A stretch of DNA of 64,000 nucleotides from Phoronis australis (Eukaryota; Animalia; Phoronida). The translations under genes were made by a program, and so were the position numbers. The stretch spans positions 1 through 64,000 of the forward strand of contig NMRA01000473.1 in assembly GCA_002633005.1 (NCBI GenBank). Reading direction: 5' to 3'. The stretch's first letter is position 1. The number at the start of each line of letters is the position of its first letter. Below, piece after piece: positions 1 to 64,000 of this stretch. The notes under the pieces were generated by a model that saw only the letters and a program-made list of their open reading frames with translations, made no database searches and was not told where the DNA came from.

Positions 1-90
1 TCTCAACCTTCTTCAGACAATTAATGACAATAACATAAACATGTTAGTATTCATCAACAGAGCTCCAATCATTGTTATCAGCAATCCTCT

Positions 91-400
91 TTCAATGACT
101 TTGCAATAATAGACCAGGCAGAAACAACAAAGGAGCTTAAAATTCCTGAGGCTCTACACATCAGTTGGTGCAAGCCCAATCTCAATAGGCAACTGGCACA
201 CCACAGGTTGTCATTGTTGTTCTAGTTTATTGTCACTCCCTGTAACTGACTGTGTCTGTGTTTCATTACTTGTTGCTGGGCCTAGCTAGGTGGCCACTAT
301 ACTCTCTCTTCTGATGATGGTGTTTGAATAAATGACACCGAAACATGTCAAGTCGATTTAAAACCATGGTTGTTTTTATTAACATAAACATTCTCCAAGT
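91..400 (+). mobile_element. 3' end of a Penelope-like retroelement (GIY-YIG C-terminus plus 3' region with hammerhead)
   Basis: 91-225 translates FNDFAIIDQAETTKELKIPEALHISWCKPNLNRQLAHHRLSLLF*, matching the PLE GIY-YIG tail (F.II....L.I.EAL.I...KP.LN.Q); a hammerhead motif follows at 308-352. Confidence 0.8.
308..352 (+). ncRNA. Minimal type I hammerhead ribozyme (PLE-associated)
   Basis: CTT-CTGATGA-T-GGTGT-(11 nt loop)-ACACC-GAAA-CAT-GTC-AAG: canonical core, stem II GGTGT/ACACC, palindromic stem III ACATGT, GUC triplet, short stem I CTT/AAG. Confidence 0.75.
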
Positions 401-743
401 TGGGATTGTGAAAAATTAATTATTTTGCTCAAAGTCAAGAATTACTGGAAAGACCACAAAATTACTTACTCTGTAGAATGAAATCACATTGTCTGAAATT
501 TGAGAAATGTGATGAACGTCAAAATCATCCTCGTCCCAAGTTCCAGAATCAAGAAAGTTCAATTATTGCAGAAGTGCCCCATATTCTAGAGACTGTCCTA
601 AATTTGAAATTTTTCTTGTAACTTCTTTTATTGAAATTATTTCTGATGTCAATATTTTACTTTATAGGCAATAAAGATGCTACAAATGTGATGAGTCATA
701 TTGTGTCCTTGTTGACTGCCCTTAACACTACAAAGCTCTACAG

Positions 744-853
744 ATATGGTGGTGAAACAGACATAGCTCAGTGGGCCCAGCACAGAGTACCTGCTGCTTC
801 GCTGCAAGTGTCTGGGGCAGGTGACAAGTACTTCTACTTCCACCATACAGAAG
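744..853 (+). CDS. CPQ: Carboxypeptidase Q (M28 peptidase), penultimate coding exon
   Basis: AG|...|GTCAGT; YGGETDIAQWAQHRVPAASLQVSGAGDKYFYFHHTE matches the CPQ C-terminal region (TDI..W...GVP.ASL....KYF.FHH); phase-compatible with the exon at 2390. Confidence 0.9.
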
Positions 854-1184
854 GTCAGTTTAGAACATGCTATGTTTACTTACTTAATGCGAGTCCTTAA
901 TAAACACAGTCCAATAGGCCTAGGCTAGATTGCATTAAATTTCAAAAATAGTAACTTCTTAATAAGTGTGGTTGTTGGATGACCTCAAAAATCATTGTTA
1001 ACAATAGTTAGATAACAAGCAATTGTGTGATGCCATTGTTGTTAATCAGCATGTAACTGGGCCCTAGCATATGTACAGTATAGCTTAGCATAACACAGGA
1101 TTACAGGTCATGTTGCATTGCATAGAATATTGCAAAACAATGTAACTGACTGTAGCCCAGCCTAGTATACCCCTTGCATTATAT

Positions 1185-1655
1185 ATTGTAACATAACTCT
1201 GAATAGTAACACAACTGTAAAATAGCACAGAATAGCACAACTGTAACATAGCACAGTCTTCCACAACAGTAACATAGCACAGAACAGCACAACTGTAAAA
1301 TAGCACAGAATAGCACAACTGTAAAATAGCACAGAATAGCACAACAGTAACATAGCACAGTCTTCCACAACTGTAACACAGCACAGAACAGCACAACTGT
1401 AAAATAGCACAGAATAGCACAACTGTAACATAGCATAGACTACCACAACAGTAACATAGCACAGACTAGCACAACTGTAACATAGCACAGATTAGCACAA
1501 CTGTAACATAGCACAGATTAGCACAACTGTAACATAGCACAGATTAGCACAACTGTAACATAGCACAGATTAGCACAACTGTAACGTGGCACAAATTAGC
1601 ACAACTGTAACATAGCACAGAATAGCACAACTGCAACATAGCTCTGAATAGCATG
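1185..1655. repeat. 26-bp minisatellite in the CPQ last intron
   Basis: About 18 copies of CTGTAACATAGCACAGATTAGCACAA and variants. Confidence 0.95.
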
Positions 1656-2389
1656 GCCCAACTTTGTTTAAGCAATATATGCTGTAGTTTTACTGGTACT
1701 TTAAATTACCAGAGTATTAAAATTTGGCTATGACATTGAAGCAATTTACAAATTACTTAGCAAGTTGCATTAAATCTTGTGAAAGAAAGTTGATCAAAAC
1801 GTAATGGTAAATGTTACAGATACCTTGTTTATACAGAGCAATTCCATTTTTTAATTTTACTGTTCTGGTACCATCATATTTAGCTTTTGGATAAAGACAT
1901 AACTGTCACATCAGCACGTCAGTAATTTGGTGTGGTTGAGCAAAAAGTGCAACTATGTCGTGAATCTTTTATTGGATTTCAGTTTTTATCAAGAGTGGTC
2001 CAAAGTTGTATACATATATTTGTATTTGAGTGCTCCAAAGCTGAACACAGCGCTGCATAGCATAGGATAACATGGCATAAAATAGGATAACATAGCATAA
2101 TATGGCAGTTTGTAGTTTAGTTAAGGAATGATTTGCTTTATTTGCGACATGCGTCATTATTTCCCTTGCGTAAAGGGAGTTACCTTCAGATACCAAGACA
2201 ATATGGCCATCAGCCAAATTCCAGGCATTTCTTTTAAAACTAATTTCACTTCAGTTTATGGATTAGAAGGTGATGTCATTGCTTTGGTAATCAATTAGAC
2301 CTTGGAAGAAAGGTGATATGCTTAACACTATAATATGATTTGTGGCAACTTTTAAAACATTACGTGAAAGAGAGGTTGTTATTTTGCAG

Positions 2390-2496
2390 GAGACACTATG
2401 AGTGTACTGGACCCACACCAACTGAATCTCTGCTCGGCTTTGTGGACTGCAGTGGCCTATGTAGTAGCTGATCTTGAGTGCATGTTACCTAGATAA
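2390..2496 (+). CDS. CPQ: Carboxypeptidase Q, last coding exon
   Basis: ttttgcag|GA GAC...: GDTMSVLDPHQLNLCSALWTAVAYVVADLECMLPR*, matching the CPQ C-terminus GDTM.V.DP......A.W..V.YVVAD...MLPR; TAA at 2494-2496. Confidence 0.92.
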
Positions 2497-2748
2497 CTTG
2501 TTTGTCATCCTAGTGTAGTTAGAAAGGCAGACTTACACAACTTCTGGCATTTACTTATTGCATAGCAGAAAAGCAATCTCAAAACAATCGTGGGACTAAT
2601 TATCTGGAAGGCAGGTTAAGATGCTGTAATTGTCATGCCACGTTGCTCATATCTTCCTTTAATTATGAAGCAAAACTAAATCTGAATTGAGCACCATTAT
2701 GCATTAACATTACAGTGTATATTAGTTAAGCCTATGTTGTTGCTTTAA

Positions 2749-4052
2749 AGAGTTCCCACCATGCATTTTCTTACTTTTTCAGGTTTGAGTTAGCTAATAT
2801 GAATCGAATACCATAAAATCTTGCTAAATAGGCACTTTTTATGCCAAATAGTGGCAACTTTTTTAATTTTGAACAAAAATTACTTATTTCTAAGTTTCCC
2901 GCCAAATGATGCAATGGGTGGAAGACGGTTGGCCGCTTGACAATCATTTGCAATGTCGGAACACTGCAGGTCAGAAGACAATGACAATATTAGGCGAGAA
3001 TTGGACAATTATTATGCAGACAGAGAGGAGAGTGGATACGGGCACTTATACTCAAGTACTTGAAGAATCAGACAATGAATTCGATTTCCCATTTAGCGAA
3101 CTTTCGTCGGGTTTCAGGCCGTATGAACTCGACCCACTTGCACGAGAAATGACATATGTGAGCCACAACCAACTCTACCAAGTGGTGGTCACTACTCACA
3201 AAATAGACACTTAATAATTACTGACAAAGGCCACAGCCAACCTGGGTTACTCGTATTCACTATTGCCGTGATGGAATGAGCACAGTCTAAACACAATATG
3301 CATAAGCCTACTTGTAGTAGCACTCGATCTGGGCCGGGGTCCAGGGCCTGGCATCACTCGCCCTAGAATGGAAGCAGTTTGTTCGTTATTTACAAAATTT
3401 GCAAATGCACTTACTTGGTGGTGAGTCCTTCATTGTAACGCCGCTTATGTGTGTGGTCGAAACACGATTCTTTGAAATGTGCCGATCAAAGTGTGGCTTA
3501 CGCCAAACTGAATCTCATGTTCCACACTGACACTCCACACTCTTGTTCGGCGCACAATCATGGGTGGCGCAGCACTGAAAAAAGTGGGGGCTAAACTCTC
3601 CCCCCCAGCCCTCCTGTGTTGCACTGCCTATAGACCATGGGCGGCTTTGCCCTAAAAAGGTGGGGGGCTATAGCCCTACCCCAGGCCCCTATGGTGCGCC
3701 GCCCATGACAAACCGGTGCCATTTTTGTGCAACTTTCACGTATTTAGGAAATTTGAACACTAAGACGTTCACAGTCAAGTTGTTGTTACCACAGTTTCCA
3801 CAAACGCACCTTTTCATGTCTGAAAAAGACGGCTCCACGCGGACTTTCTTCACAACTCCTCAGTATCGCACTGGTAAAACAACAACGGCTGAGGCGGTCT
3901 TCCACCCATTGCGTACAAACTTGATAACAGAAAAATATATTTTTAAAATTTTTTGATTGTTTCGTAGCAACAGGTGTACTAAAGGCTATTAAATCTGTTA
4001 AGATGTAATAATTAAATTCCTTTTTGAGACACAGGGTAATGGTGGGAACTCT
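2749..4052 (-). mobile_element. Non-autonomous Kolobok DNA transposon, family B
   Basis: TIR AGAGTTCCCACCAT / ATGGTGGGAACTCT with TTAA on both sides (2745-2748, 4053-4056); minus-strand THAP remnant from ATG 3817 (MKRCVCGNCGN...VFKFPK...QKWHRFVRR...SAHFKESCF); plus-strand FRPYELDP resembles the KolX PY.FEP motif. Confidence 0.85.
3559..3707. mobile_element. Short dimeric CATGGG...CCCATG MITE-like element nested in the THAP remnant
   Basis: Termini CATGGGTGGCGCA / TGCGCCGCCCATG; flanks ACAAT/ACAAA; removing it with one flank copy restores the reading HRFVRR; related copy at 28066-28210. Confidence 0.75.
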
Positions 4053-4144
4053 TTAAAGCAAATTGCTCATATGTTGTCCATCAAACAACCAGCCTTCCTT
4101 CATGCTGAATATTTGTCCAGCAAGAAGGCTGTTGCACTATTAAG

Positions 4145-4204
4145 TGTATGTGTGAATGTACTATTGTACCGAGATCTCAGCACAATAGTACATTCACACA
4201 TACA
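4145..4204. repeat. 60-bp near-perfect loopless palindrome
   Basis: TGTATGTGTGAATGTACTATTGTACCGAGA|TCTCAGCACAATAGTACATTCACACATACA; 28 of 30 pairs are Watson-Crick. Confidence 0.9.
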
Positions 4205-5307
4205 TCGTGATATTTGACACACCAGGGGTGCATTCCCTAGGCCAGGTTTCTAGTAGAAAGGTGACCACCAGCAAGACTACCCAAAATCGTGCAAGTCAAA
4301 AAGCAAATGTTTTATGAATATGCCCAAAACCTTACTGGCGTAACCTATCAGAATGACTGATACTGAACTGAAGTGATTGGTTGATGAAGTTGAGATGTTG
4401 AATTATGGAATGAAATTCATGGTAGACATTTCACTGTTTCCATTCTGTGAGTCACATTTCTCACTGCAAATGCCTGGCTGTTGTCTTTGGTCTATGGAAC
4501 AACCCTGTTTCCATCAAGGAAAAAGGTACCATATGTTGATCCCCCTGTTTCAGTTCATGAAATTAGGATTTTGCACCTATTTAGTTTTGGACAAGCCGAC
4601 TAGTACTGTGAGTGCTACTGGCAGTTGTTTTGGTTTTGAATTTGATAGCCACTGTTTGCCCAATCACTCAAAAGATTGTCATGAAATGTGGCAGGCTGTC
4701 TCAATTCCTTTCTGTGAGGGGACAGCAACCATAATGGTGCTCCACTTAGTGGCAGTTTATTGTTTGCTAACAGTGAGACTTTCATGAACCTCAGCAGATT
4801 TCTTTGATTTGAGGTGCTGGCGATAGGCTACAATTTTAGCACGATTTTGATTTGACTTCTGTTTGCTCTGTCTGTCAAACCATTTGTACGGTAAAGTCGT
4901 GTGATTTTCGGACGGCCCGCCATTTTCGACCAAAAATAAATATTTCCGAAATGAGTTTTTCATAGTCCACGAAATTCGTACAAGGTCCAAAAACTGTTTT
5001 TCAATGATCTTTGAATTTCGGACAATGTCATAAACGTCGGATTTTTGTCCGCGCCTTTCGGACAAGGAAAATTTTAGAAACGCTAATTTGGGATCGTATG
5101 TGAGAAGTTCATACAACTTGACATGAATATTGAGGACATGTCCGCCAGTTTTTGGTGCACCCCTAATGGCAGTTGCGTAATTTTGTTCTATTTTGCATTT
5201 AAAATTTTTTAAAACAATTGTGGTTTGAAGTTCATTTAAGATGAATGCAAGCCCAGATACTAAAGGTGTTGCCAACTCCGATAACTCTCCTGTGATAAAT
5301 ATATATC

Positions 5308-7395
5308 TTAAAGCTGGCTATTAACCAGTGCTCTGTTCTATTCTATAAACATGGTCTCAACATATTTTTTACTTAGAAAAGAAGTTATTTCTGTGTTTAC
5401 AGCCAACTGATAGTCTGTGTCTTCAACCGATAGTCTGTGTTTACAACTGATAGTCTGTGTTTACAACTGATAGTCTGTGTTTACTACAAATTGTCTGTAT
5501 TTACAACCAACTGATTGTCTGTGCTTACAACTGATAGTCTGTGTTTACAACCTATAGTCTGTTTACAACCAACTGATAGTCTGTGTTTACAACTTATAGT
5601 CTGTTTACAACCAACTCATGGATCTTCATTACTCAAAACCATGCTTAATGCTTTAAAGCTGACAGTGACAACCCTGTATGAAGAGTCTGGTGACAAGCAA
5701 TACTGATTTGTCAGCTCTTTCATAGCCTGGAATCTCTCTGATGATAAGGAGCAGCTTGAAACCAATTTCTACTGTGAGTGGTCTGAATTAAAATTTCTTT
5801 TTTTGTGATTGAATTAGGATATGTATCCGCTTTAAGTACTTGGTAACCAGGCCTTATTCTGGACTCCCAGTGAATGAAAGCGATGACTACCTTCATTTGA
5901 AGTTAGTTGGGTTCATGGATGCACCAACGTGGGCGCATATCAGTGTTTTGTCTAGATCTTGTTTCAGAATATTCTGGTATTTAAAAGTAGGATAGTAGGA
6001 TTTTTGCTCAGTTCTAAAATCTGTAGAAGTTTATACCTTTTGTATTGTTCTTGTACATCTTTATATTAACTTATAGTTTTATTTTCTTTTTAATCCAAAT
6101 GTAGATTTATCTGGCCTGTGCCAAACTAAATTGAGGTTGATTTACTCCCTTAGTATTGTTTTGTTTATACAGAGTATACGCCACTNGAACTCGGTGTATT
6201 TTTAGGGGTTTTACATCGAAGTTTGATGATTTATTGGTGTAAAACGATGAATTCAAGCGATAAGCTGACACTAGTAACCGTGTTGTGAACTGCTGAACAG
6301 ACTGCGTGTGAAACCAATTACGTCATTGGATAATTTCAACGCCTCAGTCTGCCATCAGGTGTCAGGTAACGCAACCGTACGTGCCGTTATGGAGTAGAAC
6401 TACTCGATCTAAATTGATACAAATTAGGTTGTTTTTGGGGTGGCATGCTCCTTTAAAGCTGGCTATTAACCAGTGCTCTGTTCTAGATGGAAACTTCTAC
6501 AAACATGGTCTCAACATATTTTTTACTTAGATAAGAAGTAATTTCTGCGTTTACAGCCAACTGATAGTCTGTGTTTACAACCGATTGTCCGACTGTATTT
6601 ACAACCAACTGATTGTCTGTGCTTATTTGATAGTCTGTGTTTACAATCAACTGATAGTCTGTGTTTACAACCTATAGTCTAAGTTTACAACCAACTAATA
6701 GTCTATGTTTACAACCTGTAGTCTGTTTACAACCAACTGGTAGTCTGTGTTTACAACTGATAGTCCGTGTTTACAACCAACTGATAGTCTGTTTTTACAA
6801 CCTGTAGTCTGTGTTTACAACCAACTCATGGATCTTCCTTACTCAAAACCATGCTTAATGCTTTAAAACTGACAGTGACAACCCTGTATGAAGAGTCTGG
6901 TGACAAGGAATACTGATTTGTCAGCTCTTTCATAGGCCTGGAATCTCTCTGAGGATAAGGAGCAGCTTGAAACCAATTTCTACTGTGAGTGGTCTGAATT
7001 AAAATTTCTTTTTTTGTGATTGAATTAGGATATGTATCCGCTTTAAGTACTTGGTAACCAGGCCTTATTCTGGACTCCCAGTGAATGAAAGCGATGACTA
7101 CCTTCATTCGAAGTTAGTTGGCTTCATGGATGCACCAAGTGGGCGCATATCAATGTTTTGTCTTGATCTTGTTTCACAATATTCTGGTATTTAAAAGTAG
7201 GATAGTAGTATTTTTGCTCAATTCTAAAATCTGTAGAAGTTTATACCTTTTGTATTGTTCTTGTACATCTTTATATTAACTTATAGTTTTATTTTCTTTT
7301 TAATCCAAATGTAGATTTATCTGGCCTGTGCCAAACTAAATTGAGGTTGATTTACTCCCTTAGTAGTGTTTTGTTTATACAGAGTATACGCCACT
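5308..7395. repeat. About 0.9-kb direct duplication (5308-6185 and 6453-7395) across a single-N join; probably two uncollapsed haplotypes
   Basis: Near-identical copies, both starting TTAAAGCTGGCTATTAACC and ending GAGTATACGCCACT; copy 1 stops exactly at N 6186; both contain a variable TGATAGTCTGTGTTTACAAC minisatellite (about 5390-5615 and 6545-6826). Confidence 0.85.
6187..6452 (+). mobile_element. Kolobok family A, terminal fragment cut off by the N join
   Basis: Matches 22424-22680; ends GGGTGGCATGCTCCT followed by TTAA (6453-6456). Confidence 0.9.
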
Positions 7396-7421
7396 AGAAA
7401 TTCTTGTTATTGTACTTGTAC

Positions 7422-7427
7422 TTTATT
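7422..7427 (-). promoter_or_regulatory. Candidate polyadenylation signal of the propeller-phosphatase gene
   Basis: AATAAA on the minus strand about 65 nt after the stop codon at 7493. Confidence 0.45.
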
Positions 7428-7492
7428 TTGGCAATGTTAGTTTCAATAAAGTAACAACAAATTAGGAACAGATGCTCATTGATTTACTTTCT

Positions 7493-8506
7493 CTATTTGG
7501 GATTCTTTTTCGTAAAATCATAAACCTTTTTGCCGTATTTATCGACGTAGGTCACGGTTACGTAATTGCCTTGTATTTCGAACCCGGTAAATCCATATTG
7601 CTTTTTGCTCAAGAAGATCTTTACACCTTTATCTTTAACGTCACGAACAGCTTGCGAGTCTTCCGAGTATAATTTGGACCCTGAACCGGATATGACGTAG
7701 TCGACGATGTGGCTTGAAGATGGTTTGGCTAAATGTTGAAGGTTATGGTCATGGCCGGCGATGTACAGCGCTACTTTGTATTGCTCCATCAGAGGGCGAT
7801 AGTATTGGTACATGCCACGTGTGGAACTGAAACGCCCGTGTGGACCTGTAGAGAACACTGGGTGGTGGCCGCACACAATGATCCAGTCCCCTCTCGAGTT
7901 TCTCAACTCATTCTTGAACCAATTCAGTTGTGTCTTGTCGTTACCAGATCGTCCCGTCTGGGTGTCGATCATTATAAAGTGCACTCGCTGTGAGCCAGCT
8001 TGCTTGTAAAAGGAGTAGTAAAGTTTGGGAAAGTACCATCGGCTGTCTCGTCGACCAAGTTCTATCTGGTGGTTCGCCCGGTCATAACGGTGATCGTGGT
8101 TTCCAACGATGACATACCACGGTTTCTTGAGTGATGATTGGTCGTACACCTTTCTCCACGTGTTGTCAACTTGACTGTCTCTATAACTTGTTATTCCGTT
8201 CTCATAAAAGTTGTCGCCCAATGCCAACACGAACTGGGCGTTTTTGGATTTCGCCCAATCAGCCATCTTGTCTGCTACCGCTCGTTGACTACTGCCTGGC
8301 TTCCCCCAATCGCCAAGGCCGACGAAAGTGAGTCTGTCACCTGATGCTCTAGCCGGTTTCGTTATGACATTGCCTGGGTCGACTACAGGCTTGGTGGAAT
8401 CTCCTCGTGCAAAGTAATGCAGGTCCTCGCCTGATCCCTCGCTGATTGTGTAGTATCCCTTACTGTCGTGGCTCCAGGCGATGGACTCACGTACGGACTC
8501 GTGCAC
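7493..8506 (-). CDS. Fusion gene exon 5: last propeller blade, linker and complete tartrate-resistant/purple acid phosphatase (ACP5-like) domain
   Basis: ctag|GTG; RESIAWSHDSKGYYTISEG, then GDWG, GDNFY, GNHD, GHHP, GHDH and SGSG motifs; stop at 7493-7495. Confidence 0.95.
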   Translation of the reverse strand: MHESVRESIAWSHDSKGYYTISEGSGEDLHYFARGDSTKPVVDPGNVITKPARASGDRLTFVGLGDWGKPGSSQRAVADKMADWAKSKNAQFVLALGDNFYENGITSYRDSQVDNTWRKVYDQSSLKKPWYVIVGNHDHRYDRANHQIELGRRDSRWYFPKLYYSFYKQAGSQRVHFIMIDTQTGRSGNDKTQLNWFKNELRNSRGDWIIVCGHHPVFSTGPHGRFSSTRGMYQYYRPLMEQYKVALYIAGHDHNLQHLAKPSSSHIVDYVISGSGSKLYSEDSQAVRDVKDKGVKIFLSKKQYGFTGFEIQGNYVTVTYVDKYGKKVYDFTKKNPK

Positions 8507-11500
8507 CTAGGTACCAAAGTAACAAGCAATATGAAAAAACAAACCAATTTTGGGAACTTGAAGATGTAATTAAAGCACACACACTTGTAAAAAACATTGT
8601 GTTATTTACTCACTGGCGGATCTAGAACATTGAAGGAGTGGCGACCACATATTATCGAAGGAAAAGAGTGTTCACACCCCTCTTAAAAGGTCACGCTGAC
8701 GGAGTGTTTTCATTCTGACAGTTGTCTGAGGGGGTGGTTTGCCTTCACTAGTCTTTATTAGATTAGCTTTTATGTTACTCACGTTAGAATTGATTTCTAG
8801 GCTTCACAAGAACGGACACTTAGTTAATGCTCCAGTCCTATGCAATACTCAGCTGTTGGCTTTCCGACTACTCCAGACGGTGCTCATCAATTTATTGTCA
8901 CTGAATTGTCGCACTCGACATACTGTTGCCCTGGCGAAAGTATATGTCGAGTGCAACAGTGTATGCAACCAAAATCGACATTGTCACTCCCAACTATGTT
9001 GGAAGACTGTCTGCTTGCCAGGGTACATAGGCGGATCCAGAGACAGAGGAAGGCCCACGAAATGATATGAAACCCAAAAACGAGCAACGATGTAGGAAGT
9101 TGAATTGGGAAAAGATCATTGCAGGAGATGGTTGGTGATGAAAAGCACACGTGATTCCAATCTCGTTTGCGGGGGCGTTGAATTTGCATTGAAAATCTAG
9201 ATACTGAAGACATGTTTTACCCCTTCCAACTTTCGGCAACCCCCACACGAACTCATGTTCCTCATTTTGACTCCCTGTCACACCCAACCCATGTAGGAGT
9301 CCTTTAGGAGGTGGTGTAACTTCTGGGGGTGTGTCGGAAATGCGCCTTTCACATAAGTTTTTAAATTTGAAGAAATTGCATCATAAAATCGTTTGACGTC
9401 GACTTCTTGTTCGTCTGTGGTGAATTTTCTCTACCAAAACATTTAGGTACTCTTATAGGCCAATCCAATGGGGCTATTCGGAAAATCTACAATAACTAGA
9501 GGGCCCGCGTGTGCTAGTGGTGATAGATTAACAGCTTCGATTTCGCGAGCCCTTTAAATACATGGTGAAATGGCTTGCAGCCGTGCCAACTGAATCTGAG
9601 ATTGCGTGAAAAGGGTGCTTCTATGAGAGAAGTAAGCACGACCTTATACAAAGGTAAGGTTTGTGATTATTTTAACGATTATTCCAAATTCTACCGATGC
9701 CTGTTAACTGAGGTACTCGCCGATGTCGACTTCGCGGCAGTCGCCAGTCGGGTTAATCTTTGTTTGTTGTGATATGTGATACGATAATTGACGTAGCAAT
9801 CGGGATCTTTTCGTACATCAAAGCATTATTATTATTTGGAATGATTTCTAACAGTTTATCAGTGACAGTTACACCAATCAATGCTGAATGTTTATGCCGT
9901 CAACTCGATACAGGTTAATGAGTTAAGATTACAATCCAAGCCCAATGGCAAAGGGTACATGAAAGACCAGAAGGCTTTTTCCTGCTCTCAAAAAAGGATT
10001 TAAAGTTAAAAATATACCTCAACGAATGACTCGGGAACAAATATATATATCGAAATACTCGGAACTCTACTCGAAAACTAACTAACTCCATGGCATATCT
10101 CAAGTAACTCGAAGGACATTTAAATCCTGGGCCCAGGAAACTGCATATTTGTAAAGATGCAACATTGTATATTGTCGCTGTGCTTGAACTGGCAATGCTT
10201 TTTGAAACATTGGCTTGAGTGCCTCTGAAACTGTATTGCATGCTTTGGTACTGGGAATGCTTTTGAAGTATCCAAACTGAATTGTTTAATAGGCTATGAA
10301 CCGGCACTCCATCACAAAAAATAACTTTTGATTTGGATCTCTTACTGTGACAAAATTGGTTTCCGGTCTCGACGTGGGATTGCTGCCGCCTATTTTGGTC
10401 ATGTGACAAAACGTGAACATGTACCTATATCCGAAATTAGGCAAAATCATGCTTGAAAGCAATGTTTTGGATATGCACGCAACCTATTTATTTTAAAGGA
10501 CGTTTTAGCTAGTTGGCTCGAATGTAGTGGAGAATATTGCACAGTACGCCAAGACAAACCGCATTTTAAACACCTATTTTAATTAAAATTGTTTTTCAGT
10601 TGAAAACTGTTTCCATTTTCCCTTGTTTTATGCAGGAGAATTCAATCAAATGGCTTAAGTCAATCAAGCATTCTCTTAAAGCCTATATTGAAAGGTAACT
10701 CTTATAAATATGTCTCTGAGTTCCATAAACTGTCTAATAACTGTTAGGCTTATTGGTTTGCTTTTGTGTATGTCACCGCGAGAATCAAACAGTTGCGAAT
10801 AGCACGGCGCACGCAATGGTGTTCCACTCAGACCCCTATTCAATACAGCTGTTATCGACCTTTTGTTGTCTGTGCAGGGATCTGGTGGTGACGAAAAGGC
10901 AACTTCACCTACCATTTGACGAGCCTACATTTGCGTGGTTAAACTCTCGTTTTCTTATTTTGCTAAGGCTTTGCGAGGAATACCTGGTTAGCTCAGTACA
11001 TCTAAAATAACAAAATTCCGTTGAGGTTAGGCTTTAATTTCCTTCTCAGCATTATTCTATAGTTACCATAAACCCAGATACGTTAATTATACACTCAAGC
11101 GTATCTAACAGAACGTCTTATATATGTTATAGTCTGAGAAATGCTTTATAAAACTAAGTCGCTTAGGAATGTTTTGCACGCGGGCAAGATTATACACTTA
11201 TATCGAGGACCTTGCGTGTGTCAGTATCCACAGCAAAGCATGAGCCTGTACAAAGGAGATGCACTCATGCCTATAATCAATTAGGCACATGCGCATACAC
11301 ATATAACAATTTTCCTTGAAGAACGCATGAATTCGAATATAGGCGCATGGGCCTACATACGCGCATATGCGGTAGGCAAATGGTTTTCAAAATCAAAGTT
11401 GCCTGCTTCCACTGCTTGTATGGCTTTCAAAGTGTCATAAAATGCTGATCCAAAGTACGTCTGACTCCCTCGCAAAGTGAAATTTTTGTTTCGCCACTGT

Positions 11501-14500
11501 CGTCTGACTCACTATATTTGGATTCGTCCATGCCTTTACTGAGACCAACACGCAGTATCGTATAGGCCTGCATGTACAAAGCCATGCCATTTTGACAGAT
11601 ATAGGGCTACAATACATGTATGTGTCGAGTGCAACAATATGTCACAACAATCACGGCGAATTCCAGTCGATAAATATTGCAACCAATTTCAGTTCAAACA
11701 AAGGGTATGAACTCGTCAATGTTGGTTTAGAAGTGTAAATAAATGTGAATAAGATTTTTTGACCCCAGAACAGGTTTTGTAGGTGTTTTAGTAGTGACGT
11801 CATGATATTTGAGCTCCGATTTTCGAAATGATGGTAACGCCAACGGCATAAGAACTGCATCACTGCGCGTCATCTTTTTGAAGTGCACCATATTTTTAAA
11901 AGCTTGTCAAACTTCGGCTATTTTGGAAAGTAAAGAAATATAGACCCACCACCACCACCACCCAGCATGTCCACTCACCACCGGACATAAGCTTGTATTT
12001 GAAGCCTTGTACTACATGCTTACGTTTGGAACCACAAGTGGATTTCTACTTGTGACAGCATTGATGACGCTTTCACCACTTCGTCGTTTCCAGTAGTAAT
12101 TCTTTCCGTGATCTGTCATAAGAATTTCTCTGCCGTCTGGTGATATATCAGCACCTCGTGGAAACTGGGCATTTGATGTTACAACAGGCATTGACTTTGC
12201 CTCCATAAGGTTAACCTTGTTGCCTGAATTCCATCCACTCGATGGTACCTGAAGTTGTCAAAGCCATGTTTAACGACTCCGTGACCGGCGTAAATCAACG
12301 TGAAATTTCGACAAAAAGAGGTTGCTACTAAGGGCGTAAACGCCACTGAATCAGGGGAGCGTTGAGTAGAAGCGAGAACGTCGCAAAATCATAATGGCGC
12401 AAGACCTCGCAAAATTGTGCCGCTGGCAAGTGTGCTCGAAACTCTAGCAAAAGGATAGCCACTGAAGCGATTGGTCAGTGAGTAGAGGTTGGTATGTTGA
12501 CTTATGGGGTGAAATTCACCGCTTTCGTTCCATATTAAGCGGCTCACGTGACGTCATATTGTTGTTTGAATCTGACCGTAAGCGGATAAGGGACCTATTT
12601 AGTACATTAATGCAAAATACTGACACATAGGAACAAATAAAACGGACAGAGCATTATCAGCAGGATCCTTAAACTAAGGACAAAGAGGAGTTTCATTTTA
12701 ATTTTAAAATATCCCAAAAGTGATATCACTGGCCACAGTACCAAAATATGAGGATTTTGGTATCTATTTTATCAAAACCGACAATTTCAAAGTTAGAGCC
12801 ATGACCCCCTCTTCCTGTCAATTTAAAAAACAGCAAAACAATATCAGATGCGGGAATTATAGTTCGTATTAAACAAAAATGTGTAGGCCCCATAGATGCG
12901 CTTGGAACATCTACCATCGGCCGGAAAATTGCAGACCACCTAGCTTGGAGGCTGATACTCAACTATAGTGGCCTTTATAATAACTTTCTTATTTCTGACC
13001 TCGATAAACTTCGTTGGTGCAGCCTGGTTAGCAGGGGTGCCTTTCATTTAAACTTTATGGTGTACTAAGTCACATATAGCCTCACACCTAATTACCTCAC
13101 AACTAAATTCAAAGCAGCCAGAGATTCTCACAATTACAAAACTGGAGCGAGTGTTTCTGGCTGTCTGGTACCATATAAACCTAAAACCAACTGGGGTAAA
13201 AGAACTTTTGGCTACAGAGGTGCTGGCACTTACAACGGGCTGGGGACTGCCGTCGCGAACGCGCTCAATCAATGTCCACGTCTTCAAACAGAAATACTGG
13301 GACTTTGTGCGTGGTGCGGTACTGTAGGCTCCGCTCATCATTCTTCCACTCTGTTTTTTCTTATTTATTCATCTAATTATACATATCAAATAATTTTTAA
13401 ACTAATTTAATTTAGGCCCTAGTTATTAATCTTTTCAATCTAATTATACATATCTCTCTGTATTATTTCCGACTGGGCCCACTTTAAAATGAGTGTATAA
13501 ACTGAAGTGGTCACCCAGTCTTTTAAAGAAGTTTAAATAAATAAACAAAAAATAAAGCTGTCTGACTAGTGCTGAAAATTTTTGCTCAGTACCGGAGGAA
13601 AGATGCTTACAGCCCAAGGTGGGCTTGCCGCCCACATTTGCCGACTCACTCATGTTGCGCACAACCGAGCGCCTGGTAAGTTACTCCAGGCACCCCATTC
13701 GATAACTCACCCGATAAATCACCGCCTGCTGACCGCTCCCAGCTAGAGAGATAAGATACACGTTTCCCCTCTCGTCCACCATCACTGCCTCGCATTCCCG
13801 TGTGGTTGGCCAGTGAATCCTCAGAACATCTGGTTTGACAGTGGCCGTTGACAGTGACGACGGCTCCTTGACCCTGTAGAGAATGACCAGATTGGAACTG
13901 GTGTAGCCAGAATCCACCACGTAGATGTAGTAGTCGTTGTTGGGACCTTTTCCAACAGCCATGTCCTCCCAGTCCTGTTAAATAAAGGATATCCAGTTCA
14001 TTATTCTGTTAAACGCTTCCGTTGCGTTAAATCTCTATACATCAAAATGTGTCTGAACACAGTCCTACAATAGCTTGGGATAAGGCTCCACCTAGTTTCC
14101 TTTTTTGAAAAAAGCCAAACCTGTATTGGTCTTTATTCGTGAGCATATGAAGATTGCTGGTTCGACCCTTGTCAAACGGATGCGCTGTTTTTTCTGTCGT
14201 AAGAACGAATAGAAACATGGTTAGGTCTCACAGTTGAAGTTGGTAAAGAAGATTGAACAACGATCTTGCACACTCACTGCTTCAAAAGAGACGTAGAAAA
14301 TAAAACTAGACTCGCCAAATATTTTCAGAGTCCAAGGTCTACAGTATAAACCTATGACATTATAAAAATATGTTGCCCCATTTGAAAATGGTCTTTCGGT
14401 GTTCTGAAGTCAAAATTATCATATAAGAACTGCAATTTTCAGATTATGTGTTCTTCATAGCGACATCTGTTGCAGTGCACATCAACTCTCTTACTCAGAG

Positions 14501-16454
14501 TGGATGCAGGTCAGGCGATTGGTTTTCTTTGTACAATATGTGCTGTACAATAACACGGTGACGAAGTGAGAAATATCTAATTCTTAAAATCCTGAATTTA
14601 CATTCGACAAAAAGAAAGTTGTAGTCTAGTCAGTACATTTTTTTCTAATATCATCGTGGCATATCCTTAAAAGGTTGTCGTTATTCCCAAAACGCAATGT
14701 TGTTCCGCACCGTTCGTTTAACCGCCTTACTGGAAACCATCTTAGAAACTCGTTGAACACTGTACGTCCGTAATATATGTTCTCGATGGGGAGATATGAC
14801 GCACAGAGAGGTTCTTGTAGTCTTTAAAGTGTGTGAGGGAAATGCAAGTGTTAGATCAGGCTGTGTTATCAAATTTGAAGATGCGAAATCTATAAGCTAT
14901 GAAAAATAAATAAAAAATAATTTAAAAAATAAATGAAATGCAGCTCAAACTGTTTGCAGAAGAATTAATTCAAGCAACGGTATTTTCAGATGTTTAGGGA
15001 TGATAGACATCATTTATGCATCATGAAATTTATAACAGGTATATATATATATATATATAATATGCAAATGACTGGCATGGTAGTGTTGCATTCCAATTCA
15101 GAGGTAACGTATTCTTAGCTAAAACACAAAATTCTCAAAAATGTCATTATTTGTCTATATCATTTGCTAACATTTCATGTTTCCGTATTTTCAACGCTTT
15201 AAATTTTTTATGAATTTTAGAGCACCAAACCTGACCCAAAAGTCGCATGCACTTTAATATTCAGAAAAGACTGTTTTAACCTTAATGTGCGTTTTACCTC
15301 TCCAGCGATAACAAATATTCTAGACACGCCGGTTTTCAACAAGTTTTCAAGATGAAGGCAACAAAGGGTGCATGGGGCAACAGTTAGCCTTGGTGGAGGA
15401 GAACCCATGTTCAGATCCCAATACTACACTGTTGATAACCATTAAATAAGGAGGTTAGACTGTCGACGAAGAAATATCACAATCCCCATTTTTAGCAATA
15501 AAACTTCATAGTAAAAACTATAAAGACCTGTATAATAGAAATGCACCCAGTTATTGCCATGTGAATCTTCACTTGAGATTTGGACTTTGAATATAAAATA
15601 GCAATGTCCCTTTACGAAGAATTGAAAAGAAAAACAGCTAGAGAATATTAGGGCTCGCTATGCTTTCACGTGCTATCGGACCCACGACACGCCAGTGAGA
15701 CCCGAGTGATACGGGCAACAATAAATGTGACAAAATTGTTAAGAAACACAATCATAATGCTACAGATAATGGTAAAGGGCCAAGGTAAGTAACCATTTAC
15801 CCAGAACATACCTTATTGCTCGCGCCACTGAACGTGAGCATGCCACGTCTTACGCCAGAGTTCAGTGAAACGGCTACAACCCTTGGTTGGTCACCAGAGT
15901 CATTGTGGATCCAAATCCGGTCCGTGTGCTGGTGACTCGCTGCTAAACCGGAAGCCTCGGAGACCTTGCTCGTGCTGACGGTTACTTGTTTCACTCCGTC
16001 TTCAAACAATTGAGCACGACTCTGGGCCACTACAGGACATTCAAGGAGGCAGATGTTACTGTCAATACCATGAGCTCACTTAGAGGGATTCGCACATTTG
16101 TGACTTCAGTTCTAGATTTGTTGCATTATTTGCATTAATTATTCAGTCAGACACTTTGTCTCTGATTATCACTCTTTTCGTGTCATTTGAAAGTCGTCGC
16201 GTCTATGAAAAATGCTGGCTTTGGGATACCTAAATGAATTTTGTTTATTAACAAATAAAATACGAGTAAACGGGGTCGTCCAATAATCACACCTGACTAG
16301 AACGTACAACATTTAGGTTCACCTGAGCTAAGGTTTGGTGCTTGAATGTGTGGTAGAACGCTTTTGTATAGGCTATGTAGCCGACGAATTTGACGTGTAC
16401 ATAGGTATACTCACCTAGTGCCACAAAGACAAGTGATGCACGCATTAACAACAT
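7493..16454 (-). CDS. Five-exon gene for a secreted bacterial-type beta-propeller-like + purple acid phosphatase (ACP5/TRAP-like) fusion protein, 586 aa
   Basis: Exons 16454-16415, 16029-15812, 13974-13711, 12248-12024, 8506-7493; all introns GT-AG, phases 1,0,0,0; 1761 nt open frame; signal peptide MLLMRASLVFVALVAQSRA; all purple acid phosphatase metal motifs present. Confidence 0.88.
9470..9960 (+). mobile_element. Partial copy of the ISL2EU-like element, in intron 4 of the fusion gene
   Basis: Starts AT|GGGGCTATTCGGA; inverted match to about 55912-56423, including the SAP-like segment. Confidence 0.75.
12024..12248 (-). CDS. Fusion gene exon 4
   Basis: cttcag|GTA...AAC|gtaagc; 75 codons containing GADISPDGREIL...YYW.R. 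Confidence 0.88.
13050..13310 (+). mobile_element. CR1/L2-type LINE 3' fragment
   Basis: PKTNWGKRTFGYRGAGTYNGL...VFKQK resembles the CR1/L2 ORF2 tail P.T..GKRSF.YRG...WN.L...FK. Confidence 0.65.
13711..13974 (-). CDS. Fusion gene exon 3
   Basis: taacag|GAC...CGG|gtgagt; 88 codons, DWEDMAVG...YIYVVDSG...LYRVKEP...CEAVMVD...YLIS. Confidence 0.9.
15812..16029 (-). CDS. Fusion gene exon 2
   Basis: cctgtag|TG...AAG|gtatgt; SEASGLAASHQHTDRIWIHNDSGDQPRVVAV. Confidence 0.9.
16415..16454 (-). CDS. Fusion gene exon 1 (signal peptide)
   Basis: ATG at 16454, MLLMRASLVFVAL+G|gtgagt; phase 1 joins exon 2; in-frame ATGs further upstream (e.g. 16499) are alternative starts. Confidence 0.75.
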
Positions 16455-16862
16455 TGTGTATAAGTGACTGCTGGATGCGTCGCACATGTACTTATACATG
16501 TAGTTAACTCATCTAACATGGACTGAAAGTGGGACATGGAGCAGATAAGCGTCATCCGTGGGCGCTACGTGAATCTGGTGCCATTCTCATAACACGCATT
16601 TGGCACAACGTAGTGGCTAAATTGTCCCACTCGCCGCCTCGGGAAATTTTAAAGGTATAACTTTGTATAAGATAATTAAGATGAATATCTTTGCAACAAT
16701 TCAAGCATGCAAATGCAATTTCCAACATTTTCAAATGAAAACATTTTATTTTGACTCGAGTTCGAGCCGGTCTTGTAGGCTTACTAATCTAAAATTAAAA
16801 CACTTTTCTCGCCAATTATGTTGCATTAGCCTCGATCAAGTACTTCGCGTACAGAATATTAA

Positions 16863-18519
16863 AGGAGCATGCCACCCAAAAACAACCTATTTTGTAGATC
16901 GAGTAGTTCTACTCGATAACGGCACGTTCGGTTGCGTTACCCGACACCTGACGGCAGACGGAGGTGTTGAAATTATCCAATGACGTAATTGGTTTCACAT
17001 GCAGTCTGTTCACGGTAGTTCACCACACGGGTTACTGGTGTCAGCTTATCGCGTCATCGTTTAACACCGATAAATCATCAAACTTCGATGTAAAACCCTT
17101 AAAAATACACCGAGTTCTTATAAAAACGTGTTGCTTTATTTCGCTCTTACGGATTTATTGGTATTTGGACACACCGTAGCCTACAAAGTTCGGCAGGCCA
17201 ATTTACCAACTACAAGGAGTTTGGGGTCTGTTCGGAGATAAATTCGAAGTATTTTTCAGTGAAATACAGACAGGAGAACCTATAACTGTGTTGTTAAGAC
17301 TTATGATTTTTTGAGGTCTTAACACACAAAACGCCTGCTATCCCGACCAGTAGCTCTGAACCCGATCAGGCCCGTCGGGGCCGGACTAATGACTCGTTAT
17401 CCCGGCCATAAGTGACTCGGAACCCGATCAGGCCCGTCGCCGCCGCGCCGGGACTGGCACGAACATAAACCAGCTTGAGTTTTAAACTAAACCTGAAGCC
17501 AGGAAAAGACTATAATAGTGAGCCACAGAAATAATGGAAATTAGCCAAGAAACTGAAAAACTCATGTCGGGGGCCGCGAACAAGTCGGGCTACCCTTCCA
17601 CAGACCGTCAGGGCAAAGGTTGTACAGCAACAATGACTTGAATAATGTATATGTATATCCAAATAAAGATTCCCCTAACATGTGACCATAGCATATAAAA
17701 TCGACTAATTGTTTCGCAACAGCTTTCTGTCAGCAAACACTGAATTAGCGTGCGCTCACACGGCCTCGGTGCCCGGTCAATTACCTTTGATGACGGCATC
17801 AAAAGCCGATAACGCAGTGGTTTATTTATTGCTGGCTTCTCAACATTTGCACTCACGAATACTGCAAAGGCATTACAAATTAGACAGACTTTGTTTCAGT
17901 TTTATATAAGCATTGGTTAGGATGAGAATAATTCATTTTGAAACAGAACGCAGTATAATACTAACGTCTACATGGCAACTCGCCCGGCAATTAGTCAAGA
18001 GCTCATCCGACGAAAACTTCAGGGATCGGATCGTTAGGTTTCACAGGCTATCAATTCGAACCGGAATACACTGATCACGAAATACTAGAGAGGTGCCATG
18101 AAAAAGACAACGGAAAGTATGGATAGTTCTTTGGTAAGCCGGAATTCGTCAGAGAAATCACTGTCGACGAAATGCCGGCCACAGACACGGAGATATTTCA
18201 CGGCCTCATACTTGCTATTAACAGCGTACCTTTCATTCTTCACTACCATGAGCCATTTCCTAAGCATTTCGGAAGGAAGCCGAAAAAAGATATACCCGCT
18301 TTCTTCGCAGCTTCATAGTTCGGACAAGCGAGAACGATGCACCACGATATAGCGACATTCACTCTGCAGAGAACCACTGACGTTGCTGCGTCGTTTCTCA
18401 CCCTCCTCACAGTTTAATGCGACACCTCTCGGCAAGGTGAGGTCGACAGTATAAGATGCGATGTGTATATAGACCTATTAAGACTGTAAAAAAATAATTA
18501 AATCGGGTGGCATTCTCCT
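16863..18519 (-). mobile_element. Kolobok family A, copy K1 (non-autonomous, THAP remnant)
   Basis: TTAA|AGGAGCATGCCACCC ... GGGTGGCATTCTCCT|TTAA; minus-strand CIVLACPN...GISFF...RKWL...RVCGRHFVDSDF is a THAP domain, frameshifted. Confidence 0.92.
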
Positions 18520-18523
18520 TTAA

Positions 18524-19985
18524 AGGAACATGCCACCCAAAAAACAACCTAATTTGTATCAATTTTAATCGAGTAGATCTACTCCATAACGACACGTACG
18601 GTTGCGTTACCTGACACCTGACCTGACGGCAGACGGAGGTGTTGAAATTATCCAATGACGTCATCGGTTTCACACGCAGTCTGTTCAGCAGTTCACAACA
18701 CGGGTTACTGGTGTCAGCTTATCGCTTGAAGTCATCGTTTAACACCAATAAATCATCAAACTTCGATGTAAAACCCTTAAAGATACACCGAGTTCTTATA
18801 AAAACGTGTTGTTTTATTTCGCTCTCACGGATTTATTGGTATTTGGACACACCGTAGACCACAAAGTTCGGCAGGCCAATGTAGTATGAGTTTGGGGTGT
18901 GTTCGGAGATAATTTCGAAGTATTTTTCGTGAGATACAGACAGGAGAACCTAGATCTGTGTTGTTTAGACTTGTGATTTTTTGAGTTCTAAACACAAAAC
19001 GCTAGTTATCCTGGCCAGTGGCTCGGAGCCCGATCAGGCCCGTCGCGGCGGCCGGCCGGATCGTTATCCGGGCCAGAGGCTCGGAAATGACTGATCAGAC
19101 ATCACGAACATAAACCAGCCAAAGTTCAGTGGAAACTAAATTTCCAGTCAAGAAAATACTATAATAGTGAGCCAAAGTAATGTGCACGTGATTATTTTGG
19201 TGAATTGGCCACGAAACTGCAAATCAACGTACTCGTCGGGGGCCGCAAATTCAGATCCGCTTTGGCCACAGCACCGTCAGGCCAGAAGTTGTACATTGAC
19301 AATCCTTATTTGAGTAATGTAAATGTAAATAAAGATTCCCCTAACACCTGCCCGTGGGATGGAAATCGAGTTGTTTCACAACAGTTTCTGCCAGCAATCA
19401 CTTAATTCAGTATTATGAGCTCACACGGCCTCGGTGTCCCGTCAATTAGTTTTATTGCACCTAAAGCCGGTAACGCAGTGATTTAATCATTGCTGGCTTC
19501 TCAAATCATTTGCACTCACGAACAATCCAAAGGCATTACAAATTGCATGTAATGGGACAGACTTTGTTTCAGTTTTATATAAGTATTGGTTAGGGTGAGA
19601 ATAATTCATTTTGGAGCAGAACGCTCAGTAATAAACGCCAACATGGCAACTCGCAATCCCGACTTAGGACGAGCTAGAGCTCACCAGTCTCGACTTCGCA
19701 GGTGGATCGTTAAGTTTTACAGGCTATCAATTCGAACAAGAATACAGTGATGAAGAAATACTAGAGAGGCGCCGTGAACAAGCTCAGACAACGGAACGTA
19801 TGGAGTTATTTGGTAAGCCGGCATTCGTCAGGCACTGTCGATGTCTGCAGGCCACACTCAGACACAGAGGTGTTTCACAGCCTCATACTTGCTATTTACA
19901 GCGTACATTTCATTCTTCATTACCATGAGCCACTTCCTAAGCATTTCGGACTCTCGAAGAAGTCGAAAAAAGGATATACCCGCTT
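18524..19985 (-). mobile_element. Kolobok family A, copy K2, head-to-tail with K1, right end missing
   Basis: Shares TTAA 18520-18523 with K1; starts AGGAACATGCCACCC; similarity ends inside the THAP remnant near 19985. Confidence 0.9.
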
Positions 19986-20389
19986 GTCTAATTAGTGGAT
20001 ATCATATAAGAAATTAATTACCAGATTTTTAAAATTGTTCTCTCTCCATCTACGCACAATCTCAAAGCACAGCTACCTTTTAAACAAACCTACAGTCAAT
20101 CTCTGACAGTCCCGTCACACTTTAACGCTGCTCTGTGATTTGTACATTAACAACTAGGACCAACTTAATTCACCTAAAAAATTGGGGCCAATGTACTTGA
20201 ATTGTGATTCTTCACCGGGTATTTGGCTCGTAACCACGTGTTGCCTGGATGATGAGACGGCGTGTCTACTAGGCAATTCTCAAATTTCTGATTTCAGCAT
20301 AATTCACACACTCCACAATTCAGGAGCCCCGCGTTTGTGCCAATATCAAGAATGCTATACCGTTGCACGTTTTGCCTCTGCGTTTAAAA

Positions 20390-23300
20390 AAACTAAAACT
20401 GTTAATCCAAGAACGGTTGAAAAATCAATGAATGGATGGCGTCTTGGTAAGACTTTTACCGAGCATCGCTTAAAAGCTTTGAGCAGCATTACGACACCTA
20501 TTCGAACATCGCTTACCGAGGCCTCGCACCTTTGACTCTACACATATTGAAAATGGCAGACCCCAACACACTTTCCAAAATCGCCAGAGAGGCCAATGCT
20601 TCCACGTAGTCGTGATCTTGGAGTGGGAAATAGCGAGTGAAAGTGACGAAGTGGTAAATGAAACATTCGAAATTTGAAGAACGGAGAGGCCGGGGAGATG
20701 ATGATGAGAGTTCAACAATAAATTTACTGACACGAAGAATGGAAGACGGAGCTGAACAGGACAGGGCAAAGAGAAGCTTAGAAGTGTGAGACGGGTGCAA
20801 AGGGTGTTGCCATCTTGTTTAATAGTAATTTTGAAATTTCAATTTTTTACTTTGGATACTGAAGGAAATCTCCTAATTTTAGAGCTTGAAGTAAATAACT
20901 GTTTCTCTATTGTGTTAGTGAATATTTATGGACCAAACAAAGACAGCCCTAATATTTAATGACATTTCACAGAAAATCGCCAGTTTACATGGTCCAGGAC
21001 AAATGCGGTTAAAGGAGAATGCCACCCGATTTAATCAGGCTTTTTTACCGTCTTAATCGGTCTATATCCACAACGCCTCGCATACGGTCGACCTTACCTT
21101 GTCTAGAGGTGTCGCGTTAACCTGTGAGGAAGGTGAGAAACGACGCTAGCGACGTCAGTGGTTCATATGCAGAGTGAATGCCACTATGTTGCGATGCGTC
21201 GTTCCCGCTGGTCCGAAATAAGCAGCTGCGAGGAAAGCGGGTATATCGTTTTTTTTTACTTCCTCGAGAGTCCGAAATGCTTAGGAAGTGGCTCATGGTA
21301 GTGAAGAATGAAATGTACGCTGCAAATAGCAAGTATGAGGCCGTGAAACATCTCCGTTCCTGTGGCCTGCAGACGTCCGATTGACAGTGCCTGACGAATG
21401 CCGGCTTACCAAGTAACCGTTGTATGAGCTTGTTCACGGCGCCTCTCTAGTATTTCTTCATCATTGTATTCCTGTTCGAATTGATAGCCTGTAAAACTTA
21501 ACGATCCACCTGCGAAGTCGGGACTGATGAGCTCTAGCTCGTCCTAAGTCGGGATTGCGAGTTGCTATGTTGGCGTTTATTACTGAGCGTTCTGTTTCAA
21601 AATGAATTATTCTCACCCTAACCAATACTTATATAAAACTGAAACAAAGTGTGTCTCATTAGATGCAATTTGTAATGCCTTTGGAGTGTTCGTGAGTGCA
21701 AATGATTTGAGAAGCCAGCAATGAATAAATCACTGCGTTACCGGCTTTAGGTACAATAAAACTAATGGACGGGACACCGAGGCCGTGTGAGCTCATGCTA
21801 ATTTAGTGTTTGCTGGCAGAAACTGTTGTGAAACAACTCGATTTCCATCCCACGGGCAGGTGTTAGGGGAATCTTTATTTACATTTACATTACTTAAATA
21901 GTGATTGTCAATGTATAACTTCTGCCCTGACGGTGCTGTGGCCAAAGCGGAACCTGAATTCGTGGCCCCCGACGAGTAAGTAGATTTGCAGTTTCGTGGC
22001 TAATTCACCAACATAATCACGTTCTCATTACTTTGGCTCACTAGTATAGTATTTTCTTGACTGGAAGTTAAGTTTCCACTGAACTTTGGCTGGTTCATGT
22101 TCCTGATGTCTGATCAGTTTCTGAGCCACTGGCCGGGATAACGAGTCAATCCGGCCGGCCGAGACGCCGGGGCCTGATCAGGCTCCGAGCCACTGGCCAG
22201 AATAACGAGCGTTTTGTGTTAAGAACTCAAAAAATCACAAATCTAAGCAACACAGATCTAGGTTCTCCTGTCTGTATCTCACGGAAAATAGTTCGAAATT
22301 ATCTCCGAACACACCCCAAACTCCTGCTACGAACCTTATTGGCCTGCCGAACTTTGTAGGCTACAATGTGTCCAAATACAAATAAATCCGTAAGAGCGAA
22401 ATAAAACAACACGTTTTTATAAGAACTCGGTGTATTTTTAAGGGTTTTACATCGAAGTTTGAGGATTTATTGGTGTTAAACGATGACTTCAAGCGATAAG
22501 ATGACACCAGTAACCCGTGCTGTGGACTGCTGAACAGACTGCGTGTGAAACCGATTACGTCATTGGATAATTTCAACACCTCCGTCTGCCGTCAGGTAAC
22601 GCAACCGTACGTGTCGTTTTGGAGTAGAACTACTCGATCTAAATTGAAACAAATTAGTTTTTTTTGGGTGGCATGCTCCTTTAAAAAGCTAGCTTAGATT
22701 ATTTTCTCGTTACCCAAAAATTACTCTCGACATTATTCCGCGTATCGACCGAGACCGAAGTATTTATCCCATACGCTTCGAATTCCTGTTTCTTTCACTT
22801 TTCCGCAGATTTTCTAAATACTTCTCAGACTGATCACATCATATATGGTATGTACTTGCGCCGTTAGGTTGCAAGTTTTCTCCAATCAAAGAAACAGTTT
22901 TAAATATAACGATTTATTACTTGAAAGATAACAGAGAAAAAAACAACGGCAACTTAGCACTGAACATGTAACATTTGCTGAAAATATTTAAATAACATTT
23001 GATGTTATAGTTACCATGGAATCGCCGCCTGAGTTGCAGACGATTTAATATTTAGCAAATGAAAACTGAGACAGAACTGTCAAATAATTAACAATCCTGT
23101 TGAGGATGTTACGATTGAGACCTGATTGCATGTTGAGTGTTACTCATACTGTTGAAATTGCATTACTTTAAACTATTTTCTGAAAGTTTGATGATCGAAC
23201 CGGCTATCGACGTCGAGTCGACATTGATCTACCTTTTGTACCTTCCATGTCAGAGGTCGCTGTTGAAGTAGTGCGGGAGGTGAATACGGAAAGCATTATT

Positions 23301-24415
23301 ACATGGCCGTATTTCCCTCTACTGATTCAACGCGTATGGGATAAAATACCATACGTGACCTTGCAGAGGCAGTTTTGTGTTGTGAAGTTGATAACTTTTT
23401 TAAAATGGGGGACGCATTCATTACAAAACAGCTGAAGGAACCGACAATCTGTTCTAGAAAGTTTTAAGCCATTATTGTGATGCTGTTCAAATGTGTGACA
23501 AAAATTAAAATATTATTTACTCTCCCCTGGGGTATAATTCAAAGATTAAAATCGGTGGAAAATCTATTTTCTACAAGAACTGGTATGAAAGAAGAGTCTA
23601 TCATGTGTGTGTCTTGTTTAATGCTGAAGGTTCTTTTATGTCATACGAAGAACTCTGTAAGTTATAACTTTCAACTTCCAATACTAGAATTCTATGGATT
23701 AAGAAGTGCAACCTTAACAGTGTACAGGGGTCTTAAGAACAAACAATACCTTTTACCAAATTTTCTAAGATATATTTATAAAGTTTTGCATAACAAATCA
23801 CACCTTAGTACAGTCACTTCAGACAGCTTGTAAATATAAAAACGAGTGGTCATCTGAGATAAATAAAAACGTTATAAATGAAGTAAATTTTAGTGACCCT
23901 GATACATGATGGAGAAAAGTAAATAAACTCCCCAAAAGATACAAAATTGCGTTGGTATCAATACCGCTTAATTCACAGAATATTGCTAGCCAATAATTAT
24001 TTGCATCAAATTAAAATAAAAACAAGTGCTTTATGCTCTTTCTGTGATGAACATAGTGAAATTTTTCTCCATCTCTTTTGGGAATGTCGTCTTGTCTCCG
24101 GTTTCTGGCTCCTGTTTGCTGAATGGTTGAAACAAACATATGTAAATTTTCATGTGCAAAAACAAGTTTTTTGTTTTATGTGTTGTTCATACTAACAATA
24201 ATTACATATTTAGCCAAAAGTTTGTTAAAAAAATCTCAATTTCCAAATGTTCGTAAACTTTATTAAGTTACATCATGAAGAAAACACCGTACTTGTTGAC
24301 TAGTGATTTAATGTTATTATTTGTAAATGATGTATACTGTATTGTTTTATGTGACATGTAATTATCATGCTAGAGCAAAATAAAAATATTAAAGATAAAA
24401 AATAAATAAAAATAA
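20390..24415 (+). mobile_element. Decayed L1/Tx1-type non-LTR retrotransposon, split by Kolobok K3
   Basis: Endonuclease motifs GVAILF, LVNIYGPN, FTW (before K3) and SLDYFLV, TDH (after K3); C-terminal zf-RVT WYQYRLIHRIL...CSFC...HLFWEC at 23947-24195; A-rich tail near 24400; ends approximate. Confidence 0.8.
21013..22680 (+). mobile_element. Kolobok family A, copy K3 (complete ends, inverted relative to K1/K2)
   Basis: TTAA (21009-21012) AGGAGAATGCCACCC ... GGGTGGCATGCTCCT TTAA (22681-22684); THAP remnant at about 21178-21384. Confidence 0.92.
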
Positions 24416-24451
24416 GACGTCAAGAAGGCGAGGAAGGATACATGTAGTAAC

Positions 24452-24782
24452 ACAGGCGGATTTAGGCGGGGGGGCAAGGCCTCTCCCCTTGGTTGCCGGA
24501 AAAAAATAAACCAGCCAGGTCGTGAGGAAATCTTGAGTTCATTAACTAATCCCGGTAATTAACATGCGGCTGAAACAAGATTTAACAATGTGTGCAGTTT
24601 CAGTTTGTGTGTGCGCGTGTGCGTGGCCCAGTTTCGTTGGTTTTTGTTAGTCGTGAACACCCTAAAAAATTTGAGTCCCCTCCCTTTGTTTTCGGCTGGG
24701 TGCGCCCACGCAATCGTGCTTTGCGCGGTTCCTCGAGACAAAATGTTGGGCCCCCCCTTATGATATCCTAGATACGCCACTG
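24452..24782. mobile_element. MITE-like element of a CAGTGGCGGATCTAG-terminal family
   Basis: Imperfect TIRs CAGGCGGATTTAGG / CCTAGATACGCCACTG; similar termini at about 8631 and 56499. Confidence 0.5.
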
Positions 24783-25126
24783 TTGTAATAGGTGTCAAGT
24801 ATAGTCGTGAATTGGCGACACCCTAGAGAATTTCTTCAATTAGGAGGCATGGCATCAGGAAATGATTCCATTTTATGGATTAAACAAATGGCTGAAACAT
24901 GGATGACGTAGGTGGATGCAGTATAGCCAGATGATAGAGTGCATAGAGGACGGTGAAAGAGGAAACGGGGAAAACGTGGAATGTTACTGGTAGAGAGTCG
25001 CCGCATACATCCTGCACCATGACTCCAGAACGTGGTCACTGCATGTGGTCGCTGTCAACTGTTTGCTAGTGAAATCGTGGTGTTTTACTCCTTGGCGTTG
25101 CAATACTTACTTGCCCTGTGAGTAAA

Positions 25127-25979
25127 CCCATACGAAAATATTCAATTCCTATAGGATCCTATAGGAATTCCTAGAGAAATTCCTATAAGAATTCCTACAG
25201 GAATATCGATTTCCTATAGGATTCCTGTAGGATCAAGATATCCTATAGGGATTCCTATTGAAAAAATCCTATATGAATTTAATCACAAATCTGCTTTCTA
25301 AGCATTTTAACAAACAAATAGCCTAAGAGTATATACTAAAATATCGATTTGTTTTTATCTAATTTCAGCTCTTCCGAGTCATTAATTTTTGTAAATTTTA
25401 ATATTCAGGCGAGTCTTAATATATGTATGTTAATTGCTTCTATTGAACTTCCTATGGAATCCTATTGAACTGTCTACTGGATATATTCAAGTCTTATACG
25501 AATTCCTATAGGGTTTCTCATAAGATATCCTAAAGGATTTCTATAGGCTTTCCTATTGGATGCTTTAGGAAATATTCTAGGATCCTATTGGATTTCCCAT
25601 AGGAATCCTATAGGATGTCCTACAAAAATCCTATAGGAAATCGTAAAGGATCCAATAGGAAATCCTATAGAAAGTTCCTATAGGATTCCTTAAGAAATTC
25701 TATAGGATTCCTGTAGGAAATCCTATACGATCCAATAGGAAATCCGATAGGACTCCTATAGGTAACCCTATAGAAAAGTCCTATAGGAAATCCTATTGGA
25801 TTCCTGTAGGAAATCCTATAGGATCCAATAGGAAATCCTGCAGGATTTCCTATAGGATCCTATAGTATTTCCTATAGGAGTCCTATAGGATTTCCTATAG
25901 GAAGTCGTTTCCTATAGAAAATCCTATAGAATTCCAATAAGATTTCCTATTGGATTCCTATAGGGATTTTTCGTAAGGG
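25127..25979. mobile_element. Non-autonomous TIR element with CCTATAGG subterminal arrays (CMC/EnSpm-like)
   Basis: TIR CCCATACGAAAA / TTTTCGTAAGGG, AA on both sides, dozens of palindromic CCTATAGG variants near both ends. Confidence 0.7.
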
Positions 25980-26843
25980 AAAGGACTTGGATTGTTGTTT
26001 GATTTGCCATTGTCTTAGAGGAGGTTGTCCCGTGTCTCCCCCTAAATCTACTTATGTTATTCGCCAATGTTTCCCCGCTGAGATTGGTCACAACAAATTG
26101 CTTGAAACTTTCTTGGCGGAGAAACTGCACTGACACTCTTAAACAGGCCTAATATTCGATAAACAGACTAAACTACAATATTAAAAGTGGTTCTCTGCAA
26201 CTGAAACAGAATTCAACCTGCTTACCACCTTTTCTTAGGGTTTGTTGTAAAGGTTTTTAATTTCTGTTGATATCGAAGCATTTTCTTTTAGTTTCAAATT
26301 TCAAAAATCGATCTGTCGAGTGCTCGCCACTAAGTCGATTTTTCTCCCGCAAGACAAAACACATCTCCTTATTTGGTATGGCAAGACATATAGACACAGC
26401 ACATTTCCCATATATGGAAAATGTGACCTCTGACCTCAAACGAACTCAAGCAACTGACTGGTGAGTGCAAAAGGGAGATCTAGAACCTCTGTAACAGTTT
26501 TCCCTTCAGTTATTTCAAAAATCGTGATTTTTTCTGGAAATTTCCTCACAAGGAAAGAGAATTACTGTGTACTAGAGGTTGTGAGATAGTACTTTCATCA
26601 CGAATTGCCTAAAATATATTTTTGATGAGCTTTCGCGTTCCACGCCACTTTAATGGGTGTGTAGTCTGAAGCAAAAGTGATCAGCCTGTCAGTTCTCCAA
26701 TCTAGAAGTTATATTAAGGAATATCAACGAAATGAGAAGACTTTTTACACTAACAGGCTTAAATCAAAAATTAATATTGACCGCGTGCAGGATTAATTAG
26801 CGCTCCCTTAAAATGATAAAGCTTACACAGGTGAAATGAAATT

Positions 26844-27311
26844 CATGACAGCGTTTTCCCGTTCAGTGACTTAACCAGACGTAGGGCCGGGGTGGTGAGC
26901 GTGTGATAACATCTAGCTTTTTTGATAACTGCCAAGCACAATCTTTCTTCTGTTATGACAACAGGCATGCCAATTAACTACCAGGTTTATTGCAGACTAC
27001 GTGTGAACACAGTCAAACTCAGAGTGAATTGGTGTATTCAGAAACAATAGATTGTCCTAACTTTGGTTGCATTTGGCATTCAAGAACTAAACATGATCAG
27101 AAATGCTATTATAACAACACAGCCAAGTCAGGGTAAATAGGATCTTATTGAAGATTAGAGCAATTATCGAACAAAAGAGAGCTGGCCCTCCAACCATAAA
27201 TGCCAGAATGGAGTTAGTCATGAAAGACATTGGCTACAGGCGTAAACTTTTTAACTTGTTGTTGGGCTATAGAATCAAACAAGTAGGGAGCAACGGGAAA
27301 ACGCCGTAATG
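26844..27311. mobile_element. About 0.5-kb unclassified TIR element, copy 1
   Basis: Termini CATGACAGCGTTTTCCC / GGGAAAACGCCGTAATG; second copy at 49092-49606. Confidence 0.7.
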
Positions 27312-27912
27312 TGTTATTTTGAGCCAACTGTTGTACCCCTACCAGGTAATTATGGCAAAATTATTCACTTGAAATGCAGTTTCATAACACACACCAGTTA
27401 TCAAAACGCCATACAAGAATGAGCTAAACAAAAAACGTACACCTGTAGCTATCTTTGTAGACAGATGCATATATTTACAGCCGAGGTAACACAGGTCCTC
27501 AGACAAAAGTAAGAGGCTTGACTAAAATTCATACAACCAACAGTTGACATTTAGCAATAAATTACACCCATGCATGCACGCATACACACACACCTTAGCC
27601 AAGACAATTTATGATCACCTCTTGCACACATTTTCTAAGGAGTGGGGATAAATGTCCATGCTGCTGCATGCCCACAAAACTTGGCAAGTATCCACAGAGA
27701 AGGGAAGTGAAACAGGGAGACCGAGGGAGGCTTGTAGTGTTTCATTTCGGTTAACCTTTGGGGGTTCCTCATAGTCTCATGCTTTGAAGGTTACATATAG
27801 CGCTTTGCTTCAGTATCACAAGAGAGTTTGGGGTTATCCACGAGGGATTATCCAGTAGTTCCGTGATCCAAGATCATAGTCAAGGTGTGGTAGGGGTAGA
27901 TCCGGATTAATG

Positions 27913-27930
27913 TTATGTGTCATGGCGATT
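27913..27930 (-). CDS. CATSPER1: CatSper1 probable last coding exon
   Basis: tttgttacag|AAT CGC CAT GAC ACA TAA (NRHDT*), phase 0. Confidence 0.55.
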   Translation of the reverse strand, partial: NRHDT

Positions 27931-30900
27931 CTGTAACAAAAATGCCAGGAAATAGCCATGGACAAGAAACACACTTCGTTTATGGTTCTTGTGCGCTTGT
28001 AAACTTTTAAAAGTAAAATGAACAAAAACTGTTCTTCATAATCATTTATGTTTTCTGTCTCACGGCATGGGCGGCGCAGCACTGAAAAAAATTGGGGCTA
28101 TAGCCCCCCCAACTACCCTGTGGTGCACTGCCCATAGACCATGGGCGGCGGCGCACTGAAAAAAAATCGTGGTCTATAGCCCCCCAGCCCCCTATGGTGT
28201 GCTGCCCATGCAAGGTGATTGAACTTTCAACATTGAATTTTCAAAAGCCGCTTTACACACGATTTAGAAATCACATTCAAGCCAGTTACCAGCAAATATT
28301 CAGAAATATTGATCCAAATCCTTACCAATACATTTATGATTCTGATAAACAAACATTGCAATGTTACAAAAATTGGTTCCCAGCATAAGAATATTGAATA
28401 ACTTACATTATCAACACACAAGTCAACTATAGCACGGATTGTCTCATACTCGTTCTTGTACAAGGAATGGTTGTATTCAAGTGACGTCAATATTTGGAAG
28501 TAGTATGTAATCACATCCAGTTCCCTAAATATAAAACGTTGGTCAAAGCTGTACAGTGGTAACATGTTGCAAACAGCAGTCACCCCAAATGATTGCACTC
28601 TGTTGACTATATTCAGCACATTAAGGTAACATGTTGCAAACAGAAGTCACCCCAAATGAATGCAGTCAGTTGACTACATTCAGCACATTAAGGTAACATG
28701 TTGCAAACAGCAGTCACCCCAAATGATTGCACTCAGTTGACTATATTCAGCACATTAAGGGACGTCATCAGTTCAACTAAAATGTGAAAATCAGTTCGAC
28801 ATGTAGCGAGGATTTTTTGTGAAAACCCAGTCTTTGTAACAGTTTTTGACGTATTAGAAAATGACCACTATTAAAATTTTTTCAAAATAGGAAATTTTGC
28901 TTTAATGAACATACAGAGCATGATATAGCTTCAACATTTCACTCTATAACTTTGAAAACAAGATCCAGATGGTCAAACTCAACAGACAAATGGAGATGTC
29001 CCACCTACATTTCGGTAAAAATACGAAGCATGAAGGTTCATTTAATTGATGAGATATCTCACAAGCAATAATTTATCGGAAGAAGTTTTATGCTTCTCAT
29101 CATGACCTTGAATAAAAGGTCAATGTTGACAAATTCAAGTAGTGCCTGAAAACTTCCTGCCTACATCGTGGGAGAATTTGAAAAAGAACAACTACTTCTT
29201 TCTTGAAACATCAATCCAATATTTTCCAAGTAAATAATTTTCTCATTCAAACCTTCAAAATTAAGTCAAGGTCACTAAAAATGCCTTGCAACTGGAGATG
29301 CCTCACCTACACCTCAGTAAAGAGCATGCATCAAAGTCTAAACTCCTCAGATTCCTTCTTGAGATATCGCATGAACATTTTTCCAAAGTCAAAACTCAAT
29401 TTTCTCGCTGTGACTTTCAAAATGAGGTCAGGGTTAGAGAAAGTGGAGTTGCTCCACTTAAACTTCATTATAAAATTTGAACATAATCTAAAGCTTCCTT
29501 TTGACATATATATTCTCAATATGACCTAGAAAATGATGTCAGTCATCAAAATCAATTTGCCACTTGGAAGTCGCTCACATACACTTCAGTAGAAATATTA
29601 AGCAAAACCTAAAGCTGCTTTCTAGAGATATTGTGCCAACTACATTGTGTGACAGTGGGCGACATCAATAAAAACGTCTTACGTACGCCTGCTTTAAGTG
29701 CGGGTAATACTCCTGAATTGGCCTTCTTGGAAACACAATGCGTTCTTGATCCAGACTCTCATATGAGACTGAAAAATAATTGTGCACAATGCTGTTATTG
29801 CCAGTGGCCATAGCGCTCTCAGTCAGATGTTATTGTTAGGGTACTTAAAATGACTACAATCATAAGATAAAAAACCAACAGAGTGTTTAAGCCAAATCCA
29901 ACTGCTGTTTGTAACCAAAAAAGACAACTTTTCACCAGTCTTAAGGATATGTACCACATCATCCACTGGTCTGTGTATTGCATGCTGGCAGCACAGTAAG
30001 GATATATACCACCTCATCCACTTGTCAGTGTATTGCATGCTGGCAGCACAGTAAGGACATGTACCACCTCATCCACTTGTCAGTGTATTGCATGCTGGCA
30101 GCACAGTAAGGACATGTACCACCTCATCCACTTGTCAGTGTATTGCATGCTGGCAGCACAGTAAGGATATGTACCACCTCATCCACTAATCTGTGTATTG
30201 CATGCTGGCAGCACAGTAAGGATATGTAGGACCTCATTCACCTATCTGTGGATTGCATGCTGGCAGCACAGTAAGGACATGTACCACCTCATCCACTAAT
30301 CTGTGTATTGCATGCTGGCAGCACAGTAAGGATATGTAGGACCTCATTCACCTATCTGTATATTGCATGCTGGCAGCACACTAAGGATATTTACCACGTC
30401 ATCCACTTGTCAGTGTATTTAGCCAAATACCAACAAACTGTAAATTTTAATTCTGAACTTTATATTTTGTGAAAGTAGAAAGCGTGTAGAAATTGATTTT
30501 TGACTTTTTATCAATCTGCTATTAATAGGGTTACATGACTGTTTTTTATTAATAAATTTAGCCAAAAACAATTCAAATGTACATCCATAGAAAAACAATG
30601 GTGTCAATTACGAAATGTAACAAAATCCCAAAAATGCTTTTTATGAAATTATATCATTTTCGTTTGACAGCACTTTTGAATTCTTGCATAAAAACCACAG
30701 AATACCCATTTGAATAGGTCCTAATGCAAAAGTGTAAAATGCGAAAAAACAATTCCCAACAGAGTTTTTTGAGAATGATGCATGAACATTTCACATGATA
30801 CCAAGCGACCTTTTCTGAGATGTGATGCTCCAAAGTTTGCCATCTTAAACTGAGCTTTATTTGTTACACTCCCGTGCTGTGGGTTGAGTTTCCACGATCA

Positions 30901-33900
30901 GGAACTCTGGTTACAGCTGTGTTATTAAAAGTTTGACAACTGATAGCAAGGGGAGAAATTTGGCAAACCAATGTTGACATAGTCCATCTCTAAGAAACAA
31001 TAAATAAATCTACTACTGGACTTACGTATGTAGAAATGGCTACGTTGCGTCCTCCTCTCGAGGACTTCATCAGGCCACTGAGTTGTCACGTGACTTGTCA
31101 TGTGATCCGTCGTGTAGTTTCCGCGGGATTCTCTTCAGCGCCCTATCCCATGTCCTAGGTAAGTGAAACCGCAGCCCTCCCTGTCTATTGAGGCTAGGAT
31201 TCTCGATTCTCTCGTAGATAGCTTCTTTGACCCCACTCCGAAACCAATTCTCTTCTCTATCCAGGATCTTCACATCTTCCATGGCGAAAGAGTGGTCCGC
31301 GGAAGCCATGTGAGAAAAAACTGCAGAATCATAGCAGTCCCCATAACTGGACCTCCGATGCTGGTTGAAACGACTTTTCAGGGCTTGCTTGATTTCCCCA
31401 ATGTATGCTGCTCCACACCCCAGTTCCGAGCATGAAATGTCATACACCACATTTGATGTTTTCTCTTTGCTGGTTTTGTCTTTCACATTTAACAATTGAC
31501 TCCTTATGGTGTTAACTCTTTCGCCATGGAAGATGTGAAGAACCTGGATAGAGAAGAGAACTGGTTTCGGAGAGGGGTCAAAGAAGCTATCTACGAGAGA
31601 ATCGAGAATCCTAGCCTCGATAGACAGGGGGGGCTGCGGTTTCACTTACCTAGGACATGGGATAGGGCGCTGAAGAGAATCCCGCGGAAACTACACGACG
31701 GATCACATGACAAGTCACGTGACAACTCAGTGGCCTGATGAAGTCCTCAAGAGGAGGACGCAACGTAGCCATCTCTACATACGTAAGTCCAGTAGTAGAT
31801 TTATTTATTGTTTCTTATATTGCCCAACTGGATGACTGAAAACATTCATCGTATAGTCCATCTCTCTCATTGTCTGCATTCATCTGATAGTGTTTTTACG
31901 AAATTCTATCATCAAAAAACTTTGAACGGAGAAAACGGTTGACTTGCAGAAAATTAAGCTTAACTTAAAAGTTCTGATTCCTCTGTGTGTCTTTTAGCTC
32001 TGAACCGCCTACTAACACACCATTGCACACCAACAAAATAGGCTTTATTGTCACGTTTAATCGAACGTGATTCTAGATATCAGATCGTGATATTGCAAAT
32101 TTCTTGGTTTTAACACTCCAGGAGAATGGTATATAATGCAAGTCTGTGAGGCCTTACATCTATTACCTTGGCACCACAAACCTAAGACTGAGTAAGCATA
32201 ATAATAATAAGTCAACATGTAACATTGCATGGCACAGAGTAAGTGTACGTAACTAACCGAAAAACCACCGGCTTTTATGTGCCCTTCATTGTACCATGCA
32301 AATTCAACATCATAATTGTAAACATTTAGTGTCACTGCACATATTAAAGGAGAATGCCACCCCATTTAATTATTCTTTTTTACTGTCTTAATTGGTCTAT
32401 ATCCACATCACCTCCTATACGGTCGATCTTACTCGCCGAGAGGTGTTGCGTTAACCTGTGAGGATTGAGAAACGATGCAGAAACGTCGGTGGTTCTTCTG
32501 CAGAGTGAGTGCCGCTATGGTGTGGTGTACCCTTCCTGCTTGTGCAAACTAAGAAGCTGTGACAAAAGTGGGTATATCATTTTCTCGAGCTAGCCCATAA
32601 TGGTTCGGAAGTGGCTCACGGTAGTGAAAAATGAAAAGTACGCCATTAATACCAAGTATGAGGCTGTGAAACTTCTCCGTGTCTGTCAGTGGCCTGCATT
32701 TCGTCGGATCAGTTGTTGATCAGTTTTTGATTATGGAGAATTGTAGTTGGCCATGAAAACATAAACAATTACAATTAATTCAAGGTGTGAGAACATACAG
32801 TTTTATATAACCTGTTTGATGACTGACTCGTTCGTGAGGCTTTTGTTTGGTCTTGGTGTAGGATATTTTCGCCAGTTCTTTTTCTCAGCCCTCTAAAAAC
32901 GTCGCAAGCACATCTCTGTTTAGATGCAGTGCAAATTCAGGATGGTTCGTGAGACATATTTACGCTTCTCCAAGAAGGCATTCCACCTGCGGAATTTCGT
33001 GGCACGGCAAACGCAAGCCTCAGTGGTTTCCATTATCATGCAGTTAGTGGCTGACACCACCGACTACTCATTCAAATGGTTTTTGGAACTATCCATATGT
33101 TCCGTTGTCTGTGTATGTTCACTGTGCCTCTCTATTATTTCTTGATCAGAGTATTCCGGTTAGAACTGATAGCCTGTGAAACCTAACGATAGAACTGTGA
33201 AGTCTTCATCGGATAAGACTCATCTAAGTCGGGACTGCGAGTTGCCACGTTGACGTTTACTATTATGCGTTCTGTTTTAAAATGAATTATTTTCACCGTA
33301 ACCAATGCCTGTGTAAAACTGAAACAAAGTGTGTCTCATGTAATGCCTTGGAGTGTTCATGAGTGCAAACGTTTTGAGAAACCAGCAATGAATAAATCAC
33401 TGCGTTATCGGTTTTAAATGCAATAAACTAATTGACCAGGCACCAAGGCCGTATGAGTGCATTCTAGCATGCTAATTCAGTGTTTGCTGACAGAAAGCTG
33501 TTGTGAAACAATAACTCGATTTTATATCTTATGGTCAGATGTTAGGGGAATCTTTATTTAGATATTCATATTTCACTCGTTAAATATATTTATGTGAGCA
33601 CATGGACCCGTCTTACTCCTTTTCCCCTCATCTAGGTCTATTCCATTATTCCCTTGTGTAGGACTACTCGTTGTTTTCCCAGCCTTCACATTGGTCTGTT
33701 GTTATCACGTGCCTTGAGTTTGGTCAGCTCTTGGCTCTTATAGGCTGATTGTCACGTGTCTTTAGGGGCGTTTTTCTTTGTTATTGTAACCTCGCTTTCA
33801 GTTCACTTTGTTCCGGCCACATTGTTGTACGTCAAAAACTCATTCATTTTCCCACCCTCTTCCTCCCAGTTTTCGTCATTCTCTCGTACTTCCACGTGGC

Positions 33901-36900
33901 CGGCGCTTTTCATTGCCCATCTTACCAGAGATTACTTGTTATAAATTATTTACCTGTACTCATTTTATTGTAATTGTACTAGTCATAATAAATGACCTTA
34001 TATCGCCTACCTCAGTCTCCTTTTCATCTCTGGTAACGAGCTTGCGACGCATGTATCATTTATCTATTATTCGGGACATATGTCAATCATAAATATTATG
34101 CGAATCTTTGTTACTGTACCACTTATGCCCTGACGGTTCTGTGGAAGGTTTACCTGACTTCGTTCGCAGCCTCCAACGAGCTAGTAAGTAGATTTGCAGT
34201 TTCGCAACTAATTCACCAAAATATCATGTGCACATTTTTTCTTTGGCTCGCTAATATAGTCTTTTCGTGACTGGTAGTTTAGTTTCCAAGTCGGCAGTTC
34301 AGCCGCGATGGGCCTGATCAGGTTCTAAGCCACTGACATTGATAGCAAGCATTTTGTGTGTTTAGAACTGAAAAAATTGCAAGTCTAAAATTACAACACA
34401 CAGCTATGTTCTCCTGTCTGTATTTCACGGATGAATAATTTGAATTTATCACCGAACAGACCCCAAACTCCCGCGACAGACCTTGGTAACTTGGCCTACC
34501 AAACTTTGTAGGCTACGGTACGTTCACATACCTAAAAATCCGTAACAGCAAAATAAAATACTGAACAAGTTTGTCCATCAACTCAATGTATTTGTAAGGG
34601 TTTTACATCGAATTTTGATGATTTATTGGTGTAAAACGATGAATTCAAGCGATAAGCTGACACCAGTAAGCGTGTTGTGAACTGATGAACAGACTGCATT
34701 CCAACCTCTGACGTCATTGGTTAATTTCAACATCTCCGTCTGCCGTCAGGTGCCAGGTAAAAAAGGTGTACTTGCTGTTATCGAGTGGAACTACTTGATC
34801 TAAACTGATAAAAACTAGGTTGTTTTTTTTTGGGTGGCATTCTCCTCTAATGACTTATAGGCCTAAATTGTATTACTTGCGGAATACCAATTGAGGCATA
34901 AACAGACATTTTGTGACCAGGTACTTAGCTGGCTATAGATACACCTACGACTAATAAATTTGGAAATTTGAAGTGAATTCTCCGCACCTTCAGAATCTGT
35001 TGAAGGCACAAACAGGTCATCTTGCTCATCGTCATGGTAATCTGTTTCTGCTGCGGCTTTCTGCAGAAACAACAAGATGGTCCCAGTTAAACTGTTCACG
35101 TACCATTAACCAAAATGAGAACAATGGAAGTCATCTGATAAGCATGTAACATTTCAAATACGAGAACTCAAAATTTAGAAACCGTTGGGCAGGAGTTTAA
35201 GCCCTCAACAGGTAAACCGTTGGGCAGGAGTTTAAGCCCTCAACAGGTAAACAAACAAATTTGACTGGACATTATACTATGCTTTCATGTTAACATTTCT
35301 ACCCAGAACCATGACACAACAACACTAGTTACAGGGTTCGTCAGAATACAATGTTCATTTTGGTCACAGTTTTTATTGAGTAATCCTTCAAAGATGATGA
35401 CAAAGTGGATCAACGATCCAGACATGTTTCATAATGTGTGTCATTTCACTTTTGTACCTAGAGCATTGAGCTCTTGAGTACTTACTTCAGAAAAATCAAA
35501 GAAAGACTAATTTAAGCAGCAATCAACCCTTCACACCTAAGAACGCCAAGTGAATATAAAGCACAAAGTGAGACATAGTATATTCAGGTCAAGTTAGCTA
35601 TATTTTTTATTATATGTTTAACATGTTCACTGATGAAGACTTGAGCACAAAACAATGTGTGACAGTATCAAAGTACTATGAAATTCACTGTCGCTAGTCA
35701 TAATGTCAAACTCTTTAAAATGTGAGAATGTGAAATATTTACCTTCTTTTTTCTAGACTTTTCTGCAGCTTCAAGTGTCAGTTGAAAGTTATCTACTAAA
35801 ACTGCAACAAAAAGACTGGAAAGAAATTTAAGTGATTGATATAACAATGCAATTAGTAGAGGAGGTGTGATACTGAACATTGTTTGAAGTAAACTCCATA
35901 CAGTTGAAGACACATAATGTAAAACTGACTGACTCGTCCACCAGATGGGAAAAAGCTGTGTTGTTATCAGTTTGACAGTGGCAAACCAATGTTTACACAG
36001 TCCAGCTCTCTTATTGTCTGCTTTCATCTGATAAGCTCAAGTAATACAGCAATTTTGTTGTAAACAGTGCACCTGACGCTAACCGATACTTAAAAAATAC
36101 TACTTGCTACTTGCAAACGACTTTCAACAAATGTCGTGAAGCAGAATGTGTTTTGTATGAAATACTTTCACCAAAAAACTTCGAATGGAGAAAAACGGTT
36201 GACTTTCAGAGAAATTAGAATGAACTTTCACCTGCTGGTTCTGTTGTGTGACTGTAAGCTCTGACCAGCTTAATTGCAGTATTATTTACCTACACAAAAG
36301 GCTTGCTTGACTGGTATAAGGGAGTGTGATTCTAGATTAGATCATGATAGCGGAAATTTCTTGGTTTTTACAATCCAGTTTCTGAAAGCACAACCAGCAA
36401 ACAGATTTTTAAGAAGCCAACTACTGAATACCAATATTCCTGTACATGTTGAAGTTATTTAACCCTCACAATTTTTGGATTGTTTCTAGTCAGATTGGAT
36501 TAAGAAGTGCTCGACTCAACGACACCATTAACAGAGTTTTGATTTCATGAACACCATATCAAACCTCATATCCCAGTCTTGTCACACATTTTTATCATTC
36601 TTGTAACATTTGTGAATTCCTTCTTTCACTCAGAGGTTTTACACCACATTATCTTCTGCACTATAAGCCCATGGTCTTGTTATTGGAGAGCTCCAAAACC
36701 GGGGTAGAAACATGTCCAGGTCTGGCTTATGGCGGGCATTTGCTACAAACAGGCTTGTACCACACATTCAATGAATGTGAACTGCCAGGATGTTTTTCAA
36801 GGCAGCTTTGCATTAGTTAGTCAAAAAAACAAAGTGCATGCAAGAGGGCATTGATTTGTGGTGACTGAGAGTCAACAATCAGTTGGGTGTATACATAAGA

Positions 36901-39900
36901 AAAGTTGGTGACTGCTTATACAGAAGGTGGTCTTATAAATGAGAAATGTTGAACAGCTGCAGGTGGGGCATACAGCTGGGGTCGGACTTGTACCCGAGAT
37001 ACAGTTAACTGAAATGTTTTTAAGATAACGGCACTCGTCTTCAGACCTGAAGTTTTGTCTCTCGTAATTGATAATTTAGTGCTGTCCAGACATACCGACA
37101 AAAACAAACATGTGTTATGAAACACATACCAAAGTGCACATTTTGGTATCATCGCCCATTGGCACCCAATATCCTGTCTACGGCAGTGGTCTCGATCAAG
37201 CCCTCTTTCATCATGCAGCTTTGCTCAATGTTAGTAATTTTTTATTAGAAAAAATTAATCAAAATTAACCAGCTTACTTCAGGAAAATGAAATATTCCAC
37301 CACGATGTAGATGATCAGAAATACCAAGATATGGCTGCTATCTGAAAAAACAAAATACAAATGAAAGCTCTTTGGAGATGTAACACGTACATTGCAAAAT
37401 AGGCTGAACAGTGTTGGATGGTGATGGTGAATTATGGCCAGTGAGGATGACAAAAATGATTGAGAAATCTAGTTTTGTTCAGTAGAGGGTAAACTGACAA
37501 AAGTGCAGCAAAATTCTGCCAATAACATTCAACAAAGATGACGCTAGCTTTAACACTGATGAACCGACAATGATCACGAAGTCACATATATTGAAGAAAT
37601 CCCAGTTTGACATACATAATGACCAGCTATAATATTGAAGACATCTCATTGTGACATATATAATCACCGGCTAATATTGAAGATGCCCGAGTCTGACATA
37701 ATTACATTATATAATCACCGGCCAATATTGAAGACGTCTCATTCTGACATATATAATCACCGGCCAATATTAAAGACGTCCGAGTCTGATATAATTATAC
37801 AAGAGCAACGCAGAGCGTTAAAATGCGCCCACGAATGCACTGCAAACAGGGTGCTTCTAGGGTTGTTTATTTGTATCATAAAATGGCCACTAGATGACGC
37901 AAAAACGTCCCATCCATCTGAAAACAGGAACATGGAAAGCTATTTACAAAATTTCATAAAAAAATGTCAAGGAACTTCAGAGAAAGCAAGGAAAATGGAA
38001 AAAAAGGAAATTGCTACCATGGGGCACAGCGTTTGTTGGATCCACTTGAAAGTCATGGTCTGTTGCTCGTTTCATACAATTACACAATATACAAAATTTA
38101 ATAAAGATCCTGCCGTGGGCTTAGGACACAGCTATGGGCGCAAAACAAATTAAACAAAACTACCACTAGAAAGCGACACAGTAGTTGAAGTCATCATTAA
38201 CCATTCTCTACACATCGATACTGAAAATTACCAAAATCATCCTTAGAATGGTTTGGTTGACAGAGGCGTGGATGCCAAAAAACTCTCAAAAACATCAAAA
38301 ATCGCCACTAAGTGGTGCAAAATACCTCGATTCCATCCGAAAACTGTGTCATCTCACCAATAGATTCTTATAGTCGAAATTTTATGAAAATCCGTTGAGG
38401 ACCTTTGAAGATACAAAGGTAAACGTAAAAAGTAAAATTGCCAATAGGCGGCACACCGGTAGTCAGATCCGTCTGAAAGTGGTCGTTGTCCAATGTCAAC
38501 ATTTATATAAATACACTTGGTAAATTTAGCAAAATATTCTGCAAGCCATTTGAGACACAGCCATGGGCGCAAAAAACAAAACTGCCACTAGGAGGTGTCA
38601 TCGAAAAATCATCATGAGCCGTCCTCTTCATAGTAAGAACATACATGCCAAATTTCACAATCATCCTTAGAGCAGTTTGGTTGATAGAGAGGAAGACGCC
38701 AAAAACAGACTTCAAAACACTAAAAATGGCCACTTAAGGTGGCGCAAACAACATCGCATCCATCCGAACACAGAAGGATAGCGTCATCTCACTAATAGAT
38801 GCCTATATGCCAAATTCTATGAAGAGGACATTTTGAAGATCCAGAGGTAAACGTAAAAAAAATTTAAATTGCCACTAGGGGGCATACCCATAGTCGGATC
38901 CGTCCAAAAATTTGCTCATGCCGTTCCATTCATAAAAGGAACACGTGTGCAAAATTTCATGAAGACGTCTCATTCTGACATACATAATCACCGGCCAATA
39001 TTGAAGACGCCTGAGTTTGACATATATAAACACCGGCCAATATTGAAGACGCCTGAGTTTGACATATCACTGACAAATATTGGAGACGTCTTGAGTATGA
39101 CATATATAATCACTGGCCAATATTGAAGACGCCTGTGTCTGACATATTAATAATCACCGGCCAATATTGAAGACACCTGTGTCTGACATATATAAACACC
39201 GGCCAATATTGAAGACGCCTGAGTTTGACATATATAATCACCGACAAATATTGGAAACGTCCGAATATGACATATATAATCACTGGCCAATATTGAAGAC
39301 GCCTGAGTCTGACATCACCCGCCAATATTGAAGACATCTGAGTCTGACCTATATAATCACCGACAAAACTGACAATCCCAATAATGCCAGAGATGGCACC
39401 ACAAGACACCCCATGAGGCCACTCAGTCATCAAATATCAATTTCATCATCAATACTTGAGAATGATAAAATTGAGGCCTGTGCAATAAATTAAGGTCAAG
39501 CAACAAGTAGGCGAGGAATGACCAGCCATTAAAAGAACAGTCATCAGAAAATCGTTTACAACTCAATGACAGTAAGTCGTGGCGAAAAACGGACGGCACA
39601 TTCCTAGTAGATTTTGTTGCAGGGGAAACCTATCTACAATACAAAGTTTCAAAAAGATCCGTCTCAATAAAGAAATTTGAACATGGGCATCGCAGCGACA
39701 ACTGTATGCAATTTTTATGGAATTCTTCTTGAGATGCTCAAGTAGCATATTGTATGGACATTTCTAGCAATTGAACAAAAATATGGAATGCGTCATAAAA
39801 ACCACAGTAACATCCTAGAATTCATGTTGCTCTTGAACAATTAGACTAACTGTTTGTGCAGCCATGGTCAGACCTTAGTCACCAATAAATCTCAAATAAA

Positions 39901-42900
39901 TCAGGAATGGTAAATCAAAGCAAGAAATGCACACAAACTCTTAAGATCTATTCAGATACTCTATTTCAGAACGATCCATCATTATGCCTCTGCTACTGCA
40001 AATACTCCCTGTTTAAAACTTACTTGGGTCACGTTTTTTTACTTCTGTGTAGATAAAAAACCAGTCGTCCAGTGTCAGTATTTGAAACAACGTGAACAAG
40101 GCTGCTGCCAAATTTCCAAAGTGTTCTCGATCAACATCGCTGTAGAGGCCAATACCAATGACTGCAAACATGTCTGACATGTAGTTAAGTTCCCTAATCA
40201 TCTGGTCACTTGACTTTCACCTTTGTCCACGCTAATGCAATATGTGTATACCATAAATATGTATACCATAAATATGTATACCATAAATATGTATATCAAA
40301 AATTTTTGACATTGTAATGGGCTGCATTCTGGATACCCAAGATACTTGCAGCAAAAGAGCTTCACTGTGGAGACAGTGTTTATCTGATAATTTAAAGCTG
40401 CATTTTGCCATGTTTAGTCGACTAAAAAACAAAAATCAAATCATGCATTTCAGTCTCATAAATGAAAACGGTCTCATAATATTCCTTATGATAGGATTCT
40501 ATTTCTGTAATTAACAAAAACATCAAAATCGCCAGTGACTCAAGAAAAATCTTCAGACATTGGGCTGGCCAACCCTAAAATTGCACACTCGAAAATGGTG
40601 CATGCATTGCCCGTGACTCAAGTTGGTAATGGACATGGAATCCTTAATCAGGAAAGAAATAGTACGAGACTGATTATTTATGATATTTAAAGGCCCCACT
40701 GCATCACTGGCCAATCACTTCAGTGGCCATTTTGTTAGGGTTTGTTGCTAATAGCTTCCGAGCAAACTCGGGAGGCACTCATCATTTACTCCAATGATTT
40801 TGCCAAGTAATGGGTGATCTTGAGTCTATGCAATGCAGCCCAAAGTGTGTCTTTGGAAAATGGCACTTTCTTGGTATACTGCCTCAAAATCACGAGTCAA
40901 TTCACATTAAAAATTTTGGGCAGCCTCTATCAGTCTGTCCATAGAACTAGAGGAATAGGAGTGCCAACATCGATCTCATATGACTGAGGTAGCGCCATGC
41001 ATAAGACGCAGTAGTTGGTTAATTAAATCAGTTTTTGGCCATAGGAAGATTAAAAACTGGACGATCACCGCACAAATAAAAAAGTTCACGTTCATTCAAC
41101 GTTTCGTCTATTCATTAGACATCATCAGGATAATTATTTACAGTAAGACATACATTAAAGAGTCATTGGCCATTCAAAACCAGCATGCTACTGATTCTCT
41201 GAATAACATGCAGAGCTCAGTGAACCTGCAACTATGGTGATGACCAGCTACTGACTATATTCCCTGTATCTCTCACTTCACTTTATTGATGTTACATGAG
41301 CTGTATGTTGGCACTTGCTGTGCTTTGTAAATATGATCCTGATGATGTCTGATGAATAGACGAAACGTTGATTGAACACGAACTTTTTTATTTGTGCGGG
41401 CATCATCTGATTTTTAAGTAGTTTACTTGCATTTTAGTGGCCCGTTTTTTGCACTATGGAATAGGGCTAAGAGGGGAATTTTTGTTTAGTAAAGCCGAGT
41501 AACTGTTACCATGGAAAGCTTCTTCCGAACTAAAATTTCATCATTTTTTTTTCTGTCTGAGGCCTGGATCATCTGCTGTGATTCAAGAAGCCAACCGTGG
41601 ATACTTACTGCTGACCAGTCCAGGCTTGGCTATTCAATCGTTCAACTTTGTCTTGGTAATAACAGACAAGGACAGGTAATAAAAAGCCTGGTAATGCCAT
41701 ATCCACAGTACACAGAAAAAAGTTGAGTAACGGGTACTGGAGAGTCATGTGGGGTTACCACCACAGCCTAGCAGTAGGCAAGTTGTCTCAAAACCTTTAT
41801 AAAGCTCTCTAAATGTTGCAGGTGATATGAGAGGGTAGACTATTCTCATCCAAGTTGCAGGTGATATGAGAGGGTAGACTATTCTCATCCATGTTCAGGG
41901 CGACGAGTTGAAGTGGAGGAAGAATGACTAAGAATGTAACTGGCGGGTTTGTCGACCAATTTTGGCGAGAAGTCACAGGGTTATCTGGAATCATATCTCA
42001 AAAGTCGCATCTTATGATGTCATTATCAATAAAAATGATGAAATGAAAATGAAACAATAAAATTTGAAGCATGACTGAAAACTGCAACACGTGGTTATAA
42101 AACTCAGTTGAGTGGACAACCGGAAATAAACAATGCAAACTCTCAGCTTTGTGATATCCCAGGGTCACAAGCTCTTGCAGAAGAGGGTATGGATTGGCAG
42201 TTGGCATTACAAGCTCTTGCAGTAGCGGGCAAAGGTCGAGAGTTGGCATTACAAGCTCTTGCAGTAGAGGGCAAAGGTTGAGAGTTGGCATTACAAACTC
42301 TTCCAGCAGCGGGCATTGGTCTAGAGCTAGCATTACAAGCTCTTGCAGTAGAGGGCATGGGTCGAGAGCTGGCATTACATGCTCTTGCAGTAGCGGGCAT
42401 GGGCCGAGAGTTGGCATTACAAGCTCTTCCAGCAGCGGGCATGGGCCGAGAGTTGGCATTACAACCTCTTAGTCGGCATTACAATGTCTCCGGTCAGTAA
42501 CTCAATGTTCTGTTGTCACAAAAATCGTTGCTTTTGCCAAGACACTGCTCCCCAAGAGAAAGCATATAAAACCATTATTGTTCTGTTACCAAACTGAGTC
42601 CACCAGCCAATACTCAGGAAACTTGCCAGAGTGCTACCCAAACAGCTTTCAGAACTTGAATGCAGAAGTGCTGCAGGTAATTCAATCCATCGAGATTCAA
42701 AAGAGCAAGAGTTGGTAAAACTAATGAGTTAAATAGCAAGTATTTTACAACCAAGACAAGTGAGGATACACATAAACAGGGTCATTAAGCTGACAATAGC
42801 ACCCATTGACTGCATGGACTGTAGACATGTTGTCATGATGACTTGAAGGTTGGCCAGAAACCTGCCAAGTAGAACAAAGAACAGCATATTAGGTATCAAT

Positions 42901-45900
42901 GTCAAAATATAGGACTGGTGTTTTAGAACATTCTGCTAGAACCATGAAACAGTTACAGTGTCCATGACTTCCTGTTAATTAATTAAAAAATTATGGCAGT
43001 AGCAACTGAAGTCATCTGTAGGCACTCTAGGTCGTGTAAGAAACAACTTTGAACAACTGGAGGATACTAAAAAAGTATAGTTTTGTAGAATCAGCATTCT
43101 TTTAAACAAAAAATTCTAAAACCCTCATCAACACTCCTAACTTCAGAACAAGTTTGAATAGTATTACCCATTACAAAGTTTGGTAAATTGAATAATTGAC
43201 AAGTGCTACTTTAAGACTTCAGATAATGTCAAAATAAGTGTTCATTATAAATGTGTGGGAAGAATTAGTTAAATGTCTTGTATGAACTGCTCGTACTTTA
43301 AAGTGTGCGGTCAAGCTAATAATAGCATATACTGTTAAATATACAGACAAACAGAAAAAAATTGTAGTCAACAGTTTGTTACAACTTTGTAACTCTGGTC
43401 AAGACAAGGGTGAATGCTCTTATGACTCATCAGGCATAAAATAACAGCCACTGATATGATTAGATAAAATCATATGATTTTTTTGTCAAACGTTAATATG
43501 CAAGAGAATTATCATAATTTAGGTTGCAGTTTACGAACTTGCCAGATGGAATTACGAAATGAAGCTAGTCGGACCTACTTCGGTGCATTAAAGAAATAGC
43601 ATAAGACCATGATTTTATACATTATGGAAAGTGGTAGCAAACTATGGTAAAAGTCAACACACAGGAAGTTAGTTTGCCTCTTGTACATTGAGGGTTGTGG
43701 GATACTTCCGACTCATGTCCAACAAGGTGCATTTAAGGTAATGATCGAGATACTATCTACTTGTGTTACAACACAAATGAGTGAGACCAACACCATCCAT
43801 TGTAGGCAGTGAGAAACAATCAACTCGTGTTGTATCACACATGACTGAGACCACCAACACGCATTGCATATCGCGTTTTGGTCATGATAGACTGATCTGA
43901 AAAACCTCGCCTCATTTTTGGGTCGGTGGAAATCCTGAGAAAATCACAAACCTTTGTTTGGTCGATATCATGCGATTTCACGCCTATTCACATTTCCTGA
44001 TGGCGTTAAATTCCATTGCCAGATGAGGCGTAACTAACATCCTGTTTATTGACACTACAGACAAAATGAGTAATAAATTATTGAAGTCACTGATAAAGGC
44101 GTGTCAAGTTTATAGTCTCTGTAACCCCTGAGATTCTATCACGTACATTCTGCATTATGGTAGGTAACGGGATACTATCAACTTCTGCTGCATCACAAAG
44201 GACTGTGACCCATGCATAAAATTGTACGACACTTGACTTACCTCAAAATCTAATTGCTGCCAGGTGGTTTGGTAATTGGACCAATTATGTTGCACACGCA
44301 GCAGAATTAATAAGGAACACATTGCAACATGAAACAAATTTTTTATGCTGTAAAGTCACATTTCTTTTCCAGTTTTCAAAATTCAACAACCTATTATCAT
44401 GACTGTGCTTTTCATGAACTATTCAAATAATGTTATTTACAAACTTTCAAAAAAAATTAATACTATTGTCACCCCCAATGTGTTTATAATGGGTCTCATT
44501 ACCTAAAGAACGATAACATGGGCAGCCTATAACATCAACTTGTGATGCATCACACATGACTGAGATTCAGCAAACACACTCTTGCAATTCAGTACTGGTA
44601 GATAATAGATGGTACAAAGATGGCAAGACAGGACTGTCAAGCCAAATGCAGTTCTAATCTGTGAACAGTTGAGTCCGGAGGTGGCCATAGCTTTAACTGT
44701 CTGATAGCAGATAAGACATTTAATTGTCAAAAGTGATTTAGTTATTTAGTTAAAGTCATCCATGTAGAGGACGATAGCTTTGCTACACACGATTGTTGTT
44801 TGTGTACTAATTTAACAACAGATCGCTTGCTTGTGTTAATTACAGGTTGTTATATAACAAATAAGTTATTGGATTTGAACATTTCTTTTCCATTCACACA
44901 CAATACACCTGTTCTGACATTTCCATCAAATGTACAGCATCATTTATTTTCGCTTTTTGGTTTTCACTCTCACAAACAGTATTTACTTACTCATTATTTA
45001 GATGTCTGGCCACACTCTAGTCCATCAACATATTGCCAAATGAAAATCGATTCTGCATGTTCAGTTTTCTCATTTTAGAAAATTCTACTGTGTAGTTCTT
45101 AAATAGAGTTAATATTAAAGGGTGACATCAATGACACAACTTGAGATATATGTCACTTTTTAAAGTTTGGTGGAAATTGTGGGACAATTTTAAATAGTTA
45201 CCTGATAGTTCTCAACACTCGGAGTGCCCTCAATGCTCGTATACTCTTGAATACTTTCATTACCCTGAATATGGTCAGACTGTCCAGCCGACTAGCATAG
45301 CCCAGTACAGCACCACTGAAGTCAATGGCTGTAGTAATGATAATGAGGAAATCTGTAATTAAGCATTCCAGACATAACAGAAAAGTGAAAAAGACACAAG
45401 TAATTCCATTAAAGAGACATTATTTTACAGTCAAAATACTTATATTGTTCAATGGGATAGGCTTCTTGATATTATCAGTTTTGACCAGAGCTAAAAAAAA
45501 CCAACATAATCTGTTATTTAAGTGAATACCAATTCTCGCTGTTGTCTGCCAGGGTCTCCGAAATCAAGGCTGGCAACCTTACCAGTTTAATGCTCCATGT
45601 GGAGAATTTCTCGCTTACACTGGTCACTGCTCTGATTACCTAAGCCCCAGACAACTTTTATGATGCGTAATCAGCACGACCTTTATATTGATGTAGACCT
45701 GAGCTAATGAAATGGAAATAGCTAGCACTACTTTCTTAACAAGGGTGGTCCTTATTACACCCAAATTGTTCTCCTTTTTGCACAGAGTTAAAGCCTGCAA
45801 TGTGGAGAGCAGTTTCAACTCGATACATTTCAAATATTACAAAAAGACTAAAAAGTTAATTTGCATTGATCTTGACAAAGGGCCACTTCCCAAAGGAATG

Positions 45901-48900
45901 TTGGTTTTAAATATATTCCATACAGTTTTCATTACTTTATATTAATACTCCTGTCTACTCGTTTTTTTTTCTTGCCGGTTAGGGTTGCTATCTTTTTATT
46001 TTGTATTTAAACAAACTATCAAAACAACTTAGAAGTCAGTTAACTGTAAATCCATCCCTAAATTTTCCAGATTACAACAACACCAAACATGTCGCAGCAA
46101 GCAAAACTACACGTGCAATTAGTTCAAGTTCAATCTTTATTAGAACTCAAATCATAAAATATTATACAAAAGTGCAAATATGGTGATAGCCAAACTGAAG
46201 GTTTGGAACCTCTGGACAATTCTGGTTGCAGTAACTACATAACTATTCTAGCTTTTCCTCAGTCACAAAAAATGAAATCACAGCTCTTGCCCACCGACCA
46301 ACCTCGTCCACTGCTTGCACTCTGTTGTTGACTACAAAGCTAACCACCTTAGTTGTCTTCACAGGTGTTCTATTACACCTACAAGCTAATTATCGAAATT
46401 GGCGCATTATCGCGAATAGCAGTTTTCCGGTTAGTGTTCTACTCCAGGAGTAAAGTAGTTTGGCATGCACTGGGCCATAAGCGATGTTTTAAAAGTTATT
46501 GACATCTAATTTAGTTACTGTGAGCTGTTTATAGTTGTTTCAATGTAACTTAGTTGTATATTAAAAGAATAATCCACGTGATATTGTTAACTCTGATAAG
46601 TGTTTAAAAATCACCGAGTATATCAATACGCAGTCGTTTATCTTCAATTGTATCCAATGTTTGCAGTATTTAGCTTAATAAATCATTGATTTTTAAAAAT
46701 CGAAAACCAAACTTGGTTGTTTGTCCCATCTGAATACAGCTGTGGTATTTGCTTTTAATGAAAAGTGTTGATTAATGCCTTTTACAAATTTGTCAGTATG
46801 CACAGGCAGACGTGTTTACTACAGTTTAGGGTCGGGTAATTACACTTAATTGAGTTTTGCTCGCACCGGACAATGCAGTCATTGCAACTGAGTCCAACTC
46901 TGGCGCCGCGCTGTCTTTGATCGCAGTAAAAGCCACTCAGAAAGACGAGCGGTGAAAAGTGCCGAATATCTTTAGAAATGCGTGACTTTCGTGTAAGCGC
47001 ACTATTCATGGCATGTCGGCCACTTGTTCAAAGAAATTTAGCTCGGAGAGTAGAGCGTTAGGCTGAGACTACGGGGTCCCCTGAGGTTCCATTTTGCACT
47101 AGGGTTGCACTCAGAAAATCAATTTTTAAGCAATAACATCACTTTAAATGGAATGATCAAAGAGTTAACTGCAGAAAAGAATACAAATACACTAGCAGGT
47201 GGTAGATTCAATTATACACTTACTTGCTATCTCTAAAACTGGATCACTATTGACTAACTCCTGACTCTGTATTTAAAATGTTCTCTGATTGCTCTCAATA
47301 ACTCATGTGTCAGTATTTACTGATAAAATCTCTTACAATGATTTGATTTTTTACTAATTCAATCGGATTGTTGAACTTTCTAGAAAATAATTTTACCAAT
47401 ATATTCTAAGCTCTAGAATGTTCCAGACCATGGTTTTATATCAGTCACCAAAATGCTAGAGTCTACAAGAATGTTTTCTGTTGTAAACAACTAAATTAAA
47501 TTGCTGGCCTGACATAAACAGGTCGGGTCAATCAAAAGGTAACTGCTAGTAAAAAACAGAACAGACAATAAAACTTGTAGACCTTAAACCAGTGTCAGTT
47601 TACACCTGAAACAGAAGTAAACTGACACATACACGTCTCACCCACTTAAACCAGTGTCAGTTTACACTTGACACATACCTGTCTCACCCACCGTGACTCT
47701 AATAGCTTACCCAGAATGTTCCAGCCTTCCTTAAAATAGTACAGTCTGTACACATAGATCTTGATGACGCACTCCAGTGAGTATATTGCAAGGAAGAACG
47801 CTTCAAGAACAGAAAAGTACCAGCCTGGAAGCATACAGCAAAAATATTTTAAGCGAAATGAAGGTGTCAGTTCTTACTGACTGGCTGAGAGGTGCAGAGT
47901 TCTTACTCAGTGCCCGAGAGGTGCAGAGTTCTTACCAACTGCCTCAGAGGTGCAGAGTTCTTACTGACTGCCTGAAAGGCTAATTGCATAAACATGCACG
48001 TGCTGAGATCAAAACGCTGTTCTGTCATTTATCTTTTAATTTGATGACATATTTATTGTCTTAGTGGTCAGATTTAAACTGCAGCAAACGATCTTACAAC
48101 GCATGAACTGTAAGCAGAAGCTCTGACAAAATTGCGAGGTAAGTCAATCTGCAACAGCGCCTTTAAAAGTAAAAAAATTTATATGCGTTAACTGCGAAGC
48201 GATACCGAAGCTAGTTTACAGTGAAACGACAAGTGTAGTTGAGATAAAAGGTCATATATATTGTGACAAACTAAACTACTACAGATATCAGTAATTACAA
48301 AAGTTATATATCATGTTGAACTGTAAAGGTGGGTGACAATCTGCCACAGATGCAGCAGAAGGATGCATCCGCCCACCCAATGTTTAACGAACTTTTTGTT
48401 TGTAGACAAACTGGAACTAGAGATTCCCAAGACCAGATTTAAAAAAATAGAGCAATTCAGCTAGAGCTTTGAAAATCAGTATATAATAGGTTTTCATAAA
48501 CTGGAAGAATTGCAAGAACTAACATGTGCCTGTATATAGCCTTGATATCCCACATACATAGGACTACTACTGAGATATCCCGTCTCAAATCTATTTCATC
48601 TGGGAATGTCCCAACAAGACCGAACCATTTATCCCATATACATGACCTTATCTGCATTGCGGCGATATCTTATGACTGTGTGCTTTGGCTTGTTTTTATA
48701 TGACGTCCTATATATGCTAAGTGTTGCCATTGCTGTTTAAGAGACAAGATTATCTCGAACAATTCAATAATAAAGTTCACCAGAAACTTAGAAACAATCC
48801 ATTCAGTAATATAAACATTGAGATAGTTGTGCAGTAGTGTCATTTTAGTTCTGGCAAATTTATTATTTTTCTAGGTCCATTTTTGTGCCTTAACTTCTGG

Positions 48901-51900
48901 AATGGAAATAGTAATAGAAACATGTCCCCCATGTTTATAATAGCACTGGGAAAAACAGTTGAAACTGCGCGAATTCGCAGAATTTGAGGTTAGGACTGTA
49001 TCGCAAATGGAATGAGCTGTCTTACATCTTTTGTGGCGTTTTTATTACCCATTTTCCAGAGACTATCATTTTTTATTTTGTATTTTCTATTCATGACAGC
49101 GTTTTCCCCATTCAGTGACTTTATCAGACATAGGGGGTTCTGAGAGTGTGATAACATCTAGCTTCTTTGTTAACTGCCAAGCATACTCTTTTGTATGTTA
49201 TGACAACAAGCAGGCCACTTATGTACCAGGCTTGTTACAGACCACCTGTAAAGACAGTCAAACTCAGAGTGAATTGGTGTATTCGGAAACAATAGATTGT
49301 CATAACTTCGGTAGCATTTGGCATTCAAGAACTAAACATGATCACCGTTTGACGAAGATTTCAGAAATGCTATTGGTTTATGTTCATATATGTTATAACT
49401 TAACTTTTATTTTTAACAGCACAGCCCAGTCAGGGTAGATACGATCTTATTGGAGATTAGAAAAATTATCGAACCAAAGAGAGATAGCCCTCCAACCACA
49501 ATGGAGTTAATCAGTCGTGTAAGATATTGGCTACAGGTAAACATCTCAACTTGTTGTTGGACTATAGAATCAAACAAGTTGGGAGCAACGGGAAAACGCC
49601 ATAATGTATTACATATTCGTCCTCATAAAGACCTATTATCGCCTTCCTCAGTCTCCTCTTCATCTCTAGTAAAAAGCTTGTGACCCACATATCATTTATT
49701 TATTATTCTGTACATATGTGAATCGTATATGGTGTTTCACTTGTTCAGCATATTTATGAAAAATATTGAGTAAAGATCCCCTTTGGAATCAAAAAAGCAT
49801 ACCTTGACGTGGTAAGTGTACAGGCATTTCGTCTATATCTCACGTACAGTAATATAAATAGTCCCAAGTATATGTAAGTGAGAATAACTTAGGACCAATC
49901 TTACTCCTTCCCCTCTCATTTTGGACTAGTCCACTTATTCCTTTGTTCAGCACCACATGTCACTTTACCAGCCTTCTTATTGGACTATTGTTATCACTTG
50001 CCTTGAGTTTGGTCAGCTCACTGGCCATCTCTTGGCTCTGAGAGACTGGTGATTTTCACTTATAGGCATTCTCTTTGTTATCCAATCTCATGTTTCAGTT
50101 CATCTATTTTGTTACGGTCCATAAACTCATAAATTTTTCCCAGCCATCCCTTACCATCCTCCATTTCGGCATTTTCTCTACCTCCATGCAGCTGGTGCTT
50201 TTTTGTCCCTCTTACCAGAGATTATCATTTTTGTATCTTCTTTTATTTTATGTTCTCCATCAATTACTTGTAATTGTATTCATCATAATAAATGACCTTA
50301 TATCGCCTACCTCCGTCGATCTCCTTTTCATCTCTGGTAATGAGCTTGTAACTTACACAGATCATTTATATATAAATTATGTAGATCATAAAAATCAGAT
50401 TTTATGATACCTAAGAGAGAAAGACAAGGAAAGCTGTGACCAGACATTTGTTTCAGTAAAAAACACATAGTTGATATTATAGGTTGCAAATTTCCTGACT
50501 TCCCAAAGTAGATATACTTTATGCATCCGTAACAAAACCTTTTCGTTTAATTTCAATTAGATTTTTTGCCTAGTTTTGTTGGGGACGTTATGTAGGCAAT
50601 AGACCAAATTATATGACAACTTGGAATGAGCTTAGCGGGGCCTAAAATAGCCGCATGATCATCATCTGTCGGAATTTTCATCGGTAAATCTTTGCTGAAA
50701 GTTTATTAAGTTCAGTGAGTAAAACTGTTCTTTCAGGAAAGATGCCTTCCATGCTTTAAGCAACTCAAACAAAGGAACCCAATGAAATTTTCCGTCATTC
50801 ACGCGAATTTGCTCCAAAAGGCAACTGCACACCAAACGAGCCATACGGTCTCTACCATTGTATACAGATTGGTTCTACTTTCCCGTATTTCGTGGCATAT
50901 TGAATGGTCGTATTTACACACATGTGGGATAAGGGATCTTAAACCTAAATTTGGACGATTCGCAAGTTTCTTACTTGCCAGGTTGAAGTGGAATTTACAC
51001 GTGCACCATTCAGTTGATGGGGCTGATGCTTCCCCTTCCATTTATGAAGTAAAGTCTCTCGGGAAAAGTTGGCAAAAAGGGAACAGAAAAGTGGAGATAG
51101 GGAGGAAGGAACAAGTGTAGGAAGGAGGGAAGCCTATTGTGTCAACATCCTATATCTATATCACTCAGATATTAGCTAAGTATGTATTACCTGCAACCAC
51201 AGAAACAAGATCGTAGGTCTGGACCACAAGTAAAACAGTGTTGAGCAGAATAACTACCAGGATAAAAATGGAGAAGAAGCGAGACTCTGCAAAATTATAC
51301 AGAAATTTGTGTACTGTAGAGTTGGAGTTCTGCACCATCTGCTCAATCAGTTGCTTCTGGGTAAACCCCTTGTCTTTAGCATCCAGTATCATAATAGCTG
51401 CATCAGGTTTACAGGAATCCGCTGCCTGGTCTAGGTTTGTTTTACCTAAGTGCATGTCGCAGAGTCTGAAAAAAGTAATGCAGGCAGAAATTACAAAAAA
51501 AAAAACACCAAAGGTATACAATCGGGCTCCTCCCTGGGCAACAAAAATCTACTGGTAAGGCTCAAACTGTGTCTCCCCATAATCTTCTAGCTAATTCATG
51601 GGAACAGCACATTGTTTTCAGATGACCAGCATGTCACAAACAGATCTACATCAAAAGCAAAAAATCTGTTCCAGTAATACCAATAGTACTTCAATTATTT
51701 GTCTTGTAAAACAAAGAATCCCAGGGTTTTCATAAATTCCTTTGTACTCTGGAAACCAAAAATCTCAAACAAATTGGTAGATGACATTAGCAATGACGTG
51801 ACCAAGTCACTAGATATTTCCTGCCCAAAACACTAAATTGAAGTTACAGGGAAACCACACTAATAGCTTAAGAAGAACCACTCCTTCAGACTCTTAGGTC

Positions 51901-53851
51901 ATTTAAAAAGAAGAAATGGCTCATACATGCGCCCCCCTGAGGAAGCACTCGAGGTCATGATGGGTAAGCACCGACTCCCAGGAGCGTGAAACAGTTGTTG
52001 AAAGCATAGTCACACCACATCTTGAGTTTGGTTTATTAGCACCACTTATGAATACTGCATATTATAGAGAAGACTGACAACTGATAATATAAAAACCAGT
52101 CAATCTACCGTAATCATTTCAACAATCCTATAAAAAGCTGTGACAAGTGCGCATCTGGCTTATTTTTCCTTAGTGCTAGTCTGCTGAAAGCACCAATCAG
52201 AAAATAAAGTGTTTTTGCCAGTGATCTGAAATATAACCAAACAGCTGGCCACTCATTTTGGATGCAGTTCTGAATGCCACCAGATCTCTACAAAGAGTGC
52301 ATTAACATATTTTCTTGGGGGAAAAGAAACCAATACAGTGAAACTTAAGTGAGGACCACAAATCAAGTGAAGTGCTAACACAAATAAAGTGAGGTGCTAA
52401 CACTAATTAAGTAAGGTGCTAATACTAATTAAGTAAGGTGCTAACACTAATTAAGTGAGGTGCTAACACTAATTAAATGAGGTGCTAACACTAATTAAAT
52501 GAGGTGCACCAATTCAAAAACAGTGCAAAGTGTGACAAGGAACACTGACATGTTTGCAAATGTTTGTGTCTTTACAACATAATCCAATCAAATGTTTGTG
52601 TCTTTACAACATAATCCAATCAAATGTTGAGAATTCCCTTGCTACACGTTTGTCTTATTCTTCCAACCTCAACCATTCTTTTGGTTACACTGCAAAAGGT
52701 GCAGTAAGAAAAGTATTTGTATTTAGAAGAAATCCAGTTAACAGATGGCAACAAACAACTGATAGCATTTTGCCACTGAATGAACTAAAGTCATCTTGTT
52801 AGTGCTTGACGCTTAGCCTAATGTCAACTCGTCAAATGCAACCTAGCAAATTTTCCCAAGTTGCCAAATAGGAACTGGCATCACAAATCCTTGTACGGCA
52901 TTTTTTCTTTATTTTTTACTCAAATGGAAAATTAGTGCTCGGTGACATCCAGTTTGACTTTCCCCTCTTGGACCTAATGCACAGGCTCACCTGCTGAGGC
53001 AGACTAATATACTGCACAGGCTCACCTGAGGAGGCAGGGTAATACAATGCACAGGCTCACCTGCTGAAGCAGGGTAATATATAATGCACAGGCTTACCTG
53101 CTGACTCGGAGGCAGGCTAATATAATGCACAGGCTCACCTGCTGACGCAGGGTAATATAATGCACAGGCTTACCTGCTGAGGCAGGCTAATACAATGCAT
53201 AGGCTCACCTGCTGTGAGGATACTATACTGCACAGGCTCACCTGTTGAAGCAGGCTAATATAATGCACACGCTCACCTGCTGAGGCAGGCTAATACAATG
53301 TACAGGCTCACCTGCTGATGCACGCTAATACCATTAGCATACGCTATCCATGTATGACCCATAAACGAGTCCTTCTGACTTTTGCTAAACGATACTGACT
53401 TTCCCTGTCTACTTGGTGTAGTATTTTGTGTGCAATTGGCTTCTTTGTGGCGACCTGGGACTTTTATCAGGTTGCTAAACAAAATCTGAGCCCTGCATGT
53501 GAATTTCATACAAAAAGCAAAACAAATGAACATGAAAATCAACTGCAGCTGTTAATCAGTGTCTGTAGATAACTACCCAGTGGAACCTGTAAAACTTTTC
53601 CCAAACAATTAAGGAATTTAAAATACCCCTCTATTGAGAAAGGTCCACACTAACAAATTTACACTGATGAATGCTTTTTGCCAGACAACCATTAGCTAGT
53701 CTTTAACAAATACCTACGTTGTGTTTACGTTTGTCACTACTTTATCTTTAAACATCTGTTCTAGACTCGCCAAAGTTTGCTGAGACCCAAGCCCGCCTAC
53801 ACTCATTAAGTAATTCGCCCTCTGATTGTACCGGATATCCAAAAGACTTTC
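27913..53851 (-). CDS. CATSPER1: Cation channel sperm-associated protein 1; at least 12 coding exons, 447 aa recovered, 5' end unresolved
   Basis: Exons 53851-53718, 51465-51191, 47824-47711, 45352-45202, 42861-42770, 40173-40024, 37341-37278, 35815-35743, 35060-34988, 29768-29687, 28524-28407, 27930-27913 join in frame (1344 nt); S1-S6 present, S4 RVMKVFKSIRALRALRVLRTIR, pore TLDDW, S6 YFIFLNLFVAVLVDNFQ. Confidence 0.88.
28066..28210. mobile_element. Dimeric CATGGG...CCCATG element, copy 2
   Basis: Same two-unit structure as 3559-3707; flanks CACGG/CAAGG. Confidence 0.75.
28407..28524 (-). CDS. CATSPER1: CatSper1 exon (C-terminal helix/coiled coil)
   Basis: atttag|G...AAT|gtaagt; ELDVITYYFQILTSLEYNHSLYKNEYETIRAIVDLCVDN resembles the CatSper1 tail (Y.Q...S.E...........IVD). 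Confidence 0.82.
28558..28760. repeat. 67-bp tandem repeat, 3 copies
   Basis: Unit GGTAACATGTTGCAAACAGCAGTCACCCC...CAGCACATTAA starting at 28558, 28625 and 28692. Confidence 0.92.
29687..29768 (-). CDS. CATSPER1: CatSper1 exon (C-terminal)
   Basis: tttttcag|TC...GC|gtacgt; VSYESLDQERIVFPRRPIQEYYPHLKQA; bridges phase 1 to phase 2. Confidence 0.7.
29942..30418. repeat. About 55-bp minisatellite, 8-9 copies
   Basis: TAAGGATATGTACCACCTCATCCACTTGTCAGTGTATTGCATGCTGGCAGCACAG repeated. Confidence 0.95.
30991..31852. mobile_element. Penelope-like element with inverted pseudo-LTR arms
   Basis: Arms 30991-31293 and 31515-31817 are near-identical inverted copies; GIY-YIG domain NVVYDISC...YIGE...R...GVKEAIYE...PSLNRQGG; 13-bp TSD ATAGTCCATCTCT at 30979-30991 and 31853-31865. 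Confidence 0.93.
31732..31771 (+). ncRNA. Hammerhead-like motif with variant core (GCAA for GAAA)
   Basis: TGGC-CTGATGA-A-GTCCTC-AAGAG-GAGGAC-GCAA-CGTA-GCCA; mirror copy on the minus strand at 31037-31076. Confidence 0.6.
32348..34846 (+). mobile_element. Kolobok family A, copy K4 (more diverged, longer, with nested insertion)
   Basis: TTAA|AGGAGAATGCCACCC ... GGGTGGCATTCTCCT|CTAA; collinear with K3 apart from extra sequence at about 32700-33140 and an insertion at about 33582-34105. Confidence 0.88.
33582..34105. repeat. Unclassified dispersed repeat nested in K4
   Basis: Homologous to about 49880-50400, with shorter pieces near 49620-49730, 57540-57680 (inverted) and 61790-61870. Confidence 0.7.
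34988..35060 (-). CDS. CATSPER1: CatSper1 exon (acidic C-terminal linker)
   Basis: tttctgcag|AAA...G|gtgcgg; KAAAETDYHDDEQDDLFVPSTDSE; donor chosen on phase. Confidence 0.7.
35340..35680 (+). mobile_element. Highly decayed Penelope-like 3' fragment
   Basis: RKIKE...NPS remnant and a degenerate hammerhead (TCA-CTGATGA...AAAAC-AATGT-GTGA) at about 35627-35662. Confidence 0.4.
35743..35815 (-). CDS. CATSPER1: CatSper1 exon (S6 end)
   Basis: tttccag|T...AAG|gtaaat; LFVAVLVDNFQLTLEAAEKSRKKK. Confidence 0.92.
37278..37341 (-). CDS. CATSPER1: CatSper1 exon (S6, first part)
   Basis: ttttttcag|AT...AA|gtaagc; SSHILVFLIIYIVVEYFIFLN. Confidence 0.92.
37628..39365. repeat. About 41-bp minisatellite split by a 1.15-kb unclassified insertion (about 37800-38955)
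   Basis: Unit ATATAATCACCGGCCAATATTGAAGACGCCTGAGTCTGAC at 37628-37795 and 38958-39365; the insert starts ACAAGAG and has internal repeats. Confidence 0.85.
40024..40173 (-). CDS. CATSPER1: CatSper1 exon (S5 and pore)
   Basis: gtcag|AC...A|gtaagt; YMFAVIGIGLYSDVDREHFGNLAAALFTLFQILTLDDWFFIY. Confidence 0.93.
41096..41130 (-). ncRNA. Minimal hammerhead ribozyme (sense to CatSper1 pre-mRNA)
   Basis: TC-CTGATGA-T-GTCTA-ATGAA-TAGAC-GAAA-CGTT-GA; canonical core, but stem I is only 2 bp. Confidence 0.6.
41335..41373 (+). ncRNA. Minimal hammerhead ribozyme
   Basis: GATC-CTGATGA-T-GTCTG-ATGAA-TAGAC-GAAA-CGTT-GATT; canonical core and palindromic stem III. Confidence 0.72.
42165..42485. repeat. 42-bp minisatellite, about 7 copies
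   Basis: GAGAGTTGGCATTACAAGCTCTTGCAGTAGCGGGCATGGGCC-like unit. Confidence 0.95.
42770..42861 (-). CDS. CATSPER1: CatSper1 exon (S4-S5 linker and start of S5)
   Basis: ggcag|G...T|gtatcctc; FLANLQVIMTTCLQSMQSMGAIVSLMTLFM. Confidence 0.9.
45202..45352 (-). CDS. CATSPER1: CatSper1 exon (S3-S4)
   Basis: ttacag|AT...AG|gtaact; DFLIIITTAIDF...FRVMKVFKSIRALRALRVLRTI. Confidence 0.93.
47711..47824 (-). CDS. CATSPER1: CatSper1 exon (S2)
   Basis: ttccag|GC...G|gtaagc; WYFSVLEAFFLAIYSLECVIKIYVYRLYYFKEGWNIL. Confidence 0.93.
49092..49606. mobile_element. About 0.5-kb unclassified TIR element, copy 2
   Basis: Collinear with 26844-27311; termini CATGACAGCGTTTTCCC / GGGAAAACGCCATAATG. Confidence 0.7.
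51191..51465 (-). CDS. CATSPER1: CatSper1 exon (S1)
   Basis: ttttttcag|A...G|gtaata; ESRFFSIFILVVILLNTVLLVVQT. Confidence 0.92.
52365..52507. repeat. 22-bp minisatellite
   Basis: GGTGCTAACACTAATTAAGTGA repeated about 6 times. Confidence 0.9.
52976..53332. repeat. About 35-bp minisatellite
   Basis: AATGCACAGGCTCACCTGCTGAGGCAGGCTAATAC repeated about 10 times. Confidence 0.92.
53718..53851 (-). CDS. CATSPER1: CatSper1 N-terminal exon
   Basis: ttttcttatttcag|GAA...AC|gtaggt; open frame ESLLDIRYNQRANYLMSVGG...; phase 2 matches the next exon. Confidence 0.7.
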
Positions 53852-53892
53852 CTGAAATAAGAAAAGAAATGAGAATTAAGACACTCTTAGTA

Positions 53893-54333
53893 CAGTGGAG
53901 TCCACCTAAAATGTCATACCGGGTAACGGAATATTCCAGTTATTGTCATGAAATGTCAAAAAAGTATCATTTTTCATATATCCATGTAAAACAATACACA
54001 TAATGTAATGAATTATTGTCATATTCCCAGGTCATTTTTTTTAAATCAGCAAAACTGATTCTCAATCACCATTCTGATATCTATTTAAAAACTTAAAGCT
54101 TATTCATTTCAAACTCATTGCCTTATTGGATCACGGCACCAGGGGGGGTAAGAATCAGTATTTTCCTGTTTACCGTATATCTGTCTTACTCGGACACTTT
54201 CCACTAAGCAAGATTATCTAAGTATATAAGAGTGGTTACAATCACCAACAAGTCAAAGTGTGCTTAATGGAACATCCCCCTTGTTATCGTAATTTACGTT
54301 GTATGAAGGTATGACTTTAAGTAGGCTCCACTG
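53893..54333. mobile_element. Tc1/mariner (pogo-type) MITE
   Basis: TA|CAGTGGAGTCCACCTAAAATGTCATACC ... GGTATGACTTTAAGTAGGCTCCACTG|TA. Confidence 0.8.
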
Positions 54334-54662
54334 TACACAAGTTGGATATAAACACAACAATAATTCTGACAAGTAAACAGCATGTGCAACCACATGGCAG
54401 TACTGACAGACGATTGACTGTTAACAACCAGTTTCCTCAACAAAGGGTCCCCTTCCTGACAAACTGAAATTTGAAGCCTTTTTCAACTGTGTACACAAAT
54501 CTACAGAAGTTTTTTGATATTACATATCGTAGAAACTTTTGCTGCAAAAGATGTGTATCATGGCATGTCTTCTTGTACTTTTTCAGGCTGAATGGGTTTC
54601 CAATTGAGCAGTCCAAGAATTCCTAGGAGAGGGTTAAGTTTTTGGAATTAACCCCTACAAAT

Positions 54663-56423
54663 GGGGCTATTCGGAGAATTCTCCTCGCGGTGTCGCTGCT
54701 GTACTAGTGGTGATTGAATTGCGCATGCGTGGCTGTCTGCATGTAAACAACTGGTAAAAGNNNNNNNNNNNNNNNNNNNNNNNNNNNNNNNNNNNNNNNN
54801 NNNNNNNNNNNNNNNNNNNNNNNNNNNNNNNNNNNNNNNNNNNNNNNNNNNNNNNNNNNNNNNNNNNNNNNNNNNNNNNNNNNNNNNNNNNNNNNNNNNN
54901 NNNNNNNNNNNNNNNNNNNNNNNNNNNNNNNNNNNNNNNNNNNNNNNNNNNNNNNNNNNNNNNNNNNNNNNNNNNNNNNNNNNNNNNNNNNNNNNNNNNN
55001 NNNNNNNNNNNNNNNNNNNNNNNNNNNNNNNNNNNNNNNNNNNNNNNNNNNNNNNNNNNNNNNNNNNNNNNNNNNNNNNNNNNNNNNNNNNNNNNNNNNN
55101 NNNNNNNNNNNNNNNNNNNNNNNNNNNNNNNNNNNNNNNNNNNNNNNNNNNNNNNNNNNNNNNNNNNNNNNNNNNNNNNNNNNNNNNNNNNNNNNNNNNN
55201 NNNNNNNNNNNNNNNNNNNNNNNNNNNNNNNNNNNNNNNNNNNNNNNNNNNNNNNNNNNNNNNNNNNNNNNNNNNNNNNNNNNNNNNNNNNNNNNNNNNN
55301 NNNNNNNNNNNNNNNNNNNNNNNNNNNNNNNNNNNNNNNNNNNNNNNNNNNNNNNNNNNNNNNNNNNNNNNNNNNNNNNNNNNNNNNNNNNNNNNNNNNN
55401 NNNNNNNNNNNNNNNNNNNNNNNNNNNNNNNNNNNNNNNNNNNNNNNNNNNNNNNNAAGAATTACCTCACCATGCTCTTTTCCCCAAACATGAATTACCT
55501 GTTATTTCCACACATTCAGTTGTACCAAATATTACAACCCCCCATGCCAATCTTCCCTCGGGACCTGAATAAGTAATTTAACAAAATGACTTTAAAAATA
55601 GCTGTTCCTTTTCAAAGACTTTGTTCGTTGTCTCCAATATTGAAAGTAGGCTTTGACAACAGATCTGCACTGGATGATGGGAAGATCTTGTTGGTTAGCT
55701 GCAGTCAAATGCTAAAAACCAATTTTTGTCCATTCAGGGACAGTGCAGAAGCGATGCATATCTCCTCTGCACGGTACAAGCCTTCAAACCTAAAAACCAA
55801 AGGTTACGTGAAAACAGACGTGATACATTTCCATTTCAACGTGCAATAGATTTCCAGAAGACATATGATAGGGAGTAAACAAAATTAGTCTAATGCAATG
55901 GATATTTATCACTCACGTACCCTTTGCCATTGGGATTGGATTGTAATCTTAACTCATTAACCTGTATCGAGTTCACAGCATAAACATTCAGCATTGATTG
56001 ATGTAACTGTCACTGATAAACTTTTAGAAATCATTCCAAACAATAATAATGTTTTGATGTACGAAAAGATCCCGATTGCTATGTCAAGTATCGTATAACA
56101 TATAATCACAACATACAAAGATTAACCAGACTCTGGCTGGCGACTGACTGCCGCGAAGCCGACATCGGCGAGTGCCTCAGTTAACAGGCATAGGTAGAAT
56201 AATCATGGAATAATCGTTAAAATAATCACAATCCTTACCTTTGTACGAGGTCACGCTTACTTCCTCTCATAAAAGCACCCCTTTTACGCAATCTCAGATT
56301 CAGTTGGCACGGCTGCAAGCCATTTCACCATGTATTTAAAGGGCTCGCGAAATCGAGGCTGTTAATCTATCACCACTAGTACACGCACGCCCTCTAGTTA
56401 TTGCAGATTTTCCGAATAGCCCC
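54663..56423 (-). mobile_element. ISL2EU-like DNA transposon remnant spanning the N gap
   Basis: AT|GGGGCTATTCGGA ... TCCGAATAGCCCC|AT; spliced minus-strand SAP-like coding QLNLRLRKRGAFMRGSKRDLVQR|L. Confidence 0.65.
54761..55456. other. Assembly gap
   Basis: Run of Ns. Confidence 1.
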
Positions 56424-57256
56424 ATTAAAGGGGCGGTGATTTTTAAGTGGCATCGTGCAAAAAGTTACACTTGGTTTAAACCACTTACTGTTAATATTCA
56501 GTGGCGGATCTAGGATATCACAAGGGGGGGCCCAACATTTTGTCCGGCTGTAAGCATTTGCGCAAACTAAACCACGATTGTAGATGCGCATAGCACCCGG
56601 CCGAATGAGGGAAGGTCGGGAGAGGGGTTTGCCCCCATCCCGCTCAGGAAATTTTTCTGTTTTTACCTCTAAAAATCAAGCATTTTCCTTGATTCCTGAA
56701 GTATTATCCAAAAAAAGGAAAAAAAAAACAAAACACGGAGAACGTGTCAAACAGGAAAAACTGATTAACGCTTTTAGAACTTAAGTTTTTGAAAAACGTA
56801 AGTTACGAAAACCTAAGTTTGTTCCAAAAAATCTTGTTCCAAAATACTTAAGTTTTTGCCAAGAACTTATTAATAAGTTTTCGTGATTAAAAACTTAAAC
56901 TATTCGATGAAAGCTTAGTTCATTTTTGTAAGGGAGGGTACCACAGTGATTTTGGAATCACAGTGGTGTCAGTGATTTTGAAATCAGATGAGATGGTGAT
57001 TAAGAGCTCAGCCTGATCCGTGGTGATTACAAGAGGATGTTTTGAAAAACACTGTAATGTCCGATAGTACGAAAGTAATTCTGGTGAGATAAGATGAAGG
57101 GAACTGCTTTTCCTTAAAAGGGTACTGAAGCCTGTTTAGATGAATTCAACCAATCCTTATTCAGTCACCTGCTAATGCATCATTGGTGTCAATCTTTATA
57201 CATAAAAGCAGGAATCAATTAAACTCATATCCCCTATTTCAAAAATTGGACATTAC

Positions 57257-57361
57257 GGTTCTTGGTGGGTGGTCTTTTCCCCAAAAGCTGCCGCGTAATT
57301 CGCTAAAACAGTAGGTCACGCTTGTGCGATTAGAAGATTTTCCTCCAAACTTTTGAGGCAT
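57257..57361 (-). CDS. Candidate upstream CatSper1 coding exon
   Basis: ATG 57361, MPQKFGGKSSNRTSVTYCFSELRGSFWGKDHPPRT|gtaatg, phase 0 fits the exon at 53851; no homology support. Confidence 0.3.
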
Positions 57362-58292
57362 AACATTAAATCCTCGTGAGACACCATCTGGAGTTGTCAA
57401 TGGGCAACTCCAGACACTCTGGGCTCAACAGAAAACCACAGACATTTTTGACCGATTACCTTCTATTGCTGGTAATGATAAGAGGTGCCTGAAGAAATAT
57501 GACTAGCCCGTTTACATTTTTGCCCTTTTCAATGACATGTAAAAGTTTTTATGATCGGCATATGTCCCGAATAATGGTAGATAAATGATACGCGCGTCGC
57601 AGGCTCATTACCAGAAATGAAAAGGAGACGGAGGTCGGCGATATAAGGTCATTTATTATAACTAGTACAGTTACAATATAATGAATATTTAAGAATTAAA
57701 TTCTTCGTAAAAATCTGAACACAAAAACATGTTTTTTTCACTAATATCGATGAAGTTTTTACTGAGATCTTTCAAATTCAGTCCCGGCCAGCCTGGCAGA
57801 GTGGAGAATCATCTCAAAGATTACTACGCGGTAAAGTAGTTTCACTGTCAACAAAGAAAGATATCAAAATTGACTTACAATTAACATTTTTAAACTATTT
57901 CATGCAACAATATTTCGAATATGTGTACACCTGTTATTAATAGTAAGTTTAGCAGTAATAATGCAAATTTAATTAACTTAGTGTAACTACAAGAATGTAA
58001 CTCGTGCAATGTAGTGAGTAGTTAGTCTTTCCAGTACAGCAAATGAGAATGGCCGTGTAGTTTTTTAACTTACAACTGAAATTTTAGCCATTCGGAAATG
58101 AAAGCTGGGAAAAAGTAAAGGGGGTACATATTTGCTCTCCATTTTAATGTTGACCATTGTGAACACAGCTCTGAAACCCGTGCATCGTCATTGCACACAC
58201 AACATTGAGACTTAAGTCTCCTGAAACAAGTTGAGTCGGACATTAGCGCAATTCTTTATTTCTCCAGTGAGCCTGCACCAAGAGTAGTTCTG

Positions 58293-59683
58293 GGCCCGGT
58301 CTCCAATCTCCGTACTCAGACTCGAATCATGCTCAAACTCACACTTCATACTCAACTCGAGTACAGACTCAGCTTTGGTGTATTCAATGTCATACTCGAA
58401 AAATCTGTACTCGAAATTTCGAGCACGTACTCAGTTTTCGAGTGTACTCGAACTGAAGTGTATCTCATCTATATTTCGAGTACGATTTTGAGTAAAAATT
58501 TGGAGTCTATGCTCAAATTTCAAGTTTGGTATGGCAGTGTGCTTGAAATCGTACTCGAAAATAAATACGAGCCAGAGAACAAAATATCGAAAGGGAACCA
58601 AGAAACACAGCAAATCTAAAAAAATAAATCCTCTTACCGTATCTCAGCACTTCAACTTCAGTTCAGAGATAATAGTTTTCATCTTAAATCTTCTTATTCT
58701 TCACCTTATTAACACGTCGTATCATTGTATGTTATGGCCGCCATTCTACCTCTACAATTCCTGGCAACAGGCGCATTGTAATCCCTTGTCGGCGAGTCAT
58801 AACAAGCGTCGAAAGCAGTTGTGGGAAAAGTCGTGTGAGAAGTTTGTGCTGCCCTTATTTCGGCATGTGTGCCTACGTTTTGTAGGGTTTCCAAAAGACG
58901 AGGAGGGGAGGGAAGTTAAAAAAAGTTCGCTTCCCTGTCAGGTACATTTCTCATCATAACTTAGTCATCTATAATTCCTCAATCCCCAAATGGAATTCCA
59001 GATTTTGTTTGCCGATTTCTAAGTAGACGTCTCGTCCCGTTCACTGCCACTGGTGAACTCTGAATGCCTGCACAAGTATTGTTTTTTAACTCACGTGCCA
59101 AATGTCAACTCACTTGATACATCCCGGTAAAATACAAAGATACAGTATCAAAGTTTGACATCAGCGTAGGCCTACACAGCAATGGGTTTTATGTCAAGAC
59201 TAAATTAGCAACAGAGATGTGATGTGATAAGCTGTTACAAATTTCTTTTAAAAGACGTTTTCGGGACTGGGTGAGGAACTCAAGAAGTGAAGCTTAATAA
59301 TTGCCAAATGTATCAAAGAAATGGCATAAGAATATTTATTGAAACTAAAAAATGAATAACAGTTACAGAACACTCAGAATTCCACGTTATAGACATACTG
59401 TTGTAGTTGTAGCGACAGCAGACGATAATGTAGGCCTAGTTCTTGGGGTGGTCTATTCCAATAGGGAGCGATGAATCAGCGCGGCTTTGCGTGATTTTGC
59501 ATTTCACATCATAAAGAGTTCCATAGCAACTCGAGTATGAGTGTCAGATTTGAGTACGTTTGGAGTCTACTCGAAATACGACATTAGATACGCTTTTTTG
59601 AGTACGACTCCAGTAAGCACGATTTTGAGTATGGAATCTCGAGTATGAGTATGAGTCTGAGTACGGAGATTGGAGACCGGGCC
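58293..59683 (+). mobile_element. PIF/Harbinger transposon, internally deleted
   Basis: Perfect TIR GGCCCGGTCTCCAATCTCCGTACTCAGACTC, flanks CTG/CAG (CWG target); remnant LQFLATGAL*SLVGES*QASKAVVGKVV*EVCAAL...GFP at about 58750-58895 matches Harbinger transposase LRF.ATG.....VGD...S...V...V..AL. Confidence 0.88.
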
Positions 59684-59743
59684 CAGGTGTAGGTACATTA
59701 TCTCTTTTATGACCCACAACCCGTGACTGGATAAAGCCTATTA

Positions 59744-60252
59744 AGGGCCTTTCATACTAACGTAGATGCGTCGATGGTTTGGGGAGTTGAGGTCAGTATG
59801 AACGCGTAACTCCGGTCCTGGATCACAGTTAACAGCTCCAGTTAACATCACAGTTAATAGGTGGATTTAAGATCGCAGCGTTGACGCTGCGGTTCAGTAT
59901 GAACATTTAACTCCGGTCCAATCGAAGTTATCGCCAGGTGCCACTGTTATCGTCAACAGTTACAAGTTAGTGCCGTCACTAATAGCTGCTTATATTTTGC
60001 TCTAATAATAACCAATCGATTTAAAAATAAGTTTAACACCACTTAGCACATGTAAGTATTTCCAAATTGAAACACTGAAAAAAATCTAAGCGTGCAACGC
60101 TACCTTGCGATAACTTCGATGACGACAGCGGCACACAACCGCTTACTTTGATGTTCATTAACTACCGAAGCCAGTATGAACGGTCCAGTTGAACTGCGCT
60201 GTTTACGTCGACGCTCCCCTCAGACCGAAGTTAAGTCAATATGAAAGGGCCT
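59744..60252. mobile_element. Harbinger/Tourist-type MITE
   Basis: TTA|AGGGCCTTTCATA ... TATGAAAGGGCCT|TTA; internal CAGTATGAAC repeats. Confidence 0.75.
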
Positions 60253-60749
60253 TTAGAGTAGACAAACCAGTAGAGCATGAGACCCCTAAGGTCCTTGTCA
60301 TGTTCTCATGACAATTCTACCTTATGATTGTCGAGGGTTACACAGCAGTATTAGATTTAAGACAACTAGATGAGAAGGTCATTTGTAGTATTTTAACAAA
60401 TTTAGACAATTTGAACATCAATAGAAAGATCCAAACTATGATGTTGGGAGGTGCAATGGACCTCACTACTGCATGTTTAATAAGTCACAAGAACCACCAA
60501 CAATTATAACACTGAGCCCGAGTCAATGTTTATTTTTTCCCAGAAACCGGGTCACATCGACATGAATTTCCAGTTCTGAGTGTACATGCTATGTGTGAAC
60601 TTAGAATCTGGCAATTAATCTCAAGATCGCATAGGCATGAACTTGGAATTGAATATAACCATTTGGGCAATCAGGTGAAATGTATTGTTCAAGAATTTTT
60701 GTAATTATTTGCCTCATGATCACCCATTTTCTTCTATAATTCAGAAGCT

Positions 60750-63420
60750 ATAGGATTCATCAAATTTACGCACTGTGACGTATCTGTAACTTATGACAGA
60801 CTTTCTTCAAAACTGTGGTGCATTGCTATCAAACTTTGTTGTTAAATTACGATCTCTTATTTTTTGAAAAATGTGCTGAAATCCCTGAGCGAAAACTTGC
60901 CGACTGATGCATCACTGCCTCATGATCGTCGATAGGGAACTTGAATTTTTGAGTAAAAATACAGTTATTACCCATCAAATTACCTGAAATCCTCCTTAAC
61001 TTTTCCAAATAGCCTCAAGATTTTTAAGTTCCTGTGAAGTCGGGATTAAACGCAGATTAAGTCCAAATCTGCACTAGATTGCACCACGCAACATGAGAAA
61101 ATCTGGACGAACACACATGTTGTTATCACGTGACGTTTGTTTTGCAGTTAGTCTGCAGGTGTGCGTCGAGTGAGCGAGCGCGTGCGTGTCATCAGAGATC
61201 ATTTGCCAGAGTAGCCAACATATATATAGGCCCTAGCGTGCACTTCTTGGCCTCGGGCTCATTAACACTGGTCAAGTTTCGATTCGCGGTTTTTATGTGT
61301 ACAAAGTAATCTGAATTCTTATTGAGGAAGAAGATCTGGGGAAGATACAATAAAATCCCGTTGACCAGTACGCGTCTGTTCTGAAAGGCCTGACTATAGT
61401 GGGAAACGTTCCTCACAAGATCAGCAAAACTGCGTTCTTTTTGAAGCACTGCGAAAGTTTGAAGTGCACAGCCACGGCTGTACCGACAAAGCGGCGAGGC
61501 TCGTTGTCTGGAAATTCCACGCACAATGATTTTTCAGGACTGTCGGATATTATTGATAAATTGAAGACATTACTGTACAATTTTAGAACTGTAGCTAAGG
61601 CATTTTTCGCGTGTGTACACGTTCATGGACTGGGCACTTATTTTAGCGAAGTCTGAAAATGAGTGAAGGCGCTTATAGGGGCATGGGCGCTTATTAGGAC
61701 AAAATTTTAATGTAAATAATTTTGGCTAAAATGACATTGCACATTACAATAAGAAACCAGTTCCAAGAAGTATGGCATTTCAATTGCTTTGAGCACATGG
61801 ACCTTACCTCCCCCCCCTTTTCTTCGTCTTGGACTAGTCCACAAATTCTTTTGTGCATGACCACGCACAGTGATCTTTTGTCTAGATAAATCGAGTAACA
61901 GGTGACATGTACTGAATCGGTGGGTATCGCACTGCGCCGAAGTTTTTTACTGCCGGAGCATCGACACGCTGAACAAACTGAACCTTAAATTCACGATAAA
62001 AACAACACACAGAGGAGAAAATTTATTCATGTTCATCTGGTTAATGATATAGTGCTTTTGCACTCTGAAAATTCGCTCGCCACCTGGGCGACCGGTAAGT
62101 CAACTTCTACTCGCCCAGCACCATTTTTACTCGCATTGGCGACTGGGCGAGTGGCTATAAGTATATCCCTGATTAGCCAGCCAGCAGCCAGCTAACTATA
62201 TGAAGACTGTCGTCAAAATACAGCTAGGTACCACTGTGTGTATTTCTTCTGTAGACCCCGAAATTGCAGGCAGCCAGGGTAGTTCTGCTCGTCACCGCGC
62301 CGTGAAACTTGTATCAAAATGTAAAGCTAAAGATCAGACGGGGTGCATGCAAATTCTGGGAATCAACCGATACTCACCTTGCCCGTTACAGCCGTTTAAG
62401 TGAAAAACAATGCAATAAACGTCATTTTCATGCTTAACTCTCCGCCTTTTCTAACAATGAAAAGTATGTCGTCGTTTCGAAAACAATACGCTCATGTCAT
62501 GCGCACGCGCCATTTCCTACATGTCGTGAACACATCCACTAAAACAAGAAACTGTAGGAACACCGCATTTATCCACCTTCACTCTTATCAGGCTTCTATT
62601 GTGAGTCAGCATGCGTGAATAATTGGCTGATAAGCCACCTCTGGAACTACTTTGGGCTGAATGGATGACCAGGCCATAAAATGATAATTAGCCAAGACCA
62701 GTTACTATAATGCAACAAAGAACAAGTAATAATGTCTTGCATCACCTAGCCTTGGTGGAAAGCTGTATACTGTATTGGCTCAAACAAACGCTTAGAAAAA
62801 TTCATTTCACGGGGAGGGGACGCTTATTGTAGTGAGCCTACGGCAGTTGAAACCCGGTTTCCCAAACGGGTAAAATCGGAAGCTAGGATTCATCAAATTT
62901 ACGCTCTGTGACGTATTTGTAGCCTATGACAGCCTTTCTACAAAATTGTGGTGCATTGCTATCAACTTCCGTTGTTAAATTACGATAATTTTTCAAAAAA
63001 TTGTGCTCATCACAGGGCGAAAACTTGCCGACTGATGCGTCGCTGAATCGCGATCGTCAATAGGAAAACTTGTACTCTTGAATAAAAATATAGTTTCGAC
63101 TCAACAAATTACCTGAAATCTTCCTGATGTTTTACAATTTTTAAAGTTCCTGTGGAGTCCAGATTAATTGCGATTAAGTCCAAATGTGCGCTACATCGTA
63201 CTCCACAACACGAGAAAAATCTCTGGATGAACACACATGTTGTTGTCACGTGACGTTTGTTTTGAAGGTCGTCTGCGTATGAGAGTGAGTGAGCGTGCGT
63301 GTGCGGGTCATCGACGATAGACTTTTTTGTTACAAAAGGCGGAGGATTATGCAAGAAAATGGCGTTTACTAGATTGTTTTTCACTTAAACGGCTGTAACG
63401 TGCAAGGTGAGTGCGCTCGC
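60750..63420. repeat. Cluster of fragments of one unclassified repeat family
   Basis: About 60751-61192 and 62884-63312 are diverged direct copies starting TAGGATTCATCAAATTTACG; about 62372-62475 is an inverted match to 63310-63412. Confidence 0.7.
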
Positions 63421-64000
63421 AGAGTCACATCTCGGAAGTTTCCGGTTTGACGGATGACAAAGAACGATCTCAATGAAATTACACAAAGTCGTTTTAGAGC
63501 TTGTAATAGCTATACAAAACGTATTTTGAGTATTAAAATGCATTTTTTCCAAAACCTAAATAACACACGGAGTAGTTCTACATTTATACAATCCTAACTT
63601 GGGTCCTATATTTTTGTATTCGTGCGCGCCGAATGAAAGTAATCGTGAGTGTTTCTGTGTTGCAAAATCTCTTATCCTGGGCCGATTTGAAAAATTCAAA
63701 GTTGTATTCGTATTTGTTTTCGCTCCTCTTTTCAAATATTACAGTAAAAACTACGTAAAATTCTCTCCATAAAAAGTACAGTTGTTAGGCTAGACTGTAA
63801 TCAGCTGATCCTATCCGCATGAGCGAAGTCAATTATCCTCGCTCGTGACTCGATGAATAGAGCAGCTTGGCGGCATCCCTTTGACCATGAGCGGAGCGCG
63901 TCTCAGCCAAGGTGGATAAATACGGTCTAGTTCAATTTTCCATACCCCGCCGTTTACCTTAAACACCGGGGTTAGAACCAATTTTATTTAGTGGGAATGT

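What the first reader, a model, noticed from the sequence alone, without database searches (positions are those of the whole stretch)
7493..16454. Secreted two-domain protein: bacterial-type propeller fused to an intact purple acid phosphatase
Seen: five GT-AG exons join into one 586-aa frame with a signal peptide (aa 1-19), a roughly 265-aa domain (EASGLAAS, WIHNDSG, DWEDMAVG, YVVDSG, CEAVMVD, GADISPDG, ESIAW...GYYTISEG), a 24-aa Pro/Lys/Thr linker and an ACP5-like phosphatase (aa 308-586) with all seven metal ligands. The last propeller blade and the phosphatase share one exon, so the fusion does not depend on my splice model. Established: animal ACP5/TRAP enzymes are single-domain. Inference: the N-terminal motifs match a poorly characterised bacterial beta-propeller family (SdiA-regulated/phytase-like fold). 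I know no described animal protein with this architecture. It could be an extracellular phosphate-scavenging, biomineralisation or mucosal-defence enzyme, with the propeller binding Ca2+ or substrate.
Basis: partly seen in the sequence, partly recalled or inferred. Interest (0 to 1): 0.82.

Follow-up and report, generated by a model that had tools for sequence, protein, structure and literature searches.

The report
Secreted propeller–purple phosphatase fusion gene
This spliced, expressed gene of a likely marine invertebrate joins a predicted five-bladed propeller domain of unknown function, shared with molluscs and bacteria, to a purple acid phosphatase domain that keeps all seven metal ligands, making one likely secreted enzyme that likely strips phosphate from molecules outside the cell; no other animal protein of this build turned up, but a few bacteria have the same pairing.

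Summary
The gene is real. Five GT-AG exons give one 586-aa frame. RNA reads join exons 3-4-5 in 2 of 3 raw-read runs (64-79 reads per joint) and support the exon 2-3 joint; exon 1-2 is untested.

Two corrections. First, the propeller is not new to animals: its best matches are uncharacterised mollusc proteins (37%), with which it groups (100/97). An abalone homolog models as a five-bladed propeller nearest YjiK (Z 22.2), but the family misses the Pfam SdiA and phytase-like cut-offs. Second, the phosphatase keeps all seven ligands but is not the ACP5 ortholog: it groups with two single-domain Owenia proteins (100/97) and lacks most of the inhibitory loop.

No other animal fusion was found. The pairing does occur in bacteria: one metagenome protein and 3 of 80 GTDB loci, and other family members carry two further phosphoesterase folds.

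Best reading: a lineage-specific, likely convergent fusion giving a secreted phosphatase that needs no proteolytic activation, with a likely metal-binding accessory propeller. Substrate untested. New variant; interest 0.48.

The parts
16415..16454 (-). Exon 1 coding part (aa 1-13 plus one base): start codon and hydrophobic core of the predicted signal peptide
   Evidence: frame, GT donor, hydropathy; joint to exon 2 not tested by reads
15812..16029 (-). Exon 2 (aa 14-86): end of signal peptide (predicted cut after aa 19), closing strand and blade 1 of the propeller (E38, H55-N56-D57)
   Evidence: matches a Spirosoma lipoprotein directly next to the exon 3 match; loose end
13711..13974 (-). Exon 3 (aa 87-174): blade 2 and most of blade 3 (D87, E89, D90, D107, E123, E148, D153)
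   Evidence: depth about 103-115 in X2 and X3; 80 homologs
12024..12248 (-). Exon 4 (aa 175-249): end of blade 3 and blade 4 (D208)
   Evidence: (both joints read through)
8405..8506 (-). Exon 5, first part (aa 250-283): blade 5 of the propeller (E256, E272)
8333..8404 (-). Exon 5, linker (aa 284-307), low confidence in the model and likely flexible
   Evidence: pLDDT under 50 for exon-5 residues 34-48
7493..8332 (-). Exon 5, purple acid phosphatase domain (aa 308-586) and stop codon; no intron; seven ligands; short loop; calculated pI 9.6
   Evidence: PF00149, E 3e-19; human PAP, E 7e-42
7422..7427 (-). Likely polyadenylation signal
   Evidence: hexamer; the X1 contig ends at 7409

Best explanation
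The gene encodes a likely secreted two-domain enzyme whose C-terminal purple acid phosphatase domain would hydrolyse phosphate monoesters or anhydrides outside the cell at a predicted two-metal centre, likely without needing proteolytic activation, while the predicted five-bladed propeller likely binds a metal such as Ca2+ and holds the enzyme on a polyanionic substrate or surface. Shown: the spliced transcript from exon 2 onward, the seven ligands, the short loop, the basic phosphatase domain, and the acidic residues at the start of each blade. Inferred: secretion, activity, metal binding by the propeller and the tethering role. The fusion likely arose within this animal lineage, when an intronless phosphatase of the subfamily also found in Owenia came to lie in frame behind the last blade of a mollusc-type propeller gene. 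That would be independent of the bacterial propeller-phosphoesterase fusions.
For: Transcript. Selection: 16 of the 26 listed exonic differences between reads and window are synonymous and none changes a metal ligand (216 further rows were not shown). Phosphatase: ligands; model pLDDT 86.5, best matches pig and human PAP, TM 0.75-0.76, rmsd 2.3-2.4. Loop: 16 residues between the flanking anchors against 30-35 in 36 of 41 canonical ACP5-clade rows, and a 14-residue gap against human; that loop restrains mammalian TRAP until cut (PMC7081696, passages). Propeller: abalone homolog P0123 (96 of 256 aligned residues identical) models at pLDDT 91.6. E38, E89, D90, E148, D208, E256 and E272 are kept, each conserved in 90-99% of 128 non-mollusc domains. 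Partners: the catalytic Pfam domains clearly fused to this family were phosphoesterases: PF00149 in P0232 and in 3 of 26 long GTDB frames, PF03372 in 10 of 32 long hits, PF04185 in P0145. Origin: the propeller groups with molluscs (100/97; AU p 0.034 against joining P0232) and the phosphatase with Owenia P0001 and P0002 (100/97, 43% and 40% against 28% for P0232).
Against: No activity, metal or localisation data. The propeller was folded only through a homolog. It differs at five near-invariant non-mollusc positions (D110Y, N111T, K163L, Q254V, G255R), so it may have lost the family's original site. The fused-partner pattern rests on few events (the 10 PF03372 proteins are of similar length, and the two put in a tree grouped together), and 16 of 26 long GTDB frames had no Pfam match. 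Independence of the fusion is not fully shown: AU did not reject window + P0232 for the phosphatase (p 0.216) or, on the quick 67-row tree, for the propeller (p 0.563; the constrained tree scored higher). The signal-peptide exon is not linked by reads.
Confidence: 0.6

Rival explanations
1. Both domains are catalytic. The propeller is itself a Ca2+-dependent hydrolase (for example of phytate, nucleotides or polyphosphate) and the protein works as a two-step phosphate-release enzyme.
For: Most family members stand alone or carry only binding or anchoring domains (CBM96, PKD, Ig, fn3, LamG, WSC), as catalytic domains often do. The window copy keeps H55-N56-D57 and the acidic ring more fully than many mollusc copies. 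The nearest folds after YjiK are enzymes, the bacterial glutaminyl cyclases (Z 20.6 and 19.8). A PF13449-family gene and a metallophosphoesterase with consecutive locus tags are both induced by phosphate limitation in Nodularia (PMC9846622, passages), which is a loose analogy only.
Against: The window copy has replaced D110, N111, K163 and Q254, each 87-98% conserved outside molluscs. No solved sequence relative exists to place a catalytic site. PF13449 scores stay below the cut-off.
Confidence: 0.2
2. It is a surface or mucus defence protein: the propeller binds microbial glycans like a lectin and aims a phosphatase or iron-radical-generating domain at microbes.
For: Expression is on in 2 of 3 raw-read runs of one study and off in the third, which fits a tissue-specific product. 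The family is expanded in abalones with WSC, sushi and tandem forms. Animal PAPs are linked to bacterial killing (PMC2267794, start of the abstract in the listing).
Against: No tissue labels are available. No lectin family matched the propeller itself. Glycan binding is untested.
Confidence: 0.12
3. The fused gene came as one unit from a bacterium, and the single-domain mollusc propellers and Owenia phosphatases are later pieces of it.
For: P0232 has the same domain order with a short linker and aligns over aa 19-530 in one stretch at 31%; it keeps the Tyr-bearing motif. Two of three AU tests did not reject joining the window to P0232. The phosphatase has no intron and lies outside the animal ACP5 clade.
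Against: The P0232 phosphatase is only 28% identical and is a long branch among bacterial rows. The careful propeller tree rejects the join (p 0.034). The phosphoesterase domains of the three GTDB fusions are 23-26% identical over short stretches.
Confidence: 0.08

Closest known systems
Mammalian purple acid phosphatase / TRAP / ACP5 (PDB 1WAR, 2BQ8, 1UTE, 7OV2)
   Same: Small-PAP catalytic fold (TM about 0.76, rmsd 2.3), all seven ligands including the Tyr, and a signal-peptide-like N-terminus.
   Different: Carries a 265-aa propeller in front; lacks most of the inhibitory loop; groups outside the clade holding fish, sea urchin, mollusc, cnidarian and Owenia ACP5-like rows; the domain is encoded without introns.
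Owenia fusiformis unnamed PAPs P0001 and P0002
   Same: Nearest relatives of the phosphatase (43% and 40%; 100/97), with the same short loop of 16 and 18 residues.
   Different: Single-domain proteins of 314 and 310 aa with a hydrophobic leader directly before the phosphatase; no propeller.
Uncharacterised mollusc propeller proteins (Haliotis, Saccostrea, Dreissena, Mercenaria, Sinanodonta, Ylistrum, Ruditapes)
   Same: Nearest relatives of the propeller (up to 37% over the whole domain; 100/97).
   Different: Stand alone, in tandem, or with WSC, Ig or sushi domains; none of those seen has a phosphatase. Many have lost acidic residues that the window keeps.
E. coli YjiK C-terminal domain (PDB 3QQZ; its membership of PF06977 SdiA-regulated is recalled) and bacterial glutaminyl cyclases (3MBR, 3NOK)
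   Same: Best fold matches of the homolog model: Z 22.2, rmsd 3.0, 225 aligned; Z 20.6 and 19.8; the next row is 15.2.
   Different: 8-13% identity; a Fibrella homolog found no significant PDB match by sequence; Pfam cut-offs not reached.
Metagenome protein P0232 (propeller + PF00149 + LamG) and GTDB fusions L015, L035, L048
   Same: Same propeller family in front of a calcineurin-like phosphoesterase; P0232 has them directly adjacent and keeps the Tyr motif.
   Different: Longer multi-domain proteins with distant phosphoesterase domains; unnamed or without a described function.

Membership tests
Purple acid phosphatases (small catalytic domain) | Seven metal ligands in five motifs, including the Fe(III)-binding Tyr (PMC2553084, passages) | tested here: met
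   D315, D347, Y350, N385, H463, H501, H503; aligned to human PAP
Purple acid phosphatases (small catalytic domain) | PAP fold | tested here: met
   Exon 5 model pLDDT 86.5; top 8 Foldseek rows are mammalian PAPs, TM 0.75-0.76
Purple acid phosphatases (small catalytic domain) | Purple colour, metal content, tartrate-resistant activity at acid pH | not testable with these tools
   Needs purified protein
ACP5/TRAP orthologs | Groups with the animal ACP5 clade | tested here: not met
   Groups with Owenia P0001 and P0002 apart from a 17-row clade (98/93) that holds another Owenia protein, P0031; forcing them together is rejected, p 0.004, group named after the tree was seen
ACP5/TRAP orthologs | Protease-sensitive inhibitory loop of about 20 residues | tested here: not met
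   16 residues between anchors against 30-35 in 36 of 41 canonical rows; the other 5 have 19-25
ACP5/TRAP orthologs | Single catalytic domain of about 35 kDa | tested here: not met
   Reads join the propeller exons to the phosphatase exon; mature mass about 64 kDa
PF06977 SdiA-regulated (YjiK-like) | Reaches the Pfam curated score | tested here: not met
   No hit for the window's exon pieces (pieces score lower than a whole domain would); 1 of 65 homologs hits, at 16 bits against 21
PF06977 SdiA-regulated (YjiK-like) | YjiK-like propeller fold | tested here: met
   On the homolog P0123, not the window protein: 3QQZ Z 22.2, rmsd 3.0, 225 aligned; five blades mapped to the window
PF13449 Phytase-like | Reaches the Pfam curated score | tested here: not met
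   7 of 65 homologs hit weakly, best 25.9 bits against 27.6; Atlas nearest named cluster 0.90, while the top 30 clusters have no common Pfam family
Beta-propeller phytases (six blades, Ca2+-dependent; recalled) | Six-bladed fold | tested here: not met
   Five blades counted from the strands of the homolog model
Bacterial-type glutaminyl cyclases | Sequence family and catalytic residues | tested here: inconclusive
   Fold similar (Z 20.6); no such Pfam family among the hits of 65 homologs; catalytic residues not mapped

The most novel reading that the evidence does not exclude
The propeller is an undescribed phosphate-ester-handling domain that entered a spiralian ancestor from bacteria. This animal has rebuilt, from two separately inherited parts, the same propeller-phosphoesterase pairing that bacteria assembled several times with three different phosphoesterase folds. 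The product is an always-on secreted two-site enzyme that frees phosphate from phytate, polyphosphate or dissolved organic phosphorus at a body surface. Assaying it would give the first function for a family estimated at about 3000 GTDB stretches and expanded in molluscs.
Probability: 0.2. Interest if true: 0.75.

Novelty: new variant of a known kind. Interest (0 to 1): 0.48.

Why it matters
The phosphatase is a known kind of enzyme, but this build was not found in any other animal in the searches run. The fusion gives a handle on a widespread propeller family of unknown function (about 3000 GTDB stretches by the scan's estimate; many uncharacterised mollusc genes). It also exposes a second animal small-PAP subfamily, shared with Owenia, that lacks the inhibitory loop and would be a natural model of an always-active TRAP-like enzyme. 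If it scavenges organic phosphate, that would be an unexpected nutritional or mineralisation tool in an invertebrate.

Tried and rejected
Splice or assembly artefact: rejected, since reads cross the joints and blade 5 shares a frame with the phosphatase. Pseudogene: rejected; one open frame, expressed, 16 of 26 listed exonic differences synonymous. Bacterial contamination: rejected by the spliceosomal introns and read-through joints.

Searches that found nothing useful: exon 3 against longer proteins, 0 of 58 candidates; NCBIfam, no family for the three propeller exons or two bacterial homologs; PDB by sequence for a bacterial homolog; Foldseek on the homolog model gave mostly WD40 rows with TM about 0.4-0.5, with 3QQZ at rank 33 but TM 0.58; JGI metagenome scan with exon 5 gave 5 distant loci of 25-40% identity, matching only the phosphatase part; no second copy of either domain in the window. 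No whole genome is held, so paralogs in this animal are unchecked. No RNA holder was listed by index; the raw-read runs came by species label. Two of 80 GTDB loci have a separate PF00149 gene within the flank; with no background count this is not used as evidence. GC3 is the same in both domains (0.549 and 0.548), so composition shows no recent insertion.

Papers: ten searches listed nothing that, from title and abstract start, describes this fusion or the mollusc propeller family. One search was too loose (one term sufficed) and none of its 25 rows held 'SdiA-regulated'; one search returned 0. The tunicate six-bladed propeller in PMC13390645 (passages) is an SMP-30/gluconolactonase-like protein, not this family. 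The library lacks most subscription papers, and no supplements were read; shell, byssus or mucus proteome tables could list these proteins. Earlier findings: none by sequence, words or nearby place.
Full report
Observation. The model holds at the stated coordinates. Five - strand exons (16454-16415, 16029-15812, 13974-13711, 12248-12024, 8506-7493) give 1761 nt, 586 aa and one stop, with GT..AG at all four introns. All eight quoted motifs are in place, and the only hydrophobic stretch is aa 1-17. Exon 5 alone is a 337-codon frame that hits PF00149 at E 3e-19 and human PAP at E 7e-42.

Expression. Four runs of one coded organism were laid on 7200-14400. X2 and X3 show the exon 5/4 joint in 76 and 79 reads and the exon 4/3 joint in 75 and 64, each from over 40 start places. 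One 1721-nt contig of X1 (RNA by guess) runs through exons 3, 4 and 5 and ends at 7409, just past a likely polyadenylation hexamer at 7427-7422. A loose end at the exon 3 acceptor, in 67 and 88 reads, matches the end of exon 2 at 28 of 30 letters by my comparison. X4, from the same study as X2 and X3, has no joints and almost no exon depth, so expression depends on the sample; tissues are not given. The exon 1/2 joint was not tested. Of the 40 differences listed, 26 are exonic: 16 synonymous and 10 not (two in one codon), and none changes a ligand; 216 more rows were not shown.

The phosphatase. It has D315, D347, Y350, N385, H463, H501 and H503, plus H386 and H472. The seven-ligand, five-motif definition is from PMC2553084 (passages). 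A model of exon 5 (pLDDT 86.5) matches pig, human and rat PAP best (TM 0.75-0.76). Among 116 homologs of 185-590 aa, the best are two single-domain Owenia fusiformis proteins at 43% and 40%. In a careful tree of 50 of the 111 domains, the window groups with these two (100/97) and then with three unnamed short-contig proteins (99/93). This group lies apart from a 17-row animal ACP5 clade (98/93) that holds a different Owenia protein. Forcing the three into that clade is rejected (p 0.004; group chosen after seeing the tree). The loop that restrains mammalian TRAP until it is cut (PMC7081696, passages) is short here: 16 residues between anchors against 30-35 in 36 of 41 canonical rows. The domain is basic (pI 9.6, net +15) and has no intron. 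So it works like a TRAP but is not the ACP5 ortholog, and it is predicted to be active without cleavage.

The propeller. Exons 2 and 3 hit adjacent parts of one Spirosoma plasmid lipoprotein, and the whole domain aligns with it and a Fibrella protein at 28-30%. A full HMMER scan with exon 3 gave 80 hits. Of 30 looked up, 11 are mollusc proteins, 1 dinoflagellate, 2 named bacteria and 16 unnamed. The best whole-domain match is an abalone protein (37%, E 2e-53). The homolog P0123 models at pLDDT 91.6. Its nearest solved folds are YjiK (Z 22.2, rmsd 3.0, 225 aligned) and two bacterial glutaminyl cyclases (Z 20.6, 19.8), with the next row at 15.2. Mapped to the window, five blades start near aa 39, 90, 147, 206 and 255, closed by a strand at 26-31. 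Acidic residues at those blade starts (E38, E89/D90, E148, D208, E256) are conserved in 90-99% of 128 non-mollusc domains and kept here, while D110, N111, K163, Q254 and G255 are replaced. A central metal site is my inference from this pattern and from recalled propeller structures. The family does not reach the Pfam cut-offs: 7 of 65 homologs hit PF13449 weakly and 1 hits PF06977 weakly, and the top 30 Atlas clusters have no common family. The GTDB scan estimates about 3000 stretches.

The pairing elsewhere. None of the 116 phosphatase hits has a propeller match, and none of the propeller hits or their listed cluster members has a phosphatase match. Of 32 long propeller proteins (556-2000 aa, 7994 candidates scored), the 5 named mollusc ones carry a second propeller, WSC, Ig or sushi domains. 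One metagenome protein, P0232, has propeller + PF00149 + LamG, and 10 have PF03372. P0145 has PF04185. Of 80 GTDB loci, 26 propeller frames had over 150 extra residues; 10 of these matched Pfam, 3 with PF00149. So the clear catalytic partners seen are phosphoesterases of three folds, although the events are few and many partner regions are unnamed. These word-based searches can miss distant or unannotated animal fusions.

Origin. The propeller is sister to the mollusc clade in both a quick 67-row tree (SH 92) and a careful 40-row tree (100/97). Joining it to P0232 is rejected on the careful set (p 0.034) but not on the quick set (p 0.563, where the free search was suboptimal). Joining the phosphatase to P0232 is not rejected (p 0.216), but P0232 is a long branch at 28% identity. 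An independent fusion in this animal's lineage is the simplest reading. An intronless phosphatase captured behind the propeller's last exon would explain the shared exon (inference). GC3 gives no sign that this was recent. That the propeller entered animals from bacteria is plausible from its patchy spread but was not tested with a rooted tree.

Mechanism. Most likely (0.6): a secreted, basic, loop-less purple acid phosphatase that releases phosphate from polyanionic esters or anhydrides outside the cell, with the propeller as a metal-binding tether. Rivals: a catalytic propeller (0.2), a lectin-aimed defence protein (0.12), and transfer of the fused unit from bacteria (0.08). No activity is shown.

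Verdict. Observation confirmed; interpretation partly supported. Both domains belong to families already present in other invertebrates, and the pairing recurs in bacteria, but this build was not found in another animal, nor in the listings of ten paper searches. New variant of a known kind; interest 0.48.

Noticed in passing
window 18088-18413 (-): THAP-domain relic about 1.6 kb upstream of exon 1 (PF05485, E 3.5e-6); its start appears to lie in a neighbouring frame, so it is likely a decayed transposon piece.
   Followed up: partly
window 23923-24192 (+): zf-RVT match (PF13966, E 2e-7), likely a retroelement remnant.
   Followed up: no
window about 9466-9962 and 10808-11037: Two stretches in intron 4 draw many reads on both strands with loose ends in all four runs: dispersed repeats transcribed from other loci.
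   Followed up: no
window about 5394-5995 and 6544-7194: A 20-24-bp tandem array and the sequence after it occur twice downstream of the gene: a local duplication or repeat element.
   Followed up: no
P0001, P0002, P0010, P0017: A small-PAP subfamily with a short loop, outside the ACP5 clade, has two Owenia members and unnamed short-contig members; it may be an undescribed animal PAP lineage.
   Followed up: partly
P0117, P0139, P0180, P0189, P0224, P0225, P0231, P0238: The propeller family is expanded in abalones and bivalves as single, tandem and WSC-, Ig- or sushi-fused forms, none with a described function.
   Followed up: partly
P0118 cluster: Dinoflagellate tandem-propeller proteins of the same family group away from the animal ones, which may reflect a separate acquisition.
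   Followed up: no
P0239-P0248: Ten metagenome proteins of about 630 aa fuse this propeller to an endonuclease/exonuclease/phosphatase domain.
   Followed up: partly
window 54761-55456 and 6186: Assembly gaps (runs of N); none lies within the gene.
   Followed up: no
   Followed up: no
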